From: a virus
Taxonomy: Duplodnaviria; Heunggongvirae; Uroviricota; Caudoviricetes
Virus record (IMG/VR): IMGVR_UViG_3300000439_000006
Reading direction: 5' to 3' (one strand)
Length of the DNA stretch: 64,000 nucleotides
The notes below the pieces were generated by a model that worked only from the letters and a program-made list of their open reading frames with translations, was not told the origin of the DNA and made no database searches. A program made the translations under genes and the position numbers. Each line of letters opens with the position of its first letter. Positions within the stretch are counted from its first letter, which is position 1. Shown piece after piece: positions 1 to 64,000 of the stretch.

Positions 1-88
1 GTTTCCCACATAAACTGATGTGTTTTTAGTCAAAGACATAAGCCCTGTAGACAAATAGTCTATGTTAGGGCTCACATCTAAGAATACA

Positions 89-235
89 TTAAATAAATAG
101 GTTTTTCTGTACGTAGACTTTCTCTACAACAGTTACTTCTGTTCCTTTTACAAAGAGTTTTTCTCCTGCAGACAGATTCATTGTGGAACCGATAATAAAT
201 ACCTGAGCTCCTAACATTACCCAATACTTTTTCAT
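89..235 (-). CDS. Small hypothetical protein (48 aa, MKKYWVMLGAQVFII...), hydrophobic N-terminus
   Basis: Translated by hand (below the ORF track cutoff); ATG at 235 after an A-rich region, TAA at 91-89. Confidence 0.5.
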   Translation of the reverse strand: MKKYWVMLGAQVFIIGSTMNLSAGEKLFVKGTEVTVVEKVYVQKNLFI

Positions 236-272
236 TGTGTTATATATTTTTTTGGTGATGAAAAACAATGTT

Positions 273-298
273 AAAAATAGAGGGAATAGTCACCCTCT
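273..298 (-). terminator. Intrinsic terminator
   Basis: Minus strand AGAGGG-TGACTATT-CCCTCT followed by ATTTTT. Confidence 0.6.
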
Positions 299-582
299 TA
301 TATGCTCACTATAATCGAACACTTTGTTTAAATTCTTTGTGTAGCTTGTGACCTCTGGTCCTACACACGCTCTTTTAAACCACACATAGATATGCGTGAG
401 AAAAAATAGAAGGGATTACACCTTTTTACACTCGAACTTCACGAGCTTTGATGACTTATTAAAGTCTCTAGATTTGACAGGTTCCTCAAACCCATCCTCT
501 TGCTATGTTTAGGTATTATCCCCTTCCCGATTTCTCAAGTCGGGGATATACACAAAAAGCTCGTTATCCTTTGTCGCGGATG

Positions 583-1332
583 TTATAATCCTTTAGAGAA
601 GAAATCCACATAAACCTCTTCGTCTACATTAGCAAACTCTAACCTTGATAGGTTCTTAGTTAAATACTTAGTAAACTTCTTATGATTGTATGTAGATATG
701 TTAGTCATAACAAACTGTACATAGGCTTCAATTATTTTACGATTGTCATGATGAACGTTTCTCTTAGGAATGATTCTTAGTATATCTGTCAGATAATCTA
801 AAATCATAAGCGCCTCGGCCTCATTCTTAATAACCAATGTACCTTTCTTTATCACACTCCCTAATACAAAAAGTCTTGGAGATCTGTTTAGTATATTAGC
901 TAATACACTAAGCTCCACATCATATATACTATGATATTTTAGTAGCTTACTATAATCAGGATTGATATACGCCCATACAGTGGCATAGTCAACAAGAGTC
1001 CAAGACTTAGAACTATTGTTTAACAGCGCCAAGTTCTCTACAAGTTGTTCCTTAGTTTTAATCTCCATCTTTACATATGGTATATCACAACCAAGTCTTA
1101 AGAGCGCATGAAACAGATGCTGACCATCTATGACATATAGCCCTGGAATAGGAAGAAAGTCTATCTGCGCCACGATAACAGGTCTACATATACCCATTTG
1201 TTCAACAGATTGAGCTAGCATTGTCACACGACTGGGTATCACCTTCCTGTTAATACCCTCTAGCATTCTAAAACCTTGTTTGCTTTTTGTACCTAATGTA
1301 CAAATCTGACCTAATAAGTTTGTAATGTTCAT
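583..1332 (-). CDS. ParB/Srx-like N-terminal domain protein (DGQH motif)
   Basis: RKVIPSRV..LAQSV..G..RPVIV...YVIDGQHLFHAL matches the ParB-N/DGQHR signature. Confidence 0.7.
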   Translation of the reverse strand: MNITNLLGQICTLGTKSKQGFRMLEGINRKVIPSRVTMLAQSVEQMGICRPVIVAQIDFLPIPGLYVIDGQHLFHALLRLGCDIPYVKMEIKTKEQLVENLALLNNSSKSWTLVDYATVWAYINPDYSKLLKYHSIYDVELSVLANILNRSPRLFVLGSVIKKGTLVIKNEAEALMILDYLTDILRIIPKRNVHHDNRKIIEAYVQFVMTNISTYNHKKFTKYLTKNLSRLEFANVDEEVYVDFFSKGL

Positions 1333-1591
1333 TGTCTTTTTTTTTTGATGTGTTATTGTTATAGCTATACTGATCCGCGTTTTTTGTGGTTTTTCTTAGG
1401 CTTTTTATATGTTGATGAAACAGAGGACGTGTTGTTTCCCACCCTCTCACAGACACATAACTCCTTGGTTTTCAGTGAGTTATGTATTTTCAGAAGACAG
1501 ATTTCACATGTCACATGGCACACGTTTCCGTGTTCGTCAACAGCGTAGCTGTGTTCGTCTGATATGCGAGATGTGTTGTGTGAAACTTAAA

Positions 1592-1625
1592 GAAAGAGCC
1601 CAATCCATATAGATTAGGCTCTTCT
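1592..1625 (-). terminator. Intrinsic terminator after the 190-aa gene
   Basis: Minus strand AAGAGCCTAATC-TATATG-GATTGGGCTCTT then TCTTT. Confidence 0.65.
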
Positions 1626-1640
1626 AAGTGTTCTTTTAAA

Positions 1641-2213
1641 TTAGAACGCAGGTTCTTCTTTGATTTCTTCTTCAAACTCTTCTTCTTTCTCTTCGACAGG
1701 CTTAGTAGTATTTTCGCTAAGAGCTCTTAGCTTTTCAGCATTAGCTTTGGTAGCTGCTATACCTTTAAGTCTTTTCTCTTCGATTTTAACTTTTGCAAGA
1801 GTGGAAGAAACAATATTAACAGTAGCGTCTTTGTAAATCTCGCCTTTTACAAAGTTACTAATGTTATTAGAGTTAGTCAAGATGAAAGAATAAGTCTTTT
1901 CATCTCCATTAGCTGCTGTATAAGTTTTACCTTCTACAACGTTAGCGATTCTGTCTTCAGCTGAAGTGATGACAGCAATACCTGTACCGCCCGCGCGATA
2001 TTCGTCTTTACCTATTGTTATTGATGAACCTGTCAGTTCATCTAACAATGTTAGGTCAACCCCCTTTCTTTCGAGAAAGTTGTGAGTTAAAGCAACTTCG
2101 ACAGTTTTGTTGTCCGAAGTGGTACATTCTACCATAGCGTATTCTCTACCATTAATGGTCTGACTAAAGTTGTTTACGCCTACAATCTTTAGTGTGTTTG
2201 TTCTCTTTGACAT
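1641..2213 (-). CDS. Hypothetical protein, possibly SSB-like (beta-rich N-terminus, acidic tail ending in Phe)
   Basis: 190-aa ORF with C-terminus EEKEEEFEEEIKEEPAF. Confidence 0.6.
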   Translation of the reverse strand: MSKRTNTLKIVGVNNFSQTINGREYAMVECTTSDNKTVEVALTHNFLERKGVDLTLLDELTGSSITIGKDEYRAGGTGIAVITSAEDRIANVVEGKTYTAANGDEKTYSFILTNSNNISNFVKGEIYKDATVNIVSSTLAKVKIEEKRLKGIAATKANAEKLRALSENTTKPVEEKEEEFEEEIKEEPAF

Positions 2214-2306
2214 GTTTAAATGTTTTAGATATGAATAAAAATAATTGACTTGTTAAAGGACAACCTATATCACTGATTACAACAGAAGATACTCGGAAGC
2301 CTAATT

Positions 2307-2338
2307 TTATAAAGGAGTGCTGCGAAGCAGAGTGGAAT
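2307..2338 (-). promoter_or_regulatory. Conserved hairpin element, copy 1 (candidate phage-RNAP early promoter)
   Basis: + strand TTATAAAGGAGT-G-CTGC-GAA-GCAG-AGTGGAAT; repeated at 2724-2755. Confidence 0.5.
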
Positions 2339-2353
2339 ATATCCGCTAAGGAA

Positions 2354-2380
2354 AGAGGAGCTTTGTGGGCTCCTCTTTGT
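2354..2380 (-). terminator. Intrinsic terminator (perfect 10-bp stem)
   Basis: AAAGAGGAGC-TTTGTGG-GCTCCTCTTT immediately after the stop codon of the Zn-ribbon gene. Confidence 0.7.
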
Positions 2381-2641
2381 TTAGTTGCTTACTAACCCTT
2401 TATTTAAAACGCGCATCTCTATAGCTTTTTGTTTTAACTTTTTCATTTGTAAATAATCTTTTGAGTTTAGATAGTTAGCTTGTTGTTGTTTAATGTTTCT
2501 GGATGTTCTTTGACGAAATAAACTATCTTCTATATAATATGTATCGTTACATTCAATACAAATAGTCTCAGTATTTATAGCTTCATGAGGAAGTCTTTCT
2601 GTTATCTTTTCGCAGTTAGGACAAAAATATTGATCTGACAT
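2381..2641 (-). CDS. Small Zn-ribbon protein (CPNC...CIEC)
   Basis: The ORF track start (2836) crosses a hairpin and repeats, so MSDQYFCPNC at 2641 is the more likely start. Confidence 0.6.
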   Translation of the reverse strand: MSDQYFCPNCEKITERLPHEAINTETICIECNDTYYIEDSLFRQRTSRNIKQQQANYLNSKDYLQMKKLKQKAIEMRVLNKGLVSN

Positions 2642-2660
2642 GTGTATATATTTAGTTGAT

Positions 2661-2702
2661 TTGTTAAAGGACATATCTAATTTGTTAAAAGACATATCTA
2701 AT
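2661..2702. repeat. Tandem 21-bp direct repeat TTGTTAAA(G/A)GACATATCTAAT x2
   Basis: Two adjacent copies with one mismatch; the core TTAAAGGACA also occurs at 2253 and 2974. Confidence 0.85.
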
Positions 2703-2723
2703 ATAAACAGAACATATCTAAGC

Positions 2724-2755
2724 TTATAAAGGAGTTCGCTGAAAGCGAGTGGAAT
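2724..2755 (-). promoter_or_regulatory. Conserved hairpin element, copy 2
   Basis: TTATAAAGGAGT-TCGCT-GAA-AGCG-AGTGGAAT; same flanks and spacing as copy 1 but a different stem sequence. Confidence 0.5.
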
Positions 2756-2770
2756 GTTCGTATAAACAAA

Positions 2771-2798
2771 AGTAAGCTCCCAATTAAGGGAGCTTATT
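2771..2798 (-). terminator. Hairpin, probable terminator
   Basis: AGTAAGCTCCC-AATTAA-GGGAGCTTATT; on the minus strand it is followed by TTTG. Confidence 0.5.
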
Positions 2799-3181
2799 GT
2801 GGTGCCGACTAAGGCTGTTGTGGTATTACATCTCAAAGTTATAAGAGAAAACCTTTTGTAAATGGGTAAGCGGCATTATAACCCTCCCCCTGACATTTCT
2901 ATATGTAGTTGTATTGATCCGTAATGTTGAATCAACCTACAGAGATTATCTTGTATGATTTTCTCCTAAATTATTAAAGGACAAAAACTCTCAGCTCAGA
3001 AACATGCGAAACTTCCAAAACCTTCCCAAAGACTAAAGGAGTTTTGTTTCAAAAGACTTTCCCTGAACTTGATAGGGGGTCAGGGTCGCGAGTTCCGAGC
3101 CGGGGCTTCTGACTTGGGGGGTCTTAACATCCTCTATTACAAGATCTTTTTTTAGGGGGTAAAAAAATTTTTGTATATTGT

Positions 3182-3287
3182 AAGTGGTGGCCGCCTTTAT
3201 TAGAGAGTAAGCTGTATTGAAAAGGGTGGTGTAGAACAGTGCATCATCAACCTGTATGTAAGTTTAGCCCCTGGTAAAGAACCACTT
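3182..3287 (+). ncRNA. Candidate structured small RNA (about 105 nt)
   Basis: Closing helix AAGTGGT/ACCACTT and internal helix GCCGCCTTT/AAAGGGTGGT; GTATATTGTAA motif upstream, terminator downstream, no credible ORF. Confidence 0.5.
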
Positions 3288-3330
3288 GTCTTCTTAGAGG
3301 TCTCACTTCCTTTGAGAAGGCATTTTTTTT
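3288..3330 (+). terminator. Intrinsic terminator
   Basis: GTCTTCTTAGAGG-TCTCACTT-CCTTTGAGAAGGC followed by ATTTTTTTT. Confidence 0.7.
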
Positions 3331-3347
3331 AGAAAAATAAAAAAAGA

Positions 3348-3379
3348 TTTGGTGGAGAAAAGATATACCCTTATCTTTG
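3348..3379 (+). promoter_or_regulatory. Bacteroidota primary-sigma promoter for the tRNA operon
   Basis: TTTG (3348-51), 20-nt spacer, TATCTTTG (3372-79); matches the -33/-7 consensus TTTG-N19-21-TAnnTTTG. Confidence 0.8.
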
Positions 3380-3386
3380 TAATGTA

Positions 3387-3449
3387 ATGAAAAAGAATAC
3401 ACAACATACACAACAGTTTCCGACAACGCCTTGTTTTACAAGACGATGA
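3387..3449 (+). CDS. Attenuator leader peptide MKKNTQHTQQFPTTPCFTRR (20 aa)
   Basis: ATG at 3387, TGA at 3447-49; codons 5-18 encode only Thr, Gln, His, Phe, Pro and Cys, the six downstream tRNAs. Confidence 0.8.
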   Translation: MKKNTQHTQQFPTTPCFTRR

Positions 3450-3491
3450 TGAACTAGTGTATATATGTGTGAAAGATATGTCCCTGGTTCA
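3450..3491 (+). promoter_or_regulatory. Antiterminator hairpin (2:3) of the attenuator
   Basis: TGAACTAG (3450-57) pairs with CTGGTTCA (3484-91) and GTATAT (3459-64) with ATATGT (3476-81); this sequesters the terminator 5' arm. Confidence 0.7.
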
Positions 3492-3511
3492 GAAATGAGC
3501 CGGGGATTTTT
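3481..3511 (+). terminator. Attenuator terminator hairpin (3:4)
   Basis: TCCCTGGTTCA-GAAA-TGAGCCGGGGA then TTTTT, ending 5 nt before tRNA-Pro. Confidence 0.85.
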
Positions 3512-3516
3512 AATTT

Positions 3517-3588
3517 AGGGTGGTTGACCAATGGTAGGTCCCTTGCTTTGGGAGCAAGTGCGTGCAGGTTCGAGTCCTGTCCACCCTA
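3517..3588 (+). tRNA. tRNA-Pro (TGG)
   Basis: Acceptor AGGGTGG/CCACCCT, anticodon arm CTTGC-TTTGGGA-GCAAG, T-loop TTCGAGT; CCA not encoded. Confidence 0.9.
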
Positions 3589-3597
3589 CAAATATAA

Positions 3598-3669
3598 GAG
3601 AGGTTGACCGAGTGGTTTAGGTGATGGTCTGCAAAACCATCTACGTTTGTTCGATTCAAACACTTCTCT
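3598..3669 (+). tRNA. tRNA-Cys (GCA)
   Basis: Acceptor GAGAGGT/ACTTCTC, anticodon arm ATGGT-CTGCAAA-ACCAT, U73 discriminator. Confidence 0.9.
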
Positions 3670-3673
3670 CTAT

Positions 3674-3747
3674 GGTGAATAAGCTAACTTGGTAGAAGCA
3701 CTGGTCTGAAAAACCAGAGGAGTTAGGTTCGATTCCAACATTCACCA
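3674..3747 (+). tRNA. tRNA-Phe (GAA)
   Basis: Acceptor GGTGAAT/ATTCACC, anticodon arm CTGGT-CTGAAAA-ACCAG; irregular T-stem. Confidence 0.85.
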
Positions 3748-3755
3748 CAACACAC

Positions 3756-3827
3756 GCCTCCTAAGCATATACGGTGATGTGCCTCTCTTGTAAAGAGGAA
3801 AACCGGGTTCGAGTACCGGAGGAGGCT
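3756..3827 (+). tRNA. tRNA-Thr (TGT)
   Basis: Acceptor GCCTCCT/AGGAGGC, anticodon arm CCTCT-CTTGTAA-AGAGG; G53-A61 mismatch. Confidence 0.88.
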
Positions 3828-3834
3828 CTTATAT

Positions 3835-3906
3835 TCTTCCATGGTATAATGGTTAGTACAGGAGTTTTTGGAGCTCTTAGTCTTTGTTCGATTCAAAGTG
3901 GAAGAA
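3835..3906 (+). tRNA. tRNA-Gln (TTG)
   Basis: Acceptor TCTTCCA/TGGAAGA, anticodon arm GGAGT-TTTTGGA-GCTCT, T-arm CTTTG-TTCGATT-CAAAG. Confidence 0.85.
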
Positions 3907-3908
3907 CT

Positions 3909-3980
3909 GTGGCTATAGCTCAACGGGAAGAGTGTTAGCTTGTGGCGCTAAAGGTGCCGGTTCGGTTCCGGCTAGTCACC
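3909..3980 (+). tRNA. tRNA-His (GTG)
   Basis: Acceptor GTGGCTA/TAGTCAC, anticodon arm TTAGC-TTGTGGC-GCTAA, C73; position -1 is T rather than G. Confidence 0.88.
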
Positions 3981-3986
3981 CTATTT

Positions 3987-4025
3987 GTCAAGTATTCTGT
4001 ATAGGATACTTGACTTTTTATTTTT
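3987..4025 (+). terminator. Terminator closing the tRNA operon
   Basis: GTCAAGTATTCT-GTAT-AGGATACTTGAC then TTTTTATTTTT. Confidence 0.85.
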
Positions 4026-4101
4026 ATCCACACCCATGTGGAAACAATCTTTCTAAAGATAACTTTAATATATATAAATTTGCTAAGTTTAAACTTTTTA
4101 A

Positions 4102-4112
4102 GTATATTATAG
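4102..4112 (+). promoter_or_regulatory. GTATATT(A/G)TA motif, candidate late promoter
   Basis: Seven intergenic copies: 3173, 4102, 14473, 23277, 31004, 38335, 45830. Confidence 0.55.
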
Positions 4113-4113
4113 T

Positions 4114-4335
4114 ATGAATACATCAACAGGTATGGAAGGTAAACTAAGTCACTACCGCCAGACAACCAACAGAAATGGGGATCCTATAAATGTCCCAGTA
4201 ATCGATGTCCGTGATGGAATCGGTGAGCGTCTTTTAGCTGAAAGCATTATAAGACGATCGAGTGTAAGTCAGTTTATATCTTATAACCAATATCACACAT
4301 CTCATAAAAAGAATGCTAATGATACATCGCTGTAA
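4114..4335 (+). CDS. Hypothetical protein (73 aa)
   Basis: ORF immediately after the promoter motif. Confidence 0.5.
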   Translation: MNTSTGMEGKLSHYRQTTNRNGDPINVPVIDVRDGIGERLLAESIIRRSSVSQFISYNQYHTSHKKNANDTSL

Positions 4336-4603
4336 GGCCGAGTGTAGCCGCCATGATGAAGCTACAGAACAATTGTTAGGACAGAGTTCTAGTGTATGGC
4401 TTCCATTTGCTTTTCTTCTGGACACCGTCACTGTTATTAAGTTGACATCAGATGATCCTGATGATTGGAACTATGGATGCACAACTATTTATATGGATAC
4501 AAGATCTTTTATTATAGACACACCGTATAAGAAGTTTGAAAAAATCTGGTTTGAATACATGACTGAAGGATCTGTAGGAAAAGAAAAAGATTTAGAATTA
4601 TAA
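4319..4603 (+). CDS. Hypothetical protein
   Basis: ORF track 4313-4603; in-frame ATG at 4319. Confidence 0.65.
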   Translation: MIHRCKAECSRHDEATEQLLGQSSSVWLPFAFLLDTVTVIKLTSDDPDDWNYGCTTIYMDTRSFIIDTPYKKFEKIWFEYMTEGSVGKEKDLEL

Positions 4604-4614
4604 AACCAACACAT

Positions 4615-4998
4615 ATGTCAGAAGGACAATTTTTAGACAAGCCTGAAGAATCAAAGGCTCCTAGTAAAGAAGAGATCATAGCAATGCTAAATGATCAAAT
4701 AGAAGTGAAAGAGTTACAAGTTCGTTTAGCTAAGGCTAATATGGAACTTGCTGTATGTAGAGCCAAAGAGATTGAAGCGTTAGGATTTATTGGTCAAGCT
4801 ATGGCTGGTCCTAAACAACAAACACCTCCAGGTAATTTACACACCATCACACAAGAAGATCTTGATAACAATCCAGAGCTTGTTGATGAAGGATTAAAAG
4901 TTGGTGATCAAGTGATGATACCAACACAAGAGCAAGTAGCTAAAGCTGAGCTTGATGCAAAAGAAAAGTCTAAGCGCTCTTTAAAAAAAGTTGATTAA
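4615..4998 (+). CDS. Hypothetical protein (coiled-coil N-terminal half)
   Basis: 127-aa ORF with an A-rich initiation region. Confidence 0.75.
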   Translation: MSEGQFLDKPEESKAPSKEEIIAMLNDQIEVKELQVRLAKANMELAVCRAKEIEALGFIGQAMAGPKQQTPPGNLHTITQEDLDNNPELVDEGLKVGDQVMIPTQEQVAKAELDAKEKSKRSLKKVD

Positions 4999-5052
4999 GG
5001 GATCTAAGGGAGTGGCGAAATCCACTCCCTCATAGATTAAAAAAGAAAACCA

Positions 5053-5421
5053 ATGGCAATAGTAAACAAAGTAGATAAACGAATGAAGATGGCTAGATGG
5101 GACATAGTTAAGTTCCAACTACTAACTTATTGTTATCTATACAAGGTACAAGTGAGTGACGCGGACTTAGAATGTCTGACACTTCTTGCGATGGAAGGGG
5201 ACCAGGAACTAACATCCTTCTGTAACAAAGCTAATGATAAAAAGATATTCTCCTCTATACAGAGTGTGCGCAACTGTCTTACAAAAGCTGAAAAGAAAAA
5301 CCTCCTTGTGAAGGAAGGAAAAAACAAAAAGAAGATTTATATAAACCCTGTATTAAACATACAGAGTGAGGGTAATATATTGTTAAACTATCAATTCTTA
5401 AGCGTTGTTACTCCATCCTAA
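5053..5421 (+). CDS. Hypothetical protein, possibly winged-helix DNA-binding
   Basis: SIQSVRNCLTKAEKKNLLVK...KKIYINP resembles a wHTH recognition helix and wing. Confidence 0.55.
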   Translation: MAIVNKVDKRMKMARWDIVKFQLLTYCYLYKVQVSDADLECLTLLAMEGDQELTSFCNKANDKKIFSSIQSVRNCLTKAEKKNLLVKEGKNKKKIYINPVLNIQSEGNILLNYQFLSVVTPS

Positions 5422-5818
5422 GAAAGCTAAAAGAGATGTTGGGGTTGTAGCACAAGAAGTGGATCTTCCTGAAAGTGTTGTAAAAGACGTAGTGGATTAT
5501 TATTGGAGAGAAGTGAGAAGAACACTATCGTCTCTATCATATCCACGAGTTCACATAACAAACCTTGGAGACTTTACAATCAAACACTGGAAGCTTGATG
5601 ATATGATTGATAAGCATGAGAAGTTTGAAGAGAGTAATAAACAAAAAGGTATGCAACAGATGACCGCGAGGTTTAAGACAGCTGAAAACCTTTTTGCTTT
5701 ACGAAACATGAAGAGGTTGATAGATGAGGAAAAAGATAGAAAAGAAATCGTTAAAGTGACAAAACAACTAGACTATGAAATTAAGCAAAAAGAACATAAT
5801 AAGGATTTGGAAAACTAA
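5405..5818 (+). CDS. HU/IHF-like DNA-binding protein
   Basis: VAQEVDLPESVVKDVVDYYW...RVHITNLGDFTIK fits the HU/IHF helix-helix-beta pattern; TTG start. Confidence 0.6.
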   Translation: MLLHPKKAKRDVGVVAQEVDLPESVVKDVVDYYWREVRRTLSSLSYPRVHITNLGDFTIKHWKLDDMIDKHEKFEESNKQKGMQQMTARFKTAENLFALRNMKRLIDEEKDRKEIVKVTKQLDYEIKQKEHNKDLEN

Positions 5819-6110
5819 AGGACAAATCCTAGAAGGTGTAACTAATAGTATATTTAAACGTGAAGATGTTGAGCAGATAGCTCATGAGCGTTTAAGAATA
5901 TGTCAACAGTGTCCTTCCAAACTATACAATACTTCTGGAGGATGTATAGTTGACAGAACAGCTCCATGTTGTGATATTGACAAAGGTGGATGTGGATGTT
6001 CTTTAGAATATAAAACCAGAAGTCTTTCTTCATCATGTCCTAAAGAACATTGGGACGCAGAACTAACCCAGGCTGAAGAAGATCAACTAAAACAAAAACT
6101 AGCAATATGA
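5775..6110 (+). CDS. Cys-rich hypothetical protein (probable Zn-binding)
   Basis: CQQC...C...PCC...GCGC...SSSCP..W. Confidence 0.75.
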   Translation: MKLSKKNIIRIWKTKGQILEGVTNSIFKREDVEQIAHERLRICQQCPSKLYNTSGGCIVDRTAPCCDIDKGGCGCSLEYKTRSLSSSCPKEHWDAELTQAEEDQLKQKLAI

Positions 6111-6385
6111 GAACATTCTATGATAATAGAACAGGTAAAATAGGTAGTACAAATAAACCTTTATATGGATGGGTATTATTTCAAAGTAAAAAAAACAAAA
6201 GATGGCTTCTTTGGATAGCAGGTATGGGTTTAGTTGTTACTCCAAGAACAATCTTTCCTTTTTATTTTTACTATCCAAAAAATATTTTTGATGGCATTTG
6301 TTATTTATATGATTGGTATTACAATCGTCAACATAAGAAGTGGTATAAACGTATACATAGACACACATTAAAATTACCTATATGA
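6107..6385 (+). CDS. Hypothetical aromatic/hydrophobic protein
   Basis: ATGA coupling at both ends. Confidence 0.6.
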   Translation: MRTFYDNRTGKIGSTNKPLYGWVLFQSKKNKRWLLWIAGMGLVVTPRTIFPFYFYYPKNIFDGICYLYDWYYNRQHKKWYKRIHRHTLKLPI

Positions 6386-7218
6386 GTATATTAAGATTTA
6401 CAGCAGATGACCACAAGTACACAACAATCGACAACCCAGAAGAAGAATGGTTATCAGTAACCAGTTTGATCAGTCAGTTTAAACAAGGATTTGACGCGGA
6501 GAAGATGTCGCAGAAGTCATCTAAGAACAAAAAGAGTAAGTGGTATGGTATGACACCAGAAGATATTAGAGCAGCTTGGAAAGCTGAAGCTAATAGAGCC
6601 ACCACTCTTGGTACATGGTATCATAATGAACGTGAGAAAGATCTTTGTTCTTTCACCACTATAGAAAGACAAGATGTAACTGTTCCTATTTATAAACCGA
6701 TCGAACTAATGGGAATCAAGTATTCTCCTGATCAAAAGATTAGTGATGGTGTATATCCAGAACATTTAGTCTATCTTAGATCTGCAGGTATATGTGGACA
6801 GAGTGACCTTGTGGAAGTTGTAAAAGGTGATGTTCACATCACTGATTATAAAACAAACAAAGAGATTAAGACAGAAGGATTTACAAGCTGGGATGGTAAA
6901 ACACAAAAGATGGAAAGTCCTCTATCTCATCTGGATGATTGTAACTATATACATTATGCTTTACAGCTTTCTATGTATATGTATATGATTCTTAAACACA
7001 ATCCAAAGCTTAAGCCGGGAGTGATGACTCTTCACCACATTATATTTGAAGAAGCTGGTAGAGATGAATATGACAACCCAATCACAGCTTTAGATAGTAA
7101 TGGTGATCCTATAGTGAAGGATGTTATTCCTTATGAGGTTCCTTATTTGAAAGCTGAAGCTATAAAGATCATTCACTGGTTGGAAGATAATAAACACAAA
7201 CTTAAACCTAAACACTAA
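6382..7218 (+). CDS. PD-(D/E)xK family nuclease (RecB/lambda-exonuclease-like)
   Basis: SVT..I, GT..H, E, GQSDL, ITDYKT, HYALQLSMY motifs. Confidence 0.85.
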   Translation: MSILRFTADDHKYTTIDNPEEEWLSVTSLISQFKQGFDAEKMSQKSSKNKKSKWYGMTPEDIRAAWKAEANRATTLGTWYHNEREKDLCSFTTIERQDVTVPIYKPIELMGIKYSPDQKISDGVYPEHLVYLRSAGICGQSDLVEVVKGDVHITDYKTNKEIKTEGFTSWDGKTQKMESPLSHLDDCNYIHYALQLSMYMYMILKHNPKLKPGVMTLHHIIFEEAGRDEYDNPITALDSNGDPIVKDVIPYEVPYLKAEAIKIIHWLEDNKHKLKPKH

Positions 7219-7565
7219 TGGGACAAGGAGACTTTGATAAAAGATATACTATTAGAGAAAACTTTAAAAGAAACATTCAGTCTGGAGTAGGAAATAAAGG
7301 TTTCTTTAAAAATCTTATTGATAGGTATTATGCTAAAAAAGAAGAGAAAGAGTTTATAGAAGCCTTCACTTGTGAAAGTGAAACCAAAACCTGTACAAAG
7401 ATTTCTCAATGGACCATGTTTAAACTCTATTTAAAAGACTTTCATAAAAGAAGAATCTTATCTATAGATGGTGATTATACATGGACTGATTGGGAAAAAA
7501 CACAAACAGGAGTTGATACATATAAAGAACGAATCAAAAAACTAGATGATGATAAGACTATTTGA
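7218..7565 (+). CDS. Hypothetical protein
   Basis: 115-aa ORF coupled by TAATG. Confidence 0.65.
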   Translation: MGQGDFDKRYTIRENFKRNIQSGVGNKGFFKNLIDRYYAKKEEKEFIEAFTCESETKTCTKISQWTMFKLYLKDFHKRRILSIDGDYTWTDWEKTQTGVDTYKERIKKLDDDKTI

Positions 7566-8064
7566 TATAGCCGGTGGAAAGGTGATACCGACTGAACATT
7601 GTTACTCTTTAAGATTTCTTAAGAAGATTATGGATAACCATCCTGAAGACTATCTTCAGATCTATGCATATCTTTATTATATGACTTGTCCTAACCCGGA
7701 CTTAAATCCTTTTTTTCATTTTAAAGAAGATGAGAAAGAAGAAGTTATCCTGGAAGAAATAGGAGCTGATTTTTCTACAGAAGATGATGATATAGTACAT
7801 GCGCTTATGAGATGTAGAAGTATGTATGAAACAGAAACCTCTAGAGCCTATTACGGGATCAAGACAGCCTTAGATAACCTTGGTAAGGTGTTAGCCACAG
7901 AGGTGCCTACATTTGGTCGTGATGGGTCTGCAGCAGCGATATTACGTATAGCTGAAAAGTTTGACGCGGTGAGACAATCTTACAAAGGAGTGTATAAAGA
8001 TCTTATGGAAGAACAACAAACCACTGTAAGAGGTGGACAGAACAGAGCTTACGATGATTTATAA
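7546..8064 (+). CDS. Head-module protein (possible terminase small subunit)
   Basis: 172-aa helical protein upstream of TerL; the function is positional inference. Confidence 0.5.
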   Translation: MMIRLFDIAGGKVIPTEHCYSLRFLKKIMDNHPEDYLQIYAYLYYMTCPNPDLNPFFHFKEDEKEEVILEEIGADFSTEDDDIVHALMRCRSMYETETSRAYYGIKTALDNLGKVLATEVPTFGRDGSAAAILRIAEKFDAVRQSYKGVYKDLMEEQQTTVRGGQNRAYDDL

Positions 8065-8065
8065 T

Positions 8066-8341
8066 ATGAAAAAAGGAAAAATACATATCGAAAACTGTCA
8101 AATAAAATCTATAGATAAAGCTTTAATAGTAGCTAACTGTTTAGATACTTTAGAAAAAGAAATAGGTATTAAAGAAACAGAAATATCTTTTAAAGACATG
8201 TTTATTTGTCCTGATATTGATCTCACTATATTAGCTGATTCTAGTGATCCAATGGAAAAAGTTTTAGGTAAAATACTTATAAAGATGGATAAAATAAAGT
8301 ATGGTAAACGTAGTGATTATAAAAAATATAAAACTAAATAA
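8066..8341 (+). CDS. Hypothetical protein
   Basis: ORF track 8033-8341; ATG at 8066 directly follows the previous stop. Confidence 0.6.
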   Translation: MKKGKIHIENCQIKSIDKALIVANCLDTLEKEIGIKETEISFKDMFICPDIDLTILADSSDPMEKVLGKILIKMDKIKYGKRSDYKKYKTK

Positions 8342-8342
8342 T

Positions 8343-8537
8343 ATGACAGAGTTATACGATTGGTTATTCCACAAAGGACTTGACGGTAATTGGGCCGCCA
8401 TCCCTAGAGATAAAGTGGAATCTTACTTTAACAACTACAGTTGTCCGGATATTATAAGATCTTCACAACTTTCTACAGTGATAGAACTTGCTGAAAAAGT
8501 AACTCTAGATAAAGAGTTTCTAAAAACTATTAGCTAA
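8343..8537 (+). CDS. Hypothetical protein (MTELYDWLFH...)
   Basis: In-frame ATG after the previous stop; TAATG coupling to TerL. Confidence 0.65.
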   Translation: MTELYDWLFHKGLDGNWAAIPRDKVESYFNNYSCPDIIRSSQLSTVIELAEKVTLDKEFLKTIS

Positions 8538-10735
8538 TGCCCTTTATAGAAATCCCCACATATGATTGTGGAGCTTGGCTCACCACTACCTTTGATACAA
8601 AAGAAGAGTTCCGAGACTTCCTTATTCCCTTATTTAAAACCCCTGGAGAGTATAACTTAAACAATGTCACCTCAGCTATATTTAACGCTGAGGGTCGTAG
8701 GTTTGAAAAACAAGGGTTTTATTGTTCAGCTCCATTAAAAACAAAAGACTTTATAAAATACTGGGACGACCAAAAAGCTAAGTGTCGTAATGGGTTGATT
8801 GTAAAGGATGAGTTTAATACGTGGTATATTCCAAGAGAATATTACATGTGGCTTAACTTCCTACCTATATATGACAAAGAAGAAAAACGATTTGCTTTTG
8901 CAAAGATCAGGGATGCTCAGTACCATCTGGCGCTTTATGAACTCTTGGCTGAGCTTCATGATAAACACGCCATCATTCTAAAGAAACGTCAGATAGCCAG
9001 TTCTTATTATCACATGGCTAAGTTTATTAATCAGTGGTACTTTGAACAAGGAGCTGTGTTAAAACTTGGCGCCAGTCTTAAAGACTACATCAATGAGAAA
9101 GGATCTTGGAAGTTTCTAAACGAATATAAGAACTTCTTAAACGAACACACAGCTTGGTATCGTCCAGCTGAGCCTGATAAAGTGGGTGCTTGGCAACAAC
9201 AAATCAAGGTGAGAATAAATGGTAGAGATACTTACAAAGGACTTAAGAGTACAATCAACTCTTATTCATTTGAAAAAGATCCTACAAATGGTGTCGGTGG
9301 ACCGGTAACATATTTCTTTCACGAGGAAGCTGGTATCGCTCCTAAGATGAATGATACATATGGATTCATGAGACCAGCTCTTAAATCAGGTCATCTTATC
9401 ACTGGTCAGTTTATAGCTGCAGGATCTGTCGGTGACCTTGATCAGTGTGGTCCATTGAAAGAATACATCCTTAATCCAGACGCTAATGGCTTCTATGGAA
9501 TAGAAACAGATCTTATAGATAAAGATCACACAATAGGAATCACAGGGTTATTTATTCCCGAACAATGGAGTATGCCTCCATATATAGATCCACACGGTAA
9601 CTCTCTTGTTAAAGAAGCTTTAGATGCTTTACAGGAGGAGTTTGATAAAGCTAAAAAGAATCTTGAGCCAGCTGCCTATCAGTTAATGGTATCTCAGCAT
9701 CCTCGTTCTATAGAAGAAGCTTTTGCTACAAGAAAGCTTTCTATATTTCCTCCACACTTAATAGCCAAACAGTTACAACGTATTGCTGAGAAAGAATATT
9801 CTGTTGAGTATCTAGATCTTTCCAGAAATGCTGATGGTAAAATAATAGATAAACCATCTAGAAAGATTCCCATCACTGAGTGGCCGATCACTAAAAACAC
9901 TGTAGACAAAGAAGGAGTTATATGTGTATATGAACGTCCTGTTAAAGATGCTGTATTTGGCATGTATTATGCTTCAGTCGATCCTGTTGCTGAGGGTAAA
10001 ACAACAACATCAGATTCTTTATGTTCTATATACATATACAAGAGTCCTACACAAGTGATTAAAGATGATGGGTCGGGAAAGATTGAAAGCTCTATGGAAC
10101 GTGACGGAATCGTAGCTTCCTGGTGTGGACGGTTTGATGATCTTACAAAAACACATGAACGTCTAGAGATGCTTATAGAATGGTATAACGCCTGGACTGT
10201 GGTGGAAAACAACGTAGCTTTGTTCATCCAGTATATGATTTCTAAAAAGAAACAAAAATATTTAGTACCTAAGAACATGATTTTGTTCCTAAAAGATATA
10301 GGAGCCAATGCTAACGTGTTTCAAGAATATGGCTGGAAGAACGTGGGTACACTGTTTAAAGGAACCATCTTATCTTATGCCATAGAATACCTTAAAGAAG
10401 AACTTGATCAGGAAACTCTGGCCGATGGGACCATTGTCAAAACAATCTATGGAGTGGAACGTATCCCTGATCCTATGCTTCTAAAGGAAATGCAGGGATA
10501 CCAGGATGGGGTGAACGTGGATAGACTAGTGTCTTTTGCTGCGCTAATAGCTTTTGCTAAAGTCCAACAGTCTAACCGTGGTATAACAAAAAGGGTTGAA
10601 ACCACCAAAACTAATTTGGAGGTCTCTAAAAATTTCAGTAGATTTAATATGAGTCCTTTTAGACATATTGGTGGTAGCCAAACGAGTGGTGGTATGGCAG
10701 CTCCTAGAAGAAACGCTTTTAAAAATATTCGATAA
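8537..10735 (+). CDS. terL: Terminase large subunit
   Basis: LKKRQIASSY (Walker A variant), FFHEEAG (Walker B), VDP..EG nuclease motif, NVDRLVS; crAss-type. Confidence 0.92.
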   Translation: MPFIEIPTYDCGAWLTTTFDTKEEFRDFLIPLFKTPGEYNLNNVTSAIFNAEGRRFEKQGFYCSAPLKTKDFIKYWDDQKAKCRNGLIVKDEFNTWYIPREYYMWLNFLPIYDKEEKRFAFAKIRDAQYHLALYELLAELHDKHAIILKKRQIASSYYHMAKFINQWYFEQGAVLKLGASLKDYINEKGSWKFLNEYKNFLNEHTAWYRPAEPDKVGAWQQQIKVRINGRDTYKGLKSTINSYSFEKDPTNGVGGPVTYFFHEEAGIAPKMNDTYGFMRPALKSGHLITGQFIAAGSVGDLDQCGPLKEYILNPDANGFYGIETDLIDKDHTIGITGLFIPEQWSMPPYIDPHGNSLVKEALDALQEEFDKAKKNLEPAAYQLMVSQHPRSIEEAFATRKLSIFPPHLIAKQLQRIAEKEYSVEYLDLSRNADGKIIDKPSRKIPITEWPITKNTVDKEGVICVYERPVKDAVFGMYYASVDPVAEGKTTTSDSLCSIYIYKSPTQVIKDDGSGKIESSMERDGIVASWCGRFDDLTKTHERLEMLIEWYNAWTVVENNVALFIQYMISKKKQKYLVPKNMILFLKDIGANANVFQEYGWKNVGTLFKGTILSYAIEYLKEELDQETLADGTIVKTIYGVERIPDPMLLKEMQGYQDGVNVDRLVSFAALIAFAKVQQSNRGITKRVETTKTNLEVSKNFSRFNMSPFRHIGGSQTSGGMAAPRRNAFKNIR

Positions 10736-10741
10736 TAAGAT

Positions 10742-11080
10742 ATGAATAGTGAAATACATAAAAGAAAAATAGCTCTTCTTTCAAGATTATTAGAAGAAAA
10801 AGCTGTTACATTAGAAGATTGTCTTCTTCTTCTTAATGAGGAAGAACAAATTCAACCTTTAGATCCTAATCGATTGTATGGTCCAACTCAATTACGTCCT
10901 ATGACACCTTGGCCTAAGCCACATCCTGGGCCAGCTCCTTATGTAGGACAACCATGGAATCAATATGTAGGAGACATTTTGAATCAACAAAGTCCTTTAT
11001 ATATTAATACAACTGGAACAGGAACCACAACTCCTGCTCTACTAAATACAACAAATAACATCAATGGCTTATCTTTATAG
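10742..11080 (+). CDS. Hypothetical Pro-rich protein
   Basis: 112-aa ORF between terL and the endonuclease. Confidence 0.6.
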   Translation: MNSEIHKRKIALLSRLLEEKAVTLEDCLLLLNEEEQIQPLDPNRLYGPTQLRPMTPWPKPHPGPAPYVGQPWNQYVGDILNQQSPLYINTTGTGTTTPALLNTTNNINGLSL

Positions 11081-11645
11081 ACATATAAGATCTGATAAAA
11101 ATGAACCTTTTTATATTGGTATAGGAAGTGATGAAACTTATAATCGTGCTTATAGTAAGCATAATAGAAGTAAACTTTGGAATAAAGTTGTAAGTAAAAC
11201 ATCATACGATGTAGAAATTCTTCTATATGATCTTTCTTGGGAAGATGCTTGTAAGAAAGAAATAGAGTTTATAAAACTCTATGGACGAAAAGATACTAAT
11301 ACAGGTTGTTTAGTAAATTTAACCAATGGTGGAGAAGGAACACTTGGTTGTATTCCATCTAAAGAAACATTAGAAAAAAGATCTATTAGATTGAGAGGAA
11401 TAAACAACCCTCAGTTTGGTAAAACTTTTTCTAAAGAGTATCGAAATAAACTTTCAAAATCAAAACTTGGTAAGTCTAGAAATCCTATAGTAATGAAAAA
11501 GTTACATGATTCTTTAAAAAAAGAAGTTACAGATGGTATTAATATTTTCAAATCGTTAGGTCATGCTGCGGTATATTATAAAGTACATCAAACTACTATA
11601 ACACGATGGATTAAAAGAAATCATAACAATTTAAAAATGATATAA
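11064..11645 (+). CDS. GIY-YIG family homing endonuclease with NUMOD3-like and HTH C-terminus
   Basis: YLYRH...FYIGIG...R, E, NLTNGGEG, NNPQFGKTFSKEYRNKLS. Confidence 0.85.
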   Translation: MAYLYRHIRSDKNEPFYIGIGSDETYNRAYSKHNRSKLWNKVVSKTSYDVEILLYDLSWEDACKKEIEFIKLYGRKDTNTGCLVNLTNGGEGTLGCIPSKETLEKRSIRLRGINNPQFGKTFSKEYRNKLSKSKLGKSRNPIVMKKLHDSLKKEVTDGINIFKSLGHAAVYYKVHQTTITRWIKRNHNNLKMI

Positions 11646-11647
11646 TC

Positions 11648-14404
11648 ATGATGATATATAATGCTTTAGATCTTAAAGCCGGTAAGAAAGTATCCTATAA
11701 TCGCATGGGTACCCTCACGCAACCAATACAGTTTCTTCCAGAAAAGGAGAAAGATGATGAGTGGCGTGCATGGAACCTGGACTGGTTAGAATTCCAGGGG
11801 ATGAAGATGTTGCGTAGAAACGCGCGTAGGCTTATGAAAAACTATAAGCTAGCTAAAGGAATTATTGATAAAAGTGATTATATAGTTGAACAAGACAATG
11901 AGATGTCTGATCTTGTAGATGTTTTAACTAAACAAGATGAGTCAGCTTTGGAGCTTAAGTTCTATCCAATCATACCTAACGTTATAAACGTTTTATGTAA
12001 TGAGTTTTCCAAAAGAAGCTCACGCATCATGTTTAAAGCTGTGGATGATATTTCGTACAACGAAATGATGGAACAAAAACGTGACATGGTTGAACAAGTT
12101 CTTTTAGCCGAAGCTCAGCAAAAGATAACTATGCAACTTATAGACATGGGTATGGATCCTAAGTCTGATGAAGGTCAACAACAACTAGCTCCAGAAAAAC
12201 TTAAAAGTCTTCCAGAAATAGAACAATTCTTTAAGAAAGATTATAAGTCGATGGTAGAACAATGGGCTTCTCACCAGATGCAGGTGGACGAAGAACGTTT
12301 TAAGATGCAAGAATTGGAAGAAAGAGCTTTCAGAGACATGCTTATCACTGATAGAGAGTTCTGGCATTTTAACATGGGAGAAGATGACTATGATGTGGAA
12401 CTATGGAATCCTCTTCTTACATTCTATCATAAAAGCCCTGATGTACGTTATGTATCTCAAGGTAACTGGGTGGGCAAGATGGATATGATGTCAATATCTG
12501 ATGTGATTGATAAGTATGGGTGGATGATGACAGCTGAGCAACTTAAAGCTTTGGAGGTCATCTATCCTGTTAGATCAGCTGGATATGCTGTACAGGGTTA
12601 TCAAAATGATGGTACTTATTATGATCCTAGTAGAACACATGAGTGGAATACACAGATGCCTTCTTTAGCATATCGTCAGTTTATGTCAATGTACGATGCA
12701 AAGCTTGGTACCGGTGATATAGTGGAATGGATCATGTCCGACTCTGAAGATCTTCAGGATTTTGGTAAGAGTCACATGCTTCGTGTATCTACAATCTATT
12801 GGAAGAGTCAACGTATGATTGGTCACTTAACTAAGATATCAGAAGAAGGAGAACTTATACAAGATATTGTGGGTGAAGATTATAAAGTGACAGACAAACC
12901 AGAATACGATACATCAACATACAAACAAAAAACAAAAGACAATCTTGTTTATGGTGAACATATAGATTGGATCTGGATTAATGATGTTTGGGGTGGAATC
13001 AAAATAGGTCCTAACCGTCCTACATTCTGGGGTATGAATAATCCTGGAGGATTGAATCCTATATATCTTGGTCTGGCCGGTGGTAAACCAGGCCGTGTTC
13101 CTTTTCAGTTTAAAGGAGATAACACTATCTATGGATGTAAGCTTCCTGTAGAAGGAGCTGTATTTGGAGATAGAAACACCAGATCGATTGCTATGATCGA
13201 TCTTATGAAGCCATATCAGATTGGATATAACATTGTAAACAATCAGATAGCTGATATACTTGTAGATGAGCTTGGAACTGTAATCATGTTAGACCAAAAC
13301 TCTTTACCTCGTCACTCACTTGGAGAAGACTGGGGTAAAAATAACTTGGCTAAGGCTTATGTAGCTATGAAGAACTTCCAGATGCTTCCTTTAGATACAT
13401 CAATCACAAATACAGAGAATCCGTTAAACTTCCAACACTATCAAGTGTTGAATCTAGAACAAACAAACAGATTGTTATCTCGTATCAAGTTGGCTGAACA
13501 TTTTAAGAATGAAGCGTTTTCTGTAATAGGACTAAACCCTCAACGTATGGGAGAGCAAATCGCTAAAGAAGAAACCGCTACAGGTGTAGAACAAGCGGCT
13601 AATGCTTCTTATGCTCAAACAGAACAATATTTTATACAACATAGTGATAACCTAATGCCTCGTGTACATCAGATGAGAACCGACCTGGCTCAGTATTATC
13701 ATTCTAAAAAGCCTAGTGTTAGACTACAATACATATCATCTGCTGATGAAAAGGTAAACTTTCAGATGAATGGTACGTCTCTTCTCTTAAGAGACTTAAA
13801 CATTTTCTGTACAACTAAAACAAACTCTCGTGCTGTGATGGAACAACTTAAACAGTTGGCCATAAAGAACAACACAATGGGAGCTTCTATATATGATCTT
13901 GGTAATGTTATCAAGTCAGAGAGTATCGCAGAGCTTACAAGTGTTCTTAAGAAAGCTGAAGAAAAAGCTAATGCTCAAAGACAAGAACAACAGCAACATG
14001 AACAACAAATGCAACAAGAACAGATTAAAGCTCAACAACAAGATCTACAACAGAAACAACAGTTTGAAGCTGATGAAAACCAGAAAGATAGAGAAGCTCA
14101 TATTCTTGAAGCTCAAATTAGAGCTGCTGGTATGGGTGCTAACGCGGATGTTAACAAAAATCAACAGAACGACTATCTTGATGCTATGGAGTCTATAAAG
14201 AAAGAACAACAGTATCAAGACACCATGAACTTTAAGAGAGAACAAGAGGTTAACAAGAACGCACATTTATCAGAACAACGTAATATGCAACGTGAAAAAA
14301 TGTCTACAGAAGATAGAAAAGCTCAGATAGAACTACAGATAGCTAGAGAGAACAAAAATCGTTTTGATACACCAAAACCTAAACAGGAAAGTAAGAAGAA
14401 ATAA
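11648..14404 (+). CDS. Portal protein
   Basis: 918 aa in the terL-portal-scaffold-MCP synteny; crAss-like portal features (KFYPIIPN, DLMKPYQ..YN), Gln-rich coiled C-terminus. Confidence 0.88.
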   Translation: MMIYNALDLKAGKKVSYNRMGTLTQPIQFLPEKEKDDEWRAWNLDWLEFQGMKMLRRNARRLMKNYKLAKGIIDKSDYIVEQDNEMSDLVDVLTKQDESALELKFYPIIPNVINVLCNEFSKRSSRIMFKAVDDISYNEMMEQKRDMVEQVLLAEAQQKITMQLIDMGMDPKSDEGQQQLAPEKLKSLPEIEQFFKKDYKSMVEQWASHQMQVDEERFKMQELEERAFRDMLITDREFWHFNMGEDDYDVELWNPLLTFYHKSPDVRYVSQGNWVGKMDMMSISDVIDKYGWMMTAEQLKALEVIYPVRSAGYAVQGYQNDGTYYDPSRTHEWNTQMPSLAYRQFMSMYDAKLGTGDIVEWIMSDSEDLQDFGKSHMLRVSTIYWKSQRMIGHLTKISEEGELIQDIVGEDYKVTDKPEYDTSTYKQKTKDNLVYGEHIDWIWINDVWGGIKIGPNRPTFWGMNNPGGLNPIYLGLAGGKPGRVPFQFKGDNTIYGCKLPVEGAVFGDRNTRSIAMIDLMKPYQIGYNIVNNQIADILVDELGTVIMLDQNSLPRHSLGEDWGKNNLAKAYVAMKNFQMLPLDTSITNTENPLNFQHYQVLNLEQTNRLLSRIKLAEHFKNEAFSVIGLNPQRMGEQIAKEETATGVEQAANASYAQTEQYFIQHSDNLMPRVHQMRTDLAQYYHSKKPSVRLQYISSADEKVNFQMNGTSLLLRDLNIFCTTKTNSRAVMEQLKQLAIKNNTMGASIYDLGNVIKSESIAELTSVLKKAEEKANAQRQEQQQHEQQMQQEQIKAQQQDLQQKQQFEADENQKDREAHILEAQIRAAGMGANADVNKNQQNDYLDAMESIKKEQQYQDTMNFKREQEVNKNAHLSEQRNMQREKMSTEDRKAQIELQIARENKNRFDTPKPKQESKKK

Positions 14405-14520
14405 TTATAGCTCTATTATCCGTAGCTTAGATAAAAACCCTATAAGGTTTTAAATATATATAGTTTAAAATCGTATATTAATAGTGTAGAGATACAAAAC
14501 AAAAAAACCCAACAAAAGAT

Positions 14521-15735
14521 ATGGCAAAGAATCAAAGTGTTCAAGAGGTTGAACTAGACATTGACAACTGGGATTTAGCCCCTGGAGCAGAGAGTGTGAT
14601 TACACCAGCTAAAGATGCTAAACCTGGAATCTTCTCACAAGGAAAAGAAGATCTTACCTTCCTTGATGAAGATGATGAACAAAAAGTTCCACGTGGAACA
14701 AATGAAGCAAGTGTAAAAGAAACACTTGACGAACTTGATAAAGATATAAAACCTGATGCGGACGATGAACCAGCTCCAGGTAAAGGACGACCTAAGACAG
14801 AGAAGTCTGGATTGGTTGAGTTCTTAAAGAAAAGAATAGAGTCAAAAGAGATGTTTGCTTTTGATGACTATGATGAAACAAAACAAGACCTTGGTGAATA
14901 CTTGGGAAGTTTATCAGAAAAAGATGTTGACGAGCTATGGCAAGCTAACATGGATAATCTAAAACAAGAAGTGGCTTCTAAAACACCAAAAGAGTTTTTT
15001 GAAAGTCTTCCAGGTGAATTACAATATGCAGCTAAGTATGTAATGGATGGAGGACAAGATCTTAAAGGATTGTTTCAAGCTTTAGCTGCGGTGGAACAAG
15101 TTAGAGAACTTGACCCGGCTCAAGAAGAAGATAGAGAAGTGATTGTTAGATCTTATTTACAAGCTAGAGGAGAAAGTCCTGAAGACATTGAAGATGAGAT
15201 AAACACTTTAAAAGATCTTAACACTCTTGAAAAGAAAGCTAAACAATACAAGCCTAAGCTTGATGCGATGCAAGAAGAGATTGTACAATCTCGTATAGCT
15301 GAACAAGAGCTTAGACAAGAACAACAACAACAAGCTGCTCAAGCGTATACACAAAATGTATATGAGGCTTTAAGACCTGCTGAGATCAACGGTTTGAAGT
15401 TGGATAAGAAAACACAAGCAATGTTATATACAGGACTTACTCAAGCTCAATATGCTTCTGTAAGTGGTAGATCGACAAACCTTTTAGGACATCTTTTAGA
15501 AAGATATCAGTTTGTAGAACCTAACTATCCTTTAATAGCTGAAGCGTTGTGGCTTCTTTCAGATCCTGATGCATATCGTAAGAATCTTCAGACTGTAGGT
15601 AAGAATCAAGCTACTGAAAACACTGTAAGACAGTTAAAAACAGAACAAGCTAGAAAAAATGCTTACACAGCTCAAGATGATGATGAGCCAAGATCAAGAA
15701 AGATTACTAGATCACAAAACATTTTTAAACGATAA
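14521..15735 (+). CDS. Putative head scaffolding protein
   Basis: Acidic coiled-coil 404-aa protein between portal and MCP. Confidence 0.65.
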   Translation: MAKNQSVQEVELDIDNWDLAPGAESVITPAKDAKPGIFSQGKEDLTFLDEDDEQKVPRGTNEASVKETLDELDKDIKPDADDEPAPGKGRPKTEKSGLVEFLKKRIESKEMFAFDDYDETKQDLGEYLGSLSEKDVDELWQANMDNLKQEVASKTPKEFFESLPGELQYAAKYVMDGGQDLKGLFQALAAVEQVRELDPAQEEDREVIVRSYLQARGESPEDIEDEINTLKDLNTLEKKAKQYKPKLDAMQEEIVQSRIAEQELRQEQQQQAAQAYTQNVYEALRPAEINGLKLDKKTQAMLYTGLTQAQYASVSGRSTNLLGHLLERYQFVEPNYPLIAEALWLLSDPDAYRKNLQTVGKNQATENTVRQLKTEQARKNAYTAQDDDEPRSRKITRSQNIFKR

Positions 15736-15763
15736 TTTTTTAATTTTAAACCCCTAAAAAAAT

Positions 15764-17383
15764 ATGGCAACTCCCGTATTGAATAATGGTATCTTTCTAC
15801 GAGATACTACTTATCAAACAAGCTCACACGTAGATTCTTATCACTTGTCTAACTTGTTAAAGAGCGCTGAACCTACTGATCTAGGTCCTGTTGACTTATG
15901 GGCTATGGCTCAGAAAGTTGAAATGCCTCTTTACCAAATGTCTAGCTTTGGTGGAAAGAACGTTATTATGGTAGATAACGCTCGTGGAGAGTACAAGTGG
16001 CAGATCCCTGTAATGCAGGATCTTCCTTACATCGTAGAGAACATCGAATCTGTGAACAACTTAGGTGCTGATGGTCAAGCGTTCAAAATCAAGCTTAACA
16101 AGCGTATGTTCGGTCATGGTGATATCATCACTTATGATAAATACAACGGTGTGGAGCTTTATATCATCGCTGATGACATCATTCCTGCTGGTGACGGATT
16201 TATCTACACAGTACAACTGGTGAACAATGACAACGTTAAGTATTTGGATGCTTCTAAGTATTTAAGAATTGGTACTAAGTTCTTCAGAAAAGGTTCTGCT
16301 CGTGGTGAATACGGTGAAAGATTCTCTGATATTGGTAACGTATCTGCTGGTTTCCGTGAGTTCTACAACTATGTAGGAGGAGCTGAAGCACACGTACACT
16401 ATTCTATCTCTAGTCGTGCTGACTTGATGATGAAGGGTGGTATGAAAGCTGATGGTACTGTTCCTGTAACAGAGCTTTGGAGAAACTTCGATAAGACAGT
16501 TGATCCTTCTATCACTAACCTGGAAGATATGGCTTCTAAACTAGGTAAAGACTATGTTAAGAAAGCTTATCAATCTGGTCAGTTAACAAGAAGTTTCTTA
16601 ACTACTTTAGAAGCTGCTCACTTAACTAAGATCGCTAATGACATCGAAACTTACTTAATGTGGGGTCAAGGTGGTAAGATCAAACAAGATGGTCCAGATG
16701 ATATCAGATTGTCTGTGGGTCTTTGGAAACAACTTGATAACTCTTTCAAACGTATCTATAACAAATCTAGCTTTAACTTAGACTTGTTTAAATCTGAGAT
16801 CTTCAACTTCTTCAACGGTAAAGTTGAGTTCCAAGGTCCAGATCCTAAACGTAGTTTAATTGTTCAAACTGGACTTGGTGGTATGAAACTTATCAACGAA
16901 GCAATCAAGAAAGAAGCTATCAACAGCGGATTAGTGATTAACGCTTCTGAGGTTGGAGCTATCACTGGTAAAGGAATGGACTTAAACTTTGGATTTGCTT
17001 ACACTCAATACGTTATACCTTTCTTAGCTAACGTTAAGTTTGTGTTGAACCCAGCGTTTGATAATATCCATACTAACGACATTGAGAACCCTATCATCGA
17101 TGGTTTCCCTTTAAGTTCTTACAACTTTATTATCTTTGATATTACTGATAATACAAATGATAACATATATTTGCTAAAACTTTCTTGGGATAACCAGTTG
17201 AAATGGTGGTACCAAAACGGTTCTATGGATTACATGGGACGTACTCAAGGATTCCAATCTGGAGGTAACTTCAACGGATACCGAGTATTCATGACTCAAA
17301 CAATGCCAGCTATCTGGGTTAAAGACCCTACCAAGGTGTTGAAGATTGTTATGAGAAACCCTGTAACTGGTGGATCATTCTAA
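15764..17383 (+). CDS. Major capsid protein (crAss-like)
   Basis: 539 aa, strong codon bias (GCT/ACT/AAC/TTC), position after the scaffold, C-terminal IWVKDPTK motif. Confidence 0.88.
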   Translation: MATPVLNNGIFLRDTTYQTSSHVDSYHLSNLLKSAEPTDLGPVDLWAMAQKVEMPLYQMSSFGGKNVIMVDNARGEYKWQIPVMQDLPYIVENIESVNNLGADGQAFKIKLNKRMFGHGDIITYDKYNGVELYIIADDIIPAGDGFIYTVQLVNNDNVKYLDASKYLRIGTKFFRKGSARGEYGERFSDIGNVSAGFREFYNYVGGAEAHVHYSISSRADLMMKGGMKADGTVPVTELWRNFDKTVDPSITNLEDMASKLGKDYVKKAYQSGQLTRSFLTTLEAAHLTKIANDIETYLMWGQGGKIKQDGPDDIRLSVGLWKQLDNSFKRIYNKSSFNLDLFKSEIFNFFNGKVEFQGPDPKRSLIVQTGLGGMKLINEAIKKEAINSGLVINASEVGAITGKGMDLNFGFAYTQYVIPFLANVKFVLNPAFDNIHTNDIENPIIDGFPLSSYNFIIFDITDNTNDNIYLLKLSWDNQLKWWYQNGSMDYMGRTQGFQSGGNFNGYRVFMTQTMPAIWVKDPTKVLKIVMRNPVTGGSF

Positions 17384-17399
17384 AATAACTTAAGTGGAC

Positions 17400-17422
17400 G
17401 CCTGGAGGTAAAATCTCCAGGC
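17400..17422 (+). promoter_or_regulatory. Hairpin after MCP (weak U-tract)
   Basis: GCCTGGAG-GTAAAAT-CTCCAGGC. Confidence 0.55.
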
Positions 17423-17453
17423 TAAACTTTAAAATATTTAAAAACAAATCGAC

Positions 17454-17645
17454 ATGGCTAACAAATCAGTCTCAGCTTCTACAAAAGCTACTACAGGTCC
17501 TTCAAGAGGAGCTGCTCCATCTAAAGCGTCAAGTGTTGCAGGAAAGCCTTCTGTAGGAAGAAGCGCTGCTCCAGCATCAGCTGTTCCAGCAATGAAAAAA
17601 GGTGGAATGGTTAAGACAATGAAGAAAGGTGGTAAATGTTGCTAA
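17454..17645 (+). CDS. Small basic Ala/Ser/Lys-rich protein with two MKKGG motifs
   Basis: ORF translation. Confidence 0.75.
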   Translation: MANKSVSASTKATTGPSRGAAPSKASSVAGKPSVGRSAAPASAVPAMKKGGMVKTMKKGGKCC

Positions 17646-17651
17646 ACCCCG

Positions 17652-17752
17652 CTAACGTTTCTTACGTTAGTTTTGATACCTCTGGTATCGCAATCGGCTT
17701 GTTGTACGCAAACCCTAGTTAACGAGGGAGAGCTTGCAACTCTCAACAGGCC
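17652..17752 (+). ncRNA. Candidate structured cis-regulatory RNA
   Basis: Two hairpins, then a three-way junction closed by GGCTTGTTG/CAACAGGCC. Confidence 0.4.
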
Positions 17753-17793
17753 CTAAGCTGAAAAGCTTTATAAATAAAACCAAACAAAAAAAT

Positions 17794-18810
17794 ATGAGTA
17801 GTGTAACACTTGTGGAGATGTATCCACAGAACAAAAAGTCTACAATAGCTATTCGTCCTTATTTTAACAAAGCCGTGGATAACATGGGTTTACAAGATTA
17901 CGGACTTAGTTTATTTGACGGAGCCTTCCATGAAGAACAACTTTGTTGTTTAGAAATAAATGGTATAAAAAGGTACATCACCGGGTTAAATGAGTTTTCT
18001 CCTGAAGTGAAGATGCTTCCTCCAGAAGAGCAAACAGCCAAGGTTAAACAGATTAGACAAATAGTGAGTCAACTTGAAAAAGAACTTGCTTCAAATATGG
18101 TTGATCCTGATGACAAAGAGTTTTGGAACAAGCTTAAACTTTTAAAGCCAGATAACTTTGAGTTTTGGGATAAGATAAAAATAAGAGTGGGTAATGAAGC
18201 CATCTACCTGGAACCTGAAAAAGATCCATATGATCTAATCAAACTCTACTCGATCGAAGCTGGTGGATTTTCTATGATAGCTAAGTCTTTAGATGAAGCT
18301 AGAAGTACACCAAAAGCTCCTAAGTTTTACTTAGATAAGCTTGAAGAAACAGCTTCTCTGAATACAGAAGTAAAAAAACTTCGTAATAAAGCTCTTGGAG
18401 AACTTGAGAAACTATTTAACAAGAATCAGAACAAGTTGTTCTATGTTGTTAAAGTGTTGGATCCTAACAGTGCTCAGTATAAGAAGAGTACGCCAAACGA
18501 TATTTTGTACGACAATGCCGACAAGTATATCAATGGTGATCTTTTAGAAAGAGATAAAAACAAAACAGCTCAAAGATTCTTAGATGTAGCTGGACTAGAT
18601 ATGGAAACTCTGAAAATCAGAGCCATCATCAAAGATGCTACATACTACAGATTCATTACAGCTAAAGCTGATGGATTTATCTGGGAAGTAGAAACCAGTA
18701 CAATGTTGGGACGTACTCCATCAGATGTAGTGGAATATTTGAAAAACCCACTTAATGAAGAAATCTTAATTAAGATCTCTAAGAAAGTGGAAGGATATTG
18801 GAACAGATAA
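17794..18810 (+). CDS. crAss-like head-module protein
   Basis: ORF track 17734-18810; ATG at 17794 has the A-rich initiation region. Confidence 0.75.
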   Translation: MSSVTLVEMYPQNKKSTIAIRPYFNKAVDNMGLQDYGLSLFDGAFHEEQLCCLEINGIKRYITGLNEFSPEVKMLPPEEQTAKVKQIRQIVSQLEKELASNMVDPDDKEFWNKLKLLKPDNFEFWDKIKIRVGNEAIYLEPEKDPYDLIKLYSIEAGGFSMIAKSLDEARSTPKAPKFYLDKLEETASLNTEVKKLRNKALGELEKLFNKNQNKLFYVVKVLDPNSAQYKKSTPNDILYDNADKYINGDLLERDKNKTAQRFLDVAGLDMETLKIRAIIKDATYYRFITAKADGFIWEVETSTMLGRTPSDVVEYLKNPLNEEILIKISKKVEGYWNR

Positions 18811-18820
18811 AATAAAAGAT

Positions 18821-19009
18821 ATGTCAAGTAAGATTAAAGCGATGTCCACAGAAGAAAAACGTTAGGAGATCGAAGATGCTATAAGAACATTACAAAGAGC
18901 TGAAACCATTCGTAGTAACACAAAACTTATGAGTGATGTAAAAAGTTCTTTGTCAACTTTACAAAAAGTTGTTGGAGGAAGAACATCTACATCTTCTAAA
19001 AAGAAATAA
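18821..19009 (+). pseudogene. 62-codon frame interrupted by one in-frame TAG (18863-65)
   Basis: MSSKIKAMSTEEKR*EIEDAIRTLQRAE...SKKK; its final TAA overlaps the next ATG. Confidence 0.55.
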
Positions 19010-19209
19010 TGATTTTTGAACCTCACAATCGGGTGGAAGTCAGTACACCAAAAGGTGATGGAATAATATGGTTGGTTACAGACTATGGTCATGAAACCAA
19101 CACCATATACACAATAATCATTAACTTAACAGGTGAGATGTGGCAGTTTACCCACAAAGATATTAGAGTTAAAAGTAATATAACATTTAATAGAAATAGT
19201 AAAGCTTAA
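19009..19209 (+). CDS. Small hypothetical protein (SH3-like beta pattern)
   Basis: 66-aa ORF, TAATG coupling. Confidence 0.7.
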   Translation: MIFEPHNRVEVSTPKGDGIIWLVTDYGHETNTIYTIIINLTGEMWQFTHKDIRVKSNITFNRNSKA

Positions 19210-19213
19210 TACG

Positions 19214-19483
19214 ATGGCTACAAAAAAAGGTGGTATGGCTGCTTATGAAAAGTCAGCATATGATAAGAAAATGGATAAAGCTGGTAAACACGGTGGTGAA
19301 GGATCAGCTAAAGATATGGCAGCTGATAAAGCTGCTGCTCAAAAACTAGGCTATATGAAAAAAGGTGGTAGTGTAGGTAAGACACCTTCTACTCCAGCTG
19401 AAAAGAAGTTTGCTGCTTTAGCTCCACCAAAGAATAAAATAACATTTGCTGATAAAGTAGCTGGTGCTAAAAAGAAAAAGTAA
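19214..19483 (+). CDS. Small basic protein with KKGG motifs
   Basis: ORF translation. Confidence 0.75.
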   Translation: MATKKGGMAAYEKSAYDKKMDKAGKHGGEGSAKDMAADKAAAQKLGYMKKGGSVGKTPSTPAEKKFAALAPPKNKITFADKVAGAKKKK

Positions 19484-19629
19484 TGGCCAAAGAAATGATA
19501 AAAAGAGCTGATGGCTCTAAGTCGCAAAGAGGTTTATGGGATAACATCAGAGCTAATAAAGGCTCTGATAAAAAACCTACAGCTGAAATGTTAAAACAAG
19601 AAAAAAAGATAAAAGCTAAATCTAAGTAA
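19483..19629 (+). CDS. Small basic protein (48 aa, SQRGLWDNIRAN)
   Basis: Translated by hand; TAATG coupling. Confidence 0.7.
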   Translation: MAKEMIKRADGSKSQRGLWDNIRANKGSDKKPTAEMLKQEKKIKAKSK

Positions 19630-19630
19630 T

Positions 19631-19792
19631 ATGGCAAAGACACATCCAGGTTTTAAATCTGTACAATCCAAGATTGCTAAAAAAGAAGGTGTAAGTAAAG
19701 AAGCTGCGGGTGCTATATTAGCATCAGCTACTAGAAAAGCGTCACCGGGTGCTAAAAAAGCTAATCCTAATCTTAAAAAAGTTAAAGGATAA
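19631..19792 (+). CDS. Small basic protein (53 aa, MAKTHPGFKSVQSKIAKKEGVS)
   Basis: Translated by hand; coupled to the next gene. Confidence 0.7.
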   Translation: MAKTHPGFKSVQSKIAKKEGVSKEAAGAILASATRKASPGAKKANPNLKKVKG

Positions 19793-20034
19793 TGGCAAAG
19801 ACACAAGCTTGGCAAAGATCAGAAGGTAAAAACAAAAACGGTGGGTTAAACCAAAAAGGAAGAGACTCTTATAATAGTAGTCATCCAGGTTCTCATCTTA
19901 AAGCTCCTCAACCAGAAGGTGGTCCAAGAAAAGATTCTTTCTGTGCTAGAATGTCAGGAGTTAAAGGACCGATGAAGAAACCTAATGGTGAGCCTACAAG
20001 AAAAGCGTTAGCTTTAAAAAAATGGAAATGTTAA
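19792..20034 (+). CDS. Small basic phage protein (DUF6321-like)
   Basis: GGLN.KGR..Y...LKAP...R..SFCARM...AL.KW.C pattern. Confidence 0.6.
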   Translation: MAKTQAWQRSEGKNKNGGLNQKGRDSYNSSHPGSHLKAPQPEGGPRKDSFCARMSGVKGPMKKPNGEPTRKALALKKWKC

Positions 20035-20037
20035 AAC

Positions 20038-20736
20038 ATGGATAATAACCTTTTACAGATTAAAATAAAACAAAGGCTAAACAAGTTAGCTTCGTTTGAC
20101 TATGACAACATACAATGTTGGCAGATTCAAGAAGCTTTCAACAAAGCTCAGTTGGATTGGGTTAGACGCCAGATATATGGAATGAACTCCAGAAAAGAAG
20201 GAATGGAACAATCTACAGGCCTTGTAGATGATCTAAGAATACTTTTAACAGATGTTTCTTTACCTGTTGTAAATAAAAAAGAGTGGGCTGAGTGTAAAGT
20301 TCCAAAAAATTACTTATATTATAGTAGGGTGGATGCGTACGCTGTAACAGACTGTTGTCCTAAAAGAAGACTAACAGTTTATGAAGTGGAAGAAGCAAAC
20401 ATCTCTGTGATCTTAAATAGTAATAATATAAAGCCAAACTTTGAGTGGGCTGAAACAGTTTCAACATTCTTAGGAGAAAACTTAAGAGTGTATAGTAACG
20501 AAACCTTTAATATAACTGATGTAACATTGGTTTATTATAGAACACCTAAGCCAGTACAACTTATAGGATGTATAAACACTGAAGATGGTTCAACCTTTAC
20601 TACAGATCAGATATGTGAGTTTAAAGATGATATAGCGGAAATACTGGTGATGGAAGCTGCAGCGATCTTAGCTGGAGATATCGAAAGCCAGATGCAATAC
20701 CAAAGAACTGAACAAGACGTTACAAAAGAAAGTTAA
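20038..20736 (+). CDS. Head-tail ring/adaptor protein
   Basis: 232 aa; FNKAQ...DDL..L and YYR.P motifs typical of crAss ring proteins; position. Confidence 0.6.
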   Translation: MDNNLLQIKIKQRLNKLASFDYDNIQCWQIQEAFNKAQLDWVRRQIYGMNSRKEGMEQSTGLVDDLRILLTDVSLPVVNKKEWAECKVPKNYLYYSRVDAYAVTDCCPKRRLTVYEVEEANISVILNSNNIKPNFEWAETVSTFLGENLRVYSNETFNITDVTLVYYRTPKPVQLIGCINTEDGSTFTTDQICEFKDDIAEILVMEAAAILAGDIESQMQYQRTEQDVTKES

Positions 20737-21149
20737 TGATAACAAAGTTACAAAGACCGGGTGGAAATGATGTAGATAAGAAGACAGCAGCTTTAGCTAA
20801 TGAGCTACTTAATGCTGTAACAACTATACACAAGTTTCACTTAAAAGTTACTGGTATTGGATCATATGCTGCCCACAAAGCTCTTAATGAGTTCTACGAT
20901 GAGATAGGTGATCATGCTGATGATGTGGTAGAAAAATATCAAGGAGCGGCTGAAAAGCTTTTAGAAATCCCTGATACAACTCCAACAAAAGTTTCTTCAG
21001 TAGCTGAATGTATCACATATCTTAAAGGATTAACAACGATGGTGGATGAGTTACAAGCCATCATGCCATATAGCGAGCTTGTTAACATCTTAGATGAAAC
21101 AAAAGCTCTTATAGATAGTACAAAATACAAACTCTTATTCTTAAAATAA
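20736..21149 (+). CDS. Ferritin/Dps-like four-helix protein
   Basis: HKFHL..G..SYAAHKAL.EFY......D...E.YQG fits the Dps-type ferroxidase pattern. Confidence 0.7.
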   Translation: MITKLQRPGGNDVDKKTAALANELLNAVTTIHKFHLKVTGIGSYAAHKALNEFYDEIGDHADDVVEKYQGAAEKLLEIPDTTPTKVSSVAECITYLKGLTTMVDELQAIMPYSELVNILDETKALIDSTKYKLLFLK

Positions 21150-21178
21150 TTTTTTTATAACCCCAAAATAATACTAAT

Positions 21179-23200
21179 ATGTATTTTCCTAATGCCTTCA
21201 GGAAGTCATTTCTTCCAGTAGCTGCTAGCTCAGTAACACTGACATCAGCTTCAAGTCCAGCCACAGCTCCAGTTAGTGTGTTGCCTATCTCAACCTCTGT
21301 AACAGGTATTGCTGTAGGTAACGTTATTACAGGAACTGGTATTCCTGCTAATACAACTGTAGTGTTAATAAGCTCATTAAACATTACACTTTCTAACCCA
21401 TTAACAGCGTCTCTTGCTTCAGGAGCCACTGTAGTAGTTAATGGAACTAGTTTTACAACTAGTGCTGCTGTAAATGCTCCAAACGTTTTAACATTTGGTT
21501 CTACTACAGGAGTTGTTGTAGGTATGTCAGCTACAAGTGCTAACATTCCAGCTGGAGCTATTGTTACAGCTGTAACAAGTACAACTGTTACATTATCAGC
21601 TGCAGTAACAACTAGTACAAGCTCAGCTTCAGTTATTTTTGCTAGTAGTGTGGCTTTAGCTAGTTCTGGTACCACTGCAGCTTTAACAGCTGGTCAGCTT
21701 GGTTTCTTTGATGCTAAAACTTACTCTGCTCTAGGTACTGTTGCTCAACAAGCTCCTTTCATCATCGCTCAAGGTTCTTACTTTGCGCAAGATAAGATTG
21801 GTCCTGTACATGGTGGATACCAAGAGAGTGTTAAATCTAAAGTGATCAACCCTAAGTTTGTTAGTCGTTTGATCAAAGTTGGTTCTAAAGCTGCTGTTAA
21901 CCAAGTTGTAAAAGTTTCTGTAAATGCAGGAGTTACTCCAGATACAACTTACAGATTGCGTTTAGACCTTAAAGGAAGCCCTGCTTTACGTTTCTTAAAC
22001 CATCAGTTATATAGAACTATGGATGCGTATACTGGTTGTGCTAACACAACTAACCCTACGTATGTAAGAGATGCTGTATCTACTCTTTTGTTATGGAAAG
22101 ATCAGATCAATAGCTATCCTACTATTAAGGATATGGTACAAGCTAGAGTTTACAAAAAAGTTGTCTCAACTCTTACAGCTGCTACTACTAACATTACATC
22201 AATCACTCCAAATGCTACCACTGGTGCAACTGCGTTGGTTTATGTAACATCTAGTGCTACTAGCATTGCGGTTGGTCAAAAAGTAACCTTTGGTACTTCT
22301 ACCACATTTGCTCCTCAGTTATTAGCATCTGGCGCAGCTTTCCCAGTTAATGCGTTTGTTACTAACGTTTCTGGTACAACTATTACTATTACTTATCCAA
22401 CTCCAGCGGTTCAACCAGCATTGACTGACTTTAACCCTGCGGTTTCTTTAAATTACTATAGTGATGTATATAGTACATCTGGTGTAGTTGCTTATATTCC
22501 AGGTACTCAATCTGAAACTGGTGTTGGTGCGGGTCTTGTAAAAAATCTTGGTGTTGCTACCGGTTTAACTTCTACAACATATGTACCTGATGCTGACGCA
22601 GCTTCTATCACTACTGATGCTCATATCGAACTAACTGTAGCTTACATAGAAACTAAGTTTGGTACTTGTACCTTCACTCCTACAGATAAATATGATCTAG
22701 AACCTTTGATTATCTATACTTCTGTTGTTGATGAATCTGGTGATCCTTGTTTAGTTTCTGCGTTTGTAGCTAACGTTGCTGGTACTGATGGAACTGTTCC
22801 TTCTACTAACCTTCCTTACTTATCATCTCATGGTGATGAGGTTCAAACTCCAGTTCAAGCTTTTGGTGTAGGTGAAACTGTATTACGTGAGTTAATCTTA
22901 GATGGTCGCTACTTACAGAATGCTTACCCTGATTCTGGTAGAGTTGAATCATTCCGTATGAGAGAGATCGAAGCTGATCCAGCATTAGCTACTGTATCTC
23001 GTACAGCTTTATACGATAGAATTATGATTTTACATAACGTACCTCGTTTCTACAACCCTACTGGTACATTTGATAATGATCAGTATTTAGTTGTGATCCA
23101 TGTACCTAAAGGAACCAGTACAACAGCTATCTCAAACTTTATCTTAGCGTCTTGTGCCGCTTCTGGTAATGGAGCTGTAACTCTTGAAACATTCAACTAA
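21179..23200 (+). CDS. Abundant structural protein (crAss auxiliary capsid/decoration type) with Thr/Ala/Val-rich insertions
   Basis: 673 aa, high-expression codon bias, G(I/V)xVG...xIPxxxxV repeats, terminator downstream. Confidence 0.6.
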   Translation: MYFPNAFRKSFLPVAASSVTLTSASSPATAPVSVLPISTSVTGIAVGNVITGTGIPANTTVVLISSLNITLSNPLTASLASGATVVVNGTSFTTSAAVNAPNVLTFGSTTGVVVGMSATSANIPAGAIVTAVTSTTVTLSAAVTTSTSSASVIFASSVALASSGTTAALTAGQLGFFDAKTYSALGTVAQQAPFIIAQGSYFAQDKIGPVHGGYQESVKSKVINPKFVSRLIKVGSKAAVNQVVKVSVNAGVTPDTTYRLRLDLKGSPALRFLNHQLYRTMDAYTGCANTTNPTYVRDAVSTLLLWKDQINSYPTIKDMVQARVYKKVVSTLTAATTNITSITPNATTGATALVYVTSSATSIAVGQKVTFGTSTTFAPQLLASGAAFPVNAFVTNVSGTTITITYPTPAVQPALTDFNPAVSLNYYSDVYSTSGVVAYIPGTQSETGVGAGLVKNLGVATGLTSTTYVPDADAASITTDAHIELTVAYIETKFGTCTFTPTDKYDLEPLIIYTSVVDESGDPCLVSAFVANVAGTDGTVPSTNLPYLSSHGDEVQTPVQAFGVGETVLRELILDGRYLQNAYPDSGRVESFRMREIEADPALATVSRTALYDRIMILHNVPRFYNPTGTFDNDQYLVVIHVPKGTSTTAISNFILASCAASGNGAVTLETFN

Positions 23201-23221
23201 TCTTAACCCCTTAAAACATCT

Positions 23222-23255
23222 AAGGAGAGACCACAAGTCTCTCCTTTTTTGTTTT
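23222..23255 (+). terminator. Intrinsic terminator
   Basis: AAGGAGAGAC-CACAA-GTCTCTCCTT then TTTTGTTTTT. Confidence 0.85.
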
Positions 23256-23310
23256 TGGACATCTCTTGTTTTTTTAGTATATTATAATGTAATCTCCATA
23301 ATGTTTTTAT

Positions 23311-23865
23311 ATGTCAAGTAAACACCAGTTAAGTCTAGAAATACCCGATTCAAACAATGTCAAAGTGTTAAGACTCTTTGATACAAGCGCGTACGCAGAT
23401 AACGTACAAGTGGATTGTGCTACGTTACGTATTACATCTCCTGGATTTAACCTTCCAATAGTTATAGATGTGATGCCAAGCTTTAACTTGGTTTTAAACG
23501 CATGTAGTCTTGGTATTCAAAGATCTGGATGTGGAGATTCTTCTATGGCTCTTCCTGATGGTATATATGTAATCAACTACTCTGTAAGTCCTAATGATAA
23601 GGTGTATGTTGAATATAACCATCTTAGAACTACTCAGATTATGAACAAGTATTATAACATCATGGGTCAACTTGAACTAGCTGCTTGTGAACCGGCCGCT
23701 GATGTGAAAGAAAGTTTAAATGAGCTAAGACTTATAAAAAGCTTTATAGATGCAGCTAAAGCTAAAGTGGAATTCACGTTACAGCCAGAAGCCGGTATGG
23801 ATCTGTTTATCTACGCTAAAAAACGTTTAGATAAACTTGCGTCTAAAGAGTGTACTAGTTGTTAA
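23311..23865 (+). CDS. Structural/assembly protein
   Basis: 184-aa ORF, first gene after a GTATATTATA motif. Confidence 0.7.
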   Translation: MSSKHQLSLEIPDSNNVKVLRLFDTSAYADNVQVDCATLRITSPGFNLPIVIDVMPSFNLVLNACSLGIQRSGCGDSSMALPDGIYVINYSVSPNDKVYVEYNHLRTTQIMNKYYNIMGQLELAACEPAADVKESLNELRLIKSFIDAAKAKVEFTLQPEAGMDLFIYAKKRLDKLASKECTSC

Positions 23866-23884
23866 AAATATAAAAACCAAATAT

Positions 23885-24052
23885 ATGTCATTATGTCCTA
23901 ATTGTAAGACAACTCTATCATGTGGTTGTCAAATCAGAACAGCTTCTAATGGAGCTAGAGTTTGTGCCAGTTGTATATCTTCTTATGAAGCTGGATTACT
24001 TCAGATACAACAAGCTACGACTCCTCCTGTAAAAAAATATAACAATACTTAA
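23885..24052 (+). CDS. Small Zn-finger-like protein (CPNC, CGC, CASC)
   Basis: In-frame ATG at 23885. Confidence 0.7.
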   Translation: MSLCPNCKTTLSCGCQIRTASNGARVCASCISSYEAGLLQIQQATTPPVKKYNNT

Positions 24053-24053
24053 G

Positions 24054-24668
24054 ATGAAAGACTTTCTTTCCAATAGAGAACGATATTACGAAAACTTTGC
24101 TAATGCTATCTATAGAGAGCATAAGAGGCTTCGTTATGGTATAGCTGTGTGTAAACCTAATACAGATATAGATCTCGCCACTATGAGGAAAGAACTAGTA
24201 GATTGGCAATCTAAAAATGATGGAGATGCTTTATGTAGTACAAACATAGCGTATACAACATGGCTTCCTGTAAGTTACACTCCACAAGAGTTAGAAAAGA
24301 TTGAACATGGTATTCCTAATGGTCGTGGATATGTTCACTCTTATACAACTAATGGTCCTAGTGGTATAGGACTGGGTTACCAATATGGAGATGGTACACA
24401 AAATATTATACAGGTTAACTCTGGTGGTTGTATTACACGTATCAATCTAAATCCCGCCATCACTATCAACAGCGGAATAGGGTTTCAATATAGTCAAGGA
24501 ACACCGTCAGATACTTGGACAATACATCATGGACTGGGATATGTTCCTAATGTATGGGAAAAAGATCTTTCTGGAAACAACATAGAAGGAACTCTTGAAG
24601 TGGTAGATCTTAACAACATTATTATTCACTTTAGTTCACCGGTAGCTGGAGTAGCCTACTTATCATAA
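24054..24668 (+). CDS. Structural protein with C-terminal W.I.H.LG..P.V fibre-base domain
   Basis: 204-aa translation. Confidence 0.65.
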   Translation: MKDFLSNRERYYENFANAIYREHKRLRYGIAVCKPNTDIDLATMRKELVDWQSKNDGDALCSTNIAYTTWLPVSYTPQELEKIEHGIPNGRGYVHSYTTNGPSGIGLGYQYGDGTQNIIQVNSGGCITRINLNPAITINSGIGFQYSQGTPSDTWTIHHGLGYVPNVWEKDLSGNNIEGTLEVVDLNNIIIHFSSPVAGVAYLS

Positions 24669-27055
24669 TGAGCGAAACAAAAACATATCTTCATAATCTA
24701 GATATTAATAGGAATAAGATATTAAACCCTCTTTTAAATCCTATATCTACGTCACAACGTAATACGTTAGCTTCTGTACTTACATTAGCTGACCAAGGAT
24801 ATGTATGTATAGATACTAATGATAATAAACAATATGTTTGGAGTGGGTTAAACTGGGTGGCGTCACTAACTTCTGTTACGTGGGGATCTATTACAGGATC
24901 AATATCTGCTCAAACAGATCTTACAACATACTTAAGTGGTACATATTATCCATTGACCAATCCGGCTGGTTATATAACATCATCAGCTCTATCTCCATAC
25001 TTAACAAGTGCTACAGCAGCTTCAACATATTATCCTCTTACAAATCCTAGTGGATATATAACAGCTAGTGCACTTAGTCCTTATCTTACAATCACATCTG
25101 CTGCTTCTACTTATGAACCCATAATAACAGCAGGAACAACTTCTCAATATTGGAGAGGAGATAAGACATGGCAAACACTTCCTGTTTATACACTTGCAGG
25201 ATTAGGAGGTGTACCTACTACAAGACAACTTACTATTAACGGTACAACTTATGATTTATCAGCAGATAGATCTTGGACTATTTCTACATATACTCTTCCT
25301 ATAGCTACATCCACTGTACTTGGTGGTATTAAAATAGGTGGTGGAGTAGGTGTTTCTCCAGATGGAACTATCACTGTTGGATTGAACGGTTTAGTTGATG
25401 TGAATCTATCATCATTGAGTGATGGACAATCTTTAGTTTTTTCTTATTCTTTAGGTAAATGGAGAAATTTATCACTTCCTGTTTATTCTCTTCCTATAGC
25501 TTCTAGTACAGTTTTAGGTGGAGTGAAGATAGGAAGTGGTATATCTATAGCTGGGGATGGTACAATATCTGTTAGTTCATATACTTTACCTGCAGCTACA
25601 TCTTCTATATTAGGAGGTGTAAAAATAGGAACAGGTGTAAGTGTTGCGGTAGATGGAACTATATCTGTGTCTACAAACTACCAATCTCCTTTATCAGGAA
25701 GTGGTATAGTTAAATCTACATCAGGTACAATATCTTATATATCAGGAACTTCTAGTCAATTTATAAAAGGAGATGGAAGTTTAGATAGTAATGTAGTAAC
25801 ATCTGTAGGAGCAACAGGACCAATCACTTCTTCAGGTGGTAACACTCCAACTATATCTACTTCTATGGCTACCAATAAACTTATTGGAAGAAGTACATCA
25901 GGGGTGGGGGTAATGGAAGAGATAAGTATTGGTACAGGATTAAGTTTAAGTGGAGGGTTATTAACTAATACTATTAATCTGTCAGGATATGTTCCTTATA
26001 CAGGAGCTAATGCGAATGTAAATCTGGGAGCTTATAGTTTGTTAACAACAAACCTTACGTTAGCATCTACAACAGATTCAACTCATGGTGTTTTACTACA
26101 AGATGGTAGTGTTATCTTCCATACTTATGTATCAAGTCCTGCTGGATTACTAGGGAATATATTCTTAGGTCATGACTGTGGTAACTTTACAGCCAGTGGA
26201 AACTACAACAAAGGATTTGGTAGAGCTGTATTAACATCTCTTACATCTGGATCTCAAAATACTGGGTTTGGTGATGGCGTATTGTATGCTAATACATCTG
26301 GACAAAATAACTCTGGATTTGGAGACTATGCTTTATATAGCAATGTAAATGGATCTAATAACATGGGTTTTGGTATTCAAAGTTTACAAAATAATACATC
26401 TGGTGGATATAATATAGGTATAGGTAGAAACTCAGGACAAGGTATAACCACAGGTTCTAATAACACTTTTATAGGTAATGATAATGGTGGTATAGTTAGT
26501 GGTTCTGGTAATGTAATTATTGGAGCTAATGTTAATGGATTAGCTTCTGACTTAAGTAGTAATATTATATTAGCTGATAATTTTGGAACTATACGTTATA
26601 GCTGGAATGGTATAACTAATAACTTTTATAATCAATCTGTTACTTCAGGTGGATTTATAACTGTTGGTGGAAATAATACACAATATGTAGATGGTACAGG
26701 TGGGTTACAAACATTTAGTAGTGGTATAACAACAGCTTTAGGTTATACACCAAGTAGAGCTATTAATATACAAAAGATAACTGGTAACACTGTATTATCT
26801 TTAAGTAGCTCTGTTAACACTATTCTTGTAAATGGTTCTATAGATAGTACAATTAACGTAACAGTACCTTTAGCTTCAACAGCTTATACATCTGGTTTCT
26901 ATTATACAATAAAAAATATAGGTGGTGGGTCTATAAATATTTTACCCACTAGTACAGATTTAATAGATGGACAATCTAGTATTTCTATATCTTCGTCAAC
27001 TAAAACATCTTTAACACTGGCTCCATTTAATGATGGAAGCTGGTACTTAATATAA
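24668..27055 (+). CDS. Fibre protein with internal repeats
   Basis: TYYPLTNPxGYITxSALSPYLT tandem repeats, three YxLPxAxSxxLGGxKIG repeats, N.xxG beta-helix (autotransporter-head-like) repeats. Confidence 0.8.
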   Translation: MSETKTYLHNLDINRNKILNPLLNPISTSQRNTLASVLTLADQGYVCIDTNDNKQYVWSGLNWVASLTSVTWGSITGSISAQTDLTTYLSGTYYPLTNPAGYITSSALSPYLTSATAASTYYPLTNPSGYITASALSPYLTITSAASTYEPIITAGTTSQYWRGDKTWQTLPVYTLAGLGGVPTTRQLTINGTTYDLSADRSWTISTYTLPIATSTVLGGIKIGGGVGVSPDGTITVGLNGLVDVNLSSLSDGQSLVFSYSLGKWRNLSLPVYSLPIASSTVLGGVKIGSGISIAGDGTISVSSYTLPAATSSILGGVKIGTGVSVAVDGTISVSTNYQSPLSGSGIVKSTSGTISYISGTSSQFIKGDGSLDSNVVTSVGATGPITSSGGNTPTISTSMATNKLIGRSTSGVGVMEEISIGTGLSLSGGLLTNTINLSGYVPYTGANANVNLGAYSLLTTNLTLASTTDSTHGVLLQDGSVIFHTYVSSPAGLLGNIFLGHDCGNFTASGNYNKGFGRAVLTSLTSGSQNTGFGDGVLYANTSGQNNSGFGDYALYSNVNGSNNMGFGIQSLQNNTSGGYNIGIGRNSGQGITTGSNNTFIGNDNGGIVSGSGNVIIGANVNGLASDLSSNIILADNFGTIRYSWNGITNNFYNQSVTSGGFITVGGNNTQYVDGTGGLQTFSSGITTALGYTPSRAINIQKITGNTVLSLSSSVNTILVNGSIDSTINVTVPLASTAYTSGFYYTIKNIGGGSINILPTSTDLIDGQSSISISSSTKTSLTLAPFNDGSWYLI

Positions 27056-27060
27056 CAAAT

Positions 27061-27351
27061 ATGGCTTATATAGATCAAAAAGTAGTTCAGGTAAATGACT
27101 CAAGTAATACGCTGATAAACCCAGCCCAGGATGAAACTATTATACTATTAAGAAGACTACTACAACTATCACAATCACTAAGTGTAATAGATGGACAACA
27201 AAGACAACGTATAGTTGTTGACGGTATTTTAACTACCAACACTGCCTTGAGTTCAACAGGTTATAATGGTGTTGACCCTAGACAAACTTTTCAAGATATG
27301 GGACGTAATCTTTTTGCTGCAGCTATACGACCAAACTTAATCTTTTCATAA
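27061..27351 (+). CDS. Small fibre-associated protein
   Basis: 96-aa ORF between fibre genes. Confidence 0.65.
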   Translation: MAYIDQKVVQVNDSSNTLINPAQDETIILLRRLLQLSQSLSVIDGQQRQRIVVDGILTTNTALSSTGYNGVDPRQTFQDMGRNLFAAAIRPNLIFS

Positions 27352-27366
27352 AATAATAACAATAAT

Positions 27367-30180
27367 ATGGCTTTAACAAACAAACTAAAGACAACGGTAG
27401 ACCAACCTGTATGGGAGTGGTTGAGATTTGCTCCTGCTTCATCTACAAGTATATCAGCCTGGACTACATCTGAAGATGGACTTGATAGATATATCTATTA
27501 TTTAGTAGGTGCAGCTTTTTATAGATATGATACCATATCTGATTCTTGGCAAACATTGGCTGCATTACCAGTTAATCCAACCAACGATTTATCACTACAA
27601 TATCAAAAGTATAGTGGTTATAAAGGTAGAGTTTTATCAGCAACTTCTAGTACAATCACTGTAGGATATATAAGTCATAACTTAACTACAGGAACCACTA
27701 TTAAGATAACTGATGGTACAGGTAGAGGTCAAACAACTACTATCACAGGTGTGGGTAGTGAGAACATTATAGACACTGGAGTAGCTACTACATCATCCAC
27801 TTCTTTACTTACAGATTCTACTAAAAAATGGAAGATTAATCAGTGGGTTGGATACAACTGTAGAATCAACTATGGTACTGGTGTTACACAACAAAGAACT
27901 GTTATATACAATGATAACACCACTCTTTATTTTTCTGATGCAAACTATCAACCATATGAGTCTTTTCATGACCAGGTTTTTGCTGTAGCTCCTGCAACAA
28001 CAGGTACAGCTGCGCCATCCATGTACATCTTATCAACTCAAACACTCACTGTATCAGCCACTTTATCACCAGTACCTGATAATACATCAAGATTTACTCT
28101 TAACACAGGTATAGTGTGGGTAGTTATGGGGAATAGTTCTTTACTGGCATATGATGTAGTTAGTGATTTTTGGATGACTAAAACGCTTCCTACTCCTACT
28201 AACTTATTTGGTACCAACTTAGGTACAGATATCACTTTAGAAAAAATAGGTGAGACAGCTGGTGCATACTTAACAGGTACAGCTTCTGCTGGAGCTAATA
28301 GAACATTAACTGATTCTACTAAAACAATGGTTCAAGATAGATGGAGAAACTATCAAATAAGAATTACTGGTGGAACTGGTATAGGTCAAAAAAGAAGAAT
28401 AGTTGCTAATGGAACAAACTATTTTGAAGTGGCTACTAAATGGGAAACTAACCCAGACGCTACATCTACATATTCCATATTTGCTAACACAGACGTTATA
28501 TATTTAGCTGGTAATGGTTCTTCAGCTTTGTATCAATATCATACTGAAGCTGATCTTTGGAGTCAAAGTGGTATATATGACTATGGTATTACTAATAACA
28601 TGACTGTTACAAGATCTGGTACTCTTCCTGTAGGTGTAACATCTGGTACAAGAAATACAGGTGGTGTAACAGGTGTAACTGCTGCTCCAGTAGCTGCTGG
28701 ATCTGGTTACAAAGTGGGAGATATTCTTACACTTTCTACAACAGGTACCAATGGTAAAGTTATAGTGGAAACTGTAAGTTCAGCTGGTGCCATACTCACT
28801 GTTTCTTTATATAGATCTGGATCAGGATATGCAACAGGTACATCTGCAACTACAGGTGGTACAGGATCTGCTGCCACTATAAATATTTCTAGTGTTGGTA
28901 CAGTGGGACTGGTTGTAACAGTCATCAACCATTTCTTTAAGATAGGAGATAGTATAACTTTTGCTGGAGCTAATGAAGCTGCCTGGAATACTACATATAC
29001 CATCATAGGTTGTGATGCTTTAACACAGTTTGATGTAGCTATAACAGCCACTGCTACAGCTGTAGCCACAGCTACACAATCAACCACTCTTTTAGTAGAT
29101 CCTAGTAAAAACTGGGATGTAAATGAACATGTAGGTAAGTTACTTAACATACAAACAGTTGGTAGTGGTGGTACTCCAACAATCAGAAGAATAACATCTA
29201 ATACATCTAACACTATAACATTTGGTGTTAGTACAGCTGGTGTGAATGGTACGAGTAGATATATAATCACTGATGTATCAGCTTTTGGTAGAGATAACCA
29301 ACTTCCTATGACTAACCAATATGGATTTGGATATGCTACATCTGGTACAACTGCAACCATAGTGGATTCATCAAAAGCCTGGGTTCCAGGTTCTTGGATT
29401 GGATATAAAGTGAGAATAACAGCTGGTACAGGTCTTGGTGCTGAGTTAAGTATTACAGATAACAACGCAACCACTTTAACATTTACCACTCAAACGTTTA
29501 CACCAGATACCACTACAAGGTATGAAATAATGGATACGTTTGGAACAGTTACAGCTACTGGTACTACATCAACTCTTACTGATTCAACTAAAAACTGGAA
29601 AGTGGGTCAGTGGATAGGTAAACGTGTTAAAATGATAGCTGGTACAGGTTCTGGTCAAGAAGCTTTAATATCTGGTAACACAGCAACTGGTTTAACATTT
29701 GGAATTGTAACAACAGCTCCTGATGCCACCACTCAATATGTCATATATAGTGTTCCTGCTAGAAGTACTGGTATAAACCTACTGTGGAGTTGGGGAAATG
29801 GTAATGATAGATATCTATGGAGTCCAAGAGGTGGAGCTGCAAACACTGTTGATGTGTATAATACATCCACTGAAATGTATGAGTATGGTATATTCTTAAA
29901 CCCTCAAACAGAAACTTTTACAACAGGTACTATGTATAGTTATTCATATGATTCTGTTAACTCAAGAGATAGGATATATATATGTAACTCAGTTGGTCAG
30001 ATAAGATATATTGATTTAGCGAAAAGAGCATTTGTACCATCAGGAACTATACCTTATGGTATGAGTAATGTTTTATTAGGTAATCGTATGGAGATTATAA
30101 CCACAACAGATGGTTTACAGTTCTTATATTTACAAAGACACAGTGGTCAAGAGTGTTGGAGAACCCTATTATTCTGGTAA
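27367..30180 (+). CDS. Receptor-binding/fibre protein with LxDSxKxW...GTGxGQ repeats and a split propeller-like domain
   Basis: 937 aa, Thr/Gly-rich, about five repeats. Confidence 0.7.
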   Translation: MALTNKLKTTVDQPVWEWLRFAPASSTSISAWTTSEDGLDRYIYYLVGAAFYRYDTISDSWQTLAALPVNPTNDLSLQYQKYSGYKGRVLSATSSTITVGYISHNLTTGTTIKITDGTGRGQTTTITGVGSENIIDTGVATTSSTSLLTDSTKKWKINQWVGYNCRINYGTGVTQQRTVIYNDNTTLYFSDANYQPYESFHDQVFAVAPATTGTAAPSMYILSTQTLTVSATLSPVPDNTSRFTLNTGIVWVVMGNSSLLAYDVVSDFWMTKTLPTPTNLFGTNLGTDITLEKIGETAGAYLTGTASAGANRTLTDSTKTMVQDRWRNYQIRITGGTGIGQKRRIVANGTNYFEVATKWETNPDATSTYSIFANTDVIYLAGNGSSALYQYHTEADLWSQSGIYDYGITNNMTVTRSGTLPVGVTSGTRNTGGVTGVTAAPVAAGSGYKVGDILTLSTTGTNGKVIVETVSSAGAILTVSLYRSGSGYATGTSATTGGTGSAATINISSVGTVGLVVTVINHFFKIGDSITFAGANEAAWNTTYTIIGCDALTQFDVAITATATAVATATQSTTLLVDPSKNWDVNEHVGKLLNIQTVGSGGTPTIRRITSNTSNTITFGVSTAGVNGTSRYIITDVSAFGRDNQLPMTNQYGFGYATSGTTATIVDSSKAWVPGSWIGYKVRITAGTGLGAELSITDNNATTLTFTTQTFTPDTTTRYEIMDTFGTVTATGTTSTLTDSTKNWKVGQWIGKRVKMIAGTGSGQEALISGNTATGLTFGIVTTAPDATTQYVIYSVPARSTGINLLWSWGNGNDRYLWSPRGGAANTVDVYNTSTEMYEYGIFLNPQTETFTTGTMYSYSYDSVNSRDRIYICNSVGQIRYIDLAKRAFVPSGTIPYGMSNVLLGNRMEIITTTDGLQFLYLQRHSGQECWRTLLFW

Positions 30181-30181
30181 T

Positions 30182-30475
30182 ATGAAAAATATACAATCAG
30201 TTCCTATATGGAACAATGGATCTTTACAGGAAGCTCTCATATTAGATGCTTATGTACTTAACGATAACTTAATCAATCAAGCGTCTTTTTATTATGCGTT
30301 ATTAGATGGCGACCAAAGACTCTTGGCTCAAGGTAATCTTATTATAACAGGAAGTGAGTATACAGCTTATGAGACCAATCTATATGCTTGGGACTGGATA
30401 GCTGGTAAGTTAAACCTAACTATTACAGGTGATTATATACCACCGGCTCCTGCTCCTTTTCCAATAGTTCCATAA
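30182..30475 (+). CDS. Small fibre-associated protein (MKNIQSVPIWNNG)
   Basis: ATG 1 nt after the previous stop. Confidence 0.7.
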   Translation: MKNIQSVPIWNNGSLQEALILDAYVLNDNLINQASFYYALLDGDQRLLAQGNLIITGSEYTAYETNLYAWDWIAGKLNLTITGDYIPPAPAPFPIVP

Positions 30476-30479
30476 AACA

Positions 30480-30512
30480 TTTGGAGATATAAGTAGACTT
30501 TACATATCTTTG
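30480..30512 (+). promoter_or_regulatory. Bacteroidota primary-sigma promoter
   Basis: TTTG (30480-83), 21-nt spacer, TATCTTTG (30505-12). Confidence 0.75.
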
Positions 30513-30525
30513 TAAAAAATACAAC

Positions 30526-30933
30526 ATGCAAAAGATAACACTATCAATCAAAGACATATACTCTTTAGACAATGAGTTAAAAGGTGTACGCAACGATACG
30601 GGAGTAATTCTTCTTCAAGGACTTTTACAACAAAAACTTCCTATAGTAGTGAAGTATTGGGTTTCAGATCTATCTAAAAAACTAGATGAGATTAAAAAAG
30701 GAGTGGAAGAGATCAGACTTGAACTATTTCATAAGTATGGAAAAATATCTGAAGATGGTAAAAGCTTAAAGATAAAAGATGATGAAAGTAAAGAAAAACT
30801 TCAAAATGAACATGATGAGTTATTCAATCAAACCAGGGAGATAGAAGTTTATCACTTTAAACTATTTGAGTTTGGTTCTATAGAAACAAGTGATCATTAC
30901 GATATATTTTTTAGACTTATAAGCCCCGAATAA
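30526..30933 (+). CDS. Hypothetical helical protein (possible fibre chaperone)
   Basis: 135 aa with its own promoter and terminator. Confidence 0.7.
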   Translation: MQKITLSIKDIYSLDNELKGVRNDTGVILLQGLLQQKLPIVVKYWVSDLSKKLDEIKKGVEEIRLELFHKYGKISEDGKSLKIKDDESKEKLQNEHDELFNQTREIEVYHFKLFEFGSIETSDHYDIFFRLISPE

Positions 30934-30958
30934 AAACCTTTTTGTTTTTTTATCATAA

Positions 30959-30988
30959 GCCACTCCTTTTTGGGGTGGTTTTTGTTTT
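30959..30988 (+). terminator. Intrinsic terminator
   Basis: GCCACTCC-TTTTT-GGGGTGGT then TTTTGTTTT. Confidence 0.8.
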
Positions 30989-31044
30989 ATAGAACATTTT
31001 TTAGTATATTGTAGTATAGACTAAATCTTTTTAAACTCTTAATA

Positions 31045-32418
31045 ATGGGAATCACTAGACCTACTAAATCTAATACCTCAGACCAAAGTTGTTCTCCTAC
31101 AACTTCCAACTGTGTGACATGGCAGGGGCCAGCTTTACCGTGTATACACTTATGTACCGGTGACACTGTATCTGACGTAGTTTTCAAACTGGCGACAGAG
31201 ATGTGTGACATCAAGTCAATCCTTGACTTAACAGACTTTGACCTTCAGGCTTTAGTGGGCTTTTGTACCACTACGCCTCTTCCTGCCATGACACTGATTG
31301 GAATCTTGGGGTATTTAAGAGATAAAATAGCTTGTCTTCATGATTTGATACCAGCTAACCCTGATGTAGCTGTACCAGTAAGTATATCTCCATGTTTAGG
31401 AGGAACTACAGGAACAACCTATAGTTATCATGATGCTATCAATTTGATAGCTACAAAACTAGTAAATGTTTTAGGAACTCATTGTAGTACAAACAATGTT
31501 ATAGATGAGATCTATAACGCTATAGATACTATAAACAATACAACTATACCAGCTGTTAGTGCTAATGTATATCAAGTACAAACACAACTTAATAACTTTT
31601 TAGCTACTCAAACAGTAACTCTTGGTTCTTGTAGTTCTTTATCCGCACCAGCTTCTGTAGCACAAGTTGTTCAAGAACTAGAACAACAAATGTGTAAAAT
31701 TATTGGTGTTCTAGATAACAGTAGTCCTATACAAAGTGTTGATAAAGGAACAACAGCTATAGTAAATGGTATAGCTAAAGGAACATCATGTGCGTCAAAC
31801 ACTTCTCCAAGTCTTTCTCAAACTGGTCAATTAGGTAATCTTCCTGGATGGATAAATACAGTAACTGGATTAGGTGATTCTATAAATAATCTTTGGATCG
31901 CTCTATGTGATGTAAGAGCTGCAGTTAAGCTTATACAAGACAACTGTTGTAAAGTGACTTGTGATAGTATTAATGTAGACTTTAACTCATCATTTGATCT
32001 TACAGCTAAAACACTTACTCTTGACTTTGGATCTTCTATAATTCCTATTGGGTTTGTAGATAGAGGTACTGATATCACTGTTACAGATTCTAATGGACTT
32101 TCTGTACATATAGTGACTAATGGTGTAACTTATCCTTACATTGTTACAAACAGTGGAACCGCGCCAAGTATAATACAAACATTAGCTACATGTAATGCTC
32201 CTACGTCTACAACAGGTTGTATTACTATTCCTATAGGTGGACTTGCCACTGGTAAACTTCTTGTATCTTTTAAGAGTAACTTCCAGTTAACAGCTGATGG
32301 ATCTACATGTAATAACTGTTTTAGTAAAGAGATAAACTATGTAAATGATACATGTTGTTCTATAACAAACACTGGGTCTGCTGCTGTAACTCTAACTATT
32401 CAAACCTGTACATCCTAA
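31045..32418 (+). CDS. Cys-rich structural (fibre-like) protein
   Basis: 457 aa; CSPTTSNCVTWQGPALPCI..CTGD..SDV N-terminal motif. Confidence 0.7.
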   Translation: MGITRPTKSNTSDQSCSPTTSNCVTWQGPALPCIHLCTGDTVSDVVFKLATEMCDIKSILDLTDFDLQALVGFCTTTPLPAMTLIGILGYLRDKIACLHDLIPANPDVAVPVSISPCLGGTTGTTYSYHDAINLIATKLVNVLGTHCSTNNVIDEIYNAIDTINNTTIPAVSANVYQVQTQLNNFLATQTVTLGSCSSLSAPASVAQVVQELEQQMCKIIGVLDNSSPIQSVDKGTTAIVNGIAKGTSCASNTSPSLSQTGQLGNLPGWINTVTGLGDSINNLWIALCDVRAAVKLIQDNCCKVTCDSINVDFNSSFDLTAKTLTLDFGSSIIPIGFVDRGTDITVTDSNGLSVHIVTNGVTYPYIVTNSGTAPSIIQTLATCNAPTSTTGCITIPIGGLATGKLLVSFKSNFQLTADGSTCNNCFSKEINYVNDTCCSITNTGSAAVTLTIQTCTS

Positions 32419-32894
32419 TGCCTTTTACAACAATTCCTCCTTATAATATAACTCCCACTACGTTTGTATCTGGTGGTAAAAATCTTAGTGGAACCCCTAC
32501 AGATAAAGGAATCTGTTGGAGTTTAACACCAAATCCGGTATATCCAACATCTCCTCATAAAACTGTTAGCCAAGGTGGGGGAACCATAGATTCAAGCGAT
32601 TATGTTTTACAAGCTAATGGTTTAACAGCTAATACCAAGTATTATGTTAGATCTTTTGTATTATCTGGAGAGACTCCTACATATGGAGAACTTGAATATT
32701 CTTTTTTTACAGGTGTATCGGTAGGTGATGGAATAGTTTGTACATATGTAGATGAAACAATTCCTGTAAATGGTACATATATTGTTCCTCCTGGATATGA
32801 GATTGTATCAATAAACTATAATGGTAATAATCCTACAACATTAACAGGTTGTACTTCTATGGCTGATGTACCATCTGGTTGTATAGATTGCTAA
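32418..32894 (+). CDS. Fn3-like domain protein
   Basis: GICWS..PNP...GLTANTKYYVRSF...TYG; start at the TAATG junction. Confidence 0.65.
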   Translation: MPFTTIPPYNITPTTFVSGGKNLSGTPTDKGICWSLTPNPVYPTSPHKTVSQGGGTIDSSDYVLQANGLTANTKYYVRSFVLSGETPTYGELEYSFFTGVSVGDGIVCTYVDETIPVNGTYIVPPGYEIVSINYNGNNPTTLTGCTSMADVPSGCIDC

Positions 32895-32904
32895 AAATAT
32901 AAAC

Positions 32905-33363
32905 ATGTCTATAACAATAATAACAGTTCTTCCTAACACTATAACTAATAATAGTGTAACATCTGGAGCTTACTCAATTAGTGATCCATATCCTTTAACT
33001 ATAACAAGTAAAGGACTTTGTATTGGTACTTCACCTCATCCTACTACTCAAACAAGTTCTGGAAGTGGAGGAACATTTTATTTTTCTCAAACAATAGGAT
33101 CATTATCATCTGGAACAACTTATTATATACGAAGTTATGTTTATGATTCAGGTGGAACCGTTACGTATGGTAATGAATATAGCTTTAACACTTTAACAAA
33201 TGCTTTAGAAATAAATAATTGTACAACAACAAACGTAAGTGTTCCCGCGGGTATGACATATGTTCTTCCACAAGGAGCTGAGATTATATCTACGCCAACT
33301 ACCACAGATCTTACGACACTTGAATCAAGTTGTATTGATCCACTAATGATTAAAAAAGTTTAA
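32905..33363 (+). CDS. Fn3-like domain protein (paralog)
   Basis: KGLC...P.PT...SLSSGTTYYIRSY...TYG. Confidence 0.65.
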   Translation: MSITIITVLPNTITNNSVTSGAYSISDPYPLTITSKGLCIGTSPHPTTQTSSGSGGTFYFSQTIGSLSSGTTYYIRSYVYDSGGTVTYGNEYSFNTLTNALEINNCTTTNVSVPAGMTYVLPQGAEIISTPTTTDLTTLESSCIDPLMIKKV

Positions 33364-33365
33364 GA

Positions 33366-34223
33366 ATGAGTTGTTTAACAGTCATAGATACTAAAAAGAT
33401 TTCTAATATAACCACTAGTACATTAGATACTGGTGGTATAAATCTGATCTCTGCTGAACCAATAGTAGAAAAAGGAGTGGTTTATTCATATACAAACTTT
33501 TTTCCAACTATAGCTAATGATAGAGTTATATGTCCTAATAAAGGAGTGGGTAAGTTTAACATAACACTTACAGGTCTTTCAGCTGGTTTTACATATTATG
33601 TAAGAGCTTACGCTGTAAACAATAAAGGAGAAATAGGATATGGTAGAACACTTGAAGCTACAGTGCTAACTAACAGTGTGGGTGGTTGTACTATGGTGAC
33701 AACACTTTTTCCTGGAAAAATCTATACTATTCCAACTGGATATACATTAGTGGGTTCAGATGCTAATGGATCACTAATATCAAACTGTATCGATGTTACT
33801 ACATTAGAAAAACTAACACCTGTTTGTTATGGTTGTAAGTTTTCAATTGATTTTTTAGATACACCAACTCCTGCATATCAAAAGTTTTATTTACATGGTT
33901 TTAGAATAAATGATATTGATTATATATATGAAAATGGATATTCATATTTTGTTATAAGTTCATCTGTATATCTATATGAATACATACAAGCTAATGCTTA
34001 TTTAAGTACAATATTAAAAGAACCTTGTATAGCATTAGCAACAAATAACCAAAATGGGACATTTATAGCTTCTTTTAAATCACCTGTTGATTTAACAAAT
34101 AGTTTTCTTATAATAAGAACATCTGGTGAAATAGGTGGTACAGAAACTATTATGTATTTACCTCTTCTTAAAAGAACAGATCCTTCAATTTCTAGTATTA
34201 CACAATGTCCTTGTACTTCATAA
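33366..34223 (+). CDS. Fn3-like domain protein (paralog) with C-terminal extension
   Basis: KGVVYS...PT...GLSAGFTYYVRAYA.N..G.GYG. Confidence 0.65.
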   Translation: MSCLTVIDTKKISNITTSTLDTGGINLISAEPIVEKGVVYSYTNFFPTIANDRVICPNKGVGKFNITLTGLSAGFTYYVRAYAVNNKGEIGYGRTLEATVLTNSVGGCTMVTTLFPGKIYTIPTGYTLVGSDANGSLISNCIDVTTLEKLTPVCYGCKFSIDFLDTPTPAYQKFYLHGFRINDIDYIYENGYSYFVISSSVYLYEYIQANAYLSTILKEPCIALATNNQNGTFIASFKSPVDLTNSFLIIRTSGEIGGTETIMYLPLLKRTDPSISSITQCPCTS

Positions 34224-34236
34224 AATAAATAAAGTT

Positions 34237-34554
34237 ATGTCTTGTAACTGTAACGATATAAAAACTATTCCTTGTGATCCATGTGGAGACTGTCCACCGG
34301 AAAATAAGTATGATTATATTCCTTGTCCTATACATGGACAGGTGACCGGGTGTGATGGTACACCTTTAAGTTTAAACTGTATATTATATACAGGACCAGA
34401 TCTTTCTTGTATGAATATAAACAGTCAAACTCGTTTTAATGACTTTCTTATAGCTTTAGAAGCTAAAGTTTGTACACTTATACATTGTTTTCCAACCCAT
34501 CCTCCTTGTATAAATCTTGAAGGAGCTGTAACAGCTACATTAACTCACTCTTAA
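34237..34554 (+). CDS. Small Cys-rich protein
   Basis: MSCNCND...; LNCILYTGPDL.C motif shared with 31045 and 34566. Confidence 0.7.
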   Translation: MSCNCNDIKTIPCDPCGDCPPENKYDYIPCPIHGQVTGCDGTPLSLNCILYTGPDLSCMNINSQTRFNDFLIALEAKVCTLIHCFPTHPPCINLEGAVTATLTHS

Positions 34555-34565
34555 AAATATTATAT

Positions 34566-34829
34566 ATGTCTTGTGGATGTCATGATACACCAATACCTTT
34601 AGAAAATCAAAACCCTTGTGTCGATCACGATCCGGTGGTTATCCTTCCTCCATGTACTGATGGAGAACCATGTGAAGATGTTGTAAAAGATATCTGTGTT
34701 GCTTATACAGGGACTACAGAGCTTCCTTGTTTAGGAATACATCCAGGTGATCGTCTTGATGTTATCATAGCTGCTATCGAAAGGGCTATATGTGAACTAC
34801 AAACTTGTTGTGCTACTGTACCTCATTAA
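34566..34829 (+). CDS. Small Cys-rich protein (paralog)
   Basis: MSCGCHD...CVAYTG..LPC.GI..GD.L. Confidence 0.7.
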   Translation: MSCGCHDTPIPLENQNPCVDHDPVVILPPCTDGEPCEDVVKDICVAYTGTTELPCLGIHPGDRLDVIIAAIERAICELQTCCATVPH

Positions 34830-34838
34830 TACTAAAAG

Positions 34839-36833
34839 ATGTCAAATACTTTAACTATACACTTTCCCACTACATCCCCCACCCCTGTAAATGGGTATCA
34901 GATTAGCTATTGGCCTACATCCAACCCAAGTAACATACAAACTGTTACAGTGTTTAGTAGTCCAGCTATTATAACAGGTTTAACAGAATATGAGTATGCC
35001 GGATCTGTAAAGGCTTTATGTAGAGGAGATTTTTCATCTAACACATTAACAATCCCAACTTCTAACCCAGTTTGTCAACTAGTAGCTACAGTATCTAATG
35101 TTGTACTTCCTAGTAATACAGATGGAACAAATGGTCAGGCTGATATAAGTGTTAGTGGTGGATCTGGTGGTTATTCAATAGTTTGGGCTAATACAGGAGA
35201 CATTGATTTTAGTATTACAAATCTAACTGTAGGAGATAATCCGTTTACAGTGACTGATAATAACACAGACTGTTATGTTACAGGTAATGTACATATGTCA
35301 CATACAACATTTGTATGTCCACTTGTTTTAACAATAGAACAAACAGCGCCTACTAACTCAACAGGTAGTAATGGTACAGCCACTGTAGTTTTTGATGTAC
35401 CTGGAACTGGAACTGTAACATATCTTTGGACAAATGGACAAACTACAGCTACAGCTACAGGTTTATATACTGGAGTGGTTTATACATGCACTGTTACTTG
35501 GACTGATTCAGGAACAGGTAATCATTGTGTAGAATACATAAGTACAACACCAATAGCTCCATCAACATTCGTTTGTAACTTGTCAGCAACATTCACTACA
35601 ACAGCTTCTTGTATATCAACAGCCACTGGTACAGCAACAATCACTGTTGCTGGTGGAACTGGTCCTTGGAAATACTCATGGAGTAATGGACAAATTACAA
35701 CAACATCTTCTAGTAGTAATACAGCTACCGGACTAGTTGCTGGAGCTACATACAGTTGTTTTGTTACTGATCTTGCTAATACAGTGGTACCATGTTCTAA
35801 ATCATTTACTGTAACAATACCAACTATTACTTGTAACTTAATTACAGATAGTGGTGGATTTACAACGACTCCTGATAATGTAGCTGGAAATAATGGTACA
35901 GCTACTATGCCAGTTATAAGACGTGCTGTGGCTCCAGTAACATATTCTTGGAACACAGTTCCAACTCAAACAACTCAAACAGCTACAGGACTATTAGAAA
36001 ATACCACATATATATGTGTAGCCACCGATGCCCGAGGATGTACTATAAGTTTTGACTTTGAAATACCTGCGGGAACATGTACTGAGTCAGCTTGTCAAAC
36101 AAATTGTTGTACATATCTTTTAGAAAACACAGCTCAAGATACTGGGTTTACATATTATGATTGTGAAGGATCTTATCATAACGCAGAAAGTTATAATGCT
36201 TTATCAGCTACTTTTTGTTCTAATAAAGACTATGGGGCTATAACTCCTACAGCTCCATCTCATTGGTGGACACTAACACTGTTAGGATGTTGTACATCTC
36301 CTTGTGTAAACTTCACATTATATCCAAGTACATTCCCTTATTCATCTACAACCTTTAGATATTTACCATGTTATAGTGATACAGTGACAACATTAACTCT
36401 TGTAGCTGGTGATGAACCAGTCACTATATGTGTTAATATGAAATATGGGGTGAGAAAAGTTACTGGTGATGGATCTTATATTATGGGAAATAGTTGTATA
36501 CCAGATCAAGGTGGTGTTGTTATAGAACATATATTCAACTCTAACAGTTTAGTAGTTAATCAAATTACTGGTATATACGGGTTTACAATACTCAATCCTG
36601 TTACATTTGGTAACACTTATACAGGATCTCATCCATTTGGTTTAACATCTGGATCTATCACTATCAATGTTTCTGGTTACGCTCATGGTGACACAGTAAC
36701 TATTTATAGAAATGGGAACCCTTCAGATATAGTTTTTCCTGAAACAGCTTTGATAAATGGTGATAATATTTTTACAGGTATTACATATGACGCTACAGAT
36801 AATCTGTTCTTCATATTTCAAAATAATTTATAA
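34839..36833 (+). CDS. Cys/Thr-rich protein with N-terminal Fn3-like domain and SprB-like repeats
   Basis: About four GxAxxxxxGGxGxxxxxWxN...ATGLxxGxxYxCxxTD repeats. Confidence 0.7.
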   Translation: MSNTLTIHFPTTSPTPVNGYQISYWPTSNPSNIQTVTVFSSPAIITGLTEYEYAGSVKALCRGDFSSNTLTIPTSNPVCQLVATVSNVVLPSNTDGTNGQADISVSGGSGGYSIVWANTGDIDFSITNLTVGDNPFTVTDNNTDCYVTGNVHMSHTTFVCPLVLTIEQTAPTNSTGSNGTATVVFDVPGTGTVTYLWTNGQTTATATGLYTGVVYTCTVTWTDSGTGNHCVEYISTTPIAPSTFVCNLSATFTTTASCISTATGTATITVAGGTGPWKYSWSNGQITTTSSSSNTATGLVAGATYSCFVTDLANTVVPCSKSFTVTIPTITCNLITDSGGFTTTPDNVAGNNGTATMPVIRRAVAPVTYSWNTVPTQTTQTATGLLENTTYICVATDARGCTISFDFEIPAGTCTESACQTNCCTYLLENTAQDTGFTYYDCEGSYHNAESYNALSATFCSNKDYGAITPTAPSHWWTLTLLGCCTSPCVNFTLYPSTFPYSSTTFRYLPCYSDTVTTLTLVAGDEPVTICVNMKYGVRKVTGDGSYIMGNSCIPDQGGVVIEHIFNSNSLVVNQITGIYGFTILNPVTFGNTYTGSHPFGLTSGSITINVSGYAHGDTVTIYRNGNPSDIVFPETALINGDNIFTGITYDATDNLFFIFQNNL

Positions 36834-36873
36834 AAGAGTCAGCGGTTTTGTTGGTTTCCGCATCGACACAAAC

Positions 36874-36908
36874 AGTTCTCCTATTTCTATAGGAGAACTT
36901 ATTTTTTT
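36874..36908 (+). terminator. Intrinsic terminator
   Basis: AGTTCTCCTAT-TTCT-ATAGGAGAACT then TATTTTTTT. Confidence 0.85.
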
Positions 36909-36976
36909 AATATTAACATAGATTTATAAAAAAACCTATATCTTTACATACCGTATATATAACTAAAACAACATAT

Positions 36977-38296
36977 ATGAATCTAATCAATCAGGTTTAC
37001 GGGTCGATAAAATGGAAAAAGACAGATGCTTACTGCGCTGCTAAGTTAGGAATCTCTTTAGATAAATACCAGGAAATCCGTGAACAGATAGAACAGACTA
37101 AAGCTCTGTTACAAGACGAAGTGGATAACAACCTAGTCGAGATGTGTGGGAAACGCATGCTTGGTGTGATGGATGATGAAGCTATAAAAGATCAATATAT
37201 CTCACAGCTTGAAGATCATGTTGTTGATCTCACCAATAAGCTAACAAGTAAACGAATAGAGTTTGAAGAAAACCTAGATCTTGGTACCGGAAAGATAAAG
37301 GTGTTGGCTAGTAATGAACCAAAGTCTCCTGAAGAAGTGGAAGAACTTCTGAAGATCAAAGACTCCAAGAAGTGGAAACTATCCAACTATTACAATAAAC
37401 AACAACCTAATGGGTTGTGGCTTATCACTGGATTTGTAACCCAGCGTCAGCTTTCTACCAAAGAACTCTTGGAAGAAACTCTGAAAAACTTTAAACCAGT
37501 ACACATTCCTACACCAAAGGTGAAACCGTCAGCTTTTATAAGTCCGGTGATTGGTGTTATATCTTCTCAAGACTTACACATAGGTAAAGAAGGAAATGAC
37601 TCGGCCGTGGATAGATTTAAAAGATCCCTAGAAGAGCTAATGTATAAGACACACGCGTCTCATAACTTAGACAGTCTTGTATTTGTATTAGGAGGTGACC
37701 TATTAAACATGGATACGTTTAACGGAACCACCACACAGGGCACACCTGTATCTAATAGTACCACCGCTCAACATGCATATGATATAGCTTTTGATACTAT
37801 GTATTGGGCTATAGGTTTTATGAGTGGGTTTACAAAGGATCTAAAAATAGTATACTTACCGGGAAACCATGATAGACTAAGCTCATATCACCTGGCCCAC
37901 GCGTTATCCAAATGCTTTATGTCCGATAAGAGTATATCTTTCATAGCTGATTACAGTGAGAGAAAAGTGATAACCTACGGAATAAACTTCCTAGCATTTG
38001 AACATGGTGATGTAAAAACCAAAAACCCAGCGCTGTTATACGCTACTGAGTTCCATAAGGAATGGGGAGCGACAACCAACCGTGTATGTTTTACAGGTCA
38101 CTGGCATACTAAGAAAACAGTGGAATACATCACTGAGAATGAACAACATGGCTTTACACTTAAACATCTTCCTAGTCTTTGTTCTTCTGACTACTGGCAC
38201 TATCATATGAAGTTTACTGGATCAAAGCGTCAGATGATTATAGAACTGTACGATCGATACACAGGAAAGGCTGGTGAGTTCACTGTTAATAGTTAA
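36977..38296 (+). CDS. Calcineurin-like metallophosphoesterase (Mre11/SbcD-like)
   Basis: DLHIG, GGDLLN, PGNHD, EHGD, GHWH motifs in order. Confidence 0.88.
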   Translation: MNLINQVYGSIKWKKTDAYCAAKLGISLDKYQEIREQIEQTKALLQDEVDNNLVEMCGKRMLGVMDDEAIKDQYISQLEDHVVDLTNKLTSKRIEFEENLDLGTGKIKVLASNEPKSPEEVEELLKIKDSKKWKLSNYYNKQQPNGLWLITGFVTQRQLSTKELLEETLKNFKPVHIPTPKVKPSAFISPVIGVISSQDLHIGKEGNDSAVDRFKRSLEELMYKTHASHNLDSLVFVLGGDLLNMDTFNGTTTQGTPVSNSTTAQHAYDIAFDTMYWAIGFMSGFTKDLKIVYLPGNHDRLSSYHLAHALSKCFMSDKSISFIADYSERKVITYGINFLAFEHGDVKTKNPALLYATEFHKEWGATTNRVCFTGHWHTKKTVEYITENEQHGFTLKHLPSLCSSDYWHYHMKFTGSKRQMIIELYDRYTGKAGEFTVNS

Positions 38297-38357
38297 ACCT
38301 CCCAAGTTTAGTTTTAATATCACCTAAGTTTTACGTACATTATAATATAGAAGTGTC

Positions 38358-38945
38358 TTGAAAAAAGTATTTAAGAATCCAGATTTGAACGCTCCAAGGT
38401 ATCGACCTACAAAGCTTAATCTATCTAATATAAAGACTTATGAAGCGTTCATACAAGAGAACCCTAAGCATAAAGATTTAACATTAGAACAGTTTAAGAA
38501 GATTATATCCACCTTTAACGGAAACATCTGGAAGAACGTTATACAATCTAGAGACGGAATAGAGCTTCCTGAACAGCTTGGGTTTATATTTGTTGGGACA
38601 TGTCCTAAAAGAAAAAAGGTGAATATAAACTACAATAAGTCAAAGCAGCTTGGTGTTCCGGTACAGTTTCAAAACTGGGAGAGCGACAGTTATACAGCAA
38701 AGATCTTTTACACCAACTTTGAAACAAAGTATAGGTTTAAGAACAATGATCTTTGGGGATTTGAAGGGGTGAGAAACTTTAGAAGAAACGTAGCTCATGA
38801 ATACCCAACCCTTTGGAAACAATATATGATTGTCGATGACCTAGTTAGAATCAGTAAAATCTTTAGAAAAAGCGTTGCTAAAGATCTTAGAGAAAAAGAA
38901 ACTATTGACCTTCTAAAAGATTACGATGAATTTAACTTAACATAA
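38358..38945 (+). CDS. HU/IHF-like protein (crAss type)
   Basis: TTG start; helix pair followed by GIELPEQLGFIFVG beta arm. Confidence 0.5.
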   Translation: MKKVFKNPDLNAPRYRPTKLNLSNIKTYEAFIQENPKHKDLTLEQFKKIISTFNGNIWKNVIQSRDGIELPEQLGFIFVGTCPKRKKVNINYNKSKQLGVPVQFQNWESDSYTAKIFYTNFETKYRFKNNDLWGFEGVRNFRRNVAHEYPTLWKQYMIVDDLVRISKIFRKSVAKDLREKETIDLLKDYDEFNLT

Positions 38946-38946
38946 A

Positions 38947-39621
38947 ATGCCAAAAAGTCTAATAGGTGATGTCTTATCCAGAATACGTTCACAAGTAAAA
39001 GCTGTCAAAACAGATAGTCTTCTTACCGACCGTGTTATATATTCCTTTGTTTTAAAACACGCTAAGTTTCTATTAAGACGTGAAGATGCCAAGAACAAGA
39101 TTATGTCTATGACATCTGTTGTTCAGGCACTCCCTGTTGTAGAACTTGAAGAGGTGGATAAAGTGGAAGCATGCTGTGTTGGTATATCATCCAATTGTAA
39201 AATAAAAAGAACCAAAGATAAACTCCCTACATTCCTAGAGGGATACTATGGGCCCTTAATCAGAACAGTGATGTCTGTAGATGGATCTGAAGAACTTCAA
39301 CCCACCCTTCCTAGTTCTTACTTAGTAATGGCTGGTAGTAAAAACTTTAGATTCAACAAAACCAAATACTTTTGGTTTATGAATGACTATATATACTTCC
39401 CAAATCTTGAATGGGATACTGTTCGTATAGAAGGGATCTTTGAAGAAGATATAAGTGCTTTCACTTGTGAACCTGATCATTGTATAGATAAAATAGCTCA
39501 ACCCTTTAACGTACCCGATTATCTTTATAGTGAACTTGAAACTAATGTTGTAAAAGACTTATTAGGTCTTTATAACATGCCAGCTGATCACATGATAGAT
39601 AAAGAAAACCCTTCTAGATAA
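38947..39621 (+). CDS. Tail ring/adaptor protein
   Basis: 224 aa; YIY...N..W..VRIEGIFEE; position before the muzzle gene. Confidence 0.6.
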   Translation: MPKSLIGDVLSRIRSQVKAVKTDSLLTDRVIYSFVLKHAKFLLRREDAKNKIMSMTSVVQALPVVELEEVDKVEACCVGISSNCKIKRTKDKLPTFLEGYYGPLIRTVMSVDGSEELQPTLPSSYLVMAGSKNFRFNKTKYFWFMNDYIYFPNLEWDTVRIEGIFEEDISAFTCEPDHCIDKIAQPFNVPDYLYSELETNVVKDLLGLYNMPADHMIDKENPSR

Positions 39622-40535
39622 TGAATACACAACTTTTATACAGAACCTTTGACCAGCTCTTGAATGAGGTGGCTACAGACTTTAGAGCTTATAACAACGA
39701 GGGTATGATTGAACCTGGGCAACTTATTAAGGTTGCTCAACGTGTTTCATATGACCTTGGACTTAGAATACACGGAACAAAAGAAAAGCTTCTTGATATA
39801 GATCACTGTAAGATAAAACTTCCAGATGATTTCTATACACTAAATTACGCTTTATTGTGTGGTAAACATCGTGTAGAAGAAGAAGTGATGCAGGGACGTC
39901 ACACTGAAAACATTGTAACAGGAAAACGTAATGTGTTTCTTAATGATCAGTTATGTCAGAAGTGTGGGTATGAAGATGCTCATTGTGCATGTGACTCAAC
40001 ATATAGTGTTAAGTGTGAAACTGGTGAGCGCATATTCGTACAGGTTGTAGAGAAGAAAAAGTTTGAAACAAAAGTGTATGAACAGTTTGAACGTATACAC
40101 ATCTCTACAGATACAGGAAGACAAGATGCATTAGATGATAAAGGAACTGGTAGACTTGGTTACATTAAGAACGGATTCATATACACTAACGTAGATGAGG
40201 GTAAAGTATTTTTATCTTATCAGGGCGCGTTAGAAGATGATAAAGGCAACTTATTAGTGTTAGATCATCCGATGATTAATGAGTATTACGAATATGCCAT
40301 CAAACAGCGTATTCTAGAGAACCTTTATATAGAAGGTGAAGAAGTAGTTCAGAAGTTACAAATGATTGAAGGTAAGCTTAAACAAGCTCGTAACTACGCA
40401 TTAACTATTGTCAACACACCAGACTTTGCTGAGATGTACAAACTATGGCAGATTAACCGTAAAGCTCAGTACAACAAGTATTATGACATGTTTAAAAACA
40501 TCGATGTACCAGTGCTGGCTTTACCTAAACGATAA
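39621..40535 (+). CDS. Tail ring/tube protein
   Basis: 304 aa; IKNG.IYTN...G.V.LSY.G...D..G..LV.DHP. Confidence 0.6.
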   Translation: MNTQLLYRTFDQLLNEVATDFRAYNNEGMIEPGQLIKVAQRVSYDLGLRIHGTKEKLLDIDHCKIKLPDDFYTLNYALLCGKHRVEEEVMQGRHTENIVTGKRNVFLNDQLCQKCGYEDAHCACDSTYSVKCETGERIFVQVVEKKKFETKVYEQFERIHISTDTGRQDALDDKGTGRLGYIKNGFIYTNVDEGKVFLSYQGALEDDKGNLLVLDHPMINEYYEYAIKQRILENLYIEGEEVVQKLQMIEGKLKQARNYALTIVNTPDFAEMYKLWQINRKAQYNKYYDMFKNIDVPVLALPKR

Positions 40536-40539
40536 AAAC

Positions 40540-40902
40540 ATGAGAGAAAGTTTTATGATAAAACTTCCTACTTATGCGTGTGACGTTCAGGTTATAATAT
40601 GTGATGGTGATATACGAAAAGAGATAAACAAGGTTTATAAAAAACATAAACACAAAGAGCTTTATCAAGACCATGTGGCTGGGTTAACTCTTAGTTTTAG
40701 TATGAATAAATACTATGTCTTCTATCATATAGATCATTTCTCTCACAACACAATAGCTCACGAACTCTATCATGTAACTAGAAGTTTAACTGAAGAGAGA
40801 GATGTAAAAGAAGAAGAAGCTCAGGCCTGGCTTATTGGATATCTAACAGAAGAGGTCTATAAACAAAGTGAAAAGAAAAAGATAAATATAAAACATGGCT
40901 GA
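40540..40902 (+). CDS. Small zincin-like metallopeptidase
   Basis: IAHELYHVT (HExxH) followed by EEAQAWLIGY; in-frame ATG at 40540. Confidence 0.7.
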   Translation: MRESFMIKLPTYACDVQVIICDGDIRKEINKVYKKHKHKELYQDHVAGLTLSFSMNKYYVFYHIDHFSHNTIAHELYHVTRSLTEERDVKEEEAQAWLIGYLTEEVYKQSEKKKINIKHG

Positions 40903-43900
40903 TCAACAACAACAAGCGGGGCCTAGTGGTGTAAACACTTTTGGAAAAGGTATGATTAAAGATCATAATGAAACCTTCCTGGGAGATGGTATGTACACTC
41001 ATGCCAGAAACGCTGTAAACAATTCACATGATGGTCAAATAGGTGTTATAGGAAACGAACCTTCTACATTTAAGTGTGCTGACTTTCCATACACTGTGAT
41101 AGGATCTATATACATCTCTGAAGATAAATGGGTTGTCTTTACAACTAATGATGTTGACTCAGAGATTGGAATTTTTGACGAAAGTCTTTGTGGATCAAAA
41201 GGAGCTTATACCAAGCTTGTAAACTGTCCATGTTTAAACTTTAAACGTTCTCATTTAATCACAGGTGTTTTTCGTAAACGCTATGATTGTGAGCGACTTA
41301 TATACTGGGATGATGGACTTAACCCAACCAGATCTGTTGATATTGATAAACTAGATCCAACATCATCTCTTCCAGATCTTCCATTTACATATACAGAAAA
41401 GATAATAAATGGTTGTGTATTTAAAAGTTATACCGATGTTCTAGACTGTGAACAAATACGAATAGTTCCACACTTAACCCATCCTTGTGTAACACTAACT
41501 AAAGGAGTGAGCGCTGGATCTCTTCCTAATGGATCTTACCAAGCTTGTTTAGCTTATACAGTTAACCAAGTTAGAGTTACAGATCTTATAGGACTATCTG
41601 AAGTACAAAGTGTATTCACTCATGAAAACACATCATCAAGTTTGAAAATAACCATAGATAGTATGGATACAATATTTGATGAGTTTGAGCTTGTTCTTAT
41701 AGGAAACTTTAATCAACAAACAGTTGCTAAAAGTCTTGGTTTCTATTCAACAAGTCAAGGAACTATATCTGTAGATAGGTTTGATAACGAATATGTAAAT
41801 GTACCTATCAGTGAGGTGGTACTTCGTACAGAACCTATAGAGAAATCAGATAGTATGGTGAGTATAAACGACTATCTATTAAGACTTGGTGTCTACAGTA
41901 AGTATAAGTTTAACTATCAACTACAAGCAAATAACATAGTTACTAAGTGGGTGGCGGTAAGATATTCTGGAGACTATTATGTAAAAGGTGGTCATAACAC
42001 TGGATACATGAGAGATGAGCAATATGCTTTCTTTATAAGATGGGTGTATAACACAGGAGAGTTTAGTGAAAGCTATCATATTCCTGGTAGAGCTGCATTG
42101 GCTGGAGAAAACGATGATTCATATTCAACAGATGCTTTTGAAACTGTTGATGGTGTTAAGATGAAAACATGGCAAGTGGAAAACACTGCTCGTGTAACAT
42201 CAAGTACACAATCAACACTTCCTGATGGTGGTCTTGTAATCGCTAAGGGACTAATGGGTTACTGGGAATCTACAGAAAACTATCCAGGAGATCGTCCTGA
42301 TATATGGGGAGATCTTTGTGGTCAATCTATAAGACATCATAAGATGCCTGATGTAACAGTGAACAATGTTGTTAATCATTTTGGTCCTGTAGGTGATATA
42401 ACAATACTTGGTGTACAGTTTGAAGGTATAACACATCCTGTGGATATAGACGGAAATCCTATAGAAAGCATAGTGGGATATGAAATATTACGTGGAAGTA
42501 GAGAAGGTAATAAAACTATTGTAGGAAAAGGTCTTTTAAACAATATGAGAGAATACCCTATTCCTGGTAATCCTAATGTTAAAGGACTGATGCAAAACTA
42601 TCCTTATAACGATCTTAGAGCTGATTCATATCTTACAACCCAAGAACAAACAGGATATAATGGAACAGGAGATCCTCAGAGTAGTAAGATGGTTGGATAT
42701 AGAAAAGATATGTTTAGTTTTCATAGTCCAGAAGTTACATTTAGTAACCCCTACCTAAGTCTTAGTGAACTTAAAATATATCAAGAACTTACAGGTGAAT
42801 CCATAGGATCATTCACCACTCCATATAAGCATCCTAAGTTTAAAGTGTTAACAGATGCCGACACTGTCATAGCTGATATAGTTGGTGTCATCTCAGCTGT
42901 TAATATTTTTTCGAGAGGTATAGACATTGGACCAACCACTGACAATCCTGTAGGTATGAAGGTGGGGCCTCTTCCTCCAGTTCCTTATTGGCAGGATGTA
43001 GTAGGTACGGGTAGCAACACATCTCCCGCTTCTACTATCGCAAATATAGCTACAGCAACGGTACAAACAGTAGATTGGATAGCGGAAGCTGCTTCAATAT
43101 TAGCTTTTATGACATCATTTGCTGAGTTAGAGAAAGAGAAGTTTCTTTCTCTTATGATGATGTTGATTCCTAAAGGTCAGTTTGCAGCTCAATACACAAG
43201 TCATGGATTATATACAGATTCTGTACCTAACGTAGAAGGAAATATTCGTAAGAAGATATTAGATGCTTCTTACGTAGGAAATGGCGTACAACAGTTTGGA
43301 ACAACACATCAGGTGAATAATCTTAATAGAAGTAGAGTTGTGGTTTTACAAACGGGTACAGATGTTAATGATCCAACAACTCAAGATACTAGTAGATATA
43401 CAATGGGGGATGTTAATACAGAACTTAATACAAAAACCACTGGGTATATATCTTCTTATTATGGTGCGATAAAGACATCTCTTCCTTCTCAATATGGACA
43501 GATAGAAAGTATTAAACAACTTCCTATTAGTACATGTATACAACCAACTACAACTGCTTTAGGTAAGACATCTACATCAAGTGTAATGTTTGGTGGAGAT
43601 ATCTACATAAACAGATTCACTGAAAAGAATACAATGTTCTTTTTCCAAAACTGGCTTATGGGTGAACCAGATGAGATAGAGTATGACTACACATTATATA
43701 CTAACGTACCATATCCAAGATTCTGGCTTAATAGTATTGAACAAAAACGTTCTCTTCTTGCGACATCTTCAGACTATCGTGTATTAGATAAAAAAGAATC
43801 TAAAACAACGTATATAAAGAAAGGATACTTCTATCTATTTAACTCAGGAGTGAGAGACTTTTATGTAGAGAGTGAAGTGAATCTTGGATATAGAGACTGG

Positions 43901-45511
43901 GAAGATGATGTTGCCAAACGTCACTATGACCCTGATCGTTATACAGATCTTGTTAGTTTGTTTAGAAGTGATATAATCAGATCTGGAAACTACTATAAGT
44001 ATGACTATAGTCTTAGTATAGCTAAGCTTTTTAATAGTTCAATATCTTGGGGAAATGTTCTTCCAAGAGATTACAACCCGACCACTGCAGCCACATGTTA
44101 TGTCTACAGACCAAACAGAGTGATCTATTCTCTTCCACAAAGTGATCAGAGTAAACAAGATGCTTGGAGAATGTTCTTAGCTAACAATTTTAAAGACTTT
44201 AGAAGTAAAGTGACATCTATAAAACAAATTCATAAAACAGGAGCGCTGTTTATGATGAAATATATGAGTCCTCTTATGTTTGTTGGTACTGAAGAACTAA
44301 AGCTTGATGGAACAAATACAGCTGTTACTATCGGTAACGGAGCGTTGTTTGCTGGGGACGCTCATCTTCAGTCTGTATCTACTGCTGAAGAAAGTTATGA
44401 GTATGGATCTAACCAGAGTAAGTTCTCAAGTATTAATACTACTCATGGTGTATTCTGGGTGAGTCAAAACCAAGGAAAGATTTTTGTATACGCTCCTCAT
44501 AAAATGTATTATAACCAGGGAGAAAGTATAGTGGATATCACTGCAGGTGGTATGATGAAGTATTGGTTTTCCAGGTATCTTCCTTCTCAACTACTTAAGG
44601 TGTATCCTGATTATCCTCAATACGATAATCCTATAGTAGGTGTTGGTGTACAAATGAGTTATGATTCTACTAATGAGATAGTGTATGTTTCTAAGAGAGA
44701 CTATAAACCATTAAAGAGTACGTATACATATGATGCTGATGGAAACTTTTATGATGGAGGAAAAATATCTTTAACTGATCCTAAGTATTTTGAAGATGCA
44801 TCTTGGACTGCGTCATATGATCCTAAGTCTAAGATGTGGATCTCTTTCCACGACTGGCATCCTACACTAACTCTTGATGGTAAGAGTCATCTTATATCCA
44901 TAAACTCAGATAGTGCTTGGATGCATAACTTCCGTTGTGATAGTTATTGTAACTTCTATGGAAAAGACTACCCATTTGATATAGAGTTTGTATCATCGAC
45001 CGGTCAGACAGTCACCTCTGTAAGAAACGTAGAATATCTTCTTGAGGCTTATAAGATGCATAATGATTGTAGAGATAAGTTCCATGTACTTGATACAAAC
45101 TTTGACTATGCTATAGTTTATAACTCAGAACAAAACTCAGGACTTTTACATTTTAACTTAGTTAACAGATCCAATCCATTAAACATGTTAGGATATCCAC
45201 AGGTAGGATCTGATCATATTGAGATTAACTATTCCAAAGTGGAACAGAAATATAGGTTTAACCAGTTTTGGGATATAACTAAAGACCGCGGTGAAAATAA
45301 CACATCTGTAGATGTTCCTATGTTCAATACGTCTCCAAATGGATACACTTATGATATAAATCCTACATATGTAGACTATAATAAGTTTGCTCTTGAGCGT
45401 AAAAAGTTCAGACACACAATAAATAAAGTGTTACTAAGAAAGAGTGTATCAGGTAACCAAAAGCTATTGTTTAAAATATCTAACGTTAAAAATCTTAACT
45501 CTCCTCGATAA
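40895..45511 (+). CDS. Tail muzzle/stabilization protein (P22 gp10 / T7 gp12 analogue)
   Basis: 1538 aa; N-terminal F.KGM.KD...Y..A.N..N, C-terminal W.SFHDW.P; synteny. Confidence 0.75.
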   Translation: MADQQQQAGPSGVNTFGKGMIKDHNETFLGDGMYTHARNAVNNSHDGQIGVIGNEPSTFKCADFPYTVIGSIYISEDKWVVFTTNDVDSEIGIFDESLCGSKGAYTKLVNCPCLNFKRSHLITGVFRKRYDCERLIYWDDGLNPTRSVDIDKLDPTSSLPDLPFTYTEKIINGCVFKSYTDVLDCEQIRIVPHLTHPCVTLTKGVSAGSLPNGSYQACLAYTVNQVRVTDLIGLSEVQSVFTHENTSSSLKITIDSMDTIFDEFELVLIGNFNQQTVAKSLGFYSTSQGTISVDRFDNEYVNVPISEVVLRTEPIEKSDSMVSINDYLLRLGVYSKYKFNYQLQANNIVTKWVAVRYSGDYYVKGGHNTGYMRDEQYAFFIRWVYNTGEFSESYHIPGRAALAGENDDSYSTDAFETVDGVKMKTWQVENTARVTSSTQSTLPDGGLVIAKGLMGYWESTENYPGDRPDIWGDLCGQSIRHHKMPDVTVNNVVNHFGPVGDITILGVQFEGITHPVDIDGNPIESIVGYEILRGSREGNKTIVGKGLLNNMREYPIPGNPNVKGLMQNYPYNDLRADSYLTTQEQTGYNGTGDPQSSKMVGYRKDMFSFHSPEVTFSNPYLSLSELKIYQELTGESIGSFTTPYKHPKFKVLTDADTVIADIVGVISAVNIFSRGIDIGPTTDNPVGMKVGPLPPVPYWQDVVGTGSNTSPASTIANIATATVQTVDWIAEAASILAFMTSFAELEKEKFLSLMMMLIPKGQFAAQYTSHGLYTDSVPNVEGNIRKKILDASYVGNGVQQFGTTHQVNNLNRSRVVVLQTGTDVNDPTTQDTSRYTMGDVNTELNTKTTGYISSYYGAIKTSLPSQYGQIESIKQLPISTCIQPTTTALGKTSTSSVMFGGDIYINRFTEKNTMFFFQNWLMGEPDEIEYDYTLYTNVPYPRFWLNSIEQKRSLLATSSDYRVLDKKESKTTYIKKGYFYLFNSGVRDFYVESEVNLGYRDWEDDVAKRHYDPDRYTDLVSLFRSDIIRSGNYYKYDYSLSIAKLFNSSISWGNVLPRDYNPTTAATCYVYRPNRVIYSLPQSDQSKQDAWRMFLANNFKDFRSKVTSIKQIHKTGALFMMKYMSPLMFVGTEELKLDGTNTAVTIGNGALFAGDAHLQSVSTAEESYEYGSNQSKFSSINTTHGVFWVSQNQGKIFVYAPHKMYYNQGESIVDITAGGMMKYWFSRYLPSQLLKVYPDYPQYDNPIVGVGVQMSYDSTNEIVYVSKRDYKPLKSTYTYDADGNFYDGGKISLTDPKYFEDASWTASYDPKSKMWISFHDWHPTLTLDGKSHLISINSDSAWMHNFRCDSYCNFYGKDYPFDIEFVSSTGQTVTSVRNVEYLLEAYKMHNDCRDKFHVLDTNFDYAIVYNSEQNSGLLHFNLVNRSNPLNMLGYPQVGSDHIEINYSKVEQKYRFNQFWDITKDRGENNTSVDVPMFNTSPNGYTYDINPTYVDYNKFALERKKFRHTINKVLLRKSVSGNQKLLFKISNVKNLNSPR

Positions 45512-45810
45512 TGAATAAGCTTCTTCCTTTTTTAAGCAAGTCTTTAGCTCCAAGCTGGCTAGATAAATATGCAGGTGGTGGACGACCTATTATAGATCCA
45601 ATGGGTCAATGGGCCCATCCTGGTGAAGTGACAAGAATACCAAGTCCAAGTATAACAATGAAAGGAGTTGACTATCCTGTGTTAGGGAAAGGAAACAATG
45701 GTAAAGAGATATTAATGCAACCGGGACAAAACTATCACTTTGGTGATGCATCTTATGTAGATGAGTATCCTATAATGCAAAAAGGTGGTTGGTTAGACAA
45801 CTATAATTAG
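45511..45810 (+). CDS. Small internal-virion-type protein
   Basis: I.DP.GQW.HPG..T.IPS..ITMKGV.YPV pattern plus xxxGG motifs. Confidence 0.65.
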   Translation: MNKLLPFLSKSLAPSWLDKYAGGGRPIIDPMGQWAHPGEVTRIPSPSITMKGVDYPVLGKGNNGKEILMQPGQNYHFGDASYVDEYPIMQKGGWLDNYN

Positions 45811-45841
45811 TTAAAAACGTATAAATAAAGTATATTATATT

Positions 45842-48310
45842 ATGAAGAGTCAATTTTTAAAGATAGCTGGTGTTAAGACTACTAAGGCTTTCTACGACAA
45901 GTATCCAAGTGAAGCTGCTTTCTTCGCAGCACATCCGGAAGCTAAACACCTTAAGACAATGGCTAAAGGTGGATCTGCTGGTGGTAAACAACAACAGATC
46001 ATGCAACTGATCCAAGCTTATGCCAAAAGTACAGGAGCTGATCCTAGACAGTTGATGCAGCATCTTCAACAGATGCCTCCTGACCAACAGCAACAAGCTA
46101 TACAACAAATGGCTCAAGCTGTACAAGGCGGTGATGGCCAACAACAACCTCAACAACAAATGAGTCAACCAACCATGCAATGGGGTGGTGGATTAAACCA
46201 TTATGATGTAGTAACACATCCATATCAGTTTCAGGAAGGTGGTTTAAATACTAAAGAAAGTATTGTTGATTACTTAAAAGATAGTAAAGAGAATTCTTCT
46301 TTTGCTGCTAGAAAAGAGATGGCTGCTCATTATGGTATAAAAAACTATAAAGGACTTCCTGAACAAAATGAACAACTTTTACACTCTCTTAGAAAAGATG
46401 TTGAAGCTCCAGATGGTGATATGGTTAGACCTCCAGCGCCTGTAAGAAGTCAACCATCACCTAATCCAAGTTATCCTAATACACTTCCATCTCATCCAAT
46501 AGTTGGTACACCTGAACATGTTACAGCTCCTTGGGAGAATGGTTATTCACTACCTATATCTCAACAACCTGTTAAACAACCTGCTAAACAAAAAGCTGTT
46601 CCTAAACAAAAAGCTTTACCTAATTCTCCTAATCTTCCTTCACACCCTATTATAGGTATGACAGCACCGGTTATACCACCTATGAATCTTACTGGTCCAG
46701 TATCACCGTTTGCTCAACCTAAAGCTGATTCGCCAGTTCCTATTTCACATGTGCAACCAGTAACACATCCTTCTCAACAACAAACTGTTCCTGAAGAAGA
46801 CAAACGTAATCTTGAATCAGGATATATAGTGGATAGAGGTAAAAACATGGGATATATAATGAAAGGAAACAAGGTTGTAAAATCTTTTCCAGTTTTAACT
46901 GGATTAAACTCTTCTGGTAATAAACATAATAAAAGTGTAGAATGGATGGACGATAACCCTAAAGAAGCTGTAAAATATAGAACATCACCTCCTGGTACTT
47001 ATATGATGAAACCTAATGATTATTATAAAAGAACATATGGTGAACCAGGTTTTGATCTTTCGCCTATTCCTGCATTTGGACAAAATCCAGATCCAGAACA
47101 TAAAGATAATATGGGAGCTCACTTTACATATCATCCATGGGAGAGAGATCGATTTTACAATATGGGTGCGAGAGATAGAGATGTTTCTTATGGTTGTGTT
47201 AACTGTCAAAAACCTAGTATTGATGCATTAAACGCTACATTCCCTCAAGGAGATACCGCTATAATTGTCGACTCTAGAATTCCTAAAGATAAACTCTTCC
47301 TTAAGAATAAAGAAAACATAAAAGCTACCGGTGGATATATTGGAAATGATGGTAAAAGACATCAAGCTACAGGAGCTAACTGGAGTGGTAATGCTTTCTA
47401 TCAGACGGGTGGACCACATTATAACTTTCCTAGTGCGTATCAATATGATATGTCACACCCAGATTTTACTCCACAAGCTAGTGATAGTGCTTTATATAAA
47501 AATGTTTATAATCAAGCTTTAAAAAATCCTTCTTTAACTCCAGCACCATATGAGACAAATGCTATAAATATAAGTAATACTAGACGTGAGTTCAATGCAC
47601 GTAACAATAGTAGTCCTTATATAGATGCAGCTCGTCATGAATATCTTCAACAAATGATACAAGCAAATGCTATCAAAGATGCTCGTACCCCACGTAAACA
47701 AGATGGAGGAGATTTTGTTCCTGATTATGGAACAGCTTATGGTGGTGGATATTTCCAAGATGGAGGATCTCAAGATCCTAATGCTCAACAAGCTTCTCCT
47801 CAACAAGGACAAAGCTCACAAGGTCCTGATCCTCAACAAGTTATGCAGGAAGTTGCTCAAAAGTTACAACAAGGAGAACAACCAGAACAAATCATACAAG
47901 AACTTGTACAAGAAGGAGTTCCTCAAGACCAAGCTCAACAGATTGTACAACAGGTTGTTCAGCAAATGCAAGGACAACAAGGTGGTGGTCAAGAACAACA
48001 AGCCCCTCCTCAAGCTATGTATGGTATGGGTATGAAATACGGTGGTATACATATTAAGAAAAGTCACGAAGGTAGATTTACTGCTTACAAGAAAAGAACT
48101 GGTAAAACAACTGAAGAAGCTTTACATTCTAAAGATCCACATGTTAGACAAATGGCTAACTTTGCGCGAAACGCCTCACATTTTAAACATCACCAAGATG
48201 GTGGTCAGTACATGCAGATGGGTGGACCAACAGTGGGACAAACAATGGATGTTACCCCAGCTCAAGCGGCTATGTTAAGACAACAAGGATACACCTTTGA
48301 ACAAATCTAA
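45842..48310 (+). CDS. Modular ejection/cargo protein with DUF3597-like and L,D-transpeptidase (YkuD) domains
   Basis: SSFAARKEMAAHYGIKNYKG..EQN.QLL; GAH...SYGCVN catalytic motif; Gln-rich linkers; about 11 xxxGG motifs. Confidence 0.75.
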   Translation: MKSQFLKIAGVKTTKAFYDKYPSEAAFFAAHPEAKHLKTMAKGGSAGGKQQQIMQLIQAYAKSTGADPRQLMQHLQQMPPDQQQQAIQQMAQAVQGGDGQQQPQQQMSQPTMQWGGGLNHYDVVTHPYQFQEGGLNTKESIVDYLKDSKENSSFAARKEMAAHYGIKNYKGLPEQNEQLLHSLRKDVEAPDGDMVRPPAPVRSQPSPNPSYPNTLPSHPIVGTPEHVTAPWENGYSLPISQQPVKQPAKQKAVPKQKALPNSPNLPSHPIIGMTAPVIPPMNLTGPVSPFAQPKADSPVPISHVQPVTHPSQQQTVPEEDKRNLESGYIVDRGKNMGYIMKGNKVVKSFPVLTGLNSSGNKHNKSVEWMDDNPKEAVKYRTSPPGTYMMKPNDYYKRTYGEPGFDLSPIPAFGQNPDPEHKDNMGAHFTYHPWERDRFYNMGARDRDVSYGCVNCQKPSIDALNATFPQGDTAIIVDSRIPKDKLFLKNKENIKATGGYIGNDGKRHQATGANWSGNAFYQTGGPHYNFPSAYQYDMSHPDFTPQASDSALYKNVYNQALKNPSLTPAPYETNAINISNTRREFNARNNSSPYIDAARHEYLQQMIQANAIKDARTPRKQDGGDFVPDYGTAYGGGYFQDGGSQDPNAQQASPQQGQSSQGPDPQQVMQEVAQKLQQGEQPEQIIQELVQEGVPQDQAQQIVQQVVQQMQGQQGGGQEQQAPPQAMYGMGMKYGGIHIKKSHEGRFTAYKKRTGKTTEEALHSKDPHVRQMANFARNASHFKHHQDGGQYMQMGGPTVGQTMDVTPAQAAMLRQQGYTFEQI

Positions 48311-48316
48311 TAAAAC

Positions 48317-51300
48317 ATGAAGATAAGAATAACTGGTAAAAGACTTGAGAAAGCACAATCTGGTAAAGACATACACAAGTCTTTAACAGAACCTGGTCAT
48401 TGGTGGAATATACCTGATGATAATACAACCGCTCCTCCTGAAGAACAAAAGGTTAAACCTAATACAGAAGCTAATAATGGTGTGTTAACCAATGCATCAA
48501 CAGATCCATTAGGACTTGACAATTGGTTAAAAGATAAAACTGGAAGCGCTGGAGAAGATAAGTTGAATCCATATTCTGTTCCAGATGTACCGGCCTGGTG
48601 GAATCCAAACACAAAAGCTCCACGGGGTAATAGTGGTATGGGTATATACAACGCTTTAGAAGCTGGAAACGCTATAGGTAATCTTATCCAACAACCACAA
48701 AAACAAGCCGAGTGGGATGCTAAGGCTAGACAACAAAGACTTACAGATAACTCACAAGCTATAGTTCCTGAAAATCTTTCAGGAAACAGAGGTGATTATG
48801 ATATTAACAATGGTATGTTCAGACCTAATGAAGAGGTGACAAACAAAGGAATGTATACGAATAAGTTCTATACACCTCAAGCTCAAATGGGTATAACGGT
48901 TCCTCCAGATGCTTTAGGTAATGTAACACCTTCTTTATTCAATCCTAATAATTCTTTAAGTAGTTTTAGTAATACCTTTGTACCGGTTCCAGTTAGATCT
49001 GTGGGAGAAAGTAAACCTGCAGAGAAGGTACCTGGACAAACAACATATGGACCAGGGCCTATAACACAAGCCCATGTAAAAGATGGTATGACAGCTTTGG
49101 ATCATAATAATCCAGGAAACATACACATAAGTGCTTTTGCTCAAAAGTATGGAGCTGTTGCCGGTAGACCAGATGTTGGTGGAAAGGTAGCAGTGTTTCC
49201 TGATATGGCTACAGGTTTCAAGGCTATGGAAGATTTGTTGTTTAGTAAAAACTATAACAACTTAACTATATCACAAGCTAGAGAAAGATGGGTTGGTCAT
49301 GACGGATGGCAAGACAGCGCTCGAGATATGGTAAGAGCTATAGGTGGAGATAAAAAATTAAAAGATCTAACTCCTGATGAAAGAGACATCTATATGGGAA
49401 AGATAACTAAGTGGGAAAATATTCCTGCTTATTATAAAGAACTTAAGAAGATGGGACTATTACATCATCAAGAAGGTGGAGATGTTAAAACAAATACAAA
49501 CATGAAAATACGTATAACAGGTGGTCCTGGATCTGTAGATCGTATGGCCTATGGTGGACAAAAAGGATATGGTTTTGATCTAGGTCAAAGAAACACTTAT
49601 TCAAAGATGAACGATAGTTCTTTTGCTGACACTAGTAGTAATATGCATGGTGTACCAAGAGAAGAAGCTAATATAGAAGCTGAAGGTGGAGAAACCGTAT
49701 ACGGTGATCTTGATGGTGATGGTATGATGGAACATAAAACAATTGTGGGTCCACGTCACTCTTCAGGTGGTACACCATTGAATGTACCTGAAGGAAGTTT
49801 TATCTTTTCTGATACTAAGAAGATGAAGATAAAAGATCCAGAGATTCTTAAAAAGTTTGGTAAAGGAGCAACAGCTGGTGGCGTAACACCAGCTGATCTT
49901 GCTAAACAATACAACCTAACTAAGTATAAAGCTGTTTTACAAGATCCTTTAAGTGATCCGTTAGCTAAGAAGACAGCTGAGATGATGATTTCAAACTATA
50001 ATAAAAAGCTTTCTGAGTTAGCTACAGTTCAAGAAGGTATGAAAGGATTCCCTCAAGGTCGTCCTCATGTTGCTCAACAAGGGTCTACACAACAAATCAA
50101 AGCTCAATACGGTGGATTACAAAAGTTCCAAGGCGCGAGTGGACCATCAACTGTAGGCGCATCTTTAATAAATCATCCTCCATTACAATCTGCTCAAAGT
50201 AATACAACATCAGATGTTGGTAATGTACAAGGTATTTTAAAAGGAGCTGACCTAGCATCTAGATATCCTTGGTATAAACCATTTACATCAGCTCATACTA
50301 AAGCTGGTCAAACCACTCCAACTGGAGAAAATTCTTTATATACAGGAAGTGTTCCTAGTCAATACGAAAACATTCCTTACTGGGAAAAACGTCACGGATC
50401 TCCTTTCAAAAGTATGAACGAATTCCAAGGATATATGTATGATGAGTTAAATCAACATGATCCTAGTACAATAAATACTATGTGGAATCGTTGGGGAAGA
50501 ACCTTTCATGGTCCTAAAAATAAAATGGGTTTTGCTGATGATAAAGGCGGAGCTAGAACAGCTTTTACCGCTTCTCAAAGAATATGGGATACACCTAAAC
50601 CTATCCCTGAACAAGAAGTTACTATCCCAGGTGAACACACTATGACTGTAACAAGACCTGAAAAAAGAAAAGATGAAAACACAGATCTTAATGAAATACC
50701 TCATAAACCAGGACTTGATATAAACTATGGTGGAAAAAGAATAGGTTCTCCTTGGTGGGCTCAAGATAAAAACAACTTAGCTAACGCAGCTATGAACTGG
50801 GCCGGTAATAAAAAGTATCTTCCTTTTATGCCTGATGTAAGCTTACAACATGCTAACCCGGTATTTGAAGATTGGAGAGGACAAGCTGCAGCTTTAGAAT
50901 CAGGTCATCAGAATAACGCTAGAATCGCTGGTACATACGGACCGGCTAGTGCTCTGGCTACCAACTTATCATCTGATGCTGGAGCTCAAGCTGAAAAACT
51001 TGCTGGTATTATAGGACAAACAAATGATAAGAACATTGGTACAGCTAATCAGTTTGCTCAACAACAAGCTAACACTATGAATACAGAAACATCTCAAAGA
51101 GCTCAGAACAGAGCTGAGATGTGGAAAGGTAATGTTATCGCTAACCAACAATATGATAATGCTAACAGAGAAGGTAGAGCCAACTTTGTTAATGCTTTAA
51201 ATACTGGTATGACAAACGCTGCCAACACTTATAACTTAAACATGAGTGAAAGTCCTTATTATAAAATAGATCCTAGAAGTGGAGGAGCTATGTATTTTAA

Positions 51301-51565
51301 CTCACCAAGTTCTAGAGCTAACTTTATGAACGAAAGGTTTGGTAACCAAGGTAATCAGAATGATGACTTTTTAGCTAAGTATAATGCTGAATATAAAAGA
51401 GCTAATAGTATGTTTAGTAATATAACAGATCCTACAGAAAGAAACAATAGAATCAACCATTACTTAGATAACTTTACCAAGATGCATTCTGAAACCAATA
51501 GAGCTACAGCAGGTGCATGGGGACAACTTAAAGGATACACAACAGTCACTCACGGTGAACGCTAA
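48317..51565 (+). CDS. Ejection/cargo protein with NNPGN lysozyme-like module and crAss cargo domain
   Basis: HNNPGNI...AVFPD..TG..AM..LL; NIEAEGGET...GPRHSSGG. Confidence 0.7.
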   Translation: MKIRITGKRLEKAQSGKDIHKSLTEPGHWWNIPDDNTTAPPEEQKVKPNTEANNGVLTNASTDPLGLDNWLKDKTGSAGEDKLNPYSVPDVPAWWNPNTKAPRGNSGMGIYNALEAGNAIGNLIQQPQKQAEWDAKARQQRLTDNSQAIVPENLSGNRGDYDINNGMFRPNEEVTNKGMYTNKFYTPQAQMGITVPPDALGNVTPSLFNPNNSLSSFSNTFVPVPVRSVGESKPAEKVPGQTTYGPGPITQAHVKDGMTALDHNNPGNIHISAFAQKYGAVAGRPDVGGKVAVFPDMATGFKAMEDLLFSKNYNNLTISQARERWVGHDGWQDSARDMVRAIGGDKKLKDLTPDERDIYMGKITKWENIPAYYKELKKMGLLHHQEGGDVKTNTNMKIRITGGPGSVDRMAYGGQKGYGFDLGQRNTYSKMNDSSFADTSSNMHGVPREEANIEAEGGETVYGDLDGDGMMEHKTIVGPRHSSGGTPLNVPEGSFIFSDTKKMKIKDPEILKKFGKGATAGGVTPADLAKQYNLTKYKAVLQDPLSDPLAKKTAEMMISNYNKKLSELATVQEGMKGFPQGRPHVAQQGSTQQIKAQYGGLQKFQGASGPSTVGASLINHPPLQSAQSNTTSDVGNVQGILKGADLASRYPWYKPFTSAHTKAGQTTPTGENSLYTGSVPSQYENIPYWEKRHGSPFKSMNEFQGYMYDELNQHDPSTINTMWNRWGRTFHGPKNKMGFADDKGGARTAFTASQRIWDTPKPIPEQEVTIPGEHTMTVTRPEKRKDENTDLNEIPHKPGLDINYGGKRIGSPWWAQDKNNLANAAMNWAGNKKYLPFMPDVSLQHANPVFEDWRGQAAALESGHQNNARIAGTYGPASALATNLSSDAGAQAEKLAGIIGQTNDKNIGTANQFAQQQANTMNTETSQRAQNRAEMWKGNVIANQQYDNANREGRANFVNALNTGMTNAANTYNLNMSESPYYKIDPRSGGAMYFNSPSSRANFMNERFGNQGNQNDDFLAKYNAEYKRANSMFSNITDPTERNNRINHYLDNFTKMHSETNRATAGAWGQLKGYTTVTHGER

Positions 51566-51619
51566 ACCTACAATGTTTAGTTTTAAACTTTAAAGATTTT
51601 TTCTTAACTTTACAATAAG

Positions 51620-54600
51620 ATGGCAACATTTATAAGTGGTATGACCGATGTGAACGCTAACTCAACGCTGTTCACTCCTGACTATAATTTTTTAAGATAT
51701 ACATTAGATAAACGCACTCAAAACTATGAACAAGGATTGAGTCAAGTGTCTAGTGCATACAACTTTCTTAACAGTGAGTTATCCAGTTCTGTTAACTCAA
51801 AAAGACGAGATGAGTATTTAAAGAACGCTCAAAACCAGCTTAAACAAATATCTATGTCAGATCTTTCTCAACAACAAAACGTTGAGGCAGCTAATAATGT
51901 ATTTGCTCCTATGGCTACAGATAAAGCTTTTCTTTATGATGCTACAGCTACAGCTGCCAACAAAAAAGAAAGAGCTCAAATGGAAGAGTGGAGAGACTCT
52001 CCTGATATAGAACAACGTAAAAAGTTTAACCAGGAACTGTACGATCTTGTTAGTTCAGATCTTGATGGGATTAAGAATGATAAAACCGGAGACATTTCTA
52101 AATATAATTATAAAGGAAGAAAAGCTACAGCGTATTTTGATCCACAAGATCTTATAGAAAAAGAAGCTAAAGCTCAAGGTTTTAAAGTGGTTACAGAATC
52201 TGATGGCGGTAAATACATCTATAAGATAACAGATGGTCCAGACAGTAGACAAAACTACCACGACTTTGCTAATAACGTTTTGAGAGGAAGTAACGTATTT
52301 CAAAACCAAAACTGGATGTTAGCTGAAGCTAGAGACAACAATCTTTTAAAACAAGCTAGACTTGCTCCAGAGAATGCCGGTAAAACAGATGATCAGATAA
52401 GAAAAGACTTTGGTATAAAAACATTTAACGCTAATAGAAACAGTGATAAAACTGTTTTACAAAGTTACGCTAAAGCAGCTGAAGACGCTGTTGCAGATGC
52501 CAATAGTTATGCTGTAGCTAACCAAGCGTTACTAAACTCTAAAGGTCCGGGATACGAAGATGTTTTACAGATATATAATGACAAAGCTCAAAAAGCTAAA
52601 GCATTGATGTCTCAATATGATGTTAACAAAGGAAACTTTGAAACTAACTTTGGAGGTAAAGATCTTGATGAGACCTCTCAAGACCTATCTAAGAAAAGAG
52701 AAGAGTATGGAAACAAGTTTATGACTGATTCTAAATCCATCTTTTATAATCAATACTTTGATGATGCTGTTGAAAGATTTGCTAATATCAAAGCTGCAGG
52801 TGGCTCTAAAGAGATCTTAGAAAACAAAGCCTACTTTGAAAGCTACAAAATGTTAAACGAGTCTCAGAAGATATTAAACGATCGTTTAGATAAACTTGAA
52901 AAAGATCAGCTTAAAGAACAAGAGATTGGAATAAAAGATAGAGAGGAAACTAGAAAAGAAGATAAAGATGCTTTAGCTAGATCTGGTCTTACAGGTGTAG
53001 GAAGTTCTGGATCCAAAGGAACCAAATCTGGAGAACAAGAAGTAACATATTTAGGACCTAGTGGAACAGAAATATCTAAGATAGATGCTTTAAAAAGATT
53101 TAAGACCGAAACTAGTAATGCTTTAGCACAAGCTAACACTTTACTGATGAATCAAAATGGTGGTGTACTAAACATACTTCCTCAATGGGGGATAGATGAA
53201 AAATATATACCAACTTTGAGAGATGCTTTTAGTAAGATGTATACTCCACATACAGGTGATATTAAATGGAACCAAAAAGATATAGATGCCATGAACGCTA
53301 TGGTTCAAGGTATGTTAACCTGGGGAAAAAATACTAAAAATGATGAGCTTGTAAAAGAAATACAAGCTGAGATGTCTGATAAATCAAAAGGAGCTGCCGG
53401 ATACAAGTTTACAAAACTTTTAGATCTTGGTATCAGTGGTATGAGTATAGATGACAAAACTATGCAACATCTACCTTACATACATCAGATACAAGAGTTT
53501 AAAAAACACATGGCTACTGTTGATGCTAACTCTGCTTTAATAACAACCGCTGAAAAAGCATTTGTTCAATCTATAAGAACAAGTAAAGATCAAACTTATA
53601 AAGGATTGCTTAATGATGCAGGAACAGGTCTTATAGATGAAAATACTGTTAAAACATGGTTTCAAAAAAGTAAAAAAGAAATAAAAGCTCTTAATAAAGG
53701 AGAAGATTTAACAAGTGATGATCTTGAAAAGATCAGTCGCATGTATATGAATAACACATTGGGATACAAACCTGTATTTATAGGAGTTCCTGATGAATCA
53801 GGAGATATTGGAAAAAGTACTCCTGACTATGCTATTATAACTTTGGGAAATAAAAAAGTAACAATCCCTGGCGATGTCTTAAGAACAACTCCTATGGAGT
53901 TTAACAAGTTAAGTGTAAAGATGAAAGATAATCTTATCATCCCTGGAAAAGAAATAGAACAACTTAAAGAAAACGCTGCACAAGCGTCTTCTGTATTTAG
54001 TCTTGGTGGTGCTACGAAAAAAGAAATGGGAACATTATTATCTGCTGTTACTCAACATAGTTCAGAACTTCTTACAAAAGGAGAAAGTGGAACATATCCA
54101 CCAGTTGAAACTGATGAAGTGAGAGAAAAAGTGAGAAATCTTTTAAATGATCCAGCTAATGTAGAAGGTATGAAAGTTTTTCCTTTACATACATCTAACA
54201 ATGGACTTGCTATAGAAGTGACTATTAAAGAAAAAGATAAGAAAGATGGTGATAAGCTTGATGCAAACGGTACGTATGTTTTTCCTATTAATGTAGGAGA
54301 TAGGACACCTGAAACATTAAAGATCTTTAACATAGGAGATAAACTCGATGAGTATCGTAGACTATCTACTAATGGTGTAACAGAGCCTCAAACTATACAT
54401 GATTACAGTGGTATGGGTATAAGGATAAAAATACAACCAGATGGTGCTAATAGTAATGTTGGAAACCTTATAGTTGAACGTCAAGTATTAGATTCCACTA
54501 CAGGTAAATATAAACAAGAGTTTGAACGTTTGCCACAAAGTCCTAACTTTACAGGTAGATATGACTTAAATAGTATAAACTACAATGATCTAAATGACTT

Positions 54601-54724
54601 GTTATATAACAATTATATCGTTCCAAGTATACAACAAAGATATAACTACCAGATGCAACAAAACAAAATAACAAACGTTGGAGGTGGATCTGTAACAATA
54701 CCTAAGATCGTATTTAAACCTTAA
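51620..54724 (+). CDS. Large ejection/cargo protein
   Basis: 1034-aa helical protein; synteny before the giant genes. Confidence 0.7.
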   Translation: MATFISGMTDVNANSTLFTPDYNFLRYTLDKRTQNYEQGLSQVSSAYNFLNSELSSSVNSKRRDEYLKNAQNQLKQISMSDLSQQQNVEAANNVFAPMATDKAFLYDATATAANKKERAQMEEWRDSPDIEQRKKFNQELYDLVSSDLDGIKNDKTGDISKYNYKGRKATAYFDPQDLIEKEAKAQGFKVVTESDGGKYIYKITDGPDSRQNYHDFANNVLRGSNVFQNQNWMLAEARDNNLLKQARLAPENAGKTDDQIRKDFGIKTFNANRNSDKTVLQSYAKAAEDAVADANSYAVANQALLNSKGPGYEDVLQIYNDKAQKAKALMSQYDVNKGNFETNFGGKDLDETSQDLSKKREEYGNKFMTDSKSIFYNQYFDDAVERFANIKAAGGSKEILENKAYFESYKMLNESQKILNDRLDKLEKDQLKEQEIGIKDREETRKEDKDALARSGLTGVGSSGSKGTKSGEQEVTYLGPSGTEISKIDALKRFKTETSNALAQANTLLMNQNGGVLNILPQWGIDEKYIPTLRDAFSKMYTPHTGDIKWNQKDIDAMNAMVQGMLTWGKNTKNDELVKEIQAEMSDKSKGAAGYKFTKLLDLGISGMSIDDKTMQHLPYIHQIQEFKKHMATVDANSALITTAEKAFVQSIRTSKDQTYKGLLNDAGTGLIDENTVKTWFQKSKKEIKALNKGEDLTSDDLEKISRMYMNNTLGYKPVFIGVPDESGDIGKSTPDYAIITLGNKKVTIPGDVLRTTPMEFNKLSVKMKDNLIIPGKEIEQLKENAAQASSVFSLGGATKKEMGTLLSAVTQHSSELLTKGESGTYPPVETDEVREKVRNLLNDPANVEGMKVFPLHTSNNGLAIEVTIKEKDKKDGDKLDANGTYVFPINVGDRTPETLKIFNIGDKLDEYRRLSTNGVTEPQTIHDYSGMGIRIKIQPDGANSNVGNLIVERQVLDSTTGKYKQEFERLPQSPNFTGRYDLNSINYNDLNDLLYNNYIVPSIQQRYNYQMQQNKITNVGGGSVTIPKIVFKP

Positions 54725-54740
54725 TCGTTAAATAACAAAT

Positions 54741-57700
54741 ATGCCAGATAACATAATACCTTCAGCTCCTTCTACAAGTGGTCCTACAGCTGAACAGAAG
54801 ACTAATGACATGAATACCTTTATTGGTACAGGTCAAATGGCTGATGCAGCTTCAAGATATCCTACAGACACACCTGTTAGTCTTGTTAATGGACAAACAA
54901 TAAACGATCTTTTGAACCAGGCTCAAACAATACAAGCCCAAACAAGAGGTCTTTCTACATTACATCAGTTTGGTGAAACAAGTAATAAAGAGTTTGATGA
55001 AGACGCAGCTTTTGCTAATATAAACAAAAAGATAGCTACAGATCCCACTATAAAAATGAATGTTCAAAAGAACTCAACAAGTGTAGGAGCTGGAGATGAT
55101 CTTGAAAGATATAAACAATCTAAACATTTTAACACTTTAGGATATACTCCAGGTCTTGGAGAAAAACAAGAGTTTAAATATGGTGATGTAATGACATGGG
55201 GAGAAACCATGGGTAAAGCTGTTGGTGGAGCTTACGAATTAGGAAAGGCTACATTCATAGAAGGTTTCAAAGGATGGGGTAGAATGGTTGAGTCTTTAGC
55301 CACTTTAGATCTTTCTAAACTTATGGGTTCTGAACAAGAACGCTATGACATGGCTAAAGAACAACAAGAGATATTTGATAAGTATGCTATATATGATACC
55401 AAAGAATCTAAAGAAGGAAGTCTTTGGAATAGACAGTTCTTTGGAAGTATGTTACAACAATCAGGATTTGCTCTTGGTGCCGGTTTACAAATGGCCGTTG
55501 AAGGTTGGCTAACAGGTGGTATTGGTGATCTTTTAGAAATAGGTCTTGCTTCTAGTCTTGTAGCTAAAACAGGAAAGACAGCAGCTGAAGTAAGAGAGCT
55601 TGCTGGAGTGGCTGAAAGAACATCAGCTATTGGAAAAGGAATAGAAAGAGTTAAAAATGTTTTTAGTAAACCTACAGGAACTATAGGTGAAGCTCTTAAC
55701 GATGCTAGAAAGACAGCAGATGTAATGACTAAAGAAAAAGGCGTAGCGGAAAGTCTTGCCAAGTTTACAAAAAGCTTAATTCCTTTTTATGAAACAGGTG
55801 AAGAAATAGCTAAGCTTAATAAAGCTGGAGCCGGTACTCTACAACTTGTTGGTGCTGGATTAGGTGGTATTAAACGTAGTCTTAGTGAGTTTAACATGGC
55901 TCGTTCTGAGTCTATATATGAAGCTGCTAGTACATATAAACAACTTCAAGATAAACTTGTAAAAGAATATACAGAAAAAAATGGTGAAGCTCCTTATGGA
56001 GAAAAGCTTGAAAAGATACGTCAATCAGCTGAGAATGCTTCTCATGATAACTTCTGGACTAACGTAGGTGTACTATCACTTATGAATAAGATAGAGTTTG
56101 ATAACATGTTCAAAAGCTTTAATGGTACTCGTCAAATATTTAGTGAAGGAGCTCACGCTTTAGAAGAACATGCATTTGATGTAGCTGGAAAGGTTGAAGG
56201 TAAGATGGTTAGAAAGGCTTACACAATCAATCCATACTTTGGTAAACTAGGAGCTTTAGGTGATATTAGTAAAACCTTTGGTGGAAAAAAAGCTGCCTGG
56301 GAAGCTACTAAAATCGTTGGAGGTAAGTTCTTAAAAATAGAAGGATCTGAAGGTGTTCAGGAACTTTTACAGAATGCATCTGACCAAGGATTAGAAGACT
56401 ACTACTATGACTTATACCATGGTCAAAAAGGATATGGTGAAACAAGACTTGGTAAAGTGATGGATGGCTTCACTGATCAACTACATACAATTGAAGGAGC
56501 TAAGACATTTATAATGGGAGCTTTAACCGGGGCCCTACTTTCTCCTCTATACAAAGGAATAAGAATTAGTACAGAAGCTCTTAATGATAGAAAACAACTT
56601 AAAGCTGATCCTAAGTATCAAACTGCTAGACAACAAGCTATAGAAAGTGTAGGTCTTGTTAACGCGTTTTACTCTGGAGACAAAACCGCTCATATGAAAG
56701 AGTGGATAGCTAACGTTAAAATACAAAACAAAGCTGCAGAAACAATGGAAGATGCAGCTAGAAACCACGATAAGTATACATTCTATAACGCTAAAGATAC
56801 AGCGTTTAACAAAATGATTGGTGCAGCCATCAAACTAAACATGTTTGAGTCTGTACGTGATTCTATAAAAGAACTTGGAGACACTCTTAAAACAGATGAA
56901 GAGTTTAAACAAGCGTTTGACATGGAGCCTACAAAGGAAAACCGTGGAAACGCTAAAACTTTTATGCATAAGATCGCTAACGATCTTGAAGAATACCATG
57001 AGACACATACTAGACTAATGGATAAGTATGCTGATATTGTTATTCCTAAGCTGTTTAAAAACAACACATTACAAGAACAAGCTGATGCTAAGTTAGCTTA
57101 TGAAGCTGTACATCAGGCCATAGGTATGTTAACATTCAACGTACAAAAAGCTAAGCAAACTGTTCTACGTAATGTTTCTTTAAAACAAGAGATGTCTTCC
57201 AATCCTCATATAGGAAGTTCAGCCGGTATGATATTAACAAAAGCCGGTGGACAAACTAACGTGGAAGATAGTATAAAGATGTTAAACCAAGAAATCAAAC
57301 AAATGACTTCTGGTGGACCATTAACAGATGAACAACGTACACTTGTTTCTCAAAAAGTTGAAGAGGTGGGTCATCTTAAAAAATGGGCTGATGTACATCA
57401 TGATGTAGAACTAGGTGAATATGATGAGTATTCTCCAGAACACTTACAGAGTGATGCATATAAGACGTTTATGGATCTTATCAACTTTTATAACAAACAG
57501 AACAAGATATCAACTAATGTATCTAAACAAGATGCAGAGAGTGTGTTCATTAGTATGTTAGACTTTATGAAGCTTAACAGAGATAACAGGGGTTATGTTG
57601 ACGCTGTTAATCTGTTATCTGATCCTAACAATATGGATCTTATTATGAGAGCTACAGCGTCAGCTATCGTAGCTACAAATAAGGTGATGACTAAAGAACA

Positions 57701-60700
57701 TCTTGAAACAATCAACAAACTTATTGAAGCCGGGGAAGAAAAGAAAGAAGGAGAAGAAACACCAACATCTCCTACAGCTACAACATACACAATAAAAGAA
57801 GAGGCTGATGGATCATTCACCGTTGTTGATTCTGAAGGAAAAGAGATAACTAAAAATCTTGCGACTAAAGATGACGCTCAGGAACTTATAGATAGTTTAA
57901 ACAAACAAGCTACAAAAACAATAGATAAATCTTCAAGCCCTGCTTTAGAAGAAATCAGAAAAAGAAAACAAGCTTTAGAATATTCAGCCAATCAATTAAC
58001 ACAACAGTTTCAAGAAAAAGTTGATGACCTGGTATCAAAAGGGGCCACTCAAGAAGAAGCTAAAAACATTGTCCTATCTGAAATGTCTAGTGAGGATAGA
58101 GAAGCTTTAAAGAAACTGTACAATAATTTGATATCTGTTCTTGGTGAAGAAAAAACAGAGTTAACTAATATAAGTAATATTTTGGTTAACGAAAGAGGTA
58201 ATAATAAAGATGTAGCTAAAGCTATAGTTGATTCTAATAACAAAGTCATAACACTAGAAGATCTTGATAAGATACAGAAAAACTGGAATGATAACAATGG
58301 TTTGACTGATGTTATTAAAGCTATTGATGATGTAAGTAAAGATATAAAAGAAAAAGAAAACATTCTTAAAGACTTCACCACTCCTCAGCAATACCTGGAC
58401 GAAGACTCTAATGAGTTTAAATCGTTATATAACGATGGGTTGGATACATTATCAAAAGTGATAAACAAACCTAATGTTAAAGCTGACGAAATCAAAACAG
58501 CTTTTGATCACTTCTTTGACAATGTGGTTATTAAACTAGATCCTAGTCTGGCCGCCAGAAACATGTATAAGAAAAAGCATAAAGAAGAGATGGAAGCTTT
58601 GATTCAAAAAGCCAATCTTAATGCTAAAGCTAATGACGTATCTGGAGCTAAACAATCAGTTACAAATGTTTACAGTAAAGAAGGTTCTTTAAATGAGTCA
58701 GCTGAGGATGTGTTTAACATTTTAAACAATGGATTAAACCCAGAACATAAAGCTGAGGTGGTGGAACACTTTGAACAAAGCTATTTAAAAAACATAGCTC
58801 GTAAAATAAGTAACCTTATAGATAGAGCTAATGGTATATTAAGTGATGGAATACATTCTTTCTTAAAAAAAGAAGGAGAGAAAAGAGTTTTACGAGCTGA
58901 GAAAGAACTAAACAACTATAAAGAAGAAGCTACAAAGCTTAAAGAAAGTATAGATGGTGCTGGTATAAAGTTGAACGTAGAACATAATGAAGACTATAGT
59001 ACAAGTATAAATCGTAGTATTCAATATAATGATAGGTTCGCTAATAAACCTGCCACACTTGGTCAATCAGTAGCTATTGATAATCTGTTACGTACCGGTA
59101 TATTAACAGAAGAAGATCTACAAGGTAATAACAGAGACATGATGGTTGATGCTAGCAGCATCATTAATATAGGTAGCGCTAGAATAGCCACTATAGAGTT
59201 GAACAAACTAGCTAACGAATATATAAAAGAAAAATCAGCGACCAACTTAAAAAACTTAAAAGCATCTGCTAAACAATACCTTACAAGTATATATGGTAAT
59301 AGTAAAGAAGCATTGGAAATAATCAATGATCTTGTAGATGGTAATGGTGAGAAAGATGAAGATGGTAATCTGATATCAGAAGGTTTAGCTGACTTTGATG
59401 ATGTGGATACATTGCTTGGTGAGAATGTATTAAACGTTCCAAAAGTAAAAAAACTTCTTACAAATGAACAATATGCTTTATTAGCTACGTTTAAGAAAAA
59501 CCTTTTCCAGTCACAAATATACGGTAACATACTAAACGTATTTAACACTATATCGGATAAGGAGTCAGAGGCTATATCAAATAATCAGATTAATGCTGAA
59601 GACTTTATCACTGTAGGAATTCTTAATAGTATACCAGATTCATTGTTTCAAAAAGATAGTGAAAACAAATCTGTTAAAAACAGTGCTGCTTTAAGAGATG
59701 ATATATTATCTTTAATCAACACTTTAGATACATCTAGTAAAGATGAAAAAGAAGTCAATAAGTTGATAGAAAGTGTATCAACTAAATACTTTAGTTCTGG
59801 AAGTAAGCTTAATGGTATGGGTATGATTCAAGCATATGTTGGAGCTTACTTGAGCGTTAAAACCAGACTATCAACAACTAGTGTTACGGATAATGATGGA
59901 GCCCGTCTTTCTGAAGAAGAGATGTTACATGCTTTAAACAATAGTAAAACAACTTCTTTAAGTAAATCACAGATAGCTAGTGTAGATGAGTTTGCTAAAA
60001 CAACTCTTCTTGACGCATACAAAGAAAAACTTAACGCAGCTATAGGTTATACTCCTCAAGATCTTAACTATTCTCCAGAGAAACTTAGTGTTCCTGAGAA
60101 CCCAACAGGAACGTTTTCTTCTTTAAGAGAAAAAGACCCGGCCGATATCAGAACAGCTGATGACCTTATAAAAGCTATGAATGCTGTAGACAACAAAGTG
60201 GATACGAAAACAGCGTTACAGTTTGTTATGAACAGTGAGTTTGCTACAGACGCTGAAAAAGAACTAGCTTCTAACTTACTGGTGGCTGTACAACCTGGTA
60301 CAACCATGGCATTAGCTAACAACTCCAACTTTGACAAACCATCTGCAGGTGACTTCGATCCTAATACAAATGAGATAAGGATTAATATGGATGCTGTCGG
60401 ACACAAGGAAGGATATAAATCTGTTCCTTTAGAAACAGTTATTTTACATGAGCTTATACACCAACTTACAGAAAGCGCTTTAGAAGATCCTAACAGTGAG
60501 TTTGCTAAAGGAATCAAATCTTTGATCAACGCTGTAAAGAACGTTGAAGGTGTTGATACGTTTTATGCTTTCCAGAAGAGTTTATCTTCTGATGAACAAC
60601 TACGAGAGTTTGTGGCCGAAGCTTTAACTAATCCTTCTTTCCAATACTTATTGGCTAAAACTCCTTACGCTAACAGTAAAATGAGTGTGTGGGATAAGTT

Positions 60701-63356
60701 GATGGACATCATAAACAAAGTGTTATCAGCTGTAGGAGTTATATCTGGAAACGACTCAGCTTTATCTGAAGTGTTATCTCTTACAGGAGATCTTTTAAAC
60801 CCAGCTAATCCGAGTCACTTTGGATTTGTTACTGAGACTATGCAAAAGGTAAACAAAGCTAAGTCTTTAGAAGAACTAAATCAGATCAAAGAAGATTTGT
60901 TTAACAATAGAGAAAAGGTAAATGATGATCTTTATAATTCTCTTAAAAACTCCATAGATGGAAAAGAAAAGAGTATAAGACAACAACAGATAAAAGAGGA
61001 ACTTAAAGGATATGATGTCATCAAGATAAACAAAGTTACCTATCACTATCAACTTAAAGACACTGGATTAACAGTGTTTAAAGTGACAAGGAATGCTACT
61101 AAGACCAAAATAAAAGATCCTGCGATAGCCGGGTCTATTATAGAAAAGCTTCTATCAGAAAAAGGAGTGAGAAAACTACTTTCTAAAAGAGCTATCAACG
61201 ACATCATGCGTGAAGCAGGTGATCCTATGGATAGAGGATCTTATGCTAGTGGTGAAATGGATAAGAATGGTGCACCTATATATGAAACAAGATATCCTGA
61301 AGAATCTGAAGTACATATCAACCTTCCTTTTGAGCCAGGGATGTTTGCAAAGTTTACACGCGAGTTCTGGGCATTTAAAAAGTCAGGAAAGCTTGATCTT
61401 AAACTTGATTATCTAAAGAAAGAATACGGAGTCACAGCTGTAGCAAATTATGGTGAGTTAGCTAGTAAACTAGATAGAGACCAGATAAACAATCTTGTTA
61501 GAAGAAAATGGATATCTACTGAAAAGAAGATGGGAGGATTTTCTCTGGAAGATCATTTGAACGAAGGAATATCTGAAGACAGACTTTTCCAGATGTATCA
61601 TGATGTGTTAGCTGGTATCAACATAGATGACACAGACTATAAAGCCATTAGAAAAACTATCAATAGTGTACTAAAAACAGAACTTGGTGTCGACATATCT
61701 GACGAGTTACAAACTAAGATTGAAAACAAACTGTTCTATGAGGATATTCAAGTTGAAGAAGACGCTCCTATAAATGAACCAGTAGAACCAGGAGAAGAAC
61801 CTAAAGTGGTTTACACGAAAGAAAAAGAAAGTGACAACATAGCTGATTACAAGATAAACGAAGATACAACAGCTAAACAAGATAGTGCATTACGTTCTTA
61901 TAATCCAGATAACTTTGGCGTAGATGAAAAAACAGGTGAGTTAAAACTTACTAATCAGTTTAAGAAGTTCTACTACAAGGTGAGAAATGTTATAAACGCC
62001 TTATCTGTAAAAGACATAACAAGTCTTAAGGGCTATCATGTCACCATGGATAAAGATGACGCCAACTTACGTTGGGATGGATCTGCTGAAGATGATGGTT
62101 ATAAAAACGCTGAAAAAGGTGTTCTCGGATATATATCTGATGATAAGGGAAATCCTTTAGTATTTGATTCTAAAGGTAATATGGTTGGAACTTTGGATAA
62201 AAATAACCTATCAGATCATAAAGGTCTTAACAATGGAGAAAACCAGATTGTGTATTTCACTTTGATGAAGAATAATAATGAATACACTAATCTTGATAGC
62301 TTTAAAGACGCAGCTGATTTAAAAGCCGCTAGAGAAAAGGTAATGAACGGAAATCCACAGATAGGAAGATTGATTAATGTTAGTCAAGGTCAGATGAATC
62401 TACAGGGTGGATTAACACAAAAGAACTCTCAACGTAAAAGAAGTAACGATAATGATTTCTCAGAACAGTTAAATCAAGATCATGTAAGTATAACTCTTAG
62501 TCCTAATGGTAGATCACTTGTGATTGATATCACTGGTCCAGATGGAGCTGTAAATAGAGAAGGACTTTACCCACCAAACATAAATACTCTTCATGTTAAT
62601 ACAGGAGAACGTAACACATCCATGTTTGATTACATCATAGAACTGATGCAAACATATAGAAACATGGCTGAGAGTAAAGATCCAAACTTGTTAAATGTAC
62701 AACAAAACCTAAAAGACTTCTTAGGACATATCCTTTATAAGGGAAATGTTCGTATTGGTGGTGAATTCTACAACATAGAAGTGAATACTGGTAAGAAAGA
62801 TGCTAACGGTAAATATATTACAGAAGGTTTCCCTGTATTTAAAAAAGATGCTAATGGTAACTGGGTTATTAATGATGAAAACTTTAAAGATAATGATCCT
62901 AAAAAGAACGTCTTTAATATGCTTAGAAACTATATCAATCGTCAACCATTGAATATAGATCAAGAGTGGCTTAGTGGTAAACGTGCGTTCATGTTCCCTA
63001 TAATAAAAGAGGAAAATGGTAAAAAAATCGTTACCTTTGTAGAGAAAGATTACAGAGATTTCTTATTAAACGAAGTGGGGTTTGCTACTAATATTAGAAC
63101 AATTCCTGCTCAAAAAGATATAGAGCGTAATAACTCTATGGTTCACTTTGAATCTCCTAAAGATCTTTCACCTAAGACAACACCTATAGAAACAACCAAC
63201 AAAAACTTAGTTGACAATCCTAGTGTTATAAAAGAAACCGTAAAAGAAGATATAAAAAATGCGAACACAACAGGTGTAACAGGAGTGAAGAATACATCAA
63301 AGAAGAAGTTCAGAGCTCCAGTACAAGATGAGGTGTTCGATAAAACTTGTAAATAA
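54741..63356 (+). CDS. Giant virion protein (2871 aa) with zincin-like protease domain
   Basis: VILHELIHQLT (HExxH, near 60447) then EQLREFVAEALTNPSFQ; Gly/Ala-rich putative membrane segments in the N-terminal part. Confidence 0.75.
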   Translation: MPDNIIPSAPSTSGPTAEQKTNDMNTFIGTGQMADAASRYPTDTPVSLVNGQTINDLLNQAQTIQAQTRGLSTLHQFGETSNKEFDEDAAFANINKKIATDPTIKMNVQKNSTSVGAGDDLERYKQSKHFNTLGYTPGLGEKQEFKYGDVMTWGETMGKAVGGAYELGKATFIEGFKGWGRMVESLATLDLSKLMGSEQERYDMAKEQQEIFDKYAIYDTKESKEGSLWNRQFFGSMLQQSGFALGAGLQMAVEGWLTGGIGDLLEIGLASSLVAKTGKTAAEVRELAGVAERTSAIGKGIERVKNVFSKPTGTIGEALNDARKTADVMTKEKGVAESLAKFTKSLIPFYETGEEIAKLNKAGAGTLQLVGAGLGGIKRSLSEFNMARSESIYEAASTYKQLQDKLVKEYTEKNGEAPYGEKLEKIRQSAENASHDNFWTNVGVLSLMNKIEFDNMFKSFNGTRQIFSEGAHALEEHAFDVAGKVEGKMVRKAYTINPYFGKLGALGDISKTFGGKKAAWEATKIVGGKFLKIEGSEGVQELLQNASDQGLEDYYYDLYHGQKGYGETRLGKVMDGFTDQLHTIEGAKTFIMGALTGALLSPLYKGIRISTEALNDRKQLKADPKYQTARQQAIESVGLVNAFYSGDKTAHMKEWIANVKIQNKAAETMEDAARNHDKYTFYNAKDTAFNKMIGAAIKLNMFESVRDSIKELGDTLKTDEEFKQAFDMEPTKENRGNAKTFMHKIANDLEEYHETHTRLMDKYADIVIPKLFKNNTLQEQADAKLAYEAVHQAIGMLTFNVQKAKQTVLRNVSLKQEMSSNPHIGSSAGMILTKAGGQTNVEDSIKMLNQEIKQMTSGGPLTDEQRTLVSQKVEEVGHLKKWADVHHDVELGEYDEYSPEHLQSDAYKTFMDLINFYNKQNKISTNVSKQDAESVFISMLDFMKLNRDNRGYVDAVNLLSDPNNMDLIMRATASAIVATNKVMTKEHLETINKLIEAGEEKKEGEETPTSPTATTYTIKEEADGSFTVVDSEGKEITKNLATKDDAQELIDSLNKQATKTIDKSSSPALEEIRKRKQALEYSANQLTQQFQEKVDDLVSKGATQEEAKNIVLSEMSSEDREALKKLYNNLISVLGEEKTELTNISNILVNERGNNKDVAKAIVDSNNKVITLEDLDKIQKNWNDNNGLTDVIKAIDDVSKDIKEKENILKDFTTPQQYLDEDSNEFKSLYNDGLDTLSKVINKPNVKADEIKTAFDHFFDNVVIKLDPSLAARNMYKKKHKEEMEALIQKANLNAKANDVSGAKQSVTNVYSKEGSLNESAEDVFNILNNGLNPEHKAEVVEHFEQSYLKNIARKISNLIDRANGILSDGIHSFLKKEGEKRVLRAEKELNNYKEEATKLKESIDGAGIKLNVEHNEDYSTSINRSIQYNDRFANKPATLGQSVAIDNLLRTGILTEEDLQGNNRDMMVDASSIINIGSARIATIELNKLANEYIKEKSATNLKNLKASAKQYLTSIYGNSKEALEIINDLVDGNGEKDEDGNLISEGLADFDDVDTLLGENVLNVPKVKKLLTNEQYALLATFKKNLFQSQIYGNILNVFNTISDKESEAISNNQINAEDFITVGILNSIPDSLFQKDSENKSVKNSAALRDDILSLINTLDTSSKDEKEVNKLIESVSTKYFSSGSKLNGMGMIQAYVGAYLSVKTRLSTTSVTDNDGARLSEEEMLHALNNSKTTSLSKSQIASVDEFAKTTLLDAYKEKLNAAIGYTPQDLNYSPEKLSVPENPTGTFSSLREKDPADIRTADDLIKAMNAVDNKVDTKTALQFVMNSEFATDAEKELASNLLVAVQPGTTMALANNSNFDKPSAGDFDPNTNEIRINMDAVGHKEGYKSVPLETVILHELIHQLTESALEDPNSEFAKGIKSLINAVKNVEGVDTFYAFQKSLSSDEQLREFVAEALTNPSFQYLLAKTPYANSKMSVWDKLMDIINKVLSAVGVISGNDSALSEVLSLTGDLLNPANPSHFGFVTETMQKVNKAKSLEELNQIKEDLFNNREKVNDDLYNSLKNSIDGKEKSIRQQQIKEELKGYDVIKINKVTYHYQLKDTGLTVFKVTRNATKTKIKDPAIAGSIIEKLLSEKGVRKLLSKRAINDIMREAGDPMDRGSYASGEMDKNGAPIYETRYPEESEVHINLPFEPGMFAKFTREFWAFKKSGKLDLKLDYLKKEYGVTAVANYGELASKLDRDQINNLVRRKWISTEKKMGGFSLEDHLNEGISEDRLFQMYHDVLAGINIDDTDYKAIRKTINSVLKTELGVDISDELQTKIENKLFYEDIQVEEDAPINEPVEPGEEPKVVYTKEKESDNIADYKINEDTTAKQDSALRSYNPDNFGVDEKTGELKLTNQFKKFYYKVRNVINALSVKDITSLKGYHVTMDKDDANLRWDGSAEDDGYKNAEKGVLGYISDDKGNPLVFDSKGNMVGTLDKNNLSDHKGLNNGENQIVYFTLMKNNNEYTNLDSFKDAADLKAAREKVMNGNPQIGRLINVSQGQMNLQGGLTQKNSQRKRSNDNDFSEQLNQDHVSITLSPNGRSLVIDITGPDGAVNREGLYPPNINTLHVNTGERNTSMFDYIIELMQTYRNMAESKDPNLLNVQQNLKDFLGHILYKGNVRIGGEFYNIEVNTGKKDANGKYITEGFPVFKKDANGNWVINDENFKDNDPKKNVFNMLRNYINRQPLNIDQEWLSGKRAFMFPIIKEENGKKIVTFVEKDYRDFLLNEVGFATNIRTIPAQKDIERNNSMVHFESPKDLSPKTTPIETTNKNLVDNPSVIKETVKEDIKNANTTGVTGVKNTSKKKFRAPVQDEVFDKTCK

Positions 63357-64000
63357 TGGCAGAGTGTTCAGTTAATCTTAAGAAAGATAAGTTATCAAAG
63401 ATAATAGGTAAAGTGGAGTTCTTCTTATTCCGAGCTATGGAACGAGAAGGACTTGACTTTGTCGAAGTGGTTAATGACCAAAAGAGTAATAGAGATGTTA
63501 TATCTGAAGATGACGTAAAAGCTTTTAAAGAAGCATCCAAGAATGGAGCGCCCGCTGAGTTTAAAAGTAAGGATGAATACGTAAGTCCTATTACAGGAAG
63601 ACGTATGCCCACTCCTAATGGAGCTAAATGGGTCTTATCTGAAGATGGGTATTACGATCTTATGCACGAAGGTAAAGCTCTTATAAAAGGAGTTGATCTT
63701 AAAACCGGTATACAGGTTAGTAATGTCATTCGTCTTTTAAGTAAAGTGAAAAACACTTTGATACCTGAGTATATAGAAGAGTATAAAAAAGCTGCTAAGG
63801 TTCAAAAAGAAGCTGGATTAACTGATTCAGCAGAAGACTACGAGAACTTTGCTGTCAATCTACAGTCACTTATTCCTATGTGGGACCAAGTGGTTGCTAA
63901 CTTTTCTAAATACAGTACACAGTTTAACTTTAGAACTAAGTTCTCATTGAACGAAGACGGTATGGTAGATCTATCAGATGTCGCGGACGATGAAGAAAAG
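63356..64000 (+). CDS. N-terminal part of the next large gene (possibly virion RNA polymerase), truncated by the window edge
   Basis: Open frame MAECSVNLKKDKLSKIIG... from the TAATG junction to the end of the window; function by synteny only. Confidence 0.55.
   Translation, partial: MAECSVNLKKDKLSKIIGKVEFFLFRAMEREGLDFVEVVNDQKSNRDVISEDDVKAFKEASKNGAPAEFKSKDEYVSPITGRRMPTPNGAKWVLSEDGYYDLMHEGKALIKGVDLKTGIQVSNVIRLLSKVKNTLIPEYIEEYKKAAKVQKEAGLTDSAEDYENFAVNLQSLIPMWDQVVANFSKYSTQFNFRTKFSLNEDGMVDLSDVADDEEK

Follow-up and report, generated by a model that had tools for sequence, protein, structure and literature searches.

Several enterobacterial operons are controlled by leader-peptide attenuators that sense charged tRNA, among them ilvGMEDA (Ile/Leu/Val), thr (Thr/Ile), trpL, hisL and pheL. 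Attenuators of this type have been the subject of modelling (PMC1183508), and leader-peptide attenuation has also been inferred for amino-acid operons of Flavobacterium (PMC9723704). Aminoacyl-tRNA synthetase genes are controlled by the pheST attenuator (with its pheM leader) and by T-box riboswitches. On the phage side, T4, T5 and many other large phages carry tRNA arrays, and for some of their tRNAs a role as substitutes for host tRNAs cleaved by anticodon nucleases has been proposed; to our knowledge, no demand-sensing leader is known for the arrays of T4, T5 or other large phages. Why phages carry tRNA genes at all, and how these genes are controlled, is a long-standing question. In the literature that we searched we found no description of leader-peptide attenuation controlling tRNA genes. 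We believe that the cassette analyzed here, from a crAss-like phage, is likely to be such a case, i.e., a ribosome-mediated leader-peptide transcription attenuator regulating six tRNA genes and providing for their demand-driven synthesis, for which there is no experimental or transcript evidence.

The features of the cassette are listed in Table 1, with coordinates that refer to the window, that is, the whole 64-kb stretch of DNA that was analyzed.

Table 1. Coordinates of the tRNA cassette and its component parts within the window.
Feature	Coordinates	Strand	Remarks
Terminator-like hairpin with T-run, 5' of the cassette	3287..3322	+	14-pair stem, then TTTTTTTT
Sigma-A type promoter, Bacteroidota	3348..3379	+	-33 TTTG 3348-3351, 20-nt spacer, -7 TAtcTTTG 3372-3379
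Leader ORF, near-leaderless	3387..3449	+	20 codons and TGA; first ORF past the promoter
Sensing run	3399..3440	+	14 consecutive codons, solely Thr, Gln, His, Phe, Pro, Cys
Segment 1, 5' arm of the 1:2 hairpin	3398..3419	+	Within the sensing codons
Segment 2	3450..3471	+	Immediately 3' of the stop codon; pairs with segment 1 or, via 3450-3457, with segment 3 (antiterminator)
Intrinsic terminator	3480..3516	+	Segments 3 (3480-3491) and 4 (3496-3507), U-tract 3508-3516
tRNA array	3517..3981	+	Exactly six tRNAs by ARAGORN, all six confirmed by Rfam
tRNA-Pro(tgg)	3517-3589	+	
tRNA-Cys(gca)	3598-3670	+	
tRNA-Phe(gaa)	3674-3748	+	
tRNA-Thr(tgt)	3756-3828	+	
tRNA-Gln(ttg)	3835-3907	+	
tRNA-His(gtg)	3909-3981	+	
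Closing terminator of the cassette	3987..4014	+	

This anatomy is shown. The four elements that a preliminary description, made from the sequence alone, had named (promoter, leader, pairings and array) were all present where it had placed them, between 3348 and 4014. What it called a host-type promoter corresponds to the Bacteroidota sigma-A consensus; the claim of a 20-codon leader with a 14-codon run matching an array of Pro, Cys, Phe, Thr, Gln and His was upheld, and the 1:2, 2:3 and 3:4 pairings that it proposed were reproduced by folding. Its 11-bp GAAA-capped terminator held only in part, the loop being right and the stem having 12 bp, and the U-tract, said to end 5 nt short of tRNA-Pro, actually abuts this gene.

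The consensus TTTG-20 nt-TAtcTTTG has just 4 occurrences in the window, and the promoter block is alignable with the promoters of the modules found in relatives. Another + strand consensus promoter, at 30480-30512, sits before an ordinary gene and has no leader. As the sigma-A -7 box spans positions -12 to -5 in Flavobacterium psychrophilum (PMC9723704), transcription is predicted to start near 3384, leaving the leader with a 5' UTR of ca. 3 nt. With so little RNA ahead of the start codon, the efficiency of such near-leaderless initiation in the unknown host is untested. The sole consensus promoter before the array is upstream of the terminator, and therefore its transcripts must read through to express the array. 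Terminator-like hairpins are found on both flanks of the cassette, and we infer that the one on the 5' side would insulate it against transcription from upstream.

The leader extends from an ATG at 3387 to a TGA at 3447-3449, and the peptide stretch encoded by its codons 5-18 (3399-3440) is T Q H T Q Q F P T T P C F T. All six amino acids of the array appear in this run, each decodable by an array anticodon, and the array can decode 14 out of the 14 core codons (13 under strict wobble, CCT needing expanded U34 wobble). His and Cys have one codon each in the leader, for which reason the sensitivity to tRNA-His and tRNA-Cys is possibly low. Considering all six frames of the window, this is the longest run made of the six-amino-acid set, the runner-up having 9 codons. 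The composition-corrected expectation is ca. 1.7e-4 such runs per window, and none of 200 Markov-simulated windows contained a run >11, which excludes a chance origin of the run within the window. One could still propose that an ORF arisen by chance happens to adjoin a leaky terminator or an insulator of the ordinary kind, and that expression of the array is constitutive, coming either from elsewhere or from read-through. Short ORFs abound in AT-rich intergenic DNA, and the flanking terminator-like hairpins would fit. However, the low expectation just given argues against this explanation, which we regard as very unlikely and as effectively refuted by the comparative data presented below.

The alternative helices are shown in silico. 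The predicted fold consists of a hairpin (3398-3471) plus the terminator stem (3480-3507), with z = -5.4 against shuffles. The minimum-free-energy pairs of 1:2 are 3398-3403/3466-3471, 3406-3411/3457-3462 and 3415-3419/3451-3455. The 12-bp stem of the terminator includes two G-U pairs, has its GAAA loop at 3492-3495 and reaches -19.9 kcal/mol, the 2:3 helix with its inner stem being weaker (-13.8 kcal/mol). When a ribosome mask was applied to the full-length leader, the terminator was never displaced from the equilibrium fold, and therefore the model works only kinetically, like the trp attenuator. The equilibrium mask test says nothing on a kinetic switch, and we used instead the folding of a transcript truncated before segment 4, with a ribosome placed on the leader. 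In this truncated transcript the 2:3 antiterminator had P = 0.89 in silico with the ribosome on codons 1-17, falling to 0.3-0.5 with the ribosome on codons 18 to the stop. The attenuator criteria of an ORF between promoter and genes, cognate codons and an intrinsic terminator are met in the window; that of a mutually exclusive, ribosome-dependent antiterminator is met in silico only. In all of the nine related units a strong terminator with U-tract was found, starting 21-37 nt past the stop codon, and each has an upstream partner for the terminator 5' arm. We claim no covariation support for the helices because the homologues are too few.

There is an alternative that we consider unlikely, namely a translation-coupled switch with some other logic and no specific tRNA sensing. 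It could be a general translation gauge, in which read-through needs any ribosome, or have reversed polarity, stalling favouring termination. In its favour, segment 2 lies inside the ORF in several of the longer leaders of relatives, and the simple trp-like geometry is therefore not valid for all units. Besides, the computed segment 3 pairing in these relatives is non-monotonic with ribosome position, and the equilibrium fold never loses the terminator. However, a general gauge would need no leaders tracking each array to the isoacceptor level, as described below, and against reversed polarity, the stop codon of the window unit directly precedes segment 2, which is the classical polarity.

Relatives, phages of ca. 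125 kb, were located via the neighbouring nuclease gene. The preliminary description had predicted that leader codons would change with array content in such phages, and this comparison, once run, was strongly positive. It is thus shown that leader and array co-vary across phages. At the corresponding site, L001/L002 carry an array of Leu(tag), Leu(taa), Ser(tga), Ser(gct), Tyr and Trp, and the leader run is YYLSLSWLSL. L062 has three modules, in which the run VNIGIMERRADEKVR precedes a 12-tRNA block (K V R R N M G E D M I A), LSSLSLYWL precedes L L S S Y W, and TTHTQFTQFTQPCP precedes P C F T H Q; jointly, the three arrays represent all 20 amino acids. In the L096 genome it is the Pro module that contains the tRNAs for Trp, Asn and Asp, and W, N and D codons are found in the leader of that module and are missing from the other two leaders. 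The same Pro module is devoid of a Cys tRNA and its leader run of C.

For a fixed-window test we took codons 5-18, picked without reference to the arrays. Out of 58 (module, amino acid) pairs of the arrays, 57 were also in the leader, and 85% of those leader codons belong to their own array; in 20,000 permutations of arrays among leaders, not a single one matched the observed values. As the modules under comparison share part of their ancestry, the P values overstate independence. The correspondence goes down to the isoacceptor, as in nine arrays not one isoacceptor lacks a decodable codon in the leader, and this holds for both classes of Leu, of Ser and of Arg, and for AUA/AUU/AUG. A comparison of 3280-4030 with the GenBank phage collection by distant blastn retrieved single tRNAs only and no close relative. 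No near-identical copies were found by exact pattern, using the terminator in viral contigs and the 5' half of tRNA-Pro in metagenome contigs. A degenerate pattern of the Pro-module leader yielded mostly chance repeats, the real matches being three already known contigs.

In the wider phage samples we used a log-likelihood ratio (LLR) to score how strongly an upstream ORF is enriched in the amino acids of its own array, a measure adopted because the no-mismatch run statistic missed arrays split by undetected tRNAs. Among 144 sub-arrays from IMG/VR, an LLR >=12 was reached in 12.5% (antisense 0%, permuted sets 0.4%), and among 63 from metagenomes in 15.9% (antisense 1.6%, permuted sets 0.8%). 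Most of the sampled arrays have no matched leader, and the signal is concentrated in arrays with Bacteroidota-type promoters. One of the leader-array matches was found in the cultured Cellulophaga phage phi38:1, and the idea is therefore testable at the bench; RNA-seq time courses of Cellulophaga baltica infected by this phage are public (PMC5335546). A chance ORF is contradicted by the fact that the concordance recurs for other amino-acid sets, not only in relatives but also in lineages of unrelated phages, and that it is (almost completely) absent in antisense and with permuted sets. The distance from the stop to the first tRNA, taking both samples together, was 57-76 nt in 14 of the 16 best-matching distinct units, the other two being phi38:1 (97 nt) and L027_b (160 nt).

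These data also bear on two other explanations, both of them very unlikely in our view. The first is a sensor at the RNA level, T-box- or sponge-like, in which leader triplets would bind tRNA anticodons directly without translation. The leader triplets do match the array anticodons. However, they are always contiguous, in frame and between ATG and stop, and the stop keeps the distance to the tRNAs just described. Moreover, a T-box requires a single specifier codon and not 9-17 of them, and a Rfam scan of 2800-4300 (E up to 5) found no T-box riboswitch (RF00230), tRNA being the only family found. The same scan gave no Trp, His, Leu or Thr leader family, placing the cassette outside those families. 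A PyrR binding site (RF00515) was rejected (25.3 bits against a gathering threshold of 54, E = 0.73). The second is that the small ORF encodes a functional micropeptide with no regulatory role, as might be suggested by its start and stop codons and by the conservation of a Lys-rich N-terminus (MKK or MKN). Against this, the sequence is replaced wholesale between modules, always tracking the tRNA content (no protein-family search was made).

The attenuation interpretation of the preliminary description is therefore supported, while leader translation, the direction of the switch (stalling leading to read-through) and the physiological trigger remain inferred, without expression data. According to this interpretation, the host sigma-A RNA polymerase would initiate near 3384, and a ribosome would load at the nearly 5'-terminal AUG and translate the 20-codon leader. 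With ample Thr, Gln, His, Phe, Pro and Cys aminoacyl-tRNAs, the ribosome would reach the UGA (3447-3449) and cover segment 2 (3450-3457), so that the 3:4 terminator would form and transcription would end in the U-tract ahead of tRNA-Pro. Scarcity of any one of the six would make the ribosome stall within 3399-3440, occupying segment 1, and the free segment 2 would pair with segment 3 while segment 4 is still to be transcribed, with read-through into the array. The new tRNAs, charged by host synthetases, would relieve the stall in a negative feedback loop. Without translation, 1:2 and 3:4 would both form, the default state being off. As for the trigger, anticodon nucleases or starvation had been suggested beforehand; this is inferred only, and the general decoding demand of infection is an alternative.

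A bolder reading is possible, although we lean slightly against it. Each tRNA module would be an independent closed-loop controller of decoding capacity, its leader a programmable multi-input sensor with at least one codon per isoacceptor, and the trigger an infection-induced loss of host tRNA (by turnover after host shut-off or by anticodon-nuclease defences). Bacteroidota phages would thus detect which tRNAs are disappearing and replace precisely these, and the modules, sensor included, would be exchanged and reshuffled between phages as units. Should host defences that cleave tRNAs prove to be the trigger, the element would tie translation-level sensing to phage counter-defence. More generally, the element suggests that the tRNAs are made on demand, under a sensor written in the codons that those very tRNAs read. 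The composition of the leader would reveal which tRNAs a phage handles as one regulatory unit, and the cassette, being small and portable, could serve as a sensor of decoding capacity.

Attenuation, known for amino-acid and synthetase genes, would in this way extend to tRNA genes. With the arrays of the T4 and T5 type the cassette shares the clustering of phage tRNA genes that supplement the host pool. With pheST and the T-box it has in common a feedback on the translation apparatus, the reading of the state of cognate tRNA and an output by termination or antitermination; however, those systems regulate synthetases and sense one tRNA each, and the T-box binds uncharged tRNA directly with no need for a ribosome. 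Like the enterobacterial attenuators, it has a promoter-proximal short ORF with regulatory codons, the alternative helices 1:2, 2:3 and 3:4 and an intrinsic terminator, and a single leader is devoted to several amino acids. In contrast to them, the phage cassette regulates tRNA genes and not biosynthetic enzymes, and the phage leaders cover 4 to 10 amino acids, whose codons mostly stand singly and dispersed instead of in tandem. Another difference is that the product of the phage element, which is phage-borne, modular and often near-leaderless, would feed back directly on its own sensor.

Ahead of the six tRNA genes of the cassette (Table), the only tRNAs in the 64-kb window, lies a leader ORF with T Q H T Q Q F P T T P C F T at codons 5-18. 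The preliminary description had proposed an attenuator whose leader peptide lists the tRNAs of its own array, and the array on which it relied (Pro, Cys, Phe, Thr, Gln and His) held exactly by both ARAGORN and Rfam. The promoter is one of four matches to the full sigma-A consensus, two of them on the + strand, and the second + strand copy is upstream of an ordinary gene; with only four matches, most genes may use other promoters. Since the -7 box of Flavobacterium psychrophilum occupies positions -12 to -5 (PMC9723704), the transcription start is predicted near 3384, which would leave a 5' UTR of ca. 3 nt on the leader mRNA.

Table. Coordinates of the cassette and of other features of the window
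Feature	Position	Strand	Detail
TAAAGGAG...GAGTGGAAT elements, two copies	2308-2345; 2727-2765		ca. 30 nt
ACATATCTAA motif, three copies	2655-2725		within ca. 60 nt
Well-folding non-coding stretch	3180-3322	+	-49.8 kcal/mol, z = -3.7
Terminator-like hairpin with T-run, upstream flank	3287-3322		
Promoter	TTTG 3348-3351, 20 nt, TAtcTTTG 3372-3379	+	Bacteroidota sigma-A consensus
Leader ORF	ATG 3387 to TGA 3447-3449	+	
Leader codons 5-18	3399-3440	+	
1:2 hairpin	3398-3419 with 3450-3471		
2:3 pairing	3450-3457 with 3484-3491		plus inner stem, -13.8 kcal/mol
Terminator	3480-3507		12 bp, GAAA loop, -19.9 kcal/mol
tRNA-Pro(tgg)	3517-3589	+	ARAGORN, Rfam
tRNA-Cys(gca)	3598-3670	+	ARAGORN, Rfam
tRNA-Phe(gaa)	3674-3748	+	ARAGORN, Rfam
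tRNA-Thr(tgt)	3756-3828	+	ARAGORN, Rfam
tRNA-Gln(ttg)	3835-3907	+	ARAGORN, Rfam
tRNA-His(gtg)	3909-3981	+	ARAGORN, Rfam
Terminator-like hairpin with T-run, downstream flank	3987-4014		
PD-(D/E)XK nuclease gene	6382-7218		2.4 kb downstream of cassette
Large terminase	8537-10735		
Giant ORF	54741-63356	+	2871 amino acids

The six amino acids of the array account for 16 codons, and the probability of a codon falling in this set is 0.21 (+ strand) or 0.25 (- strand) at the base composition of the window, for which ca. 1.7e-4 runs of at least 14 codons are expected per whole window (six frames). No run in the window exceeds the 14 codons of the leader (the runner-up has 9), and none of 200 first-order Markov simulations gave a run >11. 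Across long ORFs of the phage itself, 23% of residues are from this set. Besides, the run falls within the roughly 170 nt from promoter to array, on the same strand as the latter.

The leader RNA folds at -38.5 kcal/mol (z = -5.4 against shuffled versions), with a long hairpin between its arms 1 and 2 and, between arms 3 and 4, a terminator followed by a U-tract reaching tRNA-Pro. The two G-U pairs in the terminator stem make it specific to the + strand RNA, and segment 2 immediately adjoins the leader stop codon. In equilibrium folding the terminator was never displaced, at any ribosome position. The terminator of the classical trp attenuator also wins at equilibrium, the switch working kinetically. 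Because ours always wins at equilibrium, we folded instead a transcript truncated immediately ahead of segment 4. In it, segment 3 was paired with segment 2 (P = 0.89) for ribosome footprints anywhere on codons 1-17, and this 2:3 pairing dropped to 0.3-0.5 once the ribosome was on codon 18 or any later one up to the stop. The 1:2, 2:3 and 3:4 pairings of the preliminary description were thus all reproduced. As a caveat on the attenuation model, the antiterminator is predicted to be weaker than the terminator, and homologues of any single module were too few for a helix covariation test.

The neighbouring nuclease gene has 478 relatives in IMG/VR. The closest (loci L001 and L002, 84% amino-acid identity, genome of about 124.6 kb) carry at the corresponding site Leu(tag), Leu(taa), Ser(tga), Ser(gct), Tyr and Trp, preceded by a homologous promoter, an equally near-leaderless ORF with the core YYLSLSWLSL and then a terminator. 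Locus L062 has three tandem modules, each with its own promoter, leader and terminator, as does L031, and also L027 save for a first module cut by the contig end. In L062, the run VNIGIMERRADEKVR is found with Lys, Val, Arg, Arg, Asn, Met, Gly, Glu, Asp, Met, Ile and Ala; LSSLSLYWL with Leu, Leu, Ser, Ser, Tyr and Trp; and TTHTQFTQFTQPCP with Pro, Cys, Phe, Thr, His and Gln, the three jointly covering all 20 amino acids. When each leader region was scored against each array set (best ORF per comparison), the own set was the best in every row of this nuclease-linked family. It had been anticipated that relatives with different arrays would have different leader codons, and this check was positive.

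The 125-kb genome of L096, with 21 tRNAs, provides a case of relocation. Its Pro module contains Trp, Asn and Asp tRNAs and is missing Cys, and the corresponding leader, NNWHNTFNNFTPDQQD, has gained W, N and D in a run without C; the Leu/Ser/Tyr leader (YLLSYLSSLSY) has lost W, and the first-module leader (VIIAGRGAERIVK) N and D. The shifts of W, N, D and C are separate events, even though the modules share part of their ancestry. Taking only codons 5-18 of the first ORF past each promoter in ten modules, without consulting the arrays, 57 of 58 array amino acids were also in the leader, 85% of the codons belonged to the leader's own array, and 0 of 20,000 permutations of arrays among leaders matched the observed values. 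Because these modules are in part of common descent, the figures overstate independence.

The match extends to isoacceptors. For nine arrays, each tRNA could be matched to one or more decodable codons of its own leader run (6/6, 6/6, 6/6, 6/6, 12/12, 6/6, 6/6, 5/5 and 8/8), including both classes of Leu (CUN, UUR), Ser (UCN, AGY) and Arg (CGN, AGR), as well as AUA, AUU and AUG for the two CAU tRNAs and Ile(gat). Of the isoacceptors counted, three (Leu(tag) and Ser(tga) of L027, Ser(tga) of L062) were identified by eye and not by ARAGORN. In the window, 13/14 codons fit strict wobble and 14/14 expanded U34 wobble, and most sensing codons are those preferred by the phage. That His and Cys have a single codon each in this leader is a caveat on the model.

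Related genomes of ca. 125 kb differ in their tRNA matches (9 in that of L001, 21 in that of L096 and 1 in that of L023), and the closest complete one (L001) has the Leu/Ser/Tyr/Trp module alone at this site. From these numbers, modules are apparently gained or lost as whole cassettes with their sensors, possibly by recombination between near-identical promoters. At L001 5798-5893, L096 366-461 (-) and L021 2883-2978, ARAGORN also detected a 96-nt tRNA whose variable arm is long and whose anticodon is GTC (Asp). An Asp anticodon on a type-II tRNA body is unusual. In the L096 genome this tRNA is inside the Pro module, the leader run of which has three Asp codons.

Beyond this family, two array samples were drawn by tRNA sequence motifs only and scored by a log-likelihood ratio (LLR) that measures how far an upstream ORF is enriched in the amino acids of the array itself. 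Among 144 sub-arrays from IMG/VR, LLR >=12 was reached by 12.5% with the own set in sense, against 0% antisense and 0.4% with permuted sets; among 63 from metagenome contigs the values were 15.9, 1.6 and 0.8%. Most sampled arrays, including ones without Bacteroidota-type promoters, had no matched leader, which indicates that the method does not create the signal. Matches from unrelated lineages include the leader FDFAFFAAEAD upstream of Phe, Phe, Glu, Glu, Asp, Asp, Ala, Asp and Ala, and KHKHFSKSSFWFK upstream of a His/Phe/Trp/Lys array. The cultured Cellulophaga phage phi38:1 (NC_021796) has three matched leaders, e.g., RLLHQEPLEQLRLP upstream of Pro, Glu, Gln, His, Leu and Arg. The distance from stop codon to first tRNA is 57-76 nt in 14 of the 16 distinct units with the best matches (exceptions 97 and 160 nt). 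In the phi38:1 annotation (L099, NC_021796.1), the hypothetical protein gp066 (108 nt, +, locus 407-514) includes, in frame, the ORF of the first tRNA leader. At the second site (locus 1868-1999) the leader is unannotated and gp067 is called across it on the opposite strand. Both calls are probably annotation artefacts caused by the leaders.

The window is of phage origin, with genes for a large terminase, a portal protein and a major head protein. The terminase shares ca. 25-27% identity with its counterparts in crAss-like phages of Bacteroides, Flavobacterium and Cellulophaga. The giant ORF could be the virion-associated RNA polymerase of crAss-like phages, a suggestion resting on size and crAss-like context alone. 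Adjoining the cassette promoter upstream, the non-coding stretch that ends in the flanking terminator had no Rfam match and might be a small RNA gene. The ACATATCTAA repeats, perhaps operator-like, shortly precede an ATG (2639-2641) that falls within ORF 2381-2836, listed on the - strand. Both hairpin-containing elements starting with TAAAGGAG and ending with GAGTGGAAT have a terminator-like hairpin next; one is in the gap that follows the ORF ending at 2213 (- strand), adjoining the stop of ORF 2381-2836, and the other within that listed ORF.

The best explanation, likely in our view though inferred from sequence without expression evidence, is classical ribosome-mediated attenuation with tRNA genes as the output. 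With fast decoding the ribosome would get to the stop codon and mask segment 2, and the terminator would form. Slow reading of any sensing codon would hold it on segment 1, leaving segment 2 free to sequester segment 3, and the polymerase would enter the array, the tRNA products relieving the stall in a negative feedback. Without translation the default would be off. The host-type promoter and the intrinsic terminator fit transcription by the host RNA polymerase. The proposed sensor could not distinguish absent from uncharged tRNA, and general demand, host tRNA loss or anticodon nucleases are all possible natural triggers among which no data here discriminate. The model is kinetic and assumes near-leaderless initiation; the different geometry of the longer leaders of relatives is a further caveat.

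The Rfam search placed the element in no leader family, nor in the T-box or PyrR families. No description of tRNA genes, phage or bacterial, under the control of a leader peptide was found in the full-text literature searched, and the phi38:1 transcriptome paper makes no mention of such control. The element satisfies all structural criteria of the leader-peptide attenuator class that are open to in silico tests, and it would work like the pheST leader and the multivalent attenuators of ilv and thr. It differs from them in that its output is tRNA genes, that the phage leaders list 4-10 amino acids, mostly by single scattered codons, that the loop is self-referential, and that the element is modular and phage-borne.
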